Origin: an uncultured Planctomycetota bacterium
GTDB lineage: Bacteria > Planctomycetota > Planctomycetia > Isosphaerales > Isosphaeraceae
Assembly (NCBI GenBank): GCA_963845755.1
Contig: CAWJTV010000041.1
Coordinates: 64,001-128,000, forward strand
Length of the DNA stretch: 64,000 nucleotides
Direction: 5' to 3'
How positions within the stretch are numbered: the first letter of the stretch is position 1; the number at the start of each line of letters is the position of its first letter. This document shows, piece after piece, positions 1 through 64,000 of the stretch. Both the position numbers and the translations under genes were made by a program. The notes under the pieces are model-generated. The model searched no databases and was not told where the DNA came from. It worked only from the letters and a program-made list of their open reading frames with translations.

Positions 1-3000
1 ACCGAGCGGATTGCTGACGAGCAGGTCGGGATTACCGTCATGATTAATGTCGGCGATCGCCAGGCCGTCCGGATCGGTGCCGGCATCGTAGACCACCGGA
101 GGCAAGAAACCGCCATGGCCATTGCCAAGCTCGATATCCACGCCATTGGCGGTGAGAATTGCGAGATCCAGGATGCCGTCCTGGTTGAAGTCGGCCAGAC
201 GGATCACACGTGCGGGCTCCTGGGTCGGCGACGCGACCGGATTGGCGAAGCGGCCCTGTCCCAGGCCCTCGAGAACGTCGAGCATGTTCGAACCCGGGTT
301 GATCGTCACCAGGTCGGTCGGCCCGCCCGCGATGAGTGACCCGGCGGCCACGCCCGCAGTGTCTTCCAGGCTGAGCACCTCCGGTGAACCGCCGGACTCG
401 TCGATGCTGGAAATGCCGGCCCCGGCGCGATAGATCGTCGGCGCGGTGAAGGTCCCGTTGCCCTGGTTACGGAGGATGCTCACCTGGCCTGTGACCTGGT
501 TGGTGACGACGAGGTCGAGTATCCCGCTCCCCGTGGTATCGACGGCGGCCACGTCGGAGACGCCCAGGCCGGTCGTGAGAATCACGGGTGCCAGGAAACT
601 CGGTGGTAAGAACTGGGGATTATAGGGGCCGGTCAACCCACCTTGGTTGAGCGTGGTGCCCAGGTAAACCGAGAGCGTGCCGTCGCCGGCATTGCGGACG
701 ACCAGGTCGTCCAGGCCGTCCCCGTTCAGCTCGGCCGAAAGGATCTGCGCCGGGAGCTGGCCGGTGGTGAGCGAGCCGTCCAGCCGGACAAAGCTGCCGT
801 CACGCCACGCGTAGAAGGAGATCGCATTGTCCTGGGAGTCAACGCTGGCGATCAGCGGGCCCTGATCGGTCTTTGGGAGGTATGCGATACCGCGCGATGG
901 GAAGCCCGGATTGATCGCGATGGGGGGAGCAAACGAAGTGGAGCCCTGAGCGAGTCCCTGGCGATACAAAATGTCGCCGGCCGCGTCGATCACCAACGCA
1001 TCGTCGATGCCGTCGCCATTGATGTCGGCTACCACGGGTGTGTTATCAGGCGCGGTTGCAATCCAGTTCGCGGTCGTAAACGTGCCGTCGCTGTTGGTGA
1101 GCAGAACGGGAATCGTACTGGGGTCGGGACTGATGGCGGCCAGGTCGAGCCGACCGTCCCCGTTGAAGTCGCCCGCCACCAAATCATCGACGTAAGCCCC
1201 CACCCCGAACGTTTCCGGATCCTGGAAGGTGCCGTCGCCATTGCCCATCAGCACGGACACGGTCTGTAGGTAACCGTTGGCAATGGCCAGGTCGAGCCGG
1301 CCCTTCCCGTTGAAGTCCCCCGTCACCAGGGATCCGTTCGCGCCTCCCGTCCCGTAAGTAACCTGGGGCTCGAATGTACCGTCGCCATTACCCAGCAGTA
1401 CCGACACCGTGCCGCCGTACTGGTTGTCGACGGCGAGGTCGAGCGGGCCGTTGCCGGTGAAATCGCCGGCTACGATGGCGTTCGGGTCTTCGCCTACGTG
1501 ATAAGTGACCTGGGGCTGGAAGGTGCCGTTCCCATTGCCTATCAGCACGGACACAGTTCCGTCAACCAGGTTGGCGACGGCGAGGTCGAGCGGACCCTTG
1601 CCGGTGAAATCGCCGGCAACGATGGCGTCCGGGCCTTCGCCCACTGGATAAGCGACCGCGGGCTGGAAGCTGCCGTTGCCATTGCCCAGCAACACCGACA
1701 CCGTGTCGTCGCCCTGGTTGACGACCGCGAGGTCGAGTCGGCCGTCGCCCGTGAAGTCACCCGCCACGATCGCGTCCGGGAAAGAACCCACCCCATAAAT
1801 CAACTGGGTCTGGAAGGTACCGTCGCCATTACCCATCAGAATCGACACGGTCCCGTCGCCTTTATTGGCGACGGCGAGGTCGAGCCGTCCGTCTCCGTTG
1901 AAGTCGCCCGCCACCAGGGCACTCGGCTGGTCGCCCACCGCGAATTCGCCCTGTTCCTGGAAAGTGCCGTCGCCATTGCCCAGCAGCACGGAGACCTCGT
2001 TCGTGAGAGCGTCGGCGGTCGCCAGGTCGAGTCGGCCGTCACCGTTGAAGTCTCCCTCCACCGAAGAATTCTGAGGGAATGCCAGCGGAATCTGATCCGC
2101 GGCCTGTCCGTAGAAGGTGCCGTTCCCGTTGCCCAGTAGTAGGGAGATATTGTCGGAGTAAGCATTCGAAATGGCCAGGTCGAGACGGCCGTCGCCATCG
2201 AAATCACCCGCCACCAGGGCGCTCGCCCCGTTTCCCGCGGCGAACCGTTGTTGAGGCTCGAAGGTGCCGTTGCCATTTCCCAGCAGCACGGAGACGTCAT
2301 TGGAATAGATGTTGGCGACGGCGAGGTCGAGCCGGCCGTCCCCGTTGAAATCCTCGGCCACCAGGGCGCTCGGGCCGTTTCCCGTCGCGAAAGTGACCTG
2401 TGGCTGAAACTTGCCGTGGCCATCGCCGAGTAGCAGGGAGATGTTGTTGGAACCGGAGTTGGCGACGGCCAGATCCAGGTGGCCGTCGCCCGTAAAGTCA
2501 CCCGCTACGAGGGAGGTGGGGGACGACCCTACCGGGTAGGTCACCTGGGGTTGGAAGACGCCATATCCATTATTGATCAACACCGATACCCTGTCGTCGC
2601 CTTGGTTGGCGACGGCGAGGTCGAGCCGACCGTCGCCGGTGAAGTCACCCGCCACGATGGAGCTCGGGGACGGCCCCACATCATAGGTCACCTGAGGCTG
2701 GAAGGTGCCGTTGCCATTGCCCATCAGGACGGACACGGTGCCGTCGGACTGGTTGGCGGCGGCGAGGTCGAGCCGACCGTCGCCATTGAAGTCACCCACT
2801 ACCAGGGAGTCTGGTCCATATCCGACCGTATATTGCTCTTGGATCGGGAAGCTGCCGTCGCCGTTGCCCAGGAACACGGAGACGGTGTTGGAGAACGAGT
2901 CGGCGATGGCCAGGTCGGCGTTGCCATCACCATTGAAGTCGCCGCTAATCAATGCGAGCGAGTTCCCAGACGGGTTGTAAGTGATCGGGGGATTCTGGAA

Positions 3001-3609
3001 CGTCCCATCCCCAGTTCCCAACAAGAGGAGGTTGGGCGTTGCGAGGTCGGGGATCCCGTCGCTATTGAAATCGCCGAGGGCGATCGGTTCGAAGTAGGGC
3101 GATCCATTTTCCACCTGCTGGAAGGGCTCAGTCGTCGGTGTGAGTGACGTCGTCAGGGCATAGTCACCCGCGCCGCCGGTACTCTGCACTTCGAGGTAGT
3201 AGGTCCCCATCGTGAGATGCGTCTGGATCAGGTCCTCGGGATTGTCGGTTGAAAGACCGTCGCTCTGCATGAGCAACTGACCTTGAGAGTCCAGCAAGGA
3301 GAGTCGTGCGGTGATGTCGTCGGGGTGGACATTGGCGATCAGCAATCCATCGGCGGGCGTGTTGATCTGGAAGAAATCGAGGTCCTCATTCCCGGCGAGG
3401 TGACCCGATTCGGTCGTCGCCCCCACCGACGACACGGGGATCACGATGGCCTGCGCGAGCTCGCTGGACATCGCGGGAGGACCGGACGAGAGCAAGGTGC
3501 GATCCTCGAGCCCGAGGACTCCGGGGGCGTAGCAGGCCCGGCACCGTGTGCGCGAGTAGCGCGGGTCGTCCCGGTTCTTTTTGGGGCGCGAGGGTCTGGG
3601 AGAAAACAT
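1..3609 (-). CDS. Large secreted FG-GAP/VCBS-repeat protein, partial (3' end runs off the window)
   Basis: ATG at 3609 gives MFSPRPSRPKK...GVLGLEDRTLLS, the planctomycete LE(P/D)RxLL motif. It is followed by more than 12 repeats of GDFNGDGRLDLAVAN...VSVLLGNGDGTFQ. The same frame reads AIADINHDGNPDLLVSN at position 60. Absent from the ORF track, consistent with no stop inside the window. Confidence 0.9.
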   Translation of the reverse strand, partial: MFSPRPSRPKKNRDDPRYSRTRCRACYAPGVLGLEDRTLLSSGPPAMSSELAQAIVIPVSSVGATTESGHLAGNEDLDFFQINTPADGLLIANVHPDDITARLSLLDSQGQLLMQSDGLSTDNPEDLIQTHLTMGTYYLEVQSTGGAGDYALTTSLTPTTEPFQQVENGSPYFEPIALGDFNSDGIPDLATPNLLLLGTGDGTFQNPPITYNPSGNSLALISGDFNGDGNADLAIADSFSNTVSVFLGNGDGSFPIQEQYTVGYGPDSLVVGDFNGDGRLDLAAANQSDGTVSVLMGNGNGTFQPQVTYDVGPSPSSIVAGDFTGDGRLDLAVANQGDDRVSVLINNGYGVFQPQVTYPVGSSPTSLVAGDFTGDGHLDLAVANSGSNNISLLLGDGHGKFQPQVTFATGNGPSALVAEDFNGDGRLDLAVANIYSNDVSVLLGNGNGTFEPQQRFAAGNGASALVAGDFDGDGRLDLAISNAYSDNISLLLGNGNGTFYGQAADQIPLAFPQNSSVEGDFNGDGRLDLATADALTNEVSVLLGNGDGTFQEQGEFAVGDQPSALVAGDFNGDGRLDLAVANKGDGTVSILMGNGDGTFQTQLIYGVGSFPDAIVAGDFTGDGRLDLAVVNQGDDTVSVLLGNGNGSFQPAVAYPVGEGPDAIVAGDFTGKGPLDLAVANLVDGTVSVLIGNGNGTFQPQVTYHVGEDPNAIVAGDFTGNGPLDLAVDNQYGGTVSVLLGNGDGTFEPQVTYGTGGANGSLVTGDFNGKGRLDLAIANGYLQTVSVLMGNGDGTFQDPETFGVGAYVDDLVAGDFNGDGRLDLAAISPDPSTIPVLLTNSDGTFTTANWIATAPDNTPVVADINGDGIDDALVIDAAGDILYRQGLAQGSTSFAPPIAINPGFPSRGIAYLPKTDQGPLIASVDSQDNAISFYAWRDGSFVRLDGSLTTGQLPAQILSAELNGDGLDDLVVRNAGDGTLSVYLGTTLNQGGLTGPYNPQFLPPSFLAPVILTTGLGVSDVAAVDTTGSGILDLVVTNQVTGQVSILRNQGNGTFTAPTIYRAGAGISSIDESGGSPEVLSLEDTAGVAAGSLIAGGPTDLVTINPGSNMLDVLEGLGQGRFANPVASPTQEPARVIRLADFNQDGILDLAILTANGVDIELGNGHGGFLPPVVYDAGTDPDGLAIADINHDGNPDLLVSNPLG

Positions 3610-3670
3610 CGGGCGGCCTCCAGTTGATTCTGCAAGCCATCCTGAGCGCGGACTCTCTCTACCCTTGCTA

Positions 3671-6600
3671 TCAAGATTTCGGCCGAGAACCCGTCGGAGA
3701 AATGGACGGACCGGGCGGCAACACGGACCTCAGCCGGCGGTGAATGATGGCCAGGTCCCGGTCTTTGAAGATATCTGCGACAAATGCGGCTCGCCGATCG
3801 ACCGGGAGGCCATTCACCGCATCCTGGAGCAGCACGACTGCGCGATCCCGGTACTGATTCGTCAGCCCCACGGCATCCTGGACCGTCTTTCGGACTTCCG
3901 AACTGGCTGCGACGGCCGCCTGGGAAAGCACCAGTGCGGCGCTGTACCTCATCTGTGCGGTCGGCTTACCAAGGCGGAGGGCCTTCTCCACGTCGGCGAC
4001 CGCCTGGCGGTACTGGCCCAGATGCACCCGGGCCGATCCCCGGCCGAGGAAAGCCTCGCTCGAGGAATCGTCGAGGTGGATGGCTCTCTCGAAGTCCCGG
4101 AACGCCAATCGGGGCGCCGCCGTCACCTGATAGAGCAAACCGCGGGCGACGAGCAAAGGGACGGAATCAGGGCACAGGGCCAGCGCCTTGGTATCATCCT
4201 CGATCGCACCGGCGTAATCCTGGCGGCCGGCCCGGGCCAGGCCGCGCAGCCTGTAGAGTTCGACCGAGGAACTGTCTCGCGCCAGCAAGGCGTCACAGGA
4301 GCTGATCACATCGTCGTAGCGCTTCAGCACCATCAGCACGTCGATGCGCAGACGGTGGGCCTCGAGATAATTCGGCGCGACCTTCAGGGCCGTTTCGCAC
4401 GTGGCGAGGGCCTCCGGCTCGCGACCCTGCTGGTGCAGCAACCGGGCGCATGTCGTGTAGTCCCGCGCCCGCACGGGATCGTTCGGAGCCGAGAGCCGGA
4501 TCGCCTGATCGAGGTCGTCCAGGGCCTGCGCCTCGTGGGCAGGAGTTGAGTCCGGCGCGCGAGCTCCACGTCGGCCCGGGCGCGGTACAAAGGTGCCAAG
4601 TCCGGCTGAAGAGCGATGGCCTGAGTAAACTCGGCGATCGCCTCATCCAGTCGGTTCTGCCGCCAGCGAACCTGTGCCAGCGCCTCATGGGCTGGAAACT
4701 GATGTCCGTTCAAGACGATCGCCGCCTGAAGGTCGGCCACGGCCTTGTTCCAGTCCCGGCGTTCGAGCCAGAAAAGACCGCGGTTGACCAGAGCCTGGTA
4801 CTTGACTTCATCGTTAGGCTGCTCGGCGAGGAGCTTCAGGGCCTTGTCGAAATCCACCTCGGCGGCATCGAGCTGAACCTGCGCCTCGGTCCGAGGCACG
4901 TTGACAGCGGGCTGGGAGTTCACCGCGGGAGAGCGGGCCAAATCAGAGGCTTGCCGGGAGGCGAGGCCGCGGAGCACGAAGAGCCCGGGGAGATCGGGCT
5001 TGATTTGCAAGCACGCAGTGAGCTGGGCCTTGGCCAGCAACGGCTCGCGGACGTACAAGTTGGATCGCGCCGCGAGGTAATGGGCCCAGAAATCGTCCGG
5101 CTTGAGCAGGAGTGCGGCGTCGAACTGCTGTTTGGCTGCGACCCAATCGCGGCGCTGGTATCGCTCCTGTCCAGCGAGGAAATGATCGAATGCCGTCGTC
5201 GGCGGAACGCGGACGGCCGCACGGCGTTCCTGTTCGGCTCCCGTCGCATCCCCCAGACGGCTGAGACAGGCGCCGCGACGCAGATGGTACGCCCGGGTGG
5301 GAGGATGCCGTTGGGCAGCCTGGTCCAGGAAATGCAGGCCCTGGTCGGGCTGCTCCGCCGCCTCGGCCAGGACCAGGAGAAGGACATAGGAACCGTCGCG
5401 GATCTCGTCGCACTGCGGCTGGGACAGGCTCGCCGGCAAGGTGGCTGGCATCCCGGAGTCTCCGGAGCCCTGCGCCGCAAAAACGGCCAGCGCCGCACGG
5501 GCCGCACGGCGGGTTTCCTTCAGGCTGGTCAGCGCGTCCATTCCCGGGAACGGGGTATCGTGGATCAAGGCTTCGTCCCGGAGCCGCACGAATTCGCGAT
5601 ACCGCTCCTGGTCGGCGTCGCGGGCCTGCCGGTCGGCGTCGCGGCCCTGCTGCTCGTCCTGTCCTCGTGCGGCTTGAGCAAGCAACGCTTCGGCCTGCTG
5701 ATGAAGGTCGACGAGCTGCGGTTCTTTGAGCGACTGCCAATGAGCCTTGTTGAGGACCTCCTTCGCATCGCCCCACTTCTCTTTCGCGAGATATTCCTGG
5801 CCACTCAGGAGTGATAGAAAGACTATGCGGCGCACCTGCTCAACGCGCAGGTCCTCCGTCCGCATGAGCCAAAATCCCACCCCACTCAGCGTCAGGGCCG
5901 CCACCAGGCTCAGCGCCGTGAGCGTGGCCGCCACAGGCCGGCGCCTGGCCCATTTCCGACCGCGTTCCCACCATCGTATGGATCGAGCCTTGATCGCCTC
6001 GCCGTTGAGATAGCGCTCCAGGTCGTCGGCGAGTTCACTCGCGGAGGCGTATCGCCTGATGGGTTCCTTGGAGAGGCATTTCAGGCAGATGGTTTCCAGG
6101 TCGCGCTCCAGGCGTGGGACCAGGCGCGTCGGGGGGACCGGATCCTCGTCGACCACCTGGCGTACGGTCTCCACGGGCGTTTCCCCTTTGAAGGGTGGGC
6201 GTCCCGTGAACATCTCATAGAGGATCGCGCCCAGCGAGTAGACATCGGCGGCCGGGCCGACGTCTCGGGCGCGGCCCCGCGCCTGTTCGGGGGCCATGTA
6301 GCTCGGCGATCCCATGATCATACCGGATTCCGTCGGCGTGTTCGACGACTCCAATCGCTTCGCCAGGCCGAAGTCGCTGATCTTGGGAACCCCGTTGGAA
6401 GTGAACAGGATATTCGATGGCTTGAGGTCGCGATGAATGATCCCCGCCTGATGCGCGGCGTGAATGGCCCGGGCCAGCGTGACCATCAGCTCCGCCGCGC
6501 TCCTTCCCGGCTGCGGCGTCCGCGCGAGTCGATCCGCAAGGCTGCCGCCGTCGAGTAATTCCAGCGCCAGGAACGGACGATCGCCGGCCGTACCGATGTC

Positions 6601-7593
6601 GTAGATCTGGAGGATGTGCGGATGGCGTAGCTGAGCGATCGTCTCGGCCTCGATGCGGAATCGCAAGAACTGATCGGGGCGGTCGCTGGAGGTCCCGCGG
6701 ATCATCTTCACCGCCACCAGGCGATTCAGGCCCACCTGGCGGGCTTTGTAGACCACTCCCATGCCACCTTGGCCCAGCTTTTCGAGGAGGACATAGCCCG
6801 GGATCCACATCCTCAGGGGAGAAACCGTCCCGGCGCGGCTTCGCGCTGGGTAATGCTGGGGATCACTCGTATCGTGGGTTGAGTCGGGATCTCTCGAACC
6901 CGGATCGTGAAAGTCACGTTCCGTACTCTCGAGGTCGGCCGTACTGATGGATTCCAGGACGGTTTCCAGAACCGGATCGCGTGTTGCTCCGGGATCCGAG
7001 AATGGCTCTCGGCAGCCGGACATCTCCTCGGTCGCCTCTCCGGGCGCATCGATCAAGTCGATCGCGGTAAGGGTGGCCGAATCCTGGGTTTTTGGCCTCG
7101 CGTCCAGGGTATAGCTGGCCGCGAGCAGGTCCTGGTTCCGGATCCACTGAGTCGTCGACACCCGGAAATACGGCCGACGATGATCGATCTCCTCGTGAGC
7201 CGAGATCCCGGTCGGGCCACGCCAAGGCGATCGCCCGCTGTGAATCGGGAGGAGCGGTCCGGCAGTGATCGAGAGCGTCGCCGAAAACCCACCTGAGCAC
7301 TCTGTCGCGCACTCATACATGGCAGCATCGATGCCGCTAGAATCCTGGGGAAAGCGCCTTTGGTAGTCGTCGGCCGTGGGATTCTCGCCGGCTTCACGGC
7401 GCAGTTCCAACTCGACAGCGAGCAATTCCCAGAACAGGGTCTTGCGATCCGGCCGCGGCCAGGCGGCCACATAATCTTCGATCCTGGGCGACTCACCGGC
7501 GCGCCAGGCGACCTCGAAGCGGTCACACGCGGCGTCGATGAGGTAGAGGGTCGACAACTCCCAGCTACACTGACTCCCATTATCGCGGGTCAT
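3671..7593 (-). CDS. Hanks-type Ser/Thr protein kinase with TM segment and C-terminal TPR repeats (frameshift near 4.5 kb)
   Basis: LGQGGMGVVY, VAVK, HRDLKPSN, DFGLA and APE motifs; TM segment VAATLTALSLVAALTLSGVGFWL; TPRs continue in ORF 3671..4474. Start taken at MTRDNGS (7593). Confidence 0.9.
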
Positions 7594-7688
7594 GGTCGGC
7601 TCCCGTCCCCACTTGGCGGACTCGGCCCGCCCGAGGGTCACTCTACCGTGTTATCTCCAAATGCACCCCGAAGTGTGACACGAGGCAT

Positions 7689-8287
7689 TCAGGAGAGTTC
7701 ACCGCACCATTCGCGGCGGATCAATGCGAGCTTGCGTTGCACGGCCCGTCGCGTGCATCCCAGTCGAGCCGCCACCTCGTCGGCCGTGTAGCCCTCGAGC
7801 TTCCAGACGGCGACTCGTCGGAGCGTCTCGTTGGCCAGGGACTCCAGACGATCCTGGTATTCTTCGGCCAGCATGGCCGCGAACTCGGGGGTCGGTTCGA
7901 GGCCGGGCAGTTGCTCGAGACTGCTCCCGTTTTTCTCGAGCGACGCCTCGCCGTGGACGAGTCCCCCCCTCGACGTTGGGTCATCTCGTGCCGGACCTGG
8001 TCGGCGACCTTGCGCTGGGTGAGGACCACGAGGATTCGCCAGAGGTCATTCCGATCGTCCAGTCGGGGGAATCGTCCCGCTTTGACGCCGCGGCAGAAGC
8101 TATCGAAGGCCCCCAGCGCCGCGTCCTCCGCGTCGCCGACGGGTTGAGAGGCGCCTCGGAGCCGCTTGCGGGCCAGATTCACGAGTTTCTCGAAATAACG
8201 CTCCCACAGCGGTTGGGCGGCGCCGTCACCGCCCGTCTTCAAATCGCCGATCCAGGCCGTGACCGACCCCTCACTCTCGCCGGGCAT
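7689..8287 (-). CDS. ECF-type sigma factor (frameshift near 7970)
   Basis: MPGESEGSVTAWIGDLKTGGDGAAQPLWERYFEKLV...DAEDAALGAFDSF. Region-4 HTH LEGYTADEVAARLGCTRRAVQRKL lies in ORF 7689..7874. Confidence 0.88.
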
Positions 8288-8684
8288 CGACTCGCCCCCT
8301 TCATGATTGGGATTCGTCTCCTGGTCGATCGTGCGACGATCTCGTGAGGAAAACGGGGAGAGAACGTGTGTATCGTTGGGATGAAACCGTGTTTGCTGAC
8401 ACTCTCCTGAGAATTCCGCAGTTTTCCCCTTATGATTAATCATCCCATCTCACGATGCCCTCCTGCAAGCCCGGGCCATGGCGAACACCGAACCGAGTTT
8501 CCGCGTATGACCGGCGACCCGAGGAGCCAGGGACCGGTCTTCGCCCAAAGCCAACCTTGCGAGATGGAGGCATGCCGTCTACGATGGCATGTTCGCCCAT
8601 TGCGGAGTGGGGACGTGTCGGAACAAAACCGGGCGGCGACATCCGGCGCGAGCGCTCCGCAAGTCCCGATCTGGCAAGGAGTCC

Positions 8685-10390
8685 ATGCAGTACAATCCCA
8701 ACAATCCGCTGATCGTGCAGGGAGATCGCACGATCCTGCTGGAGGTCGATAACCCGCTGCACGCCGAGGCCCGCGACGCGATCGCGCCGTTCGCCGAGCT
8801 GGAGAAGAGCCCCGAGCACATCCACACCTACCGCCTGACCCCCCTGTCGCTGTGGAACGCCGCGGCGGCCGGCATGTCGGCCGAGGCGATGATCCAGGCG
8901 CTGGAGACCTATTCCAAGTTCCCGATCCCCGGGAACTTACCGCCCGACCTTCGCGAGCTGGTCGGCCGTTATGGGCGGGTCCGGCTGCACCGGGTCGACG
9001 GGCAGCTCCGGCTGACCACCGCCGACCGGCCGCTGCTGGAGGAGCTGGCGCGGCAGCGTGGCGTGCGCGATTACCTGGGAGAGCGGCTCGACGAGACCAG
9101 CTTTGCCATCGACGACGCCTTCCGGGGGATACTCAAGCAAGCGCTGATCTCCGTGGGATACCCGGCCGAGGACATGGCCGGGTACACCGCCGGCGCGGCA
9201 CTGCCGTTGGCCGTGCGGAAGGTTGCGGGATCCGGCCGGCCCTTCCAGGTCCGCGATTACCAGGAGGGGGCGGTCGCGGCTTTCTACGCCGGTGGAGACG
9301 CGCGCGGCGGCTCGGGCGTCATCGTCCTTCCCTGTGGCGCCGGCAAGACCATCGTCGGCCTGGCGGCCATCGCGGCGCTCCAGACCGAGACCCTGGTCCT
9401 GACCACCAGCACGACCGCCGTCGAACAGTGGAAGCGGGAGATCCTCGATAAGACCGACATCAAACCGGAACTGGTCGGGACGTATACCGGCGATTCCAAG
9501 ACGCTGGCGCCGGTGACCCTGGCGACCTACCAGATCGTGACTTATCGGCCCAAGAAGGACGGCGACTTCCCGCACTTCTACCTGTTTCAGGAACGCGATT
9601 GGGGGCTGATCATCTACGACGAGGTCCACCTGCTTCCCGCGCCGGTGTTCCGGATCACGGCCGATATCCAGGCCCGCCGCCGGCTGGGCCTGACCGCGAC
9701 CCTGGTCCGCGAAGACCACCGCGAGGAGGACGTCTTCAGCTTGATCGGCCCCAAGAAGTACGACGTGCCCTGGCGCGTGCTCGAGTCCAAGGGCTGGATC
9801 GCCGAGGCCCAATGCCACGAGGTCCGATTGAGCCTGCCCGGTCCGTTGCGGATGGAATACGCCCTGGCCGAGTGGCGGGAGAAATTCCGCCTGGCCAGCG
9901 AGAACCCGCTCAAGGATGAGCTGGTCGCCACACTGCTCGATCGCTTCGATGCGCCGGAGGACCGGGTCCTGGTCATCGGCCAGTACCTCAGCCAGGTGCG
10001 GCGGATCGCCGAGCGGTTCGAGGTCCCGCTGATCACGGGCCAGACCCCCAACTCCGAGCGCGAGGAGCTCTACGACAAGTTCCGCCGCGGCGTCCTGCGC
10101 CGGCTGGTCCTCTCGAAGGTCGGCAACTTCGCGATCGACTTGCCCGATGCCAACGTGATGATCCAGGTCTCGGGCACCTTCGGCAGCCGGCAAGAAGAGG
10201 CGCAGCGGCTCGGGCGGATCCTCCGTCCCAAGGACGGGGAGCGCCCGCGCGGTTCTATACGCTGGTCAGCCGCGATACCCGCGAGATGGACTTCGCCCAC
10301 CACCGTCAGCTCTTCCTGACCGAGCAAGGATACAACTATGAGATCCTCGATGAGGCCGACGTGGCCGAGCATGGCCTGGCACAGCCGTGA
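8685..10390 (+). CDS. xpb: DNA repair helicase XPB/Rad25/Ssl2 family (frameshift near 10245)
   Basis: N-terminus PLIVQGDRTILLEV...FAELEKSPEHIHTYRLTPLSLWNAAAAG; Walker A LPCGAGKT; DEVH; GLTAT; QRLGRILR. The C-terminus FYTLVSRDTREMDFAHHRQLFLTEQGY lies in the shifted frame and ends TGA at 10390. Confidence 0.95.
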
Positions 10391-10440
10391 GCGGCCGTCC
10401 GGGGATCCTCGCCCGTAAGACCATCCCGCCGCGCGCACCT

Positions 10441-10571
10441 GGGGGATTCCGGATTCCCGATTCCGGATTCCGGATTCCGGATTCCCGATTCCGAATTCCG
10501 GATTCCCGATTCCGGATGGGATGATTTCGGATTGTGGAATCGGGAATTCTTGAATCGGGAATTCTGAATCC
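10441..10571. repeat. Inverted heptamer arrays (GGATTCC-type, then GGAATC-type)
   Basis: About 10 tandem ggattcc/cgattcc units followed by complementary ggaatcg/ggaattc units, between xpb and the next gene. Confidence 0.85.
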
Positions 10572-10623
10572 CTGTTTGATCGCGGAACCGTCGCGTTTGA
10601 CTCGAACCGGAAATTTGTAAACC

Positions 10624-10847
10624 ATGACCCGACCACACGGCCGAATCCCGGTGAAACTCCACAAGTGCGTGACCCTGATTCGCACCGCCGAGCCGGTGCT
10701 GGCCGAAGAGCTGCTGGCGCGGAAGTCGTTGCGCGCTGGGTCCTGGGCCGACTCTCCGATACGGTGCTCCTCGTCCAGCCGGACGAGTCGGATGCGGTGA
10801 TCGAGGAACTTCGCAAGATGGGGCACACGCCGCGCGTGGTGCGCTGA
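10624..10847 (+). CDS. Small (~74 aa) protein, TFIIH p8/Tfb5-like fold suspected (one-base frameshift near 10731)
   Basis: Restoring one G at ttg(g)cgcgc gives MTRPHGRIPVKLHKCVTLIRTAEPVLAEELLARKSLARWVLGRLSDTVLLVQPDESDAVIEELRKMGHTPRVVR. Codon usage is GC3-rich and the gene sits between two operon genes. Confidence 0.7.
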
Positions 10848-10860
10848 AGGGTCCTTGCCC

Positions 10861-13164
10861 ATGTCCGTCGCCTCGCAATCACCTCCGTCGTCCCCATCGG
10901 GGCCTTCGCCGGACCAGCCGCGACTGGCGTACCGCACGGCGCTCGGGCGCTACAAGGGGTCGCGGCTCGCCGCGATCCGGCTGGCTCAGGGCCTGCTCCC
11001 GGACAGCGATCGGATCCGGCCGGCCGCTGGCGCCGAGGAGATCACGCAGCACCTGGACCATCCCGCCGCCGTCGAGGCGCTGGCCGCGCGGGTGCCGATC
11101 GGCTCGCGGCTCGCGCTGAGCCTCTTCGCCGTGACCGAGCGGATGTCGATGCCCGTATCGGGCCTGTCCCATGCGCTGGCGATCCTCGGTGCCGAGCCCG
11201 TCGCGGCGCTGGTCCGGCTGCTGGAGCTGGGCCTGCTGGTGATCGAGCCGAATGCCGAGCTAGGTCCCATCGACGAATTCGCGACCGCCCTGATGCGGAC
11301 GAATGAAGCCGATCTCCAGATCCTGGTCCATCCGACGGTTCCGCACGCGGTCCGCACGGTCCGGCCCGACGTGAGCCTGCCGGCGGTCCCGGGCGCCGTG
11401 GTGCAGGTTCGCGAGTCGGATGGCCTGGAGCCGATCCTGCGGCTTGGGGCACTGTGGCAGAGGGCCGGAATCGAGCCGATTCGACGGACTCAGCACGGGG
11501 ACCTCTACAAGCGCGACCGAGAACGGATCCACGAAGATCCCGTCTTGATCGGCGCGATCTCCGACGCACTGGTGCCGCTGCCCGGACTGGCCATGCTGTG
11601 GCTGGAACTGGCCGGCCATGTCGGTGTGATCGAGCCGGACCCCTCCGGCCAGCGGCTCCTGGCGGCCCCGCCCAGCTTCTGGATCGACAACGCAGTCCAC
11701 CTTCCGCACATGATCGCGACCGGCTGGCTGGCGTTGCGGAACTGGCATGAACTCCGGGATCCGGCGGCCGAGCGGACCGTCGCGAACCGGGCTGTACCCT
11801 ATCTCCGGCCCGCCCTCTTGTTCTGGTTGGCCACGCTCGGAGATGGCGAATGGGTCGCGCTGGACGATCTGGCTACCCACCTCACGGATCGGTATCCCGA
11901 TTGGGATCGCCTGCATCTGGCGATCCCGCCTCGCACCGAGCCGGGGACCGCACCCTATCCGACCCGGCGCCGCACAACGCCGCAGGGCCGATCGGGGTCG
12001 GGTGCCGATCCAACGACGCACGACCTGAACTTGCTGGAGTCGATCCTGTTGGGCGCCGCTTATCCCCTGGGGCTGGTCCGGGCCGCGGAGGAGGAGGGAT
12101 CCCGACGTCGCGTCGCGCAATTGACCTCACTGGGGCGCTACGCCCTCGCGGCCGGCCCGACACCACCGCCCCGCCCGACGTTCGACCAGTTCCTGTTCGT
12201 GCAGCCGAACTTCGAGATGATTGCCTACCGACAAGGCCTGACGCCCCGCCTCGTGGGCCGACTCAGCCGGTTCGCCTGGTGGTCGCAGATCGGCGCCGCG
12301 CTGGAGCTGAAGCTGACGCGGTCGTCGATCGAGCTGGGCCTGGCGGGAAGCCTGACGCCCGAGGCGATGATCGAGACGCTGGCGCGGCACACCCAAAGGC
12401 CCCTGCCGGCCGGCGTGGTCAACGCGATCCGGACCTGGGCCACCCGCCGCGAGCGCATCACCTATTATGCGGCGGCGACGTTGATCGAGTTCGGCTCGGC
12501 GGCCGAGCGGGACCAGGCGCTGGAGACCTGGCCCCGGCATGACCGAGAGCCGCCGACGCCCGTCGCCGAGCGCTTCTTGCTGGTCAACGAGGAGGGGACG
12601 ATCCCGTTTGACCGGTTCCGCCTGACCGGGTCGCGCGACTACCGCCGGCCGCCCGAGGCGTGCATCACGATCGAGCCCGATGGCATCTCGATGGCTCTCG
12701 ACCCGGCCCGTTCCGACCTCATGGTCAACGCGGAGCTCGGCCGATTCGCCGACGAGGTCCCTCCGTCGGGACAGGTGCTCGAGCGAGCCGGGGAGCCCGA
12801 GACGCGTCGGTACGTGGTCACTCCCGCGTCGTTGCGCCGGGGAACGAACCGGGGCGTCAACCTGCATCAGCTCGCCGAGTGGTACGCGCGAAGAACGGGC
12901 GGTGGGGTCCCGCCCGCCGTCCGGCTGCTTCTGGCGTCGCGGACTTCACGCGTCACGCCCCTCAAGATCGCCCGCCTGACGGTCCTCAATCTGCCCACCG
13001 CCGAGCTGCTCGACGGGTTGCTCCAGCACCCCGCCACTCGCCAATGGCTGGGCGACCGCCTCGGTCCGAAATCCGTGTCAATACGCGACGAGGACCTCGA
13101 GCCTCTCCAGAAAACCCTGAAGGAGATGGGGATCAGTCTGGACGCGGAACGACCCGAGGCGTGA
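10861..13164 (+). CDS. Helicase-associated (Helicase_C_3, p52/Tfb2-like) domain protein
   Basis: LFVQPNFEMIAY...LTRSSIELGLAGSLTPEAMIETLARHTQRPLPAGVVNAIRTWATRRERI, with a second degenerate copy at about 12660-12930. Intact 767-aa ORF adjacent to xpb. Confidence 0.85.
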   Translation: MSVASQSPPSSPSGPSPDQPRLAYRTALGRYKGSRLAAIRLAQGLLPDSDRIRPAAGAEEITQHLDHPAAVEALAARVPIGSRLALSLFAVTERMSMPVSGLSHALAILGAEPVAALVRLLELGLLVIEPNAELGPIDEFATALMRTNEADLQILVHPTVPHAVRTVRPDVSLPAVPGAVVQVRESDGLEPILRLGALWQRAGIEPIRRTQHGDLYKRDRERIHEDPVLIGAISDALVPLPGLAMLWLELAGHVGVIEPDPSGQRLLAAPPSFWIDNAVHLPHMIATGWLALRNWHELRDPAAERTVANRAVPYLRPALLFWLATLGDGEWVALDDLATHLTDRYPDWDRLHLAIPPRTEPGTAPYPTRRRTTPQGRSGSGADPTTHDLNLLESILLGAAYPLGLVRAAEEEGSRRRVAQLTSLGRYALAAGPTPPPRPTFDQFLFVQPNFEMIAYRQGLTPRLVGRLSRFAWWSQIGAALELKLTRSSIELGLAGSLTPEAMIETLARHTQRPLPAGVVNAIRTWATRRERITYYAAATLIEFGSAAERDQALETWPRHDREPPTPVAERFLLVNEEGTIPFDRFRLTGSRDYRRPPEACITIEPDGISMALDPARSDLMVNAELGRFADEVPPSGQVLERAGEPETRRYVVTPASLRRGTNRGVNLHQLAEWYARRTGGGVPPAVRLLLASRTSRVTPLKIARLTVLNLPTAELLDGLLQHPATRQWLGDRLGPKSVSIRDEDLEPLQKTLKEMGISLDAERPEA

Positions 13165-13214
13165 GCAGGGTACCCCGGATGCCAGCAAGCCGGCGCGCCA
13201 ATCGTCGGGCGACG

Positions 13215-13494
13215 TCAGTGCCTGTATCCTCGGGCGGAAGGACCGCGATACGACTCGATCGCCCCTGGGCGAGTCCACCACCAGTAGCCGAGCACGCAGA
13301 GAAGGCCCACGCCGACCAGGATGAATCCTGGAGGCTCGGGGACCAATGCGACGGTCGTGATTCCCGTGAAGGGGAAGGAGTTCTGGTAGCAGATTCCAGA
13401 ATGCCCGACGCTCTCGTTTCCAGGGGGTTTCCGGGATACTGCAGAACGTCAGCTCCGGCGCGGGATACTCGATGACCTCGCTCATCGTTTTCAC
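13215..13494 (-). pseudogene. Chimeric relic: DUF5678-like N-terminus joined out of frame to a PEP-CTERM-like tail
   Basis: One frame reads MSEVIEYPAPELTF...PWKRERRAFWNLLPELL. From about 13380 another frame reads SFPFTGITTVALVPEPPGFILVGVGLLCVLGYWWWTR...*. Confidence 0.5.
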
Positions 13495-13608
13495 TTTGAC
13501 GATCGGGAGGATCCGTAGGTTAGCCTTTCTCCCAATCTACTCCATCGTCTGCTCGGTTAAACAGCCGATTGTCGGTCATGGTGCATTGCATCTGCGGAGA
13601 CGTCTCGA

Positions 13609-15226
13609 TCATCCTCCCCGCGTTGTCGGCGCCTGATCGCCGGGGCCCGGCTTGACGACCTGCCAGTGCGGTTTCGTAGGTGACGTGGTCGTTGAGTCTA
13701 TCTGATCCTGGCCGGCGGGAGGCACGACCTTGAGATCGGTCGGCTCGCGGGTTGGAGCAGGGGCCGGGGAGGCCGGGATCGGATGCCAGGCGATGCGCTG
13801 GGTGGGGCCGGAGGCCGGCTGAGGCGCGCGGTTGCCGGAGTCGACCGGGTCGGGGATCCCCAGCAGTTTGGGGTGCGGGAGCATCACGTCTCCCTCACCG
13901 CCGACGGCCCGCCGCAGCTTGCGTTCGTCGGCGTCTGGTGACTGGGCGCGCGCCACCGGCGTCAGCGTGCGCCGGGGCCGGGCGGGCCGGGCGGATGGCG
14001 ATTCTGATGGCGATGGCGAGCGATCGTCGGCGACCAGGGTGCCCGAATTCGAGCCATAGTTGACCGGAGCGTACAGCGCCATCAGCTTGTTGCGGTCGAG
14101 GATGCTGTAGATCGACCGAGGCGTGGCATAGAGGCCGTGATCGCCCCGTGGCTCGGCGAAGTTGCACACGCCCGCGATGTAGAAATCGGTGGTGAACAGG
14201 CCGCCGCCGGAACGGCCTTGCTTGGGCGCCTTCCAGCACTCCATCGCCTCGTACTCGGGGTTGCCGGCCAGGCCCTGCATCCGCGGGTTGAGGATCTTGG
14301 TATACCAGGCCGTGGCGTCGTGACCCTCCGGGCAGCCGACTGCAAGCATCTTCATGGGGTGCGGCGTGCTCTTGGGCTCCCAGTGGGCCGGCACGACCCG
14401 GCTGGCCGGAAGCTGCCGGCCCGGACGGATCCGGATCAGCCCGACGTCGCGCGTGAAGTCGTAGTCCACCGCCTCGCCTCGGACCGACTCGAGATAGCCG
14501 ACCTGGGCCGGATTCGTGCCTTGTAGCTGGCCGTCGAACAGGTCGATGACGATCTTGCGCGGGAACTGCTTCGGATCGGACGCCTGCCGGCTCCCCTCGA
14601 GTTTGAAGATATGGCGCACGTCAGGATGAGCGACTGCTGGGGCGTGCTGTAGATGATCGTCCCCGAGCCGAAGCCGGTCGAATGAGGGCCGATGATCTTG
14701 ATCCGAACGACCGTCTCCGCCGGGTGCGGATTGACGAAGCTCGCGGATCGTCGGGTCTCCGACTCCGGTCGATCGTCCGGGTCGTCGCGACGAGTGCGCG
14801 ACCGGGCTCCGGCGGCTTCATCATCGTCGTCATCCGAGTCGGCCCGGGAACGTTCGCGTGTGACGACATGCGCGTTGGAGTTCTCAGGCGGCTGGGCCTT
14901 CGCCTTGGCCGCCACGTAGAACCTGGCCAGCGCGGCGGCGGACTGGAGTCCGCTGGTGCGGTCGATTTCTCGGCCTGAGGCGTCGACGACGATGAAGGTC
15001 GGGACGCGGTCGACACGGTAACGCGCCGCCACATCGCTGTCCTGGTCAAGGTCGATCGACTTGACTGGATAATGTTTTCGGATCAGTTCCTTGACGGCCC
15101 CGCGCATCTGCCGGCAGGGGCGCACCCTTCGGCGTGGAAGTCGAGCAAGACGGGCGCGTCAACCGCGTCACTCGACGGGGCATTCGTCGCGGTGAGCAGA
15201 GCGAGCAGCAGGGTGGCAAGGGTCAT
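13609..15226 (-). CDS. Secreted thioredoxin-domain + trypsin-like serine protease (frameshifts near 15120 and 14615)
   Basis: Signal peptide MTLATLLLALLTA; LLDFHAE-C-PCRQM and VPTF thioredoxin motifs; protease triad LTCA(H), DVGLI, GRSGGGLF; Pro-rich tail. Confidence 0.82.
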
Positions 15227-16018
15227 ACGGCAAGGACTCCTTTCCCTCGGGAATGCCCACGGCCGGCCGCAGGAATGCCGCCGCGCGTGGGCTGGACCAG
15301 CTCGGTGTCACGCGCCCCGGGATGAGGCGAGGAACGATCCGTTGGCCGGGCCTTCGGACGCGAGGAGGGCAGGTGGACCGTCAACTCGGCGAAGGGCCAG
15401 GGTCTGGCCTCGCCGGGTGCGAGTGGACGGACCGCGTCCGCGGGGGCGGACGTGTTCGCCGAAAGAAGTGGATGAAGTTCGAGATGACCGACGACGTGCC
15501 GGGGACCGCGGTCCCCGACCCTTCCTTGGACGGCGCGCCTCGCGCTGTGGGCCCCGCGACACATCATCATGGCGTGTCGCGTCCCGCCGATCGAGCCTTC
15601 CGTTGATCGGCGCGCAGCACCGGTATAACCGGCGTGCCCGACGACCCCCAAACGGCCCGGCGACGGTCCCGTGGCGACGGCGTGCTCCCTCCTGGCCTCT
15701 AGACCACCCCAGCCTCCGGCCGGGGGTGTGCGAGATCCCGAGGGGTTCGCGTTCACCGCGGTGAGCCCCTTGTACTAGGAGTGGACGAGGAGTACCAGAT
15801 CAGTTATCGGCTTTTTGTCCGCGGCTCTTGAGTCGTTTTTTCAATCCTAGGACAAACCGCGCTCGAGAGCTTCCGCAGGCTTGCGGGATCTCGCGATAAA
15901 GATGGGTTTTACGGATCAGGCGGGGTCTTGAAAAAAGATCGGACAATCGAGCAGAATCGCTTCGCCTGGAATCATATACGGAAAGCCGAATCACCGAAAG
16001 ACGGGAGCAACGCGACCC

Positions 16019-16396
16019 ATGAAGCTGAACCACCTTAATCTCACGGTCACGGACGTCCCCGCAACGCGTGAGTTCCTCGAAAAACACTTCGGGCTGCGGA
16101 AGATGGGCGGGAACGACAACCTCGCACTTCTGTTCGACGACAACGGCTTGGTGCTCACCCTGACGAGCATGAAGATTGGCAAGGAAACCGAAGTCCGGTA
16201 TCCGGCCACATTCCACATCGGCTTCGCCCAGGAAGGCGAGGAAGCAGTGAACGCGATCAACCGGCGCTTGAAGGAGGATGGATTCGATGTTCCACCTCCT
16301 TCCAGACAACACGGATCGTGGACCTTCTACTTCCAGGCTCCCGGTGGGTTCACGATCGAGGTCCTCTCCGCGCTCAACGATGAACGGATTCAGTGA
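16019..16396 (+). CDS. VOC/glyoxalase family protein
   Basis: MKLNHLNLTVTDV...FHIGF...FYFQAPGGFTIEV; GGAG RBS upstream. Confidence 0.9.
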   Translation: MKLNHLNLTVTDVPATREFLEKHFGLRKMGGNDNLALLFDDNGLVLTLTSMKIGKETEVRYPATFHIGFAQEGEEAVNAINRRLKEDGFDVPPPSRQHGSWTFYFQAPGGFTIEVLSALNDERIQ

Positions 16397-16476
16397 TGGG
16401 TCCAAGCGGACCCCATGGAGTCCGGGTCACCGTTGAGGCGGGACGAGGAAACGCCGACGAGCCGGACGATTCCCTC

Positions 16477-17126
16477 TTACGGCTCCAGTTCCTTGATTTC
16501 GATGTCCTTGAACCGGACTTCCATCGGCTGAGGCCAGACGTGGATCTGCAGCGCGATGATCCCGTCCTTGTGGAACTTGGGATCCTCGCGGTCGATGATG
16601 CGCGTGCCGTTGAAATCGATGGTGACGTGCGACCCCTTGGCGGTGATCACGAACTCGTTCCAGTCGCCCTTCTTGACGAGGGGTTTGGCTTTCTTCGTCT
16701 GATCATCGAGGAAGCCGCGTCCGCGCTCCTCGTAGAGGAGGCCCCAGTACTCGTCGGACACGTCGGCCTGAGGGCCCGAGACGACGCCGTCGTCGGCGCG
16801 CTTGCTGCGAAACTGGATTCCCGAGTTGCCGTTGCGGATCTTGACCTTGGCCTTGAGCACGAAGTCGCCGTAAGGCTTATCGGTCACCAGGAACTCGTTC
16901 TTCTTGAGCTTCTCCTGGGTGGTCCGGCCGACGATCTCGCCATCTTCGACCGCGAACAAGGACTTGTCCGCGGGCGTGACCCAGCCAGTGAGATCCTTGC
17001 CGTTGAACAACGGATGAAAGTCTTTGGATTCCTGGGCCCACGCCGCGGCGCGAAACACGACGCGGCGAGGCTGAAGGCGCCCAGGAACAGCAGCGACGAC
17101 GCCGCGAGGCGTAAGGATTGAATCAT
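16477..17126 (-). CDS. DUF1080 (3-keto-disaccharide hydrolase) protein (frameshift in signal peptide)
   Basis: LFNGKDLTGW, GNSGIQFRS, WNEFVI, GIIALQIH and FKDIEIKEL motifs; signal peptide MIQSLRLAASSLLFLGAF in an adjacent frame. Confidence 0.88.
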
Positions 17127-17361
17127 CGGTGGTGTCCTTCTCCCTACCCCGAGGGCCGGCCGTCTTCTGGATTTTCCGGGCGGCCGGCGTGCGGGGATCG
17201 ATCGTGAGGGTGAATCGAACGAGGTTCTTCGTCGGTCGATTGTGCCGGCGCCGGCCTGGCCCGTCAATCACCGAGCCGACGCCCGGGTGGCGTCCGGTCG
17301 CGGCTGCCGGTAGAATCGATGGCTTTCCACCATGCAAAGACCTCTACCTTGGTTGATGGCC

Positions 17362-18348
17362 ATGCCCTTCGCGGACGACCTGAGCCGGTTCGGACCCGGT
17401 TCCTCGATGCGCGTCACGCGCGACGAGGCCCTGGCTTACTGCGCCCGGTTGACGGCGACGCATTACGAGAACTTCAGCGTCGTGACCCGCCTCACCCCGC
17501 TCGAACATCGACCTGCCTTCCAGAGCATCTACGCATTTTGCCGATGGTCCGACGACCTGGGCGACGAGATCGGCGACACGCGGCGGTCGATCGAACTCCT
17601 CGACTGGTGGCGGGACGAGCTGCGTGAGATGTACCGAGGTCATGCCCGCCACCCGGTGATGATCGCGCTGGCCGAGACGGTCGCGCGCGACGGCATTCCC
17701 ATCGAGCCGTTCGAAATCGCTGATCTCGGCCTTCGAGCAGGACCAGTCGGTGACAGAATACCTTACATATCATCAATTGATTGATTATTGTACGAGATCG
17801 GCGAATCCCGTCGGCCGGCTGGTGCTGTATGTCGCGGGATCGCTGAGCCCGGAGAATGCCCGGCTCTCCGATACCACCTGCACCGCGCTCCAGCTCGCCA
17901 ACTTCTGGCAAGACGTGGCGCGGGACCTCGCCATCGGTCGGATCTATCTGCCGCGGGAGGATCGGGAGCGCTTCGGCTACGCCGAGTCCGACCTGCGCGC
18001 GCTCCGGTTCACGCCGGCTTTCGCCGAGTTGTTGAAGTTCGAGGTCGAGCGGACTCGCGGCTTGTTCGCCGAGGGGCGCGCCTGGTGGCGCGAGTCCCGC
18101 GAGCGTTCGCCGTGGACATCGATCTGTTCTCGCGCGGCGGCCTGGCCATCCTCGATCGGATCGAGGCCCGTGGGTTCGACGTCTTGAGTGGCCGGCCGTC
18201 CTTGAGCCGATGGACCAAGCTCCGGCTGCTCGGACGCGCGGTGTTGGCGATGACGGTCGTCCGCCTGCTCGACGCGTTACCCGGTGTGGCGACGAACGGT
18301 ACCCACGAGATCGCCCCCTCGCCGACGCATCCGGAGAGCTCCCCGTGA
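17362..18348 (+). CDS. hpnC: Squalene synthase HpnC (frameshifts near 17720 and 18080)
   Basis: HYENFSVV, IYAFCRWSDDLGDE, YCTRSANPVGRLVL, TALQLANFWQDVARD and GRIYLP motifs; overlaps hpnD at GTGA. Confidence 0.9.
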
Positions 18349-19226
18349 AGACGGACCGGGCGCTCGAGGAGAGTTACCGTTTCTGCGGCGCGTTGTCACG
18401 GCGCGAGGCGCGGAACTTCTACTATGCGTTCCTGCTCTTACCTCGATCGCGTCGGCGGTCGATGTGTGCGCTGTACGCGTTCATGCGGCACACCGACGAC
18501 CTGGCCGACGAGCCCGGCACGACCGAGGCGAAGGCCCACGCACTCGACGCCTGGCGGCAGGCGCTCGACACCGCGCTGGCCGGCCGTTGCGGCAACGCCT
18601 GGCCGGGACACCCCGCCCTGAAAGACACCGTAGAGCGGCACGGAATCCCCGCGCAACTGCTTCATGAGGTCATCGAGGGGGTCTCGATGGACATCCAGCC
18701 GCGCGGCTTCGCCACCTTCGCCGACCTGGCCGATTATTGCTACCACGTCGCCTCCGTCGTCGGCTTGAGCTGCCTGCACATCTGGGGCTATCGTTCAGAA
18801 GGGGGTCTGGCCGAGCGCCTGGCCGAGCATTGTGGAATCGCGCTACAACTGACCAACATCCTCCGCGACGTCGGCGACGACGCACGGAACGGCCGGATCT
18901 ATCTGCCCGGCGACGACCTGGCGCGGTTCGGCGTCAAGCCGGAGGAACTGGCGGTCACGGTCAGCCCAGTGGTCGGCTCCGCGAGCTACTGGCCTTCGAG
19001 GCACGACCGCGCCTACGAATACTATGAGGACGCTCGTCCGCTTGTCCGGTTAGTGAATCCGGTGGGCCGGCCCGTGCTCCGGACCATCGTCGGCATCTAC
19101 CGCTCCCTGCTCGACGAGATCGCGGGCGATTACCAGGTTCTCGACGGCCGCATTTCGCTCCCGCCCGGCAAGATCGCGATCGCACTCGAGCGTTGGCGGG
19201 TTGAATGTTGGCGTGGAGAAATTTGA
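18345..19226 (+). CDS. hpnD: Presqualene diphosphate synthase HpnD (3' end noisy)
   Basis: ARNFYYAFLLLP, LYAFMRHTDDLADE, YCYHVASVVG, QLTNILRDVGDDARNGRIYLP; GTG start at 18345. Confidence 0.88.
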   Translation: MKTDRALEESYRFCGALSRREARNFYYAFLLLPRSRRRSMCALYAFMRHTDDLADEPGTTEAKAHALDAWRQALDTALAGRCGNAWPGHPALKDTVERHGIPAQLLHEVIEGVSMDIQPRGFATFADLADYCYHVASVVGLSCLHIWGYRSEGGLAERLAEHCGIALQLTNILRDVGDDARNGRIYLPGDDLARFGVKPEELAVTVSPVVGSASYWPSRHDRAYEYYEDARPLVRLVNPVGRPVLRTIVGIYRSLLDEIAGDYQVLDGRISLPPGKIAIALERWRVECWRGEI

Positions 19227-19473
19227 CGGCTGGGGCCGAGTGCGTAATGACACGTACGGCCATCCGCAGCTTCGAAGGCGGTCGCCGTCGCGTGACGGTA
19301 TACATCTCGCTCCTGCGGCACGCCGTCGCTCCAGTTGCCAGGCGTAAGGAAGCGTTGGCCGTGAACTAGGGCGTCGGCCATCGTGAAGGAATGATCGCCG
19401 GGCCGTGTCCACGTGCCCGATTTCTGGAAAGCCGTTTCAGAGGCGAGGTGAGGGAGAGGTTGCATGGAAAAGA

Positions 19474-19516
19474 AATATTTGAAAATCACGAGATTCTGTG
19501 GACAAACAGAGCCGGC
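19474..19516 (+). promoter_or_regulatory. Putative ECF upstream/promoter motif, copy 1
   Basis: AATATTTGAAAATCACGAGATTCTGTGGACAAACAGAGCCGGC matches 25116-25158 at 36/43 positions and lies just upstream of the ECF start. Confidence 0.4.
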
Positions 19517-19543
19517 TTCAGGTATCCTGAAATGGGAGACATC

Positions 19544-19795
19544 ATGTGCGACCAGAACGAGCGAGACGATGACGACTTGCTCCTTCGCATCGAAGGGGGG
19601 GAGGAGCAGGCCCTGACCGAGCTGTTCACCCGACACCGTGAGCGGCTGCGGCGGATGATCCGGCTTCGTCTCGACCGGCGACTGCAAGGGTGGATCGACT
19701 CCGCCGACGTCCTCCAGGACACCGACCTCGAGGTCACTCGGCGGGCGCGGCTCAAGGCGATGCTCAAGGGCATACCCGGATTCCTCGATAACTAG
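19544..19795 (+). pseudogene. Planctomycete-type ECF sigma factor with large in-frame internal deletion
   Basis: ALTELFTRHRERLRRMIRLRLDRRLQGWIDSADVLQD is joined directly to the terminal RLKAMLKGIPGFLDN*. Only 83 aa; the region-4 HTH is missing. Confidence 0.75.
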
Positions 19796-19851
19796 GGCGG
19801 AGGGATCCACCGGATGTTCTCCCGACGAGCCACGTAGCGAACGGAGAGACC

Positions 19852-22800
19852 ATGGACATCGACGAATCCGCATCACGTCTCGATCCGGTCAACGAACTGG
19901 CTGAAGAGTACCTGCGCCGCCGCCGCCGCGGCGAGCACCCCACCCACCTCGAGTACGCCGCACAATACCCCGAGCATGCCGGGCGAATCCTTGACCTGTT
20001 CCCGGCCCTCGAGTTGATCGAGAGGCTCAAGCCCACGCCGGAGGACCAGACCCGACTTTCGGACGATCCTCGCGAAGTCTGCGAGCCGGCCGGCACCGGC
20101 GGTCGCGTTCAGCGGCTGGGCGGCTACACGCTGCTCCGCGAGCTCGGTCGCGGCGGCATGGGGATCGTTTACGAGGCCGAGCACGAGTCGCTCAAGAACC
20201 GGGTGGCGCTGAAGGTCATGCACCCGCGGTTCCGGGCCGACCGGGACTCCCTGCGGCGCTTCCAGACCGAGGCGCGGTCGGCGGCGAAGTTGCACCACAC
20301 CAACATCGTGCCGGTCTTCGACTACGGCCAGCAGGACGGCGTCTGCTACTACGCGATGCAATACATCGACGGAGTCGGCCTGGAGCGGGTGCTGAAGGAC
20401 GTCCGCCGCCTCCGGGCCGCGACTGCCGCGACACCGAGGCCGGAATGGGCGGCGCGGGACAAGGGACAGTGATCGACGCGCGTACGGATCCATTAACGGG
20501 CATCTCCCTCGGCCTGCTGACGGGAGGGTTCGCCGATACATCGACGGCTCCGCTCGTCGCGGGGTCGGACGCGACGGAGATCGGGACGAGCGACGGCGCC
20601 CCGCCCGGAACCGACGGATTGGCCCCGCCCCCCTCCGGTGGCGGAGCGGAGCCGGGTAGCAACTCGTTCTCCGGTCAACGTGAGTCGGTTTACTTCCGCG
20701 AGGTCGCCCGCATAGGAGCCCAGGTCGCCGACGCGCTGGACTACGCCCATCGCCAGCGGGTGATCCACCGCGACATCAAGCCCTCGAATCTCCTGTTGGA
20801 CTGCCAAGGGAACGTCTGGGTCACCGACTTCGGCCTGGCCAAGCTGGTCGAGGGGGACGATCTCTCGCAGTCGCACGATCTGGTCGGCACCATGCGGTTC
20901 ATGGCCCCCGAGCGGTTCCAGGGGGTCACCGACCCGCTGGGCGACGTCTATTCGCTGGGTGCGACGCTCTACGAGCTCCTGACCCTGAAACCGGCCTTCT
21001 CCGAGCGGGACCAGGCCCGGCTCAGCGACCAGATCGCGCACCAGCCGCCTGTGTCCTTGCGGCAGCACGACCGCCGCATCCCTCGGGATCTGGAGACGAT
21101 CGTCCTCAAGGCATTGGCCAAGGACCCCAAGGACCGGTTCGTGTCGGCGGGGGAGCTGGGCGACGAGCTGCGTCGATACCTGGAGAGCCGGCCGATCCGC
21201 TCGCGCCCCATCCCGACCTCCGAGCGGCTCTGGCGGTGGTGCAAGCGCAACCCCGGCCTGGCCGCACTGAACGCCCTGGCCGCGACCCTGACCACCATCG
21301 TCGTGATCGTCTCGACCGTGGCGGCATGGACCTACCATGGGCAGCGCAACGAGCTTCGTTTCGAGCAGCGGCTGACCAAGGCGAGCCTCTCCCGGGCCGA
21401 GCATGCCGAGCATGAGGGCCGGCTCGCCCTGGGCCAGTCGCTGGTCACCGAGGGAGCGGCGCTGCAACGCACGGGGTTGATTGGCCAACGGTTCGAGAGC
21501 CTGGACCGGCTCGGCAAGGCCGCGAAGGTCCTGGTCGCCGACCCCGAGGGCCAGAAACGATTGCCCGAGATTCGCAACCATGCCATCACCGCCCTGGGTC
21601 TGACCGATCTCCGCGTGAGCCGACAGCACGACGTCGGCGACGTCTTCGAAGTCGATGTCGATGCCGCCTTTGAGCGGTACGCCGTTGTCGAGAGGTCCGG
21701 CGAGATCGTCGTGCGCCGGCTGGACGACGACCGTGTGCTGGCCCGACTACCCGGGCCAGAACGGAGCGATTTCTGGCATGCTTATCCCGCCTTCAGCCCG
21801 GACGGCGAACTGCTGGTTACCGGATACAACCTGACCGAAGGCAGAGGCAATCTGATGCGAGTCTGGCACCTGGGACACCGGGAACTGATCGGCAGCCTGA
21901 CGAGTCGGGGAAGTGCACGTTTCCACGCCGATGGCCGCCGCCTGTTGTTTGGTGCGATGGAGGGGGGCATCGCCGTCTGGGACCGCATCGAGCCGCCAGG
22001 TCGTCCGGCGGCTACCGATCGACTTCGGGGCGAACGGTCTGGCGATCGATCCCGAAGGCCGGCGCGTCGCCGTCAACGACTTCGATCTGGAGAACACAAA
22101 TGGGTCGGAGCCGCGGGTCGCGATCCTCGATCTCGAAACCGGCCGCGTGCTGTTCGACTGGCGGTCGCAGGTCGGCAAAGGCGGTCTGGCCTGGAGCGCC
22201 GATGGACAGTTGCTCGCGGTCGGCGGTCACCTCGGAGATGTCTACGTCTGGAACGTCCGACGCGGGGCCCTGAGTGCCGTGCTTCAGGGGCATAACGCTG
22301 CGGTCCTCCACGTCCGCTTCGCGCGGCACGGGCTACCTGCTCGCGACCTCCAGTTGGGATGGCACGACCCGGCTCTGGGACGGCGTCTCGGGTGAGCCCC
22401 TGGCGATGGCGCCGGGCATCGTACGAGGCTCGTTCGCCCCGGACGACCGCCGTCTGGCCTTCGTTGTGGGTGGGAAACTCGGCGTATGGGACGTAGCCGT
22501 GGCCCCGGAGTGTCGGACGCTTCACCCCGGCATGCTCGGTAACCGCTCCGAGACGCGGGAGAAGCCCGTAGGGATGGCGGCGGATGTGAGCCCTGACGGC
22601 AGGATGGTGGCGACCTCCGCCGGGGACGGCGTCCACCTCTGGGAGGCCGACACGGGACGCGAGGTGGCCCATCTCAAGTCCGGATCCAGCGACACCGTGC
22701 TGTTTCACCCCGACGGAGGAAGCCTCATTACCACCGGCGATTGTGGCCTGGATCGCTGGCCGATTCGGCCCGATTCCGAAGGTGGGGCCGGAGTGCTGCG

Positions 22801-24633
22801 GATCGGTCCGCCCGAGTTGCTGTCGGCGACCCGGGCCAAGGCGTTTCCCCGGGCGACCTGGCTCCCCGATCGCCGAACGCTGGCGCTGACCGACAACGAC
22901 AATGCCCGAATCTTGCTCATCGATTCCAGCCACCCTCACCCAGCCTGGAGCCGGGTAAGGGCCCTCGATAGCGCGAAGAATCGCGGCATGACCTCGGTCA
23001 GTGTCAGCCCGGATGGACACTGGCTGGCAGTCGGCGGCTTGAAGGAAGCCGGCGTTCGGGTTTGGGACCTGCGCCGGCGGCGGCTCGAGCGCATCCTGCG
23101 ACCGAAGGAGTCCGTCAGCATCCTGTCCTTCTCTGTCGGCTTCAGCCCCGACGGTCGAACGCTGGTTTCGAGCACAGCCTTTGGAGCGGGCCTGTTTTCC
23201 TACGAGTTCTGCGCGTGGGGACCTGGGAGCCTGATCTTCGGATCGACCAGGAGCGCAACGGGAATGCATTCTACCGCCCGGCGTTCACCAGCGACGGCCG
23301 GCTGATGGCTCTGGGAATCGCGCCCGATCAGGTCATGCTGGCCGATGCCGCTACGGGACGAGAGCTAGCACGGCTGACGACCTTGCACCCGGTGACCCCG
23401 ACACCGCTCGTCTTCAGCCCCGACGGCACGAAGCTCATCGCGAGGACGAACCAAAGCAGCGTGCTGGTGTGGGACCTACGGCAGATCCGTGACCACCTCG
23501 GGCTGCTGGGGCTGGACTGGGACGCTCCACCGTATCCGACTGTCCCGGTCTCGCGCGACGCCCTTGGTCCGGTGCCCCCGCCGAGAGCGGTACGCGTGGT
23601 CGGCGAAGTCCTCGAGCCCCAGGCGCAGCGCGCCGCCGAATGGGCCGAGATGAACCGCCGCCTCACCGCCAACCCTGACGATACGGAAGCTCTGATCCAC
23701 CGCGGCTGGTTGTTCACTCAGCAGACGAAGTGGCCCGAAGCGATTACCGACCTCGAGCATCTGCTCCGGCTGCGCCCGGGCGATACCGACGCGTCCTGGC
23801 TCCTGGCCGAGGCGTACCTGGAAACGGGGAAACTGGCCGGCGCACTATCGGCCTTCAGCCGCTTGCTCGAACGAGCTCCTGAGGACCACGAGGCCCGATT
23901 CCAGCGCGGTCTGGTCGCGCTGGCCCTCGCCCAGCCCGTCCTGGCCGTGGACGACTTCAGCCGTGTCCTCGCCCACGAGCCGGAGCTGGACGATGCGCGC
24001 TACCGCCGGGCGCGGGCTCTGATCCGGCTGGGCCGGCACCGCGAGGCACTGGCCGACCTCGACCTCCTCATCCCGAAAGCCCCGGACAACTTCGTGCTAT
24101 ACGACCTCCGCGGCATCGTCCGCGAGGCCCTCGGCGACCACGAGCCATCCCGTGCCGATCGAGAAAAGGCTGGCTCGTTGCTGCCGAAAATCCCGAGCGC
24201 GCTCAACAGTCGGGCCTGGATCGACGCGACCGGCCCGTTCATCCAGCGCGACCCCGAGCGGGCTGTCGTGTTGGCGCGGCGAGCCGTCGGACTGGCTCCC
24301 GGCGACCATGTGATTCTCAATACTCTGGGTGTGGCTCTGTATCGCGCGGGTCAGTACGCCGAGGCGACCTTGATCCTGGAGCGGAGTCGCGCCGCGGGGA
24401 AGGGTGAGTTCGAAGCATTCGACTTGTTCTTCCTGGCGATGGCCCACCACCAACTGGGACACTGCCAAGAGGCGCGAGTCTGCTACGACCAAGCCGTGCG
24501 TTGGCTGGATGCACAGAAGAGCCTGCGCGACAAGTACGCCAGGGAATTGGCCAGGTTCCGCGCGGAGGCCCAGGCGGTCCTGGCCGGTTCCGCCGCTGAT
24601 CGACCCGTTAACGACTCCGCGGATCCGGAATAG
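19852..24633 (+). CDS. Ser/Thr protein kinase with TM, WD40 and TPR repeats (about 4 frameshifts)
   Basis: LGRGGMGIVY, VALK, HRDIKPSN, DFG and APE motifs; TM segment; FSPDG...VWD repeats; C-terminal TPRs with NTLGVALYRAG/DLFFLAMAH. Spans ORFs starting 19852, 20445, 21913, 22274 and 23062. Confidence 0.88.
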
Positions 24634-24889
24634 ATCACCGAGCCCGTCGATGAGAGATCGTCCTCACTCCCCTTTCGTTGCCGGCATGCATCGGGTCGCT
24701 ATCCTCGCGCCGGCGAGAAAGCTCCTCACGGAGGTTACAGGCTGTTTCAAGAGGAGGACTGGCTCCGAGTCTTCGAAGTGGCCTGGACCCCGGCCGGCTA
24801 ATCCGGCAAGTGAACGAGTCCGGAGGCTAGACCTAAGTCGCCGGCCGTGATTTCCTTGCACTCTTTGGGGTTCGGAGGCGGTTCCGAGA

Positions 24890-24954
24890 GGCGAGCGGGG
24901 GGCGTCAGCCCCTGTCTGATCGACCTGACAGGGGGTTGACGCCCCCCGCTCGCC
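24890..24954. repeat. REP-like inverted repeat pair
   Basis: GGCGAGCGGGGGGCGTCAGCCCCTGTC, 10-nt loop, GACAGGGGGTTGACGCCCCCCGCTCGCC. Confidence 0.75.
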
Positions 24955-25115
24955 CGGGACCCAGTGCTGGATAACTCTGGCCAGGTGCTTACGCGGTTCC
25001 CAGCCGCCGGCCCGAAAGTCCGATCGTCGGGGCCGATCGTCCACAGGCCCGGGGCGGTCTTTTCCAAAGTCGGTCTCCGGAGGCTCCGATGCAGGATAGG
25101 CCGTCATGCAGGATG

Positions 25116-25158
25116 AATATCTGAAAATCACCGGAGTCTCTGGACAAACGGGGCCGGC
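25116..25158 (+). promoter_or_regulatory. Putative ECF upstream/promoter motif, copy 2 (no gene downstream)
   Basis: 36/43 identical to 19474-19516, with weaker similarity extending about 90 nt upstream. Confidence 0.35.
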
Positions 25159-25188
25159 GCGCATTTAACTTGACCACCGGGCCGCGCG

Positions 25189-25431
25189 TTAAAGCTCGAC
25201 GATGGATTCTGACAGCGGCATTTGATTGCTGGCGCGTAGGCCGGTGATCGTCAATTGGAGCGACTTTCCCTTCTGGGAGCGGCCCAGCGAGAGCGTGACC
25301 GAGTCAGTGCCCGGAATGTACGACGCCGACAGGATGGGCACGACTTTGATCTTCTTCTTGTCGATCCTCTGTGTAATTCGGTAATTTCCCGTGTTCTGGG
25401 CGGTTTCGGCGTCGAGGGCACTGCTAAGCAC
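25189..25431 (-). pseudogene. Orphan C-terminal domain of a planctomycete extracellular protein
   Basis: SSALDAETAQNTGNYRI...VPILSASYIPGTDSVTLSL resembles C-terminal domains of large planctomycete surface proteins; no credible N-terminus. Confidence 0.4.
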
Positions 25432-25642
25432 CGTGCGAGCCGCTTCCCCGGGATTTCAGCTCGACGACCCCGTGGGCCGGCCAGGAATCTGGACCATTCT
25501 CGGCATCGACCGCACCTTGCTCGACGAGATCACGCGGCTGCGATGACCACGTCCTCGACCGACTTATTCCCCAGTCGCCCTGGAGCAACATTGCGATCGC
25601 ACGACGAGCCTTGGGGGGTTGCCTGGCCGTTCGGATATGATC

Positions 25643-28426
25643 TCATGGCGATACAGCGACTCCTTCTCTCGCTCTCTTCCCATCCGCGGGGACCGCTCCG
25701 ATCGCTGAGGTGGTGCCCGATTCGCCGGGCACGATCGTCTCCCGGAGCCGACCGCTGGCGGTGTCCCAGACCTTCACCGTCTGGTCCGCGCTGCCGGAAG
25801 CGAGGGTCTTGCCGTCGGGCGAGAAGACCAGGGCCCAGATGGTGTTGTTATGCCCCCTCAGCCGTCGCACCTCGGACCGAGTGGAAACATCCCAGAGGAT
25901 GATCTGGGTCGGCAGCAACTTGTAGTGAGGGAGATCGCTCTCGCCGTCGCCGACGGCCAGAAGCTTGCTGTCGGGCGAGAACCGAACGCAGAGCATTTCC
26001 GGGAAATGCTGGATCTGGCCGCTTTCCTTCCAGGTGGCCGTGTCCCAGAGCCTCGCAGTTGTGCCGCCCGCCGAGGCGAGCCATTTGCCGTCGGGGGAGA
26101 AGTCCAGCGACCAGATGGCGTGATGATGCCCCTCCAGGGTGGCCTTGAGTTGTCGAGTCGCCAGGTCGTAGACCTGGATGGTGTTCGCCTCGCCCCCGAC
26201 CGCCAACATTGATCCATCCGGGCTGACAGCGAGGGTCCAGATCCGTCGCGGATACCTCAGTGGCTGGCGATTGGCCAGGGTGTCCGGACCATGGAACCGG
26301 ACCCAGCCGTCCCAGTCTCCGACGGCGAGAATCGTGCTCTTGGGAAGGAACGCCAGGGCATTGATGGGCGAGCCCTGGTTCTCGCTGTGGTGGATCTTCC
26401 ACGCGCTTCCGTTTTCGAAGATCGTCAAGGTCCCGTCGAAGTTTCCCGCGGCCATGGTTTGGCCGTCCGATGAGAAGGCCACGCTCCGATAACCGGCAGG
26501 GTGCTGGAACCAGACGGCATCCCGGTGTTGCGAAAGATCCCAGACCCGGAGCATCGACTCGGGCTGGTCGGCTCCTTGCTGGCCAATCGCCAGGCGGCGA
26601 CCGTCCGGCGAGAAGGCGAGAGTCCAGACCATGTCGCGAGTCCAGGCTGGGTGTCCCGGATCGATCATCTGGCGCTTACGCTCGGACTTGTCGATGGAAG
26701 AGCCACTCGGCAGATTTGGCTCGCTCGGGAAGATCATCCCGGACGAATTACGCCCGAGCCTGACTGTCGTCTCACCGGTCGAGGGCCCGGAGAGCGGCTG
26801 CGTTCCCGAAGGCCGGACGGTCGCGGCCCCGAGATTCTCGAGAGCCGGCTCGAACTCGATGTTGACGATCTCCTTCCCACCCTGAGTGATGGCGACCAAC
26901 TGGTCGCGAACTGCCTTGCCATCCTTGATCGCTTTAACGCGGTGGTAGCCGGCGCGGAGCCGGACCTCCTGCGGCCCGGCGCCGCCGATGACCACGGTGT
27001 CGCCGTCGATCTGCACCTTCACCTTCGGATCGTCGACCTTGACGACCAGCGTCCCGTCCGGCGTCTTGATGCGAAAGATCGTGGCCACGAAGTTCGAGAC
27101 CTGGGTCAACCCCATCGCTTCCGTGACGCCGAGCGCACTCATGGTTAGCAGAAGGATCGCGGCGGCCATAGGCAACCGCCGAAGTGTGCGAGGCCACGGC
27201 GTGGTCGGGGGCGGCTTCAGTTCGAGACCACTCGCCTGGGAACTCTTGACCCTGGCAACCACCGGCGGCGGCTGGATTGTCGGCTGCTGGAGATGGGCGA
27301 GCCCTCTTTCCAGCAGGTCGGCCACCTCGGCGGCTGTCTGGAACCGGTCGGCCGGCTCCTTGGCCAGGAGCCGATCGATGGTCGCTTCGAGCCAGTCGGG
27401 CACGTCGGGGTTGAGCTCACGAATCGATCGATGCCGATCGTCGCAGACGCGCCTGAGAACGGCCATCGCCGAGTCCGCCCGGAACGGCGACCGGCCCGAC
27501 GCCATCGCGTACAGCGCCGCCCCGAGCGCGAAGAGATCGGCGCGCGCGTTCGACCGGCTCGCCTCGGGCCTGCTCCGGGGCCATGTATTGCGGCGTTCCC
27601 GCGATGAGGCCGCTCTGGGTCAGGCTGGCGTCGTCGATGGCCCTGGCCAGGCCGAAGTCGGTGAGCTTGACCCGCTCGACACAGTTCTCCAGCAGGATGT
27701 TCGCCGGTTTGATGTCGCGGTGCACAACTCCCTGGGCATGAGCGGCCGCCAAGGCGTGGGCCGCCTGCGTGCCGATCCTCAAGATCTCCCGCACTTCCAG
27801 CGGCCCTGACGCGTCGAGTTTCTCCTGGAGCGAACGGCCGGGAACATACTGCATGACGAGATAAGGCAACCCGCGAAACTCGTCGAACGGCATGGATCGC
27901 CACGATATGCTCGTGTCCCACCGCAGCGATGGCCCGGGCCTCGCGGGCAAACCGGCGGCGGGCGGTGGCGCCGTGGGACAGCATGGGGCTCAGCACCTTG
28001 ATCGCCACGGTCCGCTCGAGCACCGGGTCGCGCGCCTTGAGGACGACGCCCATCCCGCCTCGGCCCAGGACTTCGAGGACTTCATACGAGCCCAGGCGAC
28101 CGACGGTCTCCGGGCGAGTGGGATCGGGTGGGTCGAGGAAGCCGAGCCAGGCGTCGTCAAGGTCGGCGCATTCCTCCTCGCTCCCGGTCTCCGGGAGACC
28201 ATCGGGAAGGAGACCGGACGGCGGAGCACCCGGAGATGGCTCGCCACGGAGCAACATGGCATCACCCCAGTATCGGCTGGCAGCCGCCATCGCCTCGAGC
28301 GCCTCGGCGACAGTCCAGGCAGCACTCCAGGTGGCCGGCCAGCTCGGTTTGCTGGGCGTCGGACAGCCTGTCTTCCAGCGAGAGGCGCAAGCGATTGCGG
28401 TCGCATTCGTATGGTCGCGAGGCCAT
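25643..28426 (-). CDS. Ser/Thr kinase with N-terminal zinc (HxxxCxxC) motif, TM and WD40 repeats (about 3 frameshifts)
   Basis: MASRPYECD...AGHLECCLDCR; LGRGGMGVVL, HRDIKPAN, DFG and APE motifs; TM segment; WD40 GHNNTIWALVFSPDGKTLASGSADQTVKVWD. Confidence 0.88.
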
Positions 28427-28454
28427 GTGATTCCACCCCCTATGTGAGTGATTG

Positions 28455-29060
28455 CTAGGAAACGGATTCCCCTTCGACCTGTTCGATGATCGACTTGAGC
28501 CGGGCCATCACCCGGCTCCGGGCGATGTAGACCGCCCCGACCGAGATCCCGCTCGCCTGGGCCGCGGTCCGCGGGTCTTGTCCCTCGACCGCAGTCAGCC
28601 AGAACGCCTGCCAGGTCGATGCTCGAAATTCGTCGCGAACCTGATCGGCCGCCCAGTGGAAGACCCGTCGGCGATACTCGACGTCAAAAAGGGCGGTCTC
28701 CGCGCCGTCGGGCGCCGGCACGCGGTCCAGCAGTTCCTGAACTTCCGAATCGCCCGTAGCCTGGGGGCGGACGCGGCGGGCGGCCAGCAGGTTGATCATC
28801 AGGTTGCGGGCGATCCGGAACAACCAGCTCCGAAACGAGCCGCGCCACGGGTCCGGGTCGAAGCGGTCGATCGCGCCGGCCACGGCCCCAAAGACCTCTT
28901 GCACGAGGTCGGCGGCATCCGCCGATTGCAACCCTCTGGCGCGTGCCAGGCGCTCGATGAGTGGCGTATAGATCGCCACGAACTCGGCCCAGGCCCGCTC
29001 GTCGCGCGGGTCCTTGAGCCGAGCCAGCAGACTCTGCCGCGTCGCGGGCGAATCGGTCAT
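28455..29060 (-). CDS. ECF sigma-70 factor
   Basis: TRQSLLARLKDPRDERAWAEFVAIYTPLI, DAADLVQEVF, GSFRSWLFRIARN, GISVGAVYIARSRVMARL; GGAGG RBS. Confidence 0.93.
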   Translation of the reverse strand: MTDSPATRQSLLARLKDPRDERAWAEFVAIYTPLIERLARARGLQSADAADLVQEVFGAVAGAIDRFDPDPWRGSFRSWLFRIARNLMINLLAARRVRPQATGDSEVQELLDRVPAPDGAETALFDVEYRRRVFHWAADQVRDEFRASTWQAFWLTAVEGQDPRTAAQASGISVGAVYIARSRVMARLKSIIEQVEGESVS

Positions 29061-29611
29061 ACGGTCCCTCCATAAGGGTACACAGGCGGTCTCGCAGTTT
29101 CTTTCAACCCGCCGCCCCGATTATTGGGCAATACGTGAAGAACATTGAGTCGCGGGTCGGTAGGCGAGTCTCGAGGGTGATGGACGACGATCACTAAGTC
29201 CGCCTCATATTTTAGTTTAAATCGCTTGTGCGGTCGCGTTTCGTCCGCCGGTTCCGGCTTCGCGCCGATTGTGCAACTCCGATTCGGCATCAGGAGTTCG
29301 CAATAAGTTTTTGACGTTTCCAGGAGGCGGTGCCAACGAGTACTGGAACGGCGTGGTCCGCTTTCGTCCTGGCGCAAACTGGCCATCGCGCTGAATGTGT
29401 TGGTTGGTACAATGGAGGGCAGAGCAAGATCGTCGGGAAACGGAGGTCTTTCCCCGGAAGGGACCAGGAGGATGGACTGGAAGATCGCCGCCATCATCCG
29501 GGTGCATACCGCAACGCTCCTCTCGTGCAATCTCGTGGATTTCCGAAAGGTCCCCGGTTGAAGGTCGAGGACCGGACCTTGTAGATCATCGGCGAAGCCC
29601 TACCTACTTAA

Positions 29612-31173
29612 ATGACGTCCGTTCCCAAGCCTCCTCCTCCTCACATCGTGATCGTCGGCGGCGGGCTGGCCGGCCTGGCGGTCGCGTCGAGCCTCGTGGA
29701 TCGCGGCCTGCGCATCACGCTCCTGGAAAGCCGCCCGCGGCTGGGCGGCCGGGCCAGCTCGTTCCCCGATCCGGTGACCGGCGAACTCGTCAACAACTGC
29801 CAGCACGTGAGCATGGCTTGCTGTACGAATCTGGCGGACTTCTGCCGGCGAGTCGGCATCGATACGATGCTTCGCCGCGAGCCCGCGTTGATCTTCCTCG
29901 GCCCCGAGGGCGCGATCTCGCGGTTCCGCACCGGACCAGGGCCGGCGCCGTTCCATCTGGCCGGCAGTTTCCTCTCGGCGCGGTTCCTGGGCCTGCGCGA
30001 CAAGCTGCGCGTGGCCTACGGGCTGGCTTGCCTGGCCTGGAGCCGCGACGATCGGCCCGGCGAGTCGTTCGCCGACTGGCTCTTGCGGCACGGCCAGACC
30101 TTGCGAGCCATCAACCTGTTCTGGGGTGCCGTGCTCGTCTCGGCGTTGAACGAGCGGCTCGACCAGATGGACGTCGGCCATGCCCGCAAGGTGTTCCTCG
30201 ACGGGTTTCTCCGCAACCGGACGGGTTTTCAGTTGGAGCTGCCCTTGGTCCCGCTGGGCGAGCTCTACGGCACGCGGCTGGAGGCGCTGGTTGGGCGATC
30301 GTGGCGTCGCGGTCCGGCTGACGACGGGGGCCCGCGCAGTTCGAGCCGGATAACGATGGTGCGACCGGCGGCGTGGTCCTCCGGTCGGGCGAGTTTCTCG
30401 CCGCCGACTTCGTCATCCTGGCCGTCCCGTTCGACCGGGTTCCGGACCTCATCCCCGCGGAGTTGAGGGATCGCATACCGACGGTGGCACATCTCAGTGC
30501 GATGCAGGCCGCGCCCATAACGGGCGTCCACCTCTGGTTCGACCGGCCGGTCTGTCCGTTCGACCACGTCGTGACGCCGGGCCGGCTGATTCAGTGGGTG
30601 TTCAACCACACGGCGATCCAGGGCCGGACGGCGCCCGTGGAGATGACGGATACGCCCGCGACGATCCCCGGTGGCGGTCAGTACCTGCAAGTGGTGATCA
30701 GCGCATCGTACGACCTGCTGTCGCTCGACAAGCTGACGATCCGGGACCGTGTGCTCGCGGAGCTGGCCGAGATCTGGCCGGTGGCCCAGTCGGCGAACCT
30801 GCTGCGATGGTGGGTCGTGACGGAGCACGGAGCGACCTTCGCGGTCCGGCCGGGCATCGAGACGCTTCGCCCGCCGCAGCGGACGCCGATTGACGGCTTC
30901 TTCCTGGCCGGCGACTGGACCGACACCGGCTGGCCGGCCACGATGGAAGGAGCCGTCCGCAGTGGCTACCTGGCCGCCCAGGAGATCCTCAAGGACCTCG
31001 ATCGGCCCACCCGGCTGATCCGCCCGGGGCTCAGGTCGGGCGCGTTGCCGCGCTGGCTCTTCGGTTCGGCCGAGTTCCGGCCCGCCCGATCCCCGTTGCC
31101 ACCGCCGGTTGCTGACGAACCGTCGACGGCCGCCATTCCCCATCCGCTTCCCGTCCCGACCGAGGGCCGCTGA
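29612..31173 (+). CDS. hpnE: Hydroxysqualene dehydroxylase HpnE (frameshift near 30290-30340)
   Basis: IVGGGLAGLA Rossmann motif, LGGRASSF, NCQHVSMACCTN, SALNE, ATF, FLAGDWTDTGWPATMEGAVRSG. Confidence 0.92.
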
Positions 31174-31278
31174 GCAGGTCTCCCGGTCTGCCAGGTTTGC
31201 CGGAAAGTTGGACGCGCCTGGCCGTCGGCGCCCACTATATGAGGAATCTGACCAGACGAGGAGCCGGGGAGAAGGTCC

Positions 31279-32664
31279 ATGCGCGCTGGATCGTCGCGGG
31301 ACGTACTCAGGAATCTGCGGACCCTCTATCGATGCGGGGTGGTCGGGTCGCTGAGCGACGAGCAGTTGCTGGACCGATTCGTTGCGGTGTCGCGACGAGA
31401 CGGCGGAAGAGGCGTTCACCGAACTGGTTCAGCGGCATGGAGCGATGGTCCTGGGTGTCTGCCGTCGCATCCTCGGCGACGCACACGAGGCGGAGGACGC
31501 GTTCCAGGCGACGTTCCTCGTCCTGGCGCGGAAGGCGTCCTCGGTCGTGCGGCGCGAGAAGGTCGCGAACTGGCTCTACGGGGTCGCCGTCCGTACGGCC
31601 AGGGAGGCCCTCGGCCGCGCCGCGCGACGCCGGTCGAGGGAGGAGCGGGTGAGCACACCGATTCATGTCGAGCCTCCCGACGACGGATGACCGGAGGAGC
31701 TGCGGGCGATCCTGGATGAAGAGCTCGCCCGGCTCCCGGCGCGGTATCGGGGGCCCGTGGTCCTCTGCGAGCTCGAGGGCCTGTCGCGCCCGGAGGCGGC
31801 GCGTCGACTTCGGCATCCCCGAGGGGACGCTCTCCAGCCGGCTGGCGCGGGCCAAGGCCCAGTTGCGCGACCGACTGGCTCGTCGGGGAATGACGATCCC
31901 GGTCGTCGCCCTCTCGACCGCCATGCTCCGCGAAGCCCAGGCCATCACGCTGACTGGTTCACTCATCGAGGCGACCGTGCAAGCCGCGACGACCGTCGCG
32001 GCCGGTCCCTCCGCGGCTGCGGCCATCTCGGTCTCGGTCGCCTCTCTCACTGAAGGAGTCCTCAAAGCCATGCTGGTTGCCAAACTGAAAGGGATCGTTC
32101 TGGGAATCGGCGCCATGACCGCGGTCGTCTCCGGAGCGGTCGTGCTGGCGCAGCAATCGGTCCGTAGCCGAAAGCCGCGCCGTTGCCGGCCGAGCCCCTT
32201 GCTTCACAAGGTGGTGCCTTCCGTCATCCGAGACCGACCGGACGGCTGCCCTGGAGAAGAAGCTCGACCGGGTCCTCGCCGCCCTGGAACGACTGTCGAA
32301 GCCGGCAGCCCGTGAACTCGGAGCCCTGCATCCCGCCCCACCGCCAATGCCGGCGCCGGTTGAGCCGTTAGAGCCGCCCCTGCCGGCATCGCCGTCTGCG
32401 TTACCGATCGAGCCGGATTCGACGGTTGATGAGGCCATTTCTGTCTCCACGAAGGGCTGTTCCGATTCCGAGGAACCAGGGTTCCATCACCGATCGCCTC
32501 AAGGCCGTGGAGCGAGGCTGGACCAGTTAGAGCAAGTCACGGTGCAGCTCAAAGCGGAAGTGGCCGAGTTCCGGAGACGGCTTGGCGGAGCCCCATCGCC
32601 AGCGCCTGTTCCACCCAACCGACCATGCCTCCGTCCGCGAGCAGTCCCGGCGATCAAACGTTGA
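31279..32664 (+). CDS. ECF sigma factor with long C-terminal extension (several frameshifts; 3' end uncertain)
   Basis: [62 protein letters not shown] and [10 protein letters not shown] motifs, then a TM segment and a coiled-coil/Pro-rich tail. Confidence 0.8.
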
Positions 32665-32801
32665 CGGGAGTTGCATGGGCCTGGGTCCACGGACTATCCT
32701 CGACATCATCTGGCGGAGCGATGGCTCGGTTCGCGGGACCCTCGGTCCAGGTGCCGATGGCCGCCGAGCCCGCGCTTCGCCGTCGAGGAGACAACCCGAC
32801 C

Positions 32802-33634
32802 ATGATCCCGTCACGACGCATTCTTCCCGTGCTCTTCGGCCTGTGCCTGTTATCATGGGTGGCGTTCGGAGCCGGCCAACAGGTGTTGGTGACGCAAGAG
32901 ACCCGGGACCCGTTGCAGAAACAGAAGACGCGGCAGCTCCCCGAGCAGGTCGAGACCGACATCGTGACCCGAGAGGCATACTGCCGGTGGGCTGTCAGTC
33001 CGCCCGTGCTCGACGGCAAGCTCGACGACCGTTGCTGGCAGGACGCGGTGGCGATCGGGCAGTTCGCCTCCTACTGGGATAAGGAGAAAACTCCCCGAGC
33101 CGGGACCACGCCTACATCATGTGGGATGACGAGGCGCTCTACTACGGCGGCACGATGAACGACAACGAACTTCGTTCGTATGGGACGAAGCGGAACGATA
33201 CCCTCTGGGACGGCGATGTGTTCGAGATGTTCCTGAAACCGAATGCCGAGAAGCCCCCGTATTACGAATTCCAGGCCAATCCCCGCGAGTTCATCTTCGA
33301 GTGCTTCTTCCCCAGGCGGGGCGACATTCCCAAGGACTTCACCAAGGCTCCGCGCCTGGGCAACAAGGCGGTTGTCAGCCTGAACGGGACGCTCGACCAG
33401 CCGGGCGACCGCGACAAGGGTTGGGCCGTCGAGGGCCGGATCCCCTGGACGGCGTTCGAGCCCACCGGCGGCAAGCCGAAGTCGGGCGACGTCTGGCGGT
33501 TCGCCATTTGTCGCTACGACTACGGTCCCGAGGGGACCAAGCCCGTCTTGATGAGCTCCGCGCCGCTGACCCGGGCGAACTTCCATCATCATGAGGATTA
33601 CGGCAAGCTCCACTTCGAAGGCCCACGCAAGTAG
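32802..33634 (+). CDS. Secreted carbohydrate-binding family 9-like protein (frameshift near 33110)
   Basis: Signal peptide; PVLDGKLDDRCW, MWDDEALY, DVFEMFL, YYEFQANP, GWAVEGRIPW, WRFAICRYDY. Confidence 0.82.
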
Positions 33635-33730
33635 ACCGTATCCACACGGGAGGGTGGCAACGAGTCGGTCCGGTGAGTTCGCAACAGTCTCGATACATCG
33701 CAAACCGACGGGGAAGCGGATCGAACACAT

Positions 33731-34184
33731 TCACCACAGAGTCCCAGAGCACACAGAGAAGTTCCACACGCGCCGTGATCCAAATCATCGCACGGGGATT
33801 CGTTTCCGCTTGGTAGATTGGCCCGCAAACCAGAATGAATAGAGTCGTCCTCCGTAGGCTCGCTGCGCCGTGTGCGCCTCTGGGGATTCCGAATTCCGGA
33901 TTCGAGATTCCGGATTCCCGGATCATTCCCCTTCGGGAATCCGGAATCTCGAATCGGGAATCCCGATGGGTTGCGGCCGAAGGCCGCGTCAGCGTCGTCC
34001 TCGCGTAGGATCCCTGCGCCGTGCGCGCCTCTGGGGATTCCGAATTCCGGATTCGAGATTCCGGATTCCCGGATCATTCCCCTTCGGGAATCCGGAATCG
34101 CGAATCGGGAATCCCGATGGGGTTGCGGCCGCAGGCCGCGTTAAGTATTTCAGTTTCTCTGTGTGCTCTGTGGCTCTGTGGTGA
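33731..34184. repeat. Composite repeat element: 30-bp terminal inverted repeats enclosing a tandem ~150-bp duplication
   Basis: TCACCACAGAGTCCCAGAGCACACAGAGAA (33731-33760) matches the reverse complement of 34155-34184 at 28/30. Internal units at about 33844-33991 and 33993-34143 each hold inverted heptamers and a GCGGCCG(A/C)AGGCCGC hairpin. Confidence 0.8.
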
Positions 34185-34235
34185 GATATCCGGATTAGTG
34201 CAAAGTTGTGTGGCGATCCGCCGAGCGGCCTCGAT

Positions 34236-37200
34236 TCATCTCGTCCCGCCCGACGCGGGCGGTGGATTGGCCAGCTCGCGCTTCGAGAGCAGGTACGCGA
34301 TCAGTCGATAGAAATCCTCCTCGGGGATTTGATCGACCAGGTTGGCCGGCATCGGAGACAACTGCGAGGTCTGGCGCTCCTGGACGGTCGACCGGGGTAC
34401 GCGGACCTCCTTTCCCTGGGCGTCGGCCAGGACCAGCACCTCGCCCTCCTCGCGCAGCAGAAGTCCCGAGACGACCTGGCCGTTCTCGAGGGAGAGGTTG
34501 GTGGTCCGGAACGCCTGGTCCACGTTGCGATTCGGGTCGAGGATATCCTCGACGAGGCGGTCGACGCCGCGGCTGCCGATGCCGTCGAGTTGCGGCCCGA
34601 TCCGCGCGCCCTTGCCGCCGACCTGGTGGCAGATCCCGCAGTGTTTCTCGAACACGGGGTTCCCGGGTTCGGGCTGATGGGCCGCCGTGCGGAAGCCGGC
34701 GCGTCGGCGATCGATCAAGCGCGCCGAGCTTCTGGTCGGCGGGAGGGAGACCGGCGAGGAGGGATTTGAGCCGCTCCTGCAACCGCCGGGGTTTCGCCTG
34801 CTGGAGCGCCAGGGCGACGCGCTGATCCTGGAGCAATCTCGCCGAAGCCTTGCCGGCCGCGATCGCATCCAGGAGCGCCTCGGCGCCGGCGCGACTGCGG
34901 GCCAGTCCCACGGCGATCGCGGCCTGGAGCGATCCGGGCGCCAGGGAGACGATCTCGACCAGCAGGCGCGGCGCCTCCGGGCGACCGCTCGCGGCGAAGA
35001 GCCCGGCGGCAGTCTCGCGAAGTTCGATCGGCGCGGCCGGGTCACGCAGCACGTTCGCGACGACCGGACCGTTGTTCGCGGGGTCGATCGCCATCAGGGC
35101 CGTCAGCGCGGAGGAACGTTGTGCCGACGGTGCGGTCATCTTCTCCGCGACGTCCTTGAGTGTCCCCTGGACTTCCTTGAGATGGAGCCCGCTGGCCAGC
35201 TCGATCCCCAGGTTCATGGTCCCGGGGTCGTTCGACCCCAGGAGCGATCGGGCATGCGCGACCGCGAGCTCGTGCATCGCCGCGCCCGGTGGCGCCCCGC
35301 GTTCCTGGAACCCTTGATGCGCCGCCTTGATCAGCTCGGCCTGAACGTGTTGGCCGTGCCGCTCGGCGCGGCCGACCAGCCCGGTCAAGCCGCCGATCTG
35401 GTCGAGTGCCCCGTACCGGGCGATGTGGTGGACGAAGCGGAGCTGGTTCTCCGCCGTCTCGTCCGACTTCTGGAGGTAGGCCAGCAAGTACCCGGCCGCT
35501 TGCGGCGACGGGACGCCCAGCGCGACCTCGGCGATGTCGCGGCGATCGCGTTCGGAGAGCCCGAGCGTCTCCAGTCCGCTCCAGACGTCGGCGGTCTTCA
35601 ACTGGTCCCGCAGCGCCATGCGCGTGACGTGGACGAGATGGGTATCGTCGGCCGGGGTTGTCTGGCGGAGGGCCAGCAGCGGGCGGACGTTCGCCAGGGC
35701 CGGATGCGCCCGAGCACTTCGGCCGCGGCGCGGCGGACGAACGGGTCCGTGTCGTTCAGGGCGTGCAGGGCCAGCCCGTGCGACGGCTCCGGAAGCTCAT
35801 TCCGCTCGATCAACGTCTTGAGGTGATGGACTCTCAACTCGCGATCCGGGTCCGTCGCGGCATTGAGCCAGATGGTCTCGTCAACGGCACCCAGACGCTG
35901 CAACACCCACAATCCGTGTACGCGCTGGCGGGCCGGCGATTCGTGCCTCATGATCGAGCGAATCGCGATCGCGACATCCTCACCCCGTTTCCCATGCTCG
36001 ACGAGCTGGTTGGCCGCCGAGAGCCGCACGCTCAGGTTGGGATGGCCGAGGTCGGCGATCAGGTCGTTGACGGAGGACCTGGTCCGATCGATGGCCGGCG
36101 GGGCAGGGGGCTGCTTGCCGTCGGTTCCCCGGTAGACGATCCGCCAGATTCGGCCGCTGGTGCGATCCCGGCCCGGGTGGGTCAGCGACACTTCATAGTG
36201 TCCGATGATCCGGTTGTAGAAGTCGGCGACGTAGAGCGCACCGTCGGGGCCGAGCTCGATGTTGACGGGACGGAACCAGTTATCCTCGCTCCAGACGAAG
36301 TCGGGCTGCTCGATCCCCTTGGGTGTCGAGCCGTGCCACTCGATCCGGTCGTGGTTAACCCGGTTGGTGACGACGTTGCCGATGAAGACCGTGCCGCGAT
36401 ACGCCTCGGGGAACTGGTCGGCCGCGTAATAGCTGATGCCGGCGATCCCCGTCGAGCCGTGGTCGTGGGTCACCATCTCGGGGCCGAAACCCAGGCCGTC
36501 ATCCGGCTTGCCGAAGCTGGGATACCAGGCGCCCCGGAGGAGCTGATAGACCGGTCGGCTGTGACAATCGCAGGAATAGAGGTTGCCCAGCGGGTCGAAC
36601 GCCAGTCCGAATGGGTTGACCTGCCCGTGGGTGAGGTACTCGGCGTGCGAGCCGTCGGGCCGGATCCGGTAGGTGTTGCCCGAGTTCATGTGGATCGATC
36701 GATGGTCGCTCCCCTGGACGTTCGAGTCGTTCGCATAGCCGTGACAGGCGTAGATCCAGCCATCAAAGCCCCAGGTAAACGCGTTGGTCATCCCGTGTGT
36801 GTCGCGATGGCCGATGATGCCGTAGTGCACCTGGCGCACGTCGGCCCTGCCGTCGCCATCGGTGTCCCGCATCAAGTAAATGTTCGGGATGGTGTGGATG
36901 ATCGCCTCCCGGCCGGACGGATACGGCAAGAGACCGATCGGGATGTTCAGACCGTCGGCGAAGGTCTGGATCTTGCCGGCGCGGCCGTCGGGCCGGAACT
37001 CCGAGAGGATCTTCACCGAGTCGCGGCCGGGTGTCCCTTCCGGCTTCGGGAACGGGTATTCGACGGTATCCGTCACCCAGAGCCGTCCGAGGTCGTCGAA
37101 GGCCAGGTTCAGCGGCTTGTGGATCTCCGGCTCCGGCGGCGACCAGTTGAATCTCGAAGCCCGGCGGGACGTGGAGGGCCTTGCGCTCCTCGTCCGGCGA

Positions 37201-37323
37201 TCGGTGCGGGAACGAGGAGACATTCTCGACCGGAGCCGGTTTCTGGGCGCGGACCAGATCCGGGCCAACGGTAAAAAGTGCCATAACGAGGAGCCCGGGC
37301 AGGTACACGCGCGGAATCGGCAT
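34236..37323 (-). CDS. PVC-type heme-binding CxxCH membrane-bound dehydrogenase protein (about 3 frameshifts)
   Basis: VPPGFEIQLVA, LAFDDLGRLWV, DTDGDGRAD, NPFGLAFD, FRPVNIELGPDGALYVADFYN; HEAT-like repeats; CGICH; IGPQLDG; SPMP. Confidence 0.9.
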
Positions 37324-38506
37324 CACATCTCTCCAGAAGGTCCTTGTCCCGATCACGGGCGGGATTCGGTATCGTCCAAACCTCTGTTTTAGGGCGTCGC
37401 CTCGTTGCGCTCAAGCCATTGGTGACACGGTTGCTCGCGCTGCGGGTCGCGCTGCGAGGTCCTGCCATTCTGGCATCTTGCCTTGTTCGATCGGACGAGG
37501 TCATTGCGTGCCGTCATCCAACGTCGCCGAGGCTGAATGCAAGCATGATCGTGTCGATTGGCTTCGTTTTATCGATTTCGGGCAGGAGTGCGTGACCGTT
37601 TGGAGTCTCTTGGAGCTTGGATGCAAGCATAACCACGACGAACTGGCTTCGTTTTCGCCGTTAGGCGGCGGGGCCTGGTGGGTTTGTTCGCGCGATTCGG
37701 TGCGAAAGTCTGGGTGATCCGCACAATCGATACTTTCCAGATAACGCGATGCAGCGTTCGAGCAGGGTACTCGCTGGATTTCGGACGGCCGACCGTCTGC
37801 ACGGATGGTCACTCAGTGGCACAGACTGGCGACTTTTTGGGCGGCTGAAAATCCGTTTCTCGGCTTGCGACCCGGGGTTGGGGCGTCCGACACGGAAACC
37901 TGGGTCATGGTCTCTCCAGGGTGGTCCATGGTCGGTGGCCCGTGGTCAGGAATTGTAAGGAAGAGAATGGGGAGATCAGACGGCAGTCTGATGATTCTCT
38001 GATCTGAAGACAAAGCCTTGGGCACGACGGAAGTGATCCGTGAGAACGGGAATCGGGCCTGCGTGGGACGGCATCCTGGGCCGAGCGATCTCAGAGAATT
38101 CCCGCGCAAGACCCCTATAAATAGTATAACGCCACTTTCGAATTCCGTTAATGCACCTACTGTGGAATTGGCCGATTTTTTCGACACAACCCTTGAGATG
38201 ACTGAGCGATACGAAAATCTTGACGATTTTACAACCAGGATGACTCGCGTCCGGCCGATTTCCACGAAGTCATGTTGCGATGTCTCACCAAGTCCCCGGA
38301 CGATCGATTCTCCGACGTCTCCAGGCGCGGGAGAAGGCTCTCTCGGGATGATCGGGATTGGTCCGAGGACGGCGCCGCCGAATGGTGGCGATCCCGGCGT
38401 GAGGGACAAGAGAGTCGGGAGCCGAAGGATCGCAGTTCGTGAGCAATTCCTGCGGAAGGCGACAATTCCGCCCTCTGAAACGTGTCGAGGACGCTACGCT
38501 TGCCAG

Positions 38507-38800
38507 TCACGGGAGATGGATAAGGTCTCGCTCGACTTCCGCCCGCATCGCGGGTCGGAGCGTATCGGGGGTGCCGAGATCGACCGGGCAGTCCAGCATG
38601 TCCTCCAGGTCGAGCTTCAGACCCATGAAGCGGTCGAAGTCGGCTTTTCCGTCGAAGGTCACGAGGTTGTCGACGTCGCTCCCATCCCGATCGTCGCCCC
38701 GAGCGATCGAGCCGAAGACGGCCAATGATCGGATCCCGTAGGACTGGCGCAGGGCGGGAGCCTCGGCTTTCAGACGGTCGAGGATCGCCTTTCGGTTCAT
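38507..38800 (-). CDS. Minimal nucleotidyltransferase (MNT/MntA-type antitoxin)
   Basis: YGIRSLAVFGSIARGDDRDGSDVDNLV...LKLDLEDMLDCPVDL; GGAG RBS. Confidence 0.9.
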   Translation of the reverse strand: MNRKAILDRLKAEAPALRQSYGIRSLAVFGSIARGDDRDGSDVDNLVTFDGKADFDRFMGLKLDLEDMLDCPVDLGTPDTLRPAMRAEVERDLIHLP

Positions 38801-38921
38801 GTCGGCGACTCCGGTCCGGTCAACGAGACGATCTCAACGTCCGGATTCTATCTCATGCGGGAGGACCTGGTCCATTTCGGGACGAAATCGCCGGCGGTGA
38901 GGATCGCCTTCGATCCTCACA

Positions 38922-41405
38922 TTATCCTTTTCGCAGAAGCCAGCGTCGGAACAGCGGTGCACGCAGCCGGAAGTTGTCGCCTTCGGTGACAACGAGCAGC
39001 CGGCGCTTCAGCGAGCCGGCCACGGCGTTATCCGCGGGCGGCGGCTGGGTTTCTCGCATCCGAAAACCCTGGAGGTAGTCGAGCTCGCCCGCCATCCGGT
39101 TCTCGCGGATCAGCAACGCGTGAAATACGATGTCCCCTCGGACGACCGCCTCATCGAGCGCCGACTCCCACATCGTGGCGTCGAGCCGATGCTGGCCGGA
39201 TTCGTTGAGCAAGTCAACCACGGTTTCGGCGATCAACTGCACCAGGTGCGGCCACCCGCCCGCCTCGGCGTGGATGCGCTCGATCCCACCGTCGCCCCAG
39301 AAGGCCGGCGAGAAATGAGGCCGTTCGCGATCGCTCAGCCAGAGGGTCGCGTGCTTGAGTGGCTCGGTCAGGAGGAGCCGCGTTTCGTCCTCGGTGAACG
39401 GCGGGACCTCGACCGTTCGCGCGCTGACGAGGTATGAGGTCCACGGGGCGGCGGTCAACTCCTCGATCTCGTGGCTCCCCGCGAGCAGCCAGGTCAGGTT
39501 CCTGTGCGATTGGATCGACTCCTGAATCAGCGCGAGCAGGTCTTCCGAGAAGACCTTCTCACCGATCTTGCGATCGATGTTCTCATACTCGTCGAGCGCC
39601 AGGATCAACCGCCGATTCTTGTTCGCGAGCGCCCGGTTGCAGTCTGCAAGGAGCCACTCCAGCCCCCGCAGGTCGCCCGGAGGATCGTCCTCCAGTTCAC
39701 ATGCCTTCTGCAGCCGCGTCCCTACCAGTTCGCAGAACGATTGGAGCGAAGTGAACGCCTTCGCTTCCTGCATCGAGATCACGACCACGCGAACGCTGCT
39801 CGGGAGGAACCCGCTCAGATTCTTGAGCACAGTTGACTTGCCCATCCGCCTGCGTCCGTAGAACACGACACCGGGACAATCGGTCGCGAGCATGACATGC
39901 CGCTCCAGTCGGCCGAAAACCCGATCCCGAGGAACGAAAGCCTCCCGATTTCGATCGACGGGCAAGCCCGCGTGGAAGACCTGGACCGTCAGCTCACGGC
40001 TTGCGATGCGACGAATCTCGTCCCGCTGTCGCTCTGCGATGACTCGCCACCGCTCGGCTGCCGCCAGGAACTCGGAGGCGAGCGGTTCTTGAAGTTTGGC
40101 GACTCGATGGCGGAAGTTCTCCACGGCCGTGCACAAGGCTTGCGCATAGGTCTCGCGAAAAACCGGACGGTCCATCGCGTTCAATCGCGTCTGCAACAGC
40201 GCGATCTCGCCGGCCATCCTGCGGACGTCCTCGGTTTCTGCCAGGAACCCCTTTTCTCCCTCCGGGAGACTCGCCACGATCTCGCCGAGGCGTATCAAGT
40301 CGGAGGCCCGTCCCGCCTCGCGGGCCAGGAGCCGCGCCCGCGCGCGCAAGGCGGGCGTCCGCTGGCTCGGGTAGTGGTCGATCAGTCGCTCGATCTCCAC
40401 GATCCCCGCGGAGGGCTCCTGTTCCGCGTAGGCCGCGAGAAGATGGTCCAGGTCTCGGAACGGGACCGAGCAGCAGTCGTCCCAGGCCACAGGGTGGAAG
40501 GGATACCAGTTGAACCGCGCCTTCGGCCAGATGAAGAGCAGACTGACCAGATTGTAGTAGTAACGTAGGACAGCGATCACGACGACGGTCCCGACAGCGA
40601 TCCCGATACCTATGCCGACACCTATCCCGATCGCTATCCCGATGGCGATCCCGACGATGATGCCGACGGCGATCCCGATGGCTATGCCCAACGTGATCCC
40701 GAACGTGATCCCGAACGCGATCTCTCCGGCGCCCTCGAAATTGACGCCGAAGGCGATCCCGAACGGGACACCGAAGGCAATGCCGAAGGCGATCCCGAAG
40801 GCGATCCCGAACGGGACACCGAAGGCGATCCCGAAGGCGATCCCGAATGGGACGCCGAAGGTGATCCCGAAGGCGATCCCAATGGTGATCCCGATGGCGA
40901 ACCCATCGGCGATCCCGATGACAATCCCGAAGGCGATCCCGATGGCGACTCCGATGGTAACTCCGACAGCGAACCCATCGGCGATCCCGACGGCGACCCC
41001 GATCGTGATCCCGAAGGTGACCCCGAAAGTGATGCCATCCGCGCTTCCGATGCCAATCCCGACCCCGATCCCGATGGCGATCCCGATCCCGATCCCAATA
41101 GCCATTCCGACGGCAATCCCGACGCCGTGGGAAAGGAGGGACGCTGTAAGGGTTATGGTGGTTTTTTCGGCCGAAAGGCCGAGTGCCCCGAACAGCAGGC
41201 CGCGACCGAGGACGCAGGTGAGAGCGACGAGAGGCAATGCATGGGCCACCAGCCGCAAGCCGGCTTCGATTTGTTGTGACGTCGCGCCGGTCTGAAGGGC
41301 TTCGTAGAATCGCTTGGGCTTTCGATAGAGCAAAGCGAGCCACCACAGGGCGTGCTTTTGGTCGCTCCAGCGGAGCCGGATCTCGTGCAACGGCCTGGGT
41401 ATCAT
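38922..41405 (-). CDS. Membrane protein with Gly-x-x-x repeat region and C-terminal STAND-like AAA+ ATPase
   Basis: Start MIPRPLHEIRL overlaps the upstream stop (ATGA). About 180 aa of GIAF/GIAI/GVPF repeats; Walker A YGRRRMGKST; Walker B LILALDEYE; AGSH; GGWPHLVQ (GxP). Confidence 0.85.
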   Translation of the reverse strand: MIPRPLHEIRLRWSDQKHALWWLALLYRKPKRFYEALQTGATSQQIEAGLRLVAHALPLVALTCVLGRGLLFGALGLSAEKTTITLTASLLSHGVGIAVGMAIGIGIGIAIGIGVGIGIGSADGITFGVTFGITIGVAVGIADGFAVGVTIGVAIGIAFGIVIGIADGFAIGITIGIAFGITFGVPFGIAFGIAFGVPFGIAFGIAFGIAFGVPFGIAFGVNFEGAGEIAFGITFGITLGIAIGIAVGIIVGIAIGIAIGIGVGIGIGIAVGTVVVIAVLRYYYNLVSLLFIWPKARFNWYPFHPVAWDDCCSVPFRDLDHLLAAYAEQEPSAGIVEIERLIDHYPSQRTPALRARARLLAREAGRASDLIRLGEIVASLPEGEKGFLAETEDVRRMAGEIALLQTRLNAMDRPVFRETYAQALCTAVENFRHRVAKLQEPLASEFLAAAERWRVIAERQRDEIRRIASRELTVQVFHAGLPVDRNREAFVPRDRVFGRLERHVMLATDCPGVVFYGRRRMGKSTVLKNLSGFLPSSVRVVVISMQEAKAFTSLQSFCELVGTRLQKACELEDDPPGDLRGLEWLLADCNRALANKNRRLILALDEYENIDRKIGEKVFSEDLLALIQESIQSHRNLTWLLAGSHEIEELTAAPWTSYLVSARTVEVPPFTEDETRLLLTEPLKHATLWLSDRERPHFSPAFWGDGGIERIHAEAGGWPHLVQLIAETVVDLLNESGQHRLDATMWESALDEAVVRGDIVFHALLIRENRMAGELDYLQGFRMRETQPPPADNAVAGSLKRRLLVVTEGDNFRLRAPLFRRWLLRKG
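40585..41130 (-). repeat. Degenerate 12-nt coding tandem repeat (Gly zipper)
   Basis: Variants of gcgatcccgaag repeated dozens of times, encoding Gly at every 4th residue. Confidence 0.85.
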
Positions 41406-42321
41406 GGCCGGCCCTTGAGTTCCACAGATTTTATGGTGATCGTCGACATGGGGTGGTTCTGCGGCAGGAGGCTCGTCAAGGGGGTCCGTGATTGGATCAG
41501 CAGGATGAGCTTGCGGTCTTCCATCAGGTCGCGGAGGGCCACGAATAGGTCGACTTCGTAATCGTCCAGTCGGTGGCTCACGTGGTCGAACGAGGTGAGG
41601 GCGAGACGCGGAGCCCGCGGCAAGGCTTTGAGAGCATGACCTAGCTCGACCAGATCCTTCGGCTTGTCTGGAACCCGGCCATGTCGCCGGCAACCACATT
41701 GCTTCAAGATCTCCTGGACCAGTGAGGGGCGAGACATCGCCTCGGTCGAGTCGAGCTTCACGACGCCCAGGCCGAGCGCGGGGTTGTGGCGGAGGTGATC
41801 GAGGAGCGGGCGCCAGCGGGCCTGGCCCATCACGACCAGGTTGACCGACTCGCCCCGATCGAGCTGAACCTGGACCTGGTCGTGGGCGCGGAGCCATTCG
41901 GCGCGGCGGAACCGAGGTCGAGCTTGCAGGTCTTCAGCAACAAGTCCCAGGGATCGGGCTTGCCATCGTCGCGCAGGTCCACGTAGAGCGGGTCGGGGCG
42001 CTTGATGGCCGGTGGCAATTTGCAATCGATTCGCAGGACGGGGATCGTGACTCCCCTTTCGAACTTGGGATCGCGGGCGATCGCCCGTTTCATCTCGTGC
42101 TGGCAGGGCTTGCTCGCCAGATACTCGGGTGATAGCACAAGGACGTTCAGCTCGGCACGGTCCTGGACATCGTCCATCTGCCGATAAACGGCTCGCGCCG
42201 CCTCGAACTGCTCACGGTCAATCAGCATCTCGGCGCCGGCAGCCCTCAATACGGGCACCAGGCGCTCCCACACCCATTCGCTCTGATGACGGCTATAACT
42301 GACGAAAACGGATGGGGTCAC
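41402..42321 (-). CDS. TIR-domain protein with C-terminal degenerate (inactive STAND-like) domain (frameshift near 41900)
   Basis: VFVSYSR...VLSPEYLASKPCQHEMKRA...IPVL (TIR with the catalytic-position Glu). The C-terminal part has SVNLVVMG, RLALTSFDH and LILLIQSRTPL but no GKS/T. GTG start with GGAG; alternative ATG at 42360. Confidence 0.82.
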
Positions 42322-42421
42322 GAGTGATCGCTCCGAGGTCGCCAGGTCGCGAGGAGGCATCAGTCCATGAATGCCGAGAGACTCCTGAGATCATAACCCT
42401 CCTCGCCGATCGAGAGAAGGG

Positions 42422-43015
42422 TCACTCCCTCCGGATCACGCGCCGGGCAATGACAGCCTCGAGCCAGGCCGTGCGTTCTTCCTCGGTCGCCGCGAACGGG
42501 GACCATTCCTCGCGGATGAGCGGCACGTCGATCGTGTCGCGATTGGCGGTGAGCAGGGTTTCGATATCGACCTGGTCCTGGGGTCGGAAGGCGACCATCT
42601 TGGTCAGGATCAGCCCCTCGGCCGTGGCCACCCGGACGGTGTGGCTCTCCGTCCATTCCAGGGGGGCGGCGGCGTCGAGCGTTCGGGAGTAGAGGGGGAG
42701 GACCGGCTTGAGCCAGTCGATGCGAACATGGCCGAACGAGAACGACGTCATATACTCCCGGACGTATTGCTTGATGACGAGAGCCGGGTCGAGGGCGAAA
42801 CCTCGTTGGACGAGGTCATCCAGCAGCCCGGGCAAGACGATCTGCGGGACGTCGAGGAGGAAGTCGGCATCCTGAGTGAACCGGGGACGGCCGCGCAGCA
42901 CGAATGCCAGTCCGCCGATGAGCGCGTAGCGGATCGAGCGGGCGTCGAACGCCTCGGCCAAGGATCCGACGGCCCGCACGGCATCGTCGGGCAAGAGATG
43001 GGAGTCAGCGCGCAT
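42422..43015 (-). CDS. Nucleotidyltransferase toxin-like protein (MenT1/AbiEii-like)
   Basis: YALIGGLAFVLRGRPRFTQDADF, VATAEGLILTK, RPQDQVDI. Confidence 0.8.
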   Translation of the reverse strand: MRADSHLLPDDAVRAVGSLAEAFDARSIRYALIGGLAFVLRGRPRFTQDADFLLDVPQIVLPGLLDDLVQRGFALDPALVIKQYVREYMTSFSFGHVRIDWLKPVLPLYSRTLDAAAPLEWTESHTVRVATAEGLILTKMVAFRPQDQVDIETLLTANRDTIDVPLIREEWSPFAATEEERTAWLEAVIARRVIRRE

Positions 43016-43238
43016 GACGTGCGATGAACTCCTGGATGTTCCGTTGCGCCAGAAGCTTCTGCTCTTCCGAATACTGCTTCGCCCAAGCCGCCTTCGGCGA
43101 GATGCTCATCAAGCGCATACCGGTGGCCATCATGCCTCGAATCGTTTGGATGCGCTCCTCCGGCGTGAGTGCCCGGAAGCTGGCGACATCTTCGAGGATC
43201 ACGTCGGTCTCACTGGGGAACTTGATGGGGAGGTCCAT
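43005..43238 (-). CDS. Small helical protein, probable antitoxin partner
   Basis: 77 aa containing RALTPEERI; overlaps the NTase start; GGAG RBS. Confidence 0.7.
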   Translation of the reverse strand: MDLPIKFPSETDVILEDVASFRALTPEERIQTIRGMMATGMRLMSISPKAAWAKQYSEEQKLLAQRNIQEFIARHAR

Positions 43239-43346
43239 GGTCGTCTCCGGAATCGTGGCAATCTCGGTCCTATTATAACAGGATCGAGGATCGGGACGAT
43301 GGCGCGCGATCGATTCCGCATCCCGCCAAGTCGGGGACGAACCTTT

Positions 43347-43823
43347 TCACGAACGTGTCCCGCCGGTCCTGTGTTTCCGCCTCAATGCCTCGGGCGGGCG
43401 AACGGGTCGCCCCGCGGGGTCCGTCCAGGCGAAGAGCCGCAGGCTGTGTCCCTCGGGGTCCTGGAGCCGGACCTCGCGGTACCCTTCCTCGGGGTTCTCC
43501 ACCGGCGCCCCGACCGCGACCCCGTGGTCGATCAGCCGCTCGCGCTCGCGGTCCAGGTCGGGCACCTGGAAGACGAGCCGGACTTTACCCGGCCCCGCAA
43601 GTCCTCGTGCTTCCTTCACCCCCTGCAAGCCCACCCGGCCGTGACCCGCCGAGAAGAGGGCGAACTCGTGCGGGGAATCCAGCAGGATGGGAGTGAGTCC
43701 CAGCGTGTTGATGTACCACTGGACGGTCGTCTGCCAGTGGACGACCCGGATCACCGTCATGAACAGTTCGAGGTGCGGCGGTCCGGTCGCCTCAAGGGGG
43801 CCGGGCTCGGAAATGTCGGACAT
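43347..43823 (-). CDS. VOC/glyoxalase family protein
   Basis: VQWYINTLGL, LVFQVPDLD, GYREVRLQDPEGHSLRLF. Confidence 0.85.
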   Translation of the reverse strand: MSDISEPGPLEATGPPHLELFMTVIRVVHWQTTVQWYINTLGLTPILLDSPHEFALFSAGHGRVGLQGVKEARGLAGPGKVRLVFQVPDLDRERERLIDHGVAVGAPVENPEEGYREVRLQDPEGHSLRLFAWTDPAGRPVRPPEALRRKHRTGGTRS

Positions 43824-44270
43824 GGATGGGATCGCCCCATGGCTGTCGAGGGGGAAATCGCAGGGAACACCATCTTCATTTTGCCAGACCGACGCCGCCG
43901 ATGCGAGGGGATGTCAACTCGAAACGGCTGATCACCTGTTGAACGGCGGCGGGTGGCCCTTGGGGGTTCCGGTCGCCCGGCTGAGATCGCGCGGAGAGCC
44001 CCGCTTTGCGCGTCGATTGGCTGCGGGTCGGATGGCGCAAGAGAGCGCTCGGAATCAGTTGGGGAATTTTAATAATTTCGCTTGCATATCGGGTAGTCGA
44101 TCGACTACAAGTGTCTTATTCAGGAAGAGAGCCCGGTTCCTGGAGGGCGAATGCGGGCCCCGTCGATCCGAGTTCTGGTGCTTCTCTGCACGCTGCGCTT
44201 CGGGTGATCGCGCGGAATCACAAGTCGTAGGGAAGACTGTCGTCTACTCCATCGAGGTGACTTGACCGTG

Positions 44271-46371
44271 ATGCGTCTGGCCATCGTCATCCTCCTGTTC
44301 GCAACGGCGCCGGCCCTGGCGCAGGTGAAGGACGGCAAGGATGACAAAGTTACGAACGACGATCCGGCCCGACCTCTGCAGATGCCCCCGGCATCGACGG
44401 AGGTCAAGGAGGCGATCGACGATTTCGATCGCTTCCAGCGGCGCGGTGCCTGGGAACGTGCCTTGAAGGCCCTTTACACGATCCCCGAGGCGCAGACCCT
44501 CCGATTCGTCGACGGCGAGAAGGGTTTCATCATCCCGATCGAGCGGAAACGGCGGACGATCCTCGGCGCGCTGCCGCCGGACGGCCAGGCCGCGTGCCGG
44601 CTGTTCTACGACGCCGAGGCGAAGAAGCTGCTCGATGCGGCCGACGGGCCGTCGGAGCAGAAGAACCTCGAGCGCATCTTCTCCGCCTATTTCGTCACGT
44701 CGGTCGGCGACAATGCGGCCGACCGGCTGGGCGATCTCTACTTCGAGCTGGGCCGCTTCGACCGGGCGGCCGATTGCTGGCTGGCGATCCTGCGCGAACG
44801 CCCCGACACGGACCTCGTCGCCGGCCCTGATCGCGGTGAAGGCCGGCGTGGCGCTGATCCGCGCGGGGCGTCGATCGGAGTTCGACCAGGTCCGCGCCGA
44901 CCTGGCGGGCCGCTACGCCGACGAGACGGTGACCATCGGCGGGCAAAAGGCGACGGCGGGCGAGCTGCTCGAAGCGCCTCATCGCCGACGACCCGAGCTC
45001 GGGAGCGGAGAAGCCGTCAACCCCGGCCGCCGACTCGGGCCCTGACCTCGCCGGGTCGGTCGACGTGGCCTGGCAGTTGCGATTTGCCGAGTCGATCGAG
45101 GCCGGCATGACGCCGCCGGAACTGACCCAGTGGGAGGCCAATTCCATCAGCGTCGCCGTACCGGCCGTGACGATCGACGGCTCGACGCTCTATCGCCAAC
45201 TACCTCGGGCATATCTTCGCCTTGGACCTGAAGAGCGGGAAACTGCTCTGGCGCTCCGCATCCTTCCATAACCTCGACGTCCTGGCGATGCAGCAGCAGG
45301 TCCGATTCATGGACGCGAGCCGATTCGCGATCGTCGCGTCGGGCGAACACGTCTGGTGCCTGGCCCGGGACGTGAAGGACCAGAACTTCTTCGCCCCGTT
45401 CCAGTTGAACTGCCGTCGGGCCGACAACGGCGAGGTCGTCTGGAAATCGGGCGACCTGGCCGACTACGCCCAGGTTCGACCTCGTCGGTCCTCCGCTCCT
45501 GGCCGACGGCAAGCTGTTCATCACGGCCAAGACCGGCGCGAACCCCCAGATGCCGCAGCAGGGCCAGCCGCAGCAGCTCGTCCTGGCGATCCAGCCGCAC
45601 GACGGAAAGATCCTCTGGAAGACCGAGGTCGGCCTGTTCCGGCAAGGGGGGCAGCAATACTTCTGCTATGGTTACGGCAACGAGTCGTCGCCCCAGCCGC
45701 AACTGATCTACCGGGCGGGCGCGGTCTACGTGGATACGCATATCGGCGTGCTGGGACGGCTCGACGCCGACACCGGCGTGCTGGATTGGGGATATGGCTA
45801 CAAGACCGACCCGTTCCAGTCGGGGTATCGCCGATTCTACTATTACATGTCGAAGGAGCCGACGGCCGCGAGTAGTCCACCCCTGTCAATCCGGCGAAGT
45901 GTTCCTGATCAAGGGGGTCCAGTCGGAGCGTCTCTACGCCATCGAGCCCAACCGGATGAAGGTCCTCTGGGAGCGGCCGATCACGAAGTCGTCGCGGCTG
46001 CTCGGCGTCGGCGAGCATACCTTGTTCCTCGGCGGGGCGGAGATCAGCGCCATGGACCTCGAGACGCGGGAACTCTCCTGGGCGATCCGGTCCCGAACGG
46101 CAGCATGGAGGCGCGCGTCCTGGTCCGTCCGGACGGCCTCTGGCAACTGACGTCCCGCGGCATCTTCGAGATCGACCCGAAATCGGGCCAGGTCCGCCGG
46201 ATCTTCCGCGGCAAGGACCTCGGCGTCGTGGGCGGCGACCTGCTGCTGACCGACCAGTGGCTCCTGGCCGTTTCCAATCGCACGATCTCCGCCTACCCGC
46301 GCCGGTCGTCCGGGGCCCCCGTCGCCGCCCGCCACGATCCCGCGACCCCAAAGGAGAAGGCTTCGAAATGA
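44271..46371 (+). CDS. Secreted TPR + PQQ-like beta-propeller (BamB-like) protein (multiple frameshifts)
   Basis: Signal peptide MRLAIVILLFATAPALA; TPR LGDLYFELGRFDRAADCW; repeated ALDLKSGKLLW / DGKILWK / LDADTGVLDW. Confidence 0.75.
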
Positions 46372-47296
46372 ATGCCCACCACGATGATGCCGAGAGTCGT
46401 CGAGCCGGCCCGGCCCGCAATCGCGGCCATCGCCCTCGCGCTGGCCCTGCTCGGGGCCGCCGGCCCGGCCCAAGCCCAGTTCTTCGATCCGACGGGGGGC
46501 ATGATGGCCCCGACGCCGAACATCGAGGGGTTCACCGTCTCCGGGAAGGGGCATGCGGAAGCCAAGCCGAACCTCGTGGAGATCGACATGGATGTCAGCG
46601 CCTCGTCGGAGCTGACCGCCGATGCGATCGTCAAGTACCGCGATGCCAAGAAGCGGATCCGCGACGCGTTCTCCGCATTGAAGCTCGCGAACGTCGCCGT
46701 GGAGGAGCGCGGGCTGATGGTCGACCAGAAAGGCCAGATGCAGAGTCCCTACTTCTTCGACTACCAGCCGAATACGCGCAACAAGACCGAGGTGCAGCTC
46801 TCGCGGAAGCTGGTCGCCAAGGCCACCGATATCCGCAAGATGGACGAGGAGAGCGTGCTGCAACTGGTCGGCAGGCTGCTCGACGTCGCCCAGGACGCCG
46901 GCGCCCACGTCGGTCCTCAAATCAACATGTATGATTACTATTACTATGGATACAATCGGAATCGCGGGGCGGGCCTGGTCCGATTCGTCCTCGAGGATTT
47001 CGACAAGCTCCAGGAGGAGGCGTACGAGAAGGCGATCGCCGATGCGCGGGCTCGCGCGGAGCGGCTGGCCCGGTTGAGCCACGTCGAGCTGGGGCCGATC
47101 GTGGCGATCCGGGAGGTCTGCGGTGCCCGGCGAACGGCAGGCGACGGGCGACGACGAGATGCCACGCAAGCGGCTGGAGATGTCGAAGTTTCAGGAGATC
47201 CCGATCCGGGTGGAGTTGCTGGTGCGTTTCGAGGTTCATTCCAAGACCCGCGAACAAGGGAAGGACTGGACCATGACGAGAATCCCACACTCATGA
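46372..47296 (+). CDS. SIMPL (DUF541) domain protein (frameshift near 47120; end approximate)
   Basis: Signal peptide; FTVSGKGHAEAKPN; EAYEKAIADARARAERLARLSHVELGPIVAIRE; IRVELLVRF in the shifted frame. Confidence 0.78.
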
Positions 47297-48397
47297 TCGC
47301 GATCGGCTGGAGGCCGCGCACGACGCGTCGCGCGTTCCTGGACCATTGTCGCACGGGAGCCGTCGCATCCCTCGCCGGCGCCGGCTGCCTGGCGGGCCTC
47401 CGGAGTGCCCGGGCGGCGGACAGGGAGGTGCTGCCGAAGCACGTGACGCCGGAGACGCTCCGGGCCGTCGTGAAAGGGTTGGATTTCCTCAAGGCCCAGC
47501 AGGCCGAGGAAGGCTCGTGGATCAGCGACCCCGGCGGCCAGGCTTATCCGGTGGCCATGACCGGCCTGGCGGGCACGGCGATGCTGGCCCACGGCAACTC
47601 GCCAACTCGCGGGAATTATGCGAAGAGCATGCAGGGGGCCGTCGAGTACCTGGTGCGCTGCGGCACGCACGACGGGGCTGATCACCGGCCCGAACCAGGA
47701 CAGCGGCCAGCCGATGCACGGGCACGGCTTCGCGCTGATGTTCCTCGCGTGCGTCTACGGGATGATCACCAAGGAGTCGCTCCGCAGGCAGGTGCAGATC
47801 GTCGTCCGCAAGGCCGTGACGTTGACCAGCCAGGGCCAGAGCGGTGCGGGCGGCTGGACCTACATCCCCGGCGCCGGCGACGAAGGCTCGGTGACCGTCA
47901 CCCAGGTCCAGGCCCTGCGCGCGGCCCACAACGCGGGGTTCCTCGTCCCGCGCGGCGTGATCGAGGAGGCGGTCAAGTACCTGGAGAAATGCCGGACGGC
48001 CGAGGGCGGGATCCGGTATTCGCTCGTCTCCGGCGGCGGGCCCCGGCTGCCGATCTCGGCGGCCGCCGTGGCGACCCTCTACAACGCGGGCCAGTTCGAC
48101 AGCACCATCGCGACCGACTGCTTGAAGTACGTCTGGGAGCAGTTCCAGGCCCAGGAGGGATTTTCCAAGGGGGGTGGGCACGACTTCTATACGCATCTCT
48201 ACGCCTCCCAGGGGTTCTACATGGCCGGCGACCAGTACTGGGACAAGTATTTCCCGAAGACGCGCGACCAGTTGATCGCCATGCAAGGACCCGACGGGTC
48301 CTGGAACGGCGACTGCATCGGCCAGGTCTACGGCACCGCCATCGCCGCCATCATCTTGCAGCTACCGTACAAGTATCTTCCGATTTTCCAGCGTTGA
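47273..48397 (+). CDS. Tat-exported prenyltransferase/squalene-oxidase-repeat (alpha/alpha barrel) protein (frameshifts)
   Basis: TRRAFL Tat motif; GLDFLKAQQAEEGSW, MHGHGFALMFL, QSGAGGWTY, QVQALRAA, QGPDGSW, YLPIFQR. Confidence 0.82.
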
Positions 48398-48464
48398 GTC
48401 CTGGAGGCCAGAGTCGATCCGGGAAGCCGTGTTGACCCCCCACCGGGGCTTGTCGGATAGCCGA

Positions 48465-48518
48465 TCAGGCTTTCCAGTCTGATTCCGAAAACATGTCAGG
48501 CTGGAAAGCCTGACCTAC
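48465..48518. repeat. GTAG-type REP-like inverted pair
   Basis: TCAGGCTTTCCAGTCTGA...GTCAGGCTGGAAAGCCTGACCTAC (minus strand GTAGGTCAGGCTTTCCAGCCTGAC). Confidence 0.75.
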
Positions 48519-48533
48519 TTGAGGGACGCGATC

Positions 48534-49582
<1,049 letters not shown>

Positions 49583-50489
49583 CGCGATCGCGCAGATCTC
49601 GGACCTGACCCTGCGCTCGCGGCGGCTCGTCGAGGGGGCGATCAGCGGCCAGCATCGCAGCCCGTTCCACGGCTTCAACATCGAGTTCGCCGAGTACCGC
49701 GACTACACGCCGGGCGACGACCTCCGCCGCCTGGACTGGCGCGTCTTCGCCCGCTCGGATCGCCATTACATCAAGCAATACGAAGAAGAGAGCAACGTCC
49801 GGGTCACGTTCGTCGTCGACGCCAGCGCCGTCGATGAATTATCGCGGCTCGGCGCCGCTGTCGAAGTTCGACTACGCGGGCACCCTGGTCGTTTCCCTGG
49901 CGATGCTCCTGACCCGCCAGCAGGACCCGGTGGGCCTGGTCCTGTTCGACGAGGCGGCCAGGACCGTCCTGCCCCCCGCCGCGACCCAGACGCAGGTCAT
50001 CGTGATGGCCGGCCTGCTCGAACGTTGCACGCCCGACCCGGAAGACCGAGCTGGGCGGCCTGCTCCACTCGCTCACCGGCCAGTTGCGGCGCCGGAGCCT
50101 GCTGGTCATCGTCTCGGACCTCTTGACCGACCTGGACGCCGTCTACGACAGCCTGAACCGCCTCCGATTCCACGGCCATGAAGTCCTCATGATGCAGGTG
50201 CTCGACCGCGACGAGCTGGAATTGCCCTTCGACGGGCCGACGATCTTCCGCGACATCGAAGGCGAGGAAGAACTGTTCGCCGAGCCCTGGGCGTTCCGCC
50301 GGTCGTATCAGCAGGCCATGCAGGATTTCCTGGAGGGCGTCCGGCGCGAATGCGGCAACCGCGGCTACGATCACGTGCGGTTCCTGACCGATGAGCCGCT
50401 CGGCGACTCGCTCAGCCTGTTCCTGCACTCCCGAGAGGAAATGGGGCGGAGTTCGCGGTAGGGGCGGACTTCCTTGGGCGATGGGAGCT

Positions 50490-50667
50490 GAGATTCGAGA
50501 TTCGAGATTCAGGATTCGAGATTCGGGATTCGAGATTCAGGATTCGAGATTCAAGATCCTTAACATGAAATAAAATATCTTATCTATAGTAAATTCTGAA
50601 ACCCGCATGTTGAATTTTGAATCCGGAATTCGGAATCTCGAATCCGGAATCCGGAATCTTGAATCCG
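50490..50667. repeat. Inverted heptamer arrays around an AT-rich spacer
   Basis: About 10 GAGATTC/AGGATTC units (50490-50559), a ~55-nt AT-rich spacer, then about 7 GAATCCG/GAATCTC units (50619-50667). Confidence 0.88.
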
Positions 50668-50704
50668 GTAACACCGTTCGAGCACCAGGGCAACAATGCA
50701 AGGC

Positions 50705-52863
50705 ATGATGACATTTCTGAGCCCATGCTAGCCTGGGGGATGCTGCTGGGCGTCATCCCCATCATCATCCACCTGCTGAACCGCCGTCGGTTCCGCCGGG
50801 TGGAATGGGCTCCGATGCGCTACCTCAAACTGACGATCCAGAAGAATCGACGTCGGATCGAGTTCGAACAGCTCCTGCTCTTGTTGCTGAGGATCTGCTT
50901 GATGCTGTTATTGTTCTTCTTCCTGGCGCGGCCGGTGCTCAACCCGACGGGGCTGGAGCACTGGCTGGGCAGTGGCGGTCGTACCAGCCAGGTCGTGCTG
51001 ATCGACGACTCGCTCAGCATGGGCTATTCGAGCGCGGATGCGGAGGCATTCCAGCGCGCCCGGGAGATGTCGGCGTCGCTGCTGGCCTCGGTCCGGCCGA
51101 CGGATCGCTGCACGCTGGTGACAACCTCGGCGCCGCGCAGCCCGGTGCTCCACGAGGTCGAAGGGACGCGGCGCGACGAACTGCGGGCCGCAGCCCTGGC
51201 GTTGCCGTTGACGGCGACCCACGCCGCCTGGCCGTCGGTTCTGGAGGGCATCGACGAGCTGCTGCGATCCTGCACGTATCCGACGCGGCAGGTCACCATC
51301 TTCACCGACTTGCGGAAGGCCGGCTGGGAGGGGGGGATCTCCGCGATCGCCCAGAGCTGGCGCGAGGCGGGCGTCCGGGTCCGCATCGTGGACGTGGGGT
51401 CCGAGGACACGGCCAACATCGCGCTGCAATCGCTACTCCCGGTGGATCGCACGGTCCTGGCCGGTGCGGCGAGCCACTGGGAGGCGGTGATCCGGAACGA
51501 CTCGACGCGTCAGGTCGCGGGGGCCAAGGCGATCCTCCGCGTCGACGACAAGCCGACGGAGGTGGACCTGCCGGACATCGCCCCTCGGGAGGTCGCCCGC
51601 GTCCCGCTGACCGTCCCGTTCCCGGGGCCGGGCTCGCACGATGTCTCGTTCCGGATCCAGGACGACGAGCTGCCGGGCGACAACCAGCGCTGGGCCGCGG
51701 TTCCGGTGAAGGACTCGCTGCTGATCCGCCTGGTGGACGGCGAGCCGTCGTCGGAGCCGTTCGGCTCGGAGGTCGATTACCTCGCGGCTCCGCTGTCGAT
51801 CGGCATCGGCGCGGCGGAGGCCTGGCGGGTCGAGGTCGCCCAGGATAACGATTTCCTGTCGCCGCGGCGGGACCTCCCGGACGTGCTGGTCCTGGCCAAC
51901 GTCGCGGCCCCGACGCCCGAACAAGCCGATCGACTGAACGCCCTCGTCCGCGAGGGCATGGGCCTGATGATCTTCACCGGGGCCAAGCTGGATATCGGGC
52001 TCTACAACGATCTCCTCTTCCGCGCGGATCGCCGGCTGCTGCCTTGCTCGATGAAGTCGCTGGTCGACGAGAACATCCGCGGGCTGATCATCGAGCCGGC
52101 GCGTCCGTCGCCGCTGGAGAAGCTGCTGGAGCTGAAGTCCTCCGCGCTGGAACGGGTGGCCGTCCGCCAATACATGAGCGTCAACGAACCGGCCGACGGC
52201 GATCAGGTCCGCGTGCTGGCGCGATGGAACAACCCGGCCCGGTCCCCGGCGGTGATCGAGCGCACCCTGGGCGACGGGCGCGTCCTGTTGTGGACGACCA
52301 CGGCCGACCGTGCGGGGAACGACTGGCCGATCGAGCCGAGCTTCGTCCTGGCGGTGCGCGAGGCCGTGCGCGGGTCGGCGCGTCCCACCCGGCTGGTCAA
52401 CACGATCACGGCCGGCGAGCGAATGCGTCGCGTGGTCCGGTCGAATCAGCAGGTCTCCAACATCCGCGTGAATCCGCCGGGCGGCGGCGACCCGCGATCG
52501 CTCTCGGCCACCCCGCTGCCCGAGCCGCAGGGCGAGGGTGCCCCGGCGGTCGAGATCGTGGTCCCCGATACGCGACGGGCCGGACTGTACCGCATCCTCT
52601 GGGACGAAGGGCCGCTCGGCACCCAGCAGGATGCCTACGCGGCCAATCCCGATCCGCGCGAGAGTGCCCTGGAACGGATCGCGGCGGCGGACCTGAGAAC
52701 GTTGTTCGAGCCGGTGAGCGTCGAGGTGATCTCCGCGCGTTCGGATGAGGCCAACCTCTTCTCCTCGACCGGTCGCGAGATCTGGCGCGACCTGGCCGGT
52801 GGACTGCTGGTCCTCCTGATTATCGAGTCGATCTTCGCGACCTGGGCCGGCCGGTCGCGGTGA
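50705..52863 (+). CDS. BatA-domain / vWA / GATase-like membrane protein
   Basis: M(M)TFLS(P)MLAWG...PIIIHLLNRRRFRRVEWAPMRYL (BatA; 1-nt slip near 50725); IDDSLSM MIDAS; IFTD; LPGDNQRW; C-terminal TM. Confidence 0.88.
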
Positions 52864-52892
52864 GGTGATTCTGGAGCGATCCACGGCTGACT

Positions 52893-55339
52893 ATGAATCG
52901 ATTCTGGCAGACAATTCTGGGTATCGAACGGTCGCCCGGCGCGGTGTCGAGCGGCGAGTCTCGGCTCGAGTTCGGGACGATGCCGCGGGGAGCCGGTACG
53001 CTCGTGCTGATCGTGAGCGCGATCGTGCTCGTGGCGCTGATCTGGCGGCTCTACCGGTTGGAGCGCCGGGATCTGTCGCGGAAGAAGCGATGGGTCCTGG
53101 TCAGCCTGCGCGGACTGACCTTGCTGGCGCTCGCGACCATGTTGCTCGAGCCGATCTGGGTCTCGTCGCTGCGCGAGACGGTGCAGTCTCATCTCGCCCT
53201 GGTCCTCGACGACTCGGAGAGCATGCGGTTCTCCGATCCTTACACCGACGATACCAAAGCCGTGGCGCTGGCGGCGGACTTGAAACTGGGCTCCCAGGGC
53301 AGTCGATCGCCGGTGGAGCGGCTCCGGGAAACACCGCGGCTCGACCTGGTCAAGCACGTCCTGAGCCCGAACCTGGATGCGCTCGAGCGCGGTCGGGAGC
53401 TGTATCTCTACGACCTGGACTCGGCGACTCGAGATGGCTCGGGCGAGTCCGCGCGGGCGCGGACCCTCGACCAGGTCGAGCCGAAGCGTCCGATCTCGCC
53501 GCTGGGTGATGCGATTCAGGGCGTGCTCTCCGCTCATCGAGGTCAGCCGGTGGCCGGTGTGGTCATCGCCACCGACGGGCGGTCCAATACGGGGGAAGAC
53601 CCGCTCCGCGCGGTGGAAGCCGCCGTGCGGCAGAACATCCCGATCTTCGCGATCGCCGCCGGGGCCATCGAGGGGCCGCGGAACATTCGCCTCGCCGAGA
53701 TCGAGGCCAGCCCGGTCGTCTTCGTCCAGGACCCCATGAATCTGGCCGTCGTGGTCGAGGCGCGCGGGCTGAAGGATGCCGAGGCGACGGTCGTCCTGGA
53801 ACAGCGGATCAACGACGGCGGCTGGGAACCGGTCGGCAGCCAGCGGGTGGTGCTGGGCGAAGATGGCATCCTCAAGCGGACCACGTTCCGAATCACGCCC
53901 AAGGTGGTCGGTCAGTACGAGTTTCGGCGAAGGTGGAGGACGCCGGCCCGGAGCTGACGCAGGACGACAACGTCGCGACGGCCGCGGTGAAGGTGGTCCG
54001 CCAGCAGATCCGCGTCTTGTTGCTCGCCGGCGAGCCGTCGGCGGAAGTGCAGTTCCTCCGCAACGCCTTGCTGCGCGATCAGCACGTCGAGTTCGCCGCC
54101 TGGATCCAGCATTCCGACCCGGGCTACCGCCAGCCGGGCGACCGACCCATCACGCGGCTTCCGAACGACGCGGCCGAGCTGAGCCGATACGACGCCCTCC
54201 TCCTGGTCGATCCCGACCTGCGGGCGCTCGGGGCCCAGTGGCCCGAGATGCTCACGAACTTCGTCGGTCAGGAAGGCGGCGGGCTGATCTTCGTCTCGGG
54301 CGAACTCTACTCCCAGCAGCTCTTCGAATCGGCCGATGGCACGAGGACCAGCGGGAATTGGACGCGCATCCTGCCCGTCGTCCGCGAGCCCGGCCTGTTC
54401 CGGACCGACGCCGAGGTGCGGCTGAGCTCCCAGAATACCTATACCCTGGAATTGACGCCCGAGGGCCGAGGCGACCCGATCTTCGAGTTCAACGCGGACC
54501 CGATCCGCAATCGCGCGATCCTGACCAGCCTGCCGGGGATGTACTGGAGCTTCCCCGTCACCCGGGCCCGGCCCGGCGCGACGGTCCTGGCCCGCCACGG
54601 CGACCCGCGGATGCAGAACCAGTATGGACGGCACGTGCTCCTGGCCTCGCAGCTCTACGGGCCGGGCCGGACGGTCTTTATCGGCTTCGATAGCACCTAT
54701 CGCTGGCGGTATCTCTCGGAGGACTATTTCGACGGCTTCTGGGCGCGCCTCATCGATCGCGTGGGGCGGAACAAGGCATTGGGTGGCCGGTTCCCGTTCC
54801 AGGTGCATCTGGGGAAGGGCGTCTATCGCGTTGGCGAGCGCGTGTCGGTCGGCGTCCGGTATACAGACGCCGCCGCGACGGCCGAGGCCGCCGAGATCAC
54901 GGCCGAGCTCGAGATCGCCGGCCAGCCGCCGGAACCGCTCCGGTTCGAACGCGTGCCCGACGATCCCGGCCTGCTGACCGCGGCGTTCCCCGCCGAGCAC
55001 GCCGGTGCCTATTCGCTGAGGATCGTCCCGGCGACCGCGGTCGACACGGGCTCCGGTGTGCGCGTCTCGACCACGACGTTCCGCGTCGAGCCGCCCCGGC
55101 GCGAGGTCGACGAGCCCTCGTTGAACCGGCCGCTTCTCGCGGAGCTGGCCCGCCTCACCAACGGCCGGGTCCTCGACCTCTCCGACGTTGACAAGCTCGA
55201 CGACGCGATTCCCATGCGCGAGGTCACGCGCACGCTGGAAACGCGCGATGAGCTCTGGGATGCACCGCTGATTTTCGTGACGATGGTCCTGAGCCTGACC
55301 CTGGAGTGGGTGCTGCGGAAGGTGTATCGGATGGTCTGA
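52893..55339 (+). CDS. vWA + Ig-like + glutamine-amidotransferase-like membrane protein (frameshift near 53930)
   Basis: Two TM segments; LDDSESM; IATDGRSN; DDNVAT; GGGLIFVSG; YGPGRTVFIGFDSTYRWR; EWVLRKVYRMV. Confidence 0.88.
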
Positions 55340-55394
55340 AATCTCAGTTTCAAGATATAGAAATCGTAAATATGAATTGATATTCAAAAATCTA

Positions 55395-55437
55395 TAATCT
55401 CGAATCCGGAATCTCGAATCCGGAATCTCGAATCCGT
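55395..55437. repeat. Heptamer array (GAATCCG/GAATCTC) after an AT-rich stretch
   Basis: ataatctc gaatccg gaatctc gaatccg gaatctc gaatccg in the intergenic gap. Confidence 0.8.
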
Positions 55438-55483
55438 ATTTCCCTGGGCGATCGCCCGATCTGAACTCGACGGGGCCCCAACC

Positions 55484-57721
55484 GTGGCGACTGTGCTGGA
55501 TTTGCCGACGCTCGATTCGCTCCGCGATGAGCAGCGAACTTTGCGGGATCAGCTTGCGCGATTGCGCGGACGCCTGCACCTCCAGTTGGTCCTGGAGTTC
55601 GTGGTTGACGCGGCGATCGTCCTGGTAGCGACGTCGTCCGTGCTGGTTTTCCTCGACTGGTGGTTCCGATTCAGCGTCTCGGTCCGCTGGACCTTGTTGG
55701 GCATGAGCGTCGCGGGGATCCTCGCGTTCCTCATCGTCCGCGCGGTCCGGCGATGGCGGTCGTCGCGCATCGACGAACTCACGCTGGCGATGACCCTGGA
55801 CCGGTACCGGCCCGGGACCGGGCAGCAGGTCGCGGACGTGCTCCAGCTCCTGGACGTGCTGAATGAGCCCGGGGCAACCGCCTCGCCGGCCATGGTGCGC
55901 CTGGCGGTGAGCCAGGCGTGCGCGGCGCTTTCGGCCTCGGACTGGCGGCTGCTGTGGAACCGGAGACGGACGGCCATCCACGTCATGGTGTTGGTCGCCG
56001 GCCTGCTCGTGCCCGCGGAGTTTGCCAGGCTGGCACCGAACGCGGCGCGCCTCAGCGCGGCGCGCTGGCTCTTCGGCTCTTCCGAACGCTGGCCGCAGCG
56101 GACGTATCTCAGCGTCGTTGGGTTGGATGCCGATGGCCGCCTCCTGGCGCCGCGCGATGAACGATTCGTGATGGAGGTCCGGTCCGACCTGCCGTATATC
56201 GAGTCTCGCGGGGAGGATTGGTTCATTCGGGGGCGAGGCAGGTCGCTGCCCTTGAAGTGGCAGCCGGCTTCGTCGGTGACGCCCCGGGCGGTCATCGTGC
56301 GGGAACGGAGCGCCCAGGGGAAGGTCCGGGACGGCGCGATGAACGAGGCGAAGCCGGCGAGTTTCCGATATGATTTTCCGCCGGAGGCCGCGTCGTCGAC
56401 TTTCGAGTTGACCGGGGGCGACGACTGGCTGGGCCCGCTCATCCTCGAACGCGTCAACCGGCCTGCGCTGGCCGATACCAAGGTCCGCGTCCGGGAGCCC
56501 GGGGCGGCCTACGACGGCCTTCGCAGCGTGGAGGATACGCACCAGCACCTGGTCTTCCTGCCCGACACCGAGGTCGAGCTGACGCTCGTCGGCACGGAGC
56601 CGCTTTCCGACACCCGGTTGAAGATCCAGTCGGGTAATCCGCCGGAGCTGAAGCGCGTGGACGACCGGACGTTCGTCGCGCGGTGGACCCTGCGCGAGGC
56701 CACCACCCTGGAAATCCTGCTGACTTCCGCGACGACCGGCCTGGATTCGCGGCCCACGTTCCTCTCGATCGGATTGCTGAAGGACCGGGAGCCGCGCGTC
56801 AGCTTGCGGGCCGTCGGCGTCGGCGGCCATGTCACGGCGGTCGCGACGATCCCGCTGACCGTCGGCGCGACCGACGACTTCGGACTGGCCGCCCTGCGCT
56901 TGCAAGTCGATCGGACGCTCCTCGTCGAGGAGAAGGGCAAGGAGAACGACCGGCCGCAGACGCAGCGCGAGACCGTCAGCCTGCCGATGTCCGTGGACAA
57001 GGATCGCGCCGTCCTGGACTACCAGGTCCGGCACGACCTGTTCTTGCAAGCCAGGCCGCCCGCGGTCGGGACGCTGATCCGGATTACTGCCGAGGCGGAT
57101 GACCGTTGTGCCCGAGGCGTCCAGACCGGCCGATCCAGTGCAATCCAACTTCAGGTCGTCCCGCCCGAGGAGCTCTTCTACGAGATCTTGCTCCGTCAGC
57201 GGACCGAGCGGGCGAAGTTCGTCGCCGTGCTCGAATCGACGGAGAAGCAGACGCCGGTCCTGGCCGGCAAGCCCTCGACCGAGGAGCTCGTTCGCCTGAT
57301 GCGACTCCAGCATTCGGCGAACCGGCAACTCGAGCAGATCGGTGGACGCATTACCGACACGCTCCAGGAAATGAAGCTGAACCAGGTCGGCTCGGCAAAG
57401 TCCCACCGACTGCTGCAAGAGGGGGTCATCGACCCGTTGCGGGCTCTCACGTCCGGCCCGATGAACGAGCTGCGGGGCGTGCTGCAGACGCTCTCGGGTA
57501 CCGGTACGACCCCCGGCGCCAACCTGGAAGCAGCTCGGCGGCTGCACGAACAGGTCGTCACCAAGATGAGGGCCATCCTCGATCAGATGTCGCAGTGGGA
57601 AAGCTTCGTGGACGTCGTGAACCAGGTCGCCGAGGTCCTCCGGATGCAGCACGAGATCCTCGACGCCACCGAAAAAGCCAAGGACACGCGTACGAAGGAG
57701 ATCTTCGATGACAAGCCTTGA
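55484..57721 (+). CDS. Membrane protein with extracytoplasmic beta domains and C-terminal coiled coil (DUF4175-like)
   Basis: Three TM segments; WPQRTYL; GGDDWL; DREPRV...ATDDFGL; intact 745-aa ORF within the operon. Confidence 0.75.
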   Translation: MATVLDLPTLDSLRDEQRTLRDQLARLRGRLHLQLVLEFVVDAAIVLVATSSVLVFLDWWFRFSVSVRWTLLGMSVAGILAFLIVRAVRRWRSSRIDELTLAMTLDRYRPGTGQQVADVLQLLDVLNEPGATASPAMVRLAVSQACAALSASDWRLLWNRRRTAIHVMVLVAGLLVPAEFARLAPNAARLSAARWLFGSSERWPQRTYLSVVGLDADGRLLAPRDERFVMEVRSDLPYIESRGEDWFIRGRGRSLPLKWQPASSVTPRAVIVRERSAQGKVRDGAMNEAKPASFRYDFPPEAASSTFELTGGDDWLGPLILERVNRPALADTKVRVREPGAAYDGLRSVEDTHQHLVFLPDTEVELTLVGTEPLSDTRLKIQSGNPPELKRVDDRTFVARWTLREATTLEILLTSATTGLDSRPTFLSIGLLKDREPRVSLRAVGVGGHVTAVATIPLTVGATDDFGLAALRLQVDRTLLVEEKGKENDRPQTQRETVSLPMSVDKDRAVLDYQVRHDLFLQARPPAVGTLIRITAEADDRCARGVQTGRSSAIQLQVVPPEELFYEILLRQRTERAKFVAVLESTEKQTPVLAGKPSTEELVRLMRLQHSANRQLEQIGGRITDTLQEMKLNQVGSAKSHRLLQEGVIDPLRALTSGPMNELRGVLQTLSGTGTTPGANLEAARRLHEQVVTKMRAILDQMSQWESFVDVVNQVAEVLRMQHEILDATEKAKDTRTKEIFDDKP

Positions 57722-57729
57722 CTTGTTGG

Positions 57730-57758
57730 AAGGATGAAGGATGAAGGATGAAGGATGA
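57730..57758. repeat. Heptamer tandem repeat (AAGGATG)x4
   Basis: aaggatgaaggatgaaggatgaaggatga directly after the stop codon. Confidence 0.85.
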
Positions 57759-57894
57759 GTGATTTTCAGCTGGATTGGCCCGATTCCCTCGGCCCAACGG
57801 GCCGTCGGAGCTCGGCACAGGGCGAACCCCGGGGGCTCTCGTCGTCCGGCGATCCCACTGACTCCCGAGTGAACGTGGTGAGCGAGGAAACGTG

Positions 57895-60656
57895 ATGCAT
57901 TCCGCGGTCGTCCTGCTGATCGGTCTGTTGAGTGTCGGCGACATGGATTACGCGCGTTCGCTGGTCGCCAAGGAGCTCGATCAGCCTACGCTCGATGCCG
58001 AAGGATATGGCGAGAAGAAGGCGCTGAAGCGGGAAGACGACGGCCTGCGCATCACCTTCGGCGCGGGGCTTCCGGAGACGGGTTGGAAGACGCCGCAGCA
58101 ACTGAAGTTCGGCGGCAATTTCCGGCTCTCGGCGAGCTTCGTGATCAAGAAGATGCCGAAGCCCGCCCAGGAGGACGGCGTGGCGATCGGCGTGGCGATC
58201 GCGTTCCAGGACATCAACCAGCCCGACGTGACGCTGGTGCGCCTGCGTGAGCCGAACAATTCGGAAGTCTATCGTCCCATCGAGAAGGCGGGGGCCAACC
58301 CGCAACAAATGCAGATGCAGATGCAAATGCAAATGCGGATGGGAATGATGGGGCCGGGCCAACCGCCGCCAAAGCCGCCGCGGAAGACCTTCCCCGCCAC
58401 GGGCGACGTGGTCCGCCTGGAGCTCCAGCGCGAGGGCAATACGGTTCGATACGAGGTGTTCGACAGCAGGTCGAGCCGTCCGCGCTATCTCGGCCAGGTG
58501 GATGTCCAGCCGATGGATGTCTCCGCGGTGAAGTTGTTCGCCTCGAACCGGAACGGGGTCGAGCCCGTCGACGTGGTCTTCCGCGACATCACGATCCATG
58601 CCGACCACATCAACGGCCTGGGGACCATCGTTCGCACGGTTTTCGGTCAGATCGTCTATGCCGACCCGACCGCCATCGAGGGCGGAATCTTGGTCGTCGG
58701 CGGTCAACCGAAGACGCCGCCCGGGGGAGCCCCGAAAGCACCCGGAGGCCCGTCCTCACCCACGCCTGGGTCTGCACCCGTGCCCGCGTCTGCGCCGCGG
58801 CGGCACCGGCCGCGGCGCCAGCCATGGTCATGGCCGTCGCGCCGGCCGGCGGTGCCGTACAGGTCGTGGTTGCTGCCGCTGCACCCGCACCCGCCCCGGC
58901 TGCCGCACCCGCGGCCGCGCCGGCACCGGCCGCCCAACCGGCCGCCGCGCCGGCCCAGCCCGCCGCCGCCAAACCCGCTGGGGCAGGGGGGGCGACCGGG
59001 GATCCGTTCGCGCCGGGTGCCGAGCCGTCGGCTGTGTTCGCGCCCGCGCCTCCGCCTCCGCCTCCGCCGCCGAAGGCCAAGATCCCGCTCGATGAGGTCG
59101 AGAGCATCCGATTCGAACGGACGCCCGCGATGTCGGCTCGCTTCATGGGACAACCCAACCTCGACTTCACCCTGCCCGGCCTGAGCGCGAAGAAGGACGA
59201 GTCCGCCCAGAAACCCGACGCCAAGAAGACCGACGGTACCGACGACGTCCTCGCCCCGCCGCCGGGCACGACGGCGCCCGCGAAGTATCCCAAGGTCGAA
59301 CCGAAGAAGAACGGCATCCGCGACCTGAGCCTGACGCTATCCAACCTCAGATCCGCGGCGATCAAGCAGGTCACCATCGGCTGTCAGACGGACAAGGGCC
59401 AGACGAGCTGGCGGCTCGACACCACGGACTCTCAGGATTGGCCCATCGCGGTCCGACGATCGGGGACGGAACCCTCGGCGGACCTCTATCTGGAGCCGCC
59501 GCCCGGCGACTGCTTCCAGAAGAGCTTCACCATCGCCGTCGTGTACGCGGACGGGCAGAACGCGAATGCCAACCTCCAGGCCGACGCTCACACCAAGCCC
59601 GATCTGGCCGTCGATCCCAAGGCGCCGGGGTTCGAGCGGCTCGATGCCTGGCTACACCTGACGGGCGACGAGAAGCTCTGCGGCAAGCTCGACCGCATCG
59701 GCCAGGACGTCGTCAAGATCACGACGCCCTGGCAGGACCATCTCGACGTGCCACTCTCGCGAGTCGTCGGGATTCAACTCGGCGTGCTCGACCGCAAGGA
59801 ATCCCCGGAGTCGTTCGCCAGACGGTTGAAGGCCCGAGGATCGGAAGACCTGCTGCTCGCTCAGACCAAGAACGGGGAAGTCCTGGCCATTCCGGGGATT
59901 GTCGAAGGGACCGAGGACGACAAGCTGCGGTTCCAGTACCAGGGCCGGCTCCGAACGCTGCCGCTCAAGCAAGTGGAAGGTCTCGTCATGGCGGCCCGGA
60001 GCGAATCGGATCGGACGGACGATCTGCGAACGAGCTTCACGATGCCCGACCACGTCGTCGTCTCCGGGCGATGGAAAGACCTGGACACCAGCATCTGGAA
60101 AGTCGAGACGCCGTGGGGCCAGGAGCTGAAGCTCCCGTCCGCGGACGTACAGTCCGTGCGGTTCCGCGGAGGCAAGCTGACGTACCTGTCCGACCTGAAC
60201 CCGAGCAAGGTCGAAGAGACACCGTTCTTCGGCCGCCGGCTCCCCTGGCGCCGGGACGTCAACCTCGCGGGCGGGCCGATCAAGATCAACGGCCAGACCT
60301 ACGATCGCGGGGTGGCGGTCCACTCGCGCTGTATACTGACCTATGACCTCAATGGCCGGTATACCACGTTCGAAACCCTGGTCGGCTTCGATGACGCCTC
60401 GCGAGGCCAGGGGCGCGTCGATTGTCGGGTCTTCGCCGACGGCAAGGAACTCTATGCCAATCCGGACCTCCGGGCGAGCGATCCGCCGGTCAAGCTGTCG
60501 TTGCCGGTGGCGGGCGTCGAGCAATTGCGGCTCCGGGTGGACTTCGGCCGCGGTCAGGACACCGGCGACCGCGTGATCTGGGCGAACGCCCGCCTCTTTC
60601 GAAACGCCCCGTCCAAGGCATCGGCGTCGTCGACGGCCCCCAAAGGCCCCAAGTAG
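57895..60656 (+). CDS. Secreted NPCBM/NEW2-domain protein with Pro/Ala-rich linker (frameshift(s) near 58760-58800)
   Basis: Signal peptide; low-complexity AP linker; C-terminus YLSDL...GQTYDRGVAVHSRCILTYDL...VGFDD...VFADGKEL...DRVIWANARL. Confidence 0.82.
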
Positions 60657-60677
60657 GTCGGGCTTTCCCAGCCTGAC
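60653..60677 (+). repeat. GTAG-type REP-like copy overlapping a stop codon
   Basis: GTAGGTCGGGCTTTCCCAGCCTGAC, a variant of the 48495-48518 unit. Confidence 0.65.
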
Positions 60678-60728
60678 GCGAAGGCGATGCCTGGCGAAGT
60701 GTCTGACCTCCGTGAGTTCCCTTGAGGG

Positions 60729-62502
60729 ATGAGCCCATCGATGCGTACCGTGTTCGCTAGAGCTCGCTGGCTGTTGCTTTCCCTGGCCCTCGTGATGGGC
60801 GCAGCCTTTCGCTCATCGGGATTCGATGACAAGGACCAAGCGAAAGCCAAGGCCAAGGAGAAGGACAATCCGTCGGCGCCGCTCGAGGTTTACGAATGGT
60901 CGATATGGGTCGGTAATCCGGCCCAGACGACATTGAACACGACGCGCAACTACAAGAACGCGATGCCCGGCCCGGTCGGTACGAACCGGCCGAAGTTCGA
61001 GGGCAAGGAGCTGGAGGGTAAGTTCCCGATCGCCCCGGTATCGGTGGTGCAGTTCTTCGGCGATCCGAGCAAGGATGTGGACGTCAACCTTCGTGCGAAG
61101 AAGGGCCTCTTCCTTTCCCACTGGCCGACGAGCACCGAGCGCGCCGGGCGGCTGCAATGGTTCAAGTCGGATTTCTCCGCGAATCCGCCGGCGAACATCC
61201 CGCAGACCTATCTCCCGAACGACCATTGGTTCCAGAAGCTGCGCCAGAACACCTCGGCGTTGTTCCTCAAGCACGAGTCGCATTATGAGCGGTTCATCGC
61301 CTACGATGCCGAGGTCGCGATCCCGATCCCGGTGAAGATCCGGGGCGGCCCCGATGAGTACACCTTGCAGAACCTGACCAACCGCCGCCTTCTGGACGTC
61401 GCCGTGATCGCCCCGACGGACAATGGATTCCGCGTCGGCTGGCTGGACGAGCTGCCGACGGCGACTCCCGAGAAGGCGGACGAATCCGACGGCAAGAAGG
61501 AGGAACCCGCCGCCAAGAAGAAGGATGGAGCGGCCGCGAAGAAGAAGGACGGAGCCGCAACCAAGAAGGAAGAGGCCTCGAAGAAGACGGACGCACAGAA
61601 GGCCGAGGCGGTGTTTCAGGAGGCGGAAACCAAGAAGAAGGACGAAGAGGAAGAACCCACGCCGCTGCCGGCGGAGGGCGATGCGAACGTGCGTGCCCGC
61701 GTCGAACCAGGCGCTCAACCGGCCGATCGCGGTGAACGTTCCAAAGGCGCCCCGTCGTCAGTTCCTCGACCTGATCGCGGGTCAGGCCCGCCTGCGGTAT
61801 GAGCTCGACGAGAAGACGCTGGCGAAGGAGAAGGTCAATCTGAATGAGACGATGGATATGAACGCCGGGAGCATCGCGGCCCGTGACGCGTTGGCCGAGG
61901 TGCTGGGCGGCGCCGGGCTGAGTTACCGGATCACGGAGGATGGCCGGCTGTTTATCACCACGGCGGCCCGGCTGGCGGAAGAGGCCGATAAGAAGGGCAA
62001 GTCGATCGAAGGACCGCCCGTGAAGCTCGTCATGCCCCAACCGCGCAAGCCTGCGGATCCCGGATTTCGGGAAGTCACCCGCGACACGATAGCCCGCCGC
62101 CTGGTAGCCCAGGGCCTCCGCGACGACGCCGTGAAGCTGCTGCTCGAACAATACGGTCCGGCGGTGTTCGAACCGAAGGAGCTGGTCGTCCTGGTCCATC
62201 TCTCGCGCCCGGCGATCGACGACGCCGTGCTCCTGGATGTGTTCCCGCCGCCCAAGAAGCTGGTCCGCACGGCGCTGCTGGTCGTCTACGGCGTCGATCC
62301 GCGGCTCCAGGATCGCGCCCGCAACCTCGTGAAGCAGCTCGGCGACCAGTCTCCCAAGGCGCGGGATTCGGCGGAGACGCGGCTCTTCGAAATGGGGCCC
62401 GTCGCCGTGCCTGTGCTCGAAGATGCCCTGAAGGAGAAGGACATCGAGATCGTCTTCCGCGCCGAACGGCTGTTGCTGAAGCTCAATCGTCAGGTGCCGT
62501 GA
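60729..62502 (+). CDS. Secreted hypothetical protein with STN-like and HEAT-like C-terminal segments (frameshift near 61705)
   Basis: Signal peptide; Lys/Ala-rich linker; RDALAEVLGGAGLSYRITEDGRLFITT; LVKQLGDQSPKARDSAETRLFEMG. Confidence 0.7.
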
Positions 62503-62667
62503 GATCGGTTTACCCTACGCGAGCCAGTCGGTTCATGAACTACGCAGGCGCCGCGCAGAATCCGGCACATGAATATCGGATCGTCCGGAAGTCCTGCAAC
62601 GGCCTGAGCGCGGTTGACCGAGCCCAACTCATTAGCGATTCCGGAAAGCCGAGAATCTGAAGTCGGA

Positions 62668-64000
62668 TCAGACAATCTCCCGGATGACCTTCCCTTCGAT
62701 GAACGTCAGCCGTTCGTTGCGGCCCAGGTGGGGATAGGTCAGCCGGTTCTGGTCGAGGCCCATGAGGTGCAGGATCGTGTTATGGACGTCGCGGAAGTGA
62801 TAGGGGCGTTCGATGGCGTGGAGGCCGATGGCGTCGGTCGCGCCGACGACCTGGCCGCCCTTGACGCCGCCGCCGGCCATCCACATGGTGAAGCCCAGGT
62901 TGTGGTGGTCGCGACCGCGCGACGACTCGGCCTCGGGTGAGCGGCCGAATTCGCCGCCCCAGAGGACCAGCGTGCTCTCCAGCAGGCCCCGGCGCTTCAG
63001 ATCCTTGAGCAGGCCGGCGACGGGTTTGTCCGTCTCGGCGGCCTTGCGATGGTGGTTCTCCTCGATGTCGTTGTGGGCGTCCCACTGCTGGTTGCCTGGG
63101 CCACCGCCGGAGACCACGCACGTGAATCGCACGCCGTTCTCGACCAGCTTCCGCGCCAGGAGGCAGCGCCGGCCGTAGTCGTTGGTCGGCTCGACTCCGA
63201 TCCCGTAGAGGTCGAGCGTCTCCTGAGGTTCGTGCGAGAGGTCGAGCACGTCGGGCGCCTCGGTTTGCATGCGGAAGGCCAGGTCGTAGGTATTGATCCG
63301 CGCGTGGAACTCCTGGTCGTCCGGGTCGAGCGTCGCCTCGTTCAGGTCGTGGATCAGTCGCAGGGTGCGCCGGCGCCGATCCAGCCTGACGCCCTCGGGC
63401 AAGTCGAGGTTCAGCACGGGCCGGTCGCCGGGCCGGAACATCGTCGGCTGATACACGGCCGGGAGGAAGCCGTGCATGTACATCGGCTGGCCGGCCTCCA
63501 GCGCGCCCTTGGGATCCGGCATCACGACGAAGGCCGGGAGCGAGTCGCTCTCGGAACCGAGCCCGTAGCAGACCCACGAGCCCATGCTCGGAAACCCCGG
63601 TGTGACCCGCCCGGAGAACAGCTCGTACTGCGCAGCCGAGTGCACGACCATGTCGCCGTGACACGATCGGATGACCGCCAGGTCGTCCACGCAGCCGGCC
63701 AGGTGCGGGAACAGGTCCGAGACGTCGATGCCGCTCTGGCCGTACTTCTGAAACGTGCGACGGGTGCCGAGCAGCTTGGCGTTCTTCGAGACGAACTGGT
63801 ACTTGGCCTCGCCGAACTCCTTGGGCCGCGTCTGCCCGCTGAGCCGGTTCAACAGCGGCTTGGGGTCGAACGTCTCGAGATGGCTCGGACCGCCGGCCAT
63901 GAACAGGAAGATCACGGCCCGCGCCTTGGCGGGAATGATGCGGCGGCCTGGGCGCCAGGGGGTTGGTGGCTCCGGCGCGGCGCCTGCTCCTGGTGCAGCA
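62668..64000 (-). CDS. DUF1501 domain protein, partial (5' end beyond window)
   Basis: VIFLFMAGGPSHLETFDPKP, PSMGSWVCYGLGSE, CLLARKLVENGVRF, WDAH, WGGEFGRSP, GRDHH. Confidence 0.93.
   Translation of the reverse strand, partial: AAPGAGAAPEPPTPWRPGRRIIPAKARAVIFLFMAGGPSHLETFDPKPLLNRLSGQTRPKEFGEAKYQFVSKNAKLLGTRRTFQKYGQSGIDVSDLFPHLAGCVDDLAVIRSCHGDMVVHSAAQYELFSGRVTPGFPSMGSWVCYGLGSESDSLPAFVVMPDPKGALEAGQPMYMHGFLPAVYQPTMFRPGDRPVLNLDLPEGVRLDRRRRTLRLIHDLNEATLDPDDQEFHARINTYDLAFRMQTEAPDVLDLSHEPQETLDLYGIGVEPTNDYGRRCLLARKLVENGVRFTCVVSGGGPGNQQWDAHNDIEENHHRKAAETDKPVAGLLKDLKRRGLLESTLVLWGGEFGRSPEAESSRGRDHHNLGFTMWMAGGGVKGGQVVGATDAIGLHAIERPYHFRDVHNTILHLMGLDQNRLTYPHLGRNERLTFIEGKVIREIV

Follow-up and report, generated by a model that had tools for sequence, protein, structure and literature searches.

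Introduction

The bacterial STAND receptors characterised to date recognise phage proteins through repeat sensors at the C-terminus, and their effector is part of the same polypeptide. In the available parts of Lee et al. (2026, PMC13581612), Avs and bNACHT proteins are single chains ordered effector-STAND-sensor, with a large C-terminal TPR, WD40 or FGE sensor. The nSTAND2 system is a mobile operon in which a gene encoding STAND and wHTH domains is followed by one encoding nSTAND2, wHTH, TPR and effector domains, the effector being a C-terminal GT4 or HEPN domain; an arginine finger occurs in both genes, a hetero-oligomer has been predicted, and the available sections of the source do not describe a membrane region (Kaur et al. 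2021, PMC8195603). EACC1, a small protein with a single helix, lacks an ATPase; its Gly-rich transmembrane helix has been proposed, in the accessible text of Kaur et al. (2020, PMC7159879), to act as a sensor and to activate a caspase or cyclase partner.

Here, we describe a pair of coupled genes from an uncultured Planctomycetota bacterium, in which an effector-type domain is joined to an inactive STAND core (gene 1) and a second, ATPase-active-type STAND protein is anchored in the membrane (gene 2). The pair is neither iSTAND nor nSTAND2 but follows their logic, and we take it to be a real two-gene STAND conflict system, apparently one not yet described. The interpretation we prefer, to which we give about an even chance, is that the two genes form a mobile conflict module, probably directed against phage, in which gene 2 is the switch and gene 1 the effector subunit.

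Results

Two translationally coupled genes on the minus strand

The locus lies in a 64,000-nucleotide stretch of contig CAWJTV010000041.1 (the window), and all features described below are on its minus strand unless stated otherwise. Gene 1 (41402..42321) encodes a TIR domain and an inactive, lid-less STAND core, is about 305 aa long in homologues, and contains one frameshift here; gene 2 (38922..41405) is a single open frame for an 827-aa membrane-anchored STAND ATPase. The two share an ATGA stop/start overlap at 41402..41405, as the first-pass annotation had reported, which points to translational coupling, and a four-base NTGA overlap is kept at 27 of 31 homologous gene 1/gene 2 junctions. 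Promoter and terminator scans at the locus gave signal no better than chance. Both neighbours fall outside the conserved system: upstream, a 77-aa ORF and a DUF6036/AbiEii-like nucleotidyltransferase gene that together resemble a toxin-antitoxin unit (42422..43238), and downstream, a minimal, MntA-like nucleotidyltransferase (MNT) gene (38507..38800). A MoxR-like operon is also present within the window, 6 kb away on the opposite strand.

The earlier two-gene description stands, with the addition that gene 1 is not a single ORF in the assembly. It is split into a TIR frame (42321-41830) and a C-terminal frame running down to 41402, and two-frame homologue alignments place the frameshift in the linker between the TIR domain and the inactive core (41896..41905, near 41897). 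All 69 full-length homologues tested align across the two frames, with the switch at approximately 41896-41902. The frameshift is probably an assembly error; housekeeping neighbours are likewise split, HpnE into two pieces and a PVC haem protein into several. Were it genuine, gene 1 here would be a pseudogene and the local system dead, the family still being real. We think this unlikely: the same kind of splitting in nearby housekeeping genes argues against it, as do the conserved family residues kept in both halves of gene 1 and the lack of any extra stop, even if the family has many broken or deleted copies (L015, L019, L021, L047-L050, L053, L068) and no intact HEPN partner ORF was found for the downstream MNT gene.

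Gene 1 joins an exchangeable N-terminal domain to an inactive STAND core

The N-terminal TIR domain (residues 5-121, 41959..42309) matches Pfam TIR_2 with an E-value of 7.8e-20 and, as had been read from the sequence, retains the Glu of C-x-x-E: the catalytic residue Glu76 (42096-42094) lies within C73-x-x-E76 and is present in 94 of 97 aligned homologues. At least nine N-terminal domains are interchangeable in gene 1, TIR being the most frequent; the variants include TIR, cyclase, trypsin, caspase-like, HEPN-like and HTH domains. Of 402 clusters, the best 150 included 105 with TIR, four with HTH and two with trypsin (one together with TIR), and one each with cyclase, CHAT, DUF4145, Lon-C and alpha/beta hydrolase; in distant operons of the wider family, a trypsin-STAND protein occurs together with Trypco1. 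The same domain classes are listed at iSTAND/VMAP N-termini in the parts of Kaur et al. (2020, PMC7159879) available.

The C-terminal domain of gene 1 (41405..41899) is a STAND-derived inactive core of STAND/ORC type that has lost its Walker motifs. The NTPase-like strand order lacking the Walker A lysine that the first-pass annotation had recognised was confirmed: the five-strand ATPase order is present, the SVNLVV strand is not followed by a P-loop, and Walker B is eroded to xFD. GxxxxGK after strand 1 was found in none of 150 gene 1 homologues. The core stops just past strand 5 and has no lid, and 141 of 150 homologues terminate no more than 12 aa from the core domain. A conserved arginine finger is also missing, the residue being Lys in 45 of 143. 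The derivation of this domain from an NTPase, likewise proposed earlier, is supported by its structure model (pLDDT 93.9), which matches Cdc6/Orc1 2qby with Z 15.2 (rmsd 2.8, 159 aligned), and by a profile match to a sister family in which a visibly eroding Walker A is present (probability 97.3%, E 2.6e-11). Sequence searches of solved structures with the inactive core and the gene 2 ATPase domains gave no match, and Pfam, PADLOC and NCBIfam gave no name for the core.

Two other origins were considered. For a direct duplication of the gene 2 ATPase, the core is colinear with that domain but only weakly similar to it (hhalign probability 29.5%, P 5.7e-4, at most 12.9 bits). The sister partner family is linked to the core much more strongly (up to 41 bits), and we therefore favour an older partner gene as its ancestor. 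A split-gene artefact is excluded by the end point common to the 141 homologues and by the conserved overlap.

Gene 2 is a membrane-anchored STAND ATPase

Gene 2 begins with a conserved motif, L..I.L....H..ALWWL.LLYR.P, and a first hydrophobic helix (residues ~48-78; 41172..41405), as judged from a 52-homologue alignment and hydropathy. A Gly-zipper-like hydrophobic repeat region follows (40569..41124), built from 46.3 copies of a 12-base unit; the roughly 180 aa of hydrophobic Gxxx repeats noted previously correspond to 184 hydrophobic residues (95-278) that include 50 Gly and 43 GxxxG. Both its length and its sequence are highly variable across homologues: the membrane region spans 74-271 aa, with outliers of 445 and 553 (measured in 77 of 121 sequences), and in several pairs it is 43-63% identical and 122-261 aa long while the cytoplasmic part is ~90% identical. 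Most of it is missing from some pairs (L004, L038, L067).

The remainder of the protein consists of an all-helical conserved domain with an HP..WD motif (residues 281-470, 39996..40565; alignment and model) and a STAND ATPase with helical lid and winged helix (residues 471-827, 38925..39995; motifs and fold match), which agrees with the helical region and intact, GxP-containing P-loop ATPase predicted at the outset. No family name was found for the helical domain, whose best Atlas lead was 0.77, and whole-model fold matches were dominated by the ATPase part. Walker A is GRRRMGKS (residues 517-524, 39857-39834) and Walker B is DE (residues 605-606, 39593-39588), with the SAR arginine at 663 and GWP at 717-719; Walker A, SAR and GxP are retained in 114-121 of 121 gene 2 sequences. 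By its Walker A and B motifs, GxP lid, winged helix and ORC/Cdc6-clade fold, gene 2 is a STAND-class NTPase, and of the MJ/MNS-like type with its motifs intact. Its Pfam match is AAA_22 (E 3.8e-9); among 26 gene 2 members, weak matches were obtained to ATPase_2 (24), AAA_14 (25) and nSTAND1 (10), and AAA_35 matched none of the 26 close members at E<=0.1 and one distant relative. The protein ends at the winged helix, and neither a C-terminal sensor nor a nucleotide-signal-binding domain was found in it.

The ATPase, lid and winged helix are closest to the archaeal MJ-type ATPases 2qen (Z 22.4) and 2fna (Z 21.1). The MNS class of STAND ATPases includes the archaeal MJ-type PAB2304/SSO1545 and, reportedly, the Npun2340/2341 family of Leipe et al. 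2004. What sets gene 2 apart from this class is its N-terminal membrane repeats, its helical domain and the inactive partner to which it is coupled.

Distribution of the pair and its genomic context

The expectation that homologues of the two genes would co-occur was upheld, the partner being present at 18 of 22 loci from genomes and 27 of 29 from metagenomes. Two natural fusions of genes 1 and 2 exist (P0200, P0252). Distances between gene 1 domains correlate with those between gene 2 proteins (r 0.74, 0 of 2000 permutations), a correlation that kinship alone could yield. The pair is scattered across many phyla. It was found in none of 400 other sampled genomes of the host phylum, and two orders gave counts of 3 of 301 and 10 of 93; no paralogue was found in the host's own genome. 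Searches of phage and plasmid collections gave no match, and viral contigs gave one weak match (23%).

Defence-island enrichment, which the first-pass annotation had raised, is unsupported so far, no classic island lying near the 32 loci. PADLOC, applied to 150 of 155 flank ORFs, detected no restriction, CRISPR or CBASS cluster; its matches were to toxin-antitoxin-type or generic domains, and the flanks are mostly housekeeping. Toxin-antitoxin or nuclease neighbours occur at at least nine of the 32 loci, a count without a background rate.

Such surroundings bear on the possibility that the pair has no role in defence and is a transmembrane signalling system of large-genome environmental bacteria, linking a cue from the envelope to a second-messenger, protease or DNA-binding output. 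The housekeeping flanks and the lack of matches in phage and plasmid collections fit this explanation, as do the cyclase and HTH variants of gene 1, and 391 of 589 STAND clades are not high-confidence defence in the available parts of Lee et al. (2026, PMC13581612). We nevertheless consider it quite unlikely in view of the very patchy spread, the many broken copies, the HEPN-like, caspase-like and Trypco1-trypsin partners, and the toxin-antitoxin or nuclease neighbours counted above.

A predicted complex places the inactive core on the gene 2 ATP site

The earlier proposal that an active ATPase co-assembles with an inactive-ATPase subunit is supported by a complex model in which the inactive core docks on the gene 2 ATP site, with a score of 0.78 against 0.00 for the best control. 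Of 157 solved complexes, 116 attain the mark set for this score, as do 2 of 215 mismatched pairs. At least 95% of contacts recur between runs, and the partner pLDDT is 83 or higher. The modelled interface would involve partner residues 82-90, 119-131 and 142-162 on the gene 1 side and, on the gene 2 side, RAGDP, Walker A Arg519/520, the SMQ loop, His720 of GWPH and the winged helix. Contacts of this type are familiar from AAA+ proteins in general, and the model may pass through likeness to ORC-type structures. The partner interface residues are conserved like the remainder (0.59 vs 0.59).

The same model would put the partner on the face needed by the next gene 2 protomer, and signal flow could run in reverse, with gene 1 as sensor and brake and gene 2 as killer. 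The core would cap the ATP face and block oligomerisation until an invader, or a signal or cleavage by the N-terminal domain, uncapped it; gene 2 would then assemble into a resistosome-like ring and open a pore with its Gly-zipper helices. Gene 2 retains a SAR arginine of its own (114/121) and could therefore form a homo-oligomer, Gly zippers occur in pore formers, the order of membrane segment, helical bundle and STAND is that of plant CC-NLRs, and plant CC-NLRs are among the fold matches of its ATPase part. Inactive STANDs have been proposed as invader or nucleic-acid sensors, with N-terminal TIR, cyclase or peptidase domains as activators, in the accessible sections of Kaur et al. (2021, PMC8195603). 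A membrane region that varies so widely in length and is nearly absent in some pairs is less constant than one would expect of a dedicated pore, and gene 2 has no detected domain for binding a nucleotide signal; we judge this alternative rather unlikely.

Comparison with described systems

The first-pass annotation had called the locus a split NLR-like pair. This description does not hold, since both genes carry a STAND core, a C-terminal sensor is absent, and TIR is one of at least nine N-termini. Its view that the locus matches no named system was sustained, no PADLOC or NCBIfam model naming the pair.

Relative to the available accounts of nSTAND2, the likeness lies in two adjacent STAND genes, one active and the other eroded and fused to variable effectors; here, however, the inactive gene comes first, lacks the lid and winged helix and has N-terminal effectors, and the active gene is membrane-anchored. 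Pfam nSTAND2 (PF20702) matched neither gene of the pair nor the homologues searched. With iSTAND and iSTAND2, as far as the accessible text of Kaur et al. (2020, PMC7159879) and Kaur et al. (2021) describes them, gene 1 shares an inactive STAND core bearing an interchangeable N-terminal TIR, caspase-like, trypsin or cyclase domain, and the wider family shares Trypco1 beside trypsin variants, whereas the partner here is a membrane STAND (27/29 loci) rather than the MoxR and vWA of the iSTAND ternary system. Pfam iSTAND (PF19995) was found in none of 18 aligned domains (E<=1) and none of 150 proteins (E<=0.001); a search of the host genome gave no match, as did the search controls. PF19995 gave a weak match elsewhere. 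The nSTAND6 (PF25201) cut-off of 27.7 bits was not reached: one of 150 gene 1 homologues scored 20.9 bits, two of 26 gene 2 members matched at E>=0.0058, and the host genome had no match. A literature search found no paper on nSTAND6.

The pair shares with Avs and bNACHT, as available sources present them, a STAND switch and TIR-type effector logic, but lacks the C-terminal sensor and carries the effector on a second chain; Avs models matched neither gene. It resembles EACC1, in the published portions available, as a two-gene membrane system with a Gly-rich helix, gene 2 differing by having an ATPase, and the EACC1 profile had no match at the locus. Similarity to Thoeris ThsB and SAVED-TIR (E 1e-5 to 5e-7, catalytic Glu) is confined to the TIR domain, with 25.6 bits against a cut-off of 220 for ThcB4, and no ThsA-type effector was found near the locus. 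We found no description of the pair in the literature, and five or six member accessions are absent from searchable published supplements; the ATPase clade may already be in the tables of Lee 2026 or in Leipe 2004.

Discussion

According to the conflict-module reading, the Gly-repeat helices would anchor gene 2 in the inner membrane, and both its helical domain and its STAND ATPase would be cytoplasmic. The truncated core of gene 1, presumably unable to bind ATP, would mimic a neighbouring STAND protomer and dock head-to-tail on the gene 2 nucleotide face, as inactive ORC subunits do, in the manner of the modelled heterodimer. A membrane trigger, possibly the entry of a phage, one of its membrane proteins or damage to the envelope, would be read through the variable membrane region and helical domain of gene 2. 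Nucleotide exchange and clustering of gene 2 into a putative oligomer would then cluster the attached N-terminal domains, and clustered TIR domains may cleave NAD+, leading to depletion and arrest or to an ADP-ribose-type signal. A defence role of the pair is our inference from its conserved coupling, the motifs that it has kept and lost, the swapping of effectors, its patchy distribution and the many broken copies. Weighing against this reading are HTH and cyclase outputs that are not obviously lethal, housekeeping flanks and the failure to find the pair in phage and plasmid collections, a membrane region mostly absent in some pairs, a present copy that is frameshifted as assembled, an inactive core without a conserved arginine finger, and interface residues that are not extra conserved.

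More tentatively, and at well below even confidence, the family could be a widespread unnamed class of immune receptors, in which a STAND that senses the membrane through its N-terminus recruits effectors via a decayed partner ATPase. As a whole, this doubtful but possible picture would have a hypervariable glycine-repeat membrane segment replacing the C-terminal repeat sensor, a partner decaying stepwise (intact, eroding, lid-less) to a pure docking adaptor, and, overall, a membrane-surveilling, ORC-like heteromeric inflammasome.

Having neither a C-terminal sensor nor a same-chain effector, the family would therefore show membrane triggering of a STAND, and it would show a dead ATPase core acting as a general connector to which TIR, cyclase, protease or nuclease outputs can be attached. 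Surveys based on C-terminal sensors or on proximity to defence islands would tend to overlook it. Consisting of two genes, the pair would allow a compact test of whether inactive STAND domains act in immunity, as has been proposed, for which a natural series of intermediates, from active to lid-less partner, is available.

Results

The two genes lie on the minus strand and, as the first-pass annotation had proposed, overlap by an ATGA that ends gene 1 and starts gene 2. Gene 1, which encodes a TIR domain and a C-terminal core, starts with a GTG at 42321, and its TGA stop ends at 41402; gene 2, a single 827-aa frame, extends from an ATG at 41405 to 38922. As assembled, gene 1 is broken: its TIR and C-terminal parts are in different frames, with a switch at about 41896-41902, and all 69 of 69 full-length homologues align to it in two pieces. 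Because housekeeping genes of the same host assembly (14.3 Mb, 49 contigs, 88% complete) are broken likewise, for example HpnE in two pieces, the break is likely an assembly error. In the window HpnE (29612-31173), a PVC-type haem protein (34195-37356) and a MoxR-like operon (44262-50461) are each distributed across frames, as expected of an error-rich assembly. The PVC-type haem genes suggest that the host is planctomycete-like. A hairpin of ten pairs (38897-38920), its coding strand lacking a T run, directly follows the gene 2 stop.

Gene 1 residues 5-121 match Pfam TIR_2 (E 7.8e-20), and 94 of 97 aligned homologues retain the catalytic glutamate noted earlier, Glu76. For the C-terminal domain (165 residues), no family in Pfam, PADLOC or NCBIfam scores above its cut-off. 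A search with a profile built from 18 copies of this domain retrieved 402 clusters at 50% identity, the best 150 of which supply the motif, domain-end and N-terminal-domain counts for the gene 1 family. The predicted structure (pLDDT 93.9) is a five-strand ATPase core that matches Cdc6/Orc1 in fold (Z 15.2, rmsd 2.8, 159 aligned), with further matches to ORC subunits, TnsC and the archaeal STAND 2qen. GxxxxGK follows strand 1 in none of the best 150 homologues, and the Walker B of the core reads HFD. The domain ends within 12 residues of the protein end in 141 of the 150; therefore, the lid and winged helix have been lost. The core also aligns with a sister family of 30 proteins (probability 97.3%, E 2.6e-11; 41 bits versus at most 9.9 bits for control ORFs), in agreement with the proposal of an NTPase-derived C-terminus without the Walker A lysine. 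Within this sister family Walker A can be seen eroding (GPPGCGKR, GAEGAGRE, GDPGQGRW, VVPKNEEA).

The N-terminal domain of gene 1 is exchanged between homologues. Among the best 150 homologues it is TIR in 105, HTH in 4 and trypsin in 2, with one each of cyclase, CHAT, DUF4145 (which we take to be HEPN-like), Lon-C and alpha/beta hydrolase; 32 have fewer than 60 residues ahead of the core and are probably fragments. A variant cyclase-like by sequence (locus L002) and an HTH-like variant (L013) lie directly upstream of gene 2. Four single sequences, possibly chimeric, fuse family modules to other conflict-type proteins: a large Avs-like region, a DUF4062-like/NACHT protein, a cyclase-STAND and an AAA_21 ATPase (P0274, P0275, P0276, P0171).

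Gene 2 encodes, in order, a conserved N-terminal motif with a hydrophobic helix, Gly repeats, a helical domain that is likewise conserved and a STAND ATPase bearing the motifs Walker A, DE, SAR and GWP, matching the helical region and intact GxP-bearing P-loop ATPase described at first pass. The hydrophobic repeat region, put there at about 180 residues, comprises 184 (46.3 copies of 12 bases, 43 GxxxG). The model (pLDDT 84.1, low in the repeats) best matches archaeal MJ-type ATPases (2qen, Z 22.4, 307 aligned, rmsd 3.8) and ends at the winged helix; a C-terminal sensor is absent. Compared with the cytoplasmic part, the membrane region diverges much faster. Its length is 74-271 residues, apart from two outliers, in the 77 of 121 sequences that showed both of its borders; some of this length variation may reflect misassembly of repeats. 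That gene 2 is a pore, with gene 1 as its cap or sensor, we consider rather unlikely. At both loci that carry two gene 1 copies in tandem (L004:1423-4939, L038:4600-8354), gene 2 is missing the conserved N-terminal motif as well as all or most of its membrane region. At L014:6853-10719, gene 2 (1288 aa) has its helical domain and ATPase tandemly duplicated; on its flanks are a toxin-antitoxin pair of PIN type and a fused DarTG.

Homologues of the two genes co-occur, as the proposal predicted. In pattern searches, which favour close relatives, the partner domain (the inactive core) lies directly upstream of gene 2 in 18 of 22 genome loci; two others start at a contig end, one has undergone an internal deletion that fuses the TIR to the gene 2 end, and the last is a short fragment lacking a partner. 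Gene 2 sequence lies downstream of the partner in 27 of 29 metagenome loci (3 of the 27 being one broken locus repeated), the exceptions having a WD40-like fragment and a transposase-like ORF in that place. Whole-genome searches of two orders placed 3 of 3 (301 genomes) and 9 of 10 (93 genomes) partner matches beside gene 2, and the 4-base overlap is kept at 27 of 31 homologous junctions. By their record titles, members, all from assembled metagenomes, fall in Acidobacteria, Alpha-/Gamma-/Deltaproteobacteria, Poribacteria, Calditrichaceae, Verrucomicrobia and KSB1. None of 400 further genomes drawn from the host's phylum carried the pair, and no copies were found in phage and plasmid collections. 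In Competibacter-type genomes (L007, L012, L015, L068) it adjoins a uvrB-like gene or its remnant, which suggests a shared insertion site.

Gene 2 (residues 275-827) and the inactive core were modelled as a complex alongside three controls. The complex scored 0.78 versus 0.00 for the best control, supporting the claimed co-assembly of an active membrane ATPase with an inactive-ATPase TIR subunit at the level of prediction; 116 of 157 solved complexes reach the score mark, as do 2 of 215 mismatched pairs. Runs agree in at least 95% of contacts, with partner pLDDT at least 83. The predicted interface is the usual head-to-tail AAA+ contact: on the partner side it uses the helices that follow strands 2 and 3 together with the stretch preceding strand 5, and on the gene 2 side the P-loop arginines, SMQ loop, GWPH and winged helix. 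The model may pass through likeness to ORC-type structures, and partner interface residues are no more conserved than the rest of the domain. Single-chain fusions of both genes (P0200, P0252), each a single sequence, point the same way.

Within the window the pair is bracketed by two toxin-antitoxin-type nucleotidyltransferase modules. Immediately upstream of gene 1 (42422-43238) is a probable toxin-antitoxin pair, a 77-aa ORF that overlaps a DUF6036/AbiEii-like nucleotidyltransferase; an MntA-like nucleotidyltransferase (38507-38800) has no intact HEPN partner ORF downstream. GC falls to 0.59-0.61 at 37-39 kb. Among 150 of the 155 flank ORFs at 32 loci, PADLOC identified no classic defence cluster. 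Together with a hand-picked Pfam scan, it placed a toxin-antitoxin, HNH, HEPN or pYEATS neighbour at no fewer than 9 of the 32, a raw count without background rate; DarTG and PIN adjoin the pair at L014. HNH nuclease and tubulin-like genes flank it at L018 (3126-4784, 10523-13807), and a pYEATS gene lies nearby at L042:6877-8399. That the pair serves signalling other than defence seems to us unlikely.

Discussion

It is established (Thoeris, Avs, NLRs) that STANDs oligomerise on activation and that clustered TIRs cleave NAD+. Our reading, to which we give about an even chance and for which we infer trigger, topology and output, is that gene 2 would be a membrane-bound switch and gene 1 an effector docked on it, so that a membrane-level trigger would cluster the TIR domains into an NADase.

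The logic of the pair has precedents. The nSTAND2 system pairs two STANDs, one inactive and effector-fused (Kaur 2021, PMC8195603), iSTAND joins an inactive core to an N-terminal TIR, protease or cyclase, and EACC1 is a proposed Gly-rich membrane sensor (both Kaur 2020, PMC7159879). The pair resembles each in these respects but, on the feature tested in each case, belongs to none, consistent with the first-pass statement that it matches no named system. Literature searches that took in these papers, Lee 2026 (PMC13581612), PMC10907252 and bioRxiv 10.64898/2026.10.19.760177 brought up no description of the pair, but the ATPase clade may be listed in survey tables or in Leipe 2004.

The gene 2 plan is also seen in more distant operons, preceded by a partner whose Walker A is intact: a TIR-STAND at L054 and L055, or Trypco1 plus trypsin-STAND in a three-gene form ending in the Gly-repeat membrane STAND (L057:1660-6005, L058:2482-6747, L063:1795-3814). 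The window's family is therefore that branch of a wider two-STAND operon in which reduction has gone furthest. The pair is a real and conserved variant of two-STAND conflict systems, one apparently not described before.
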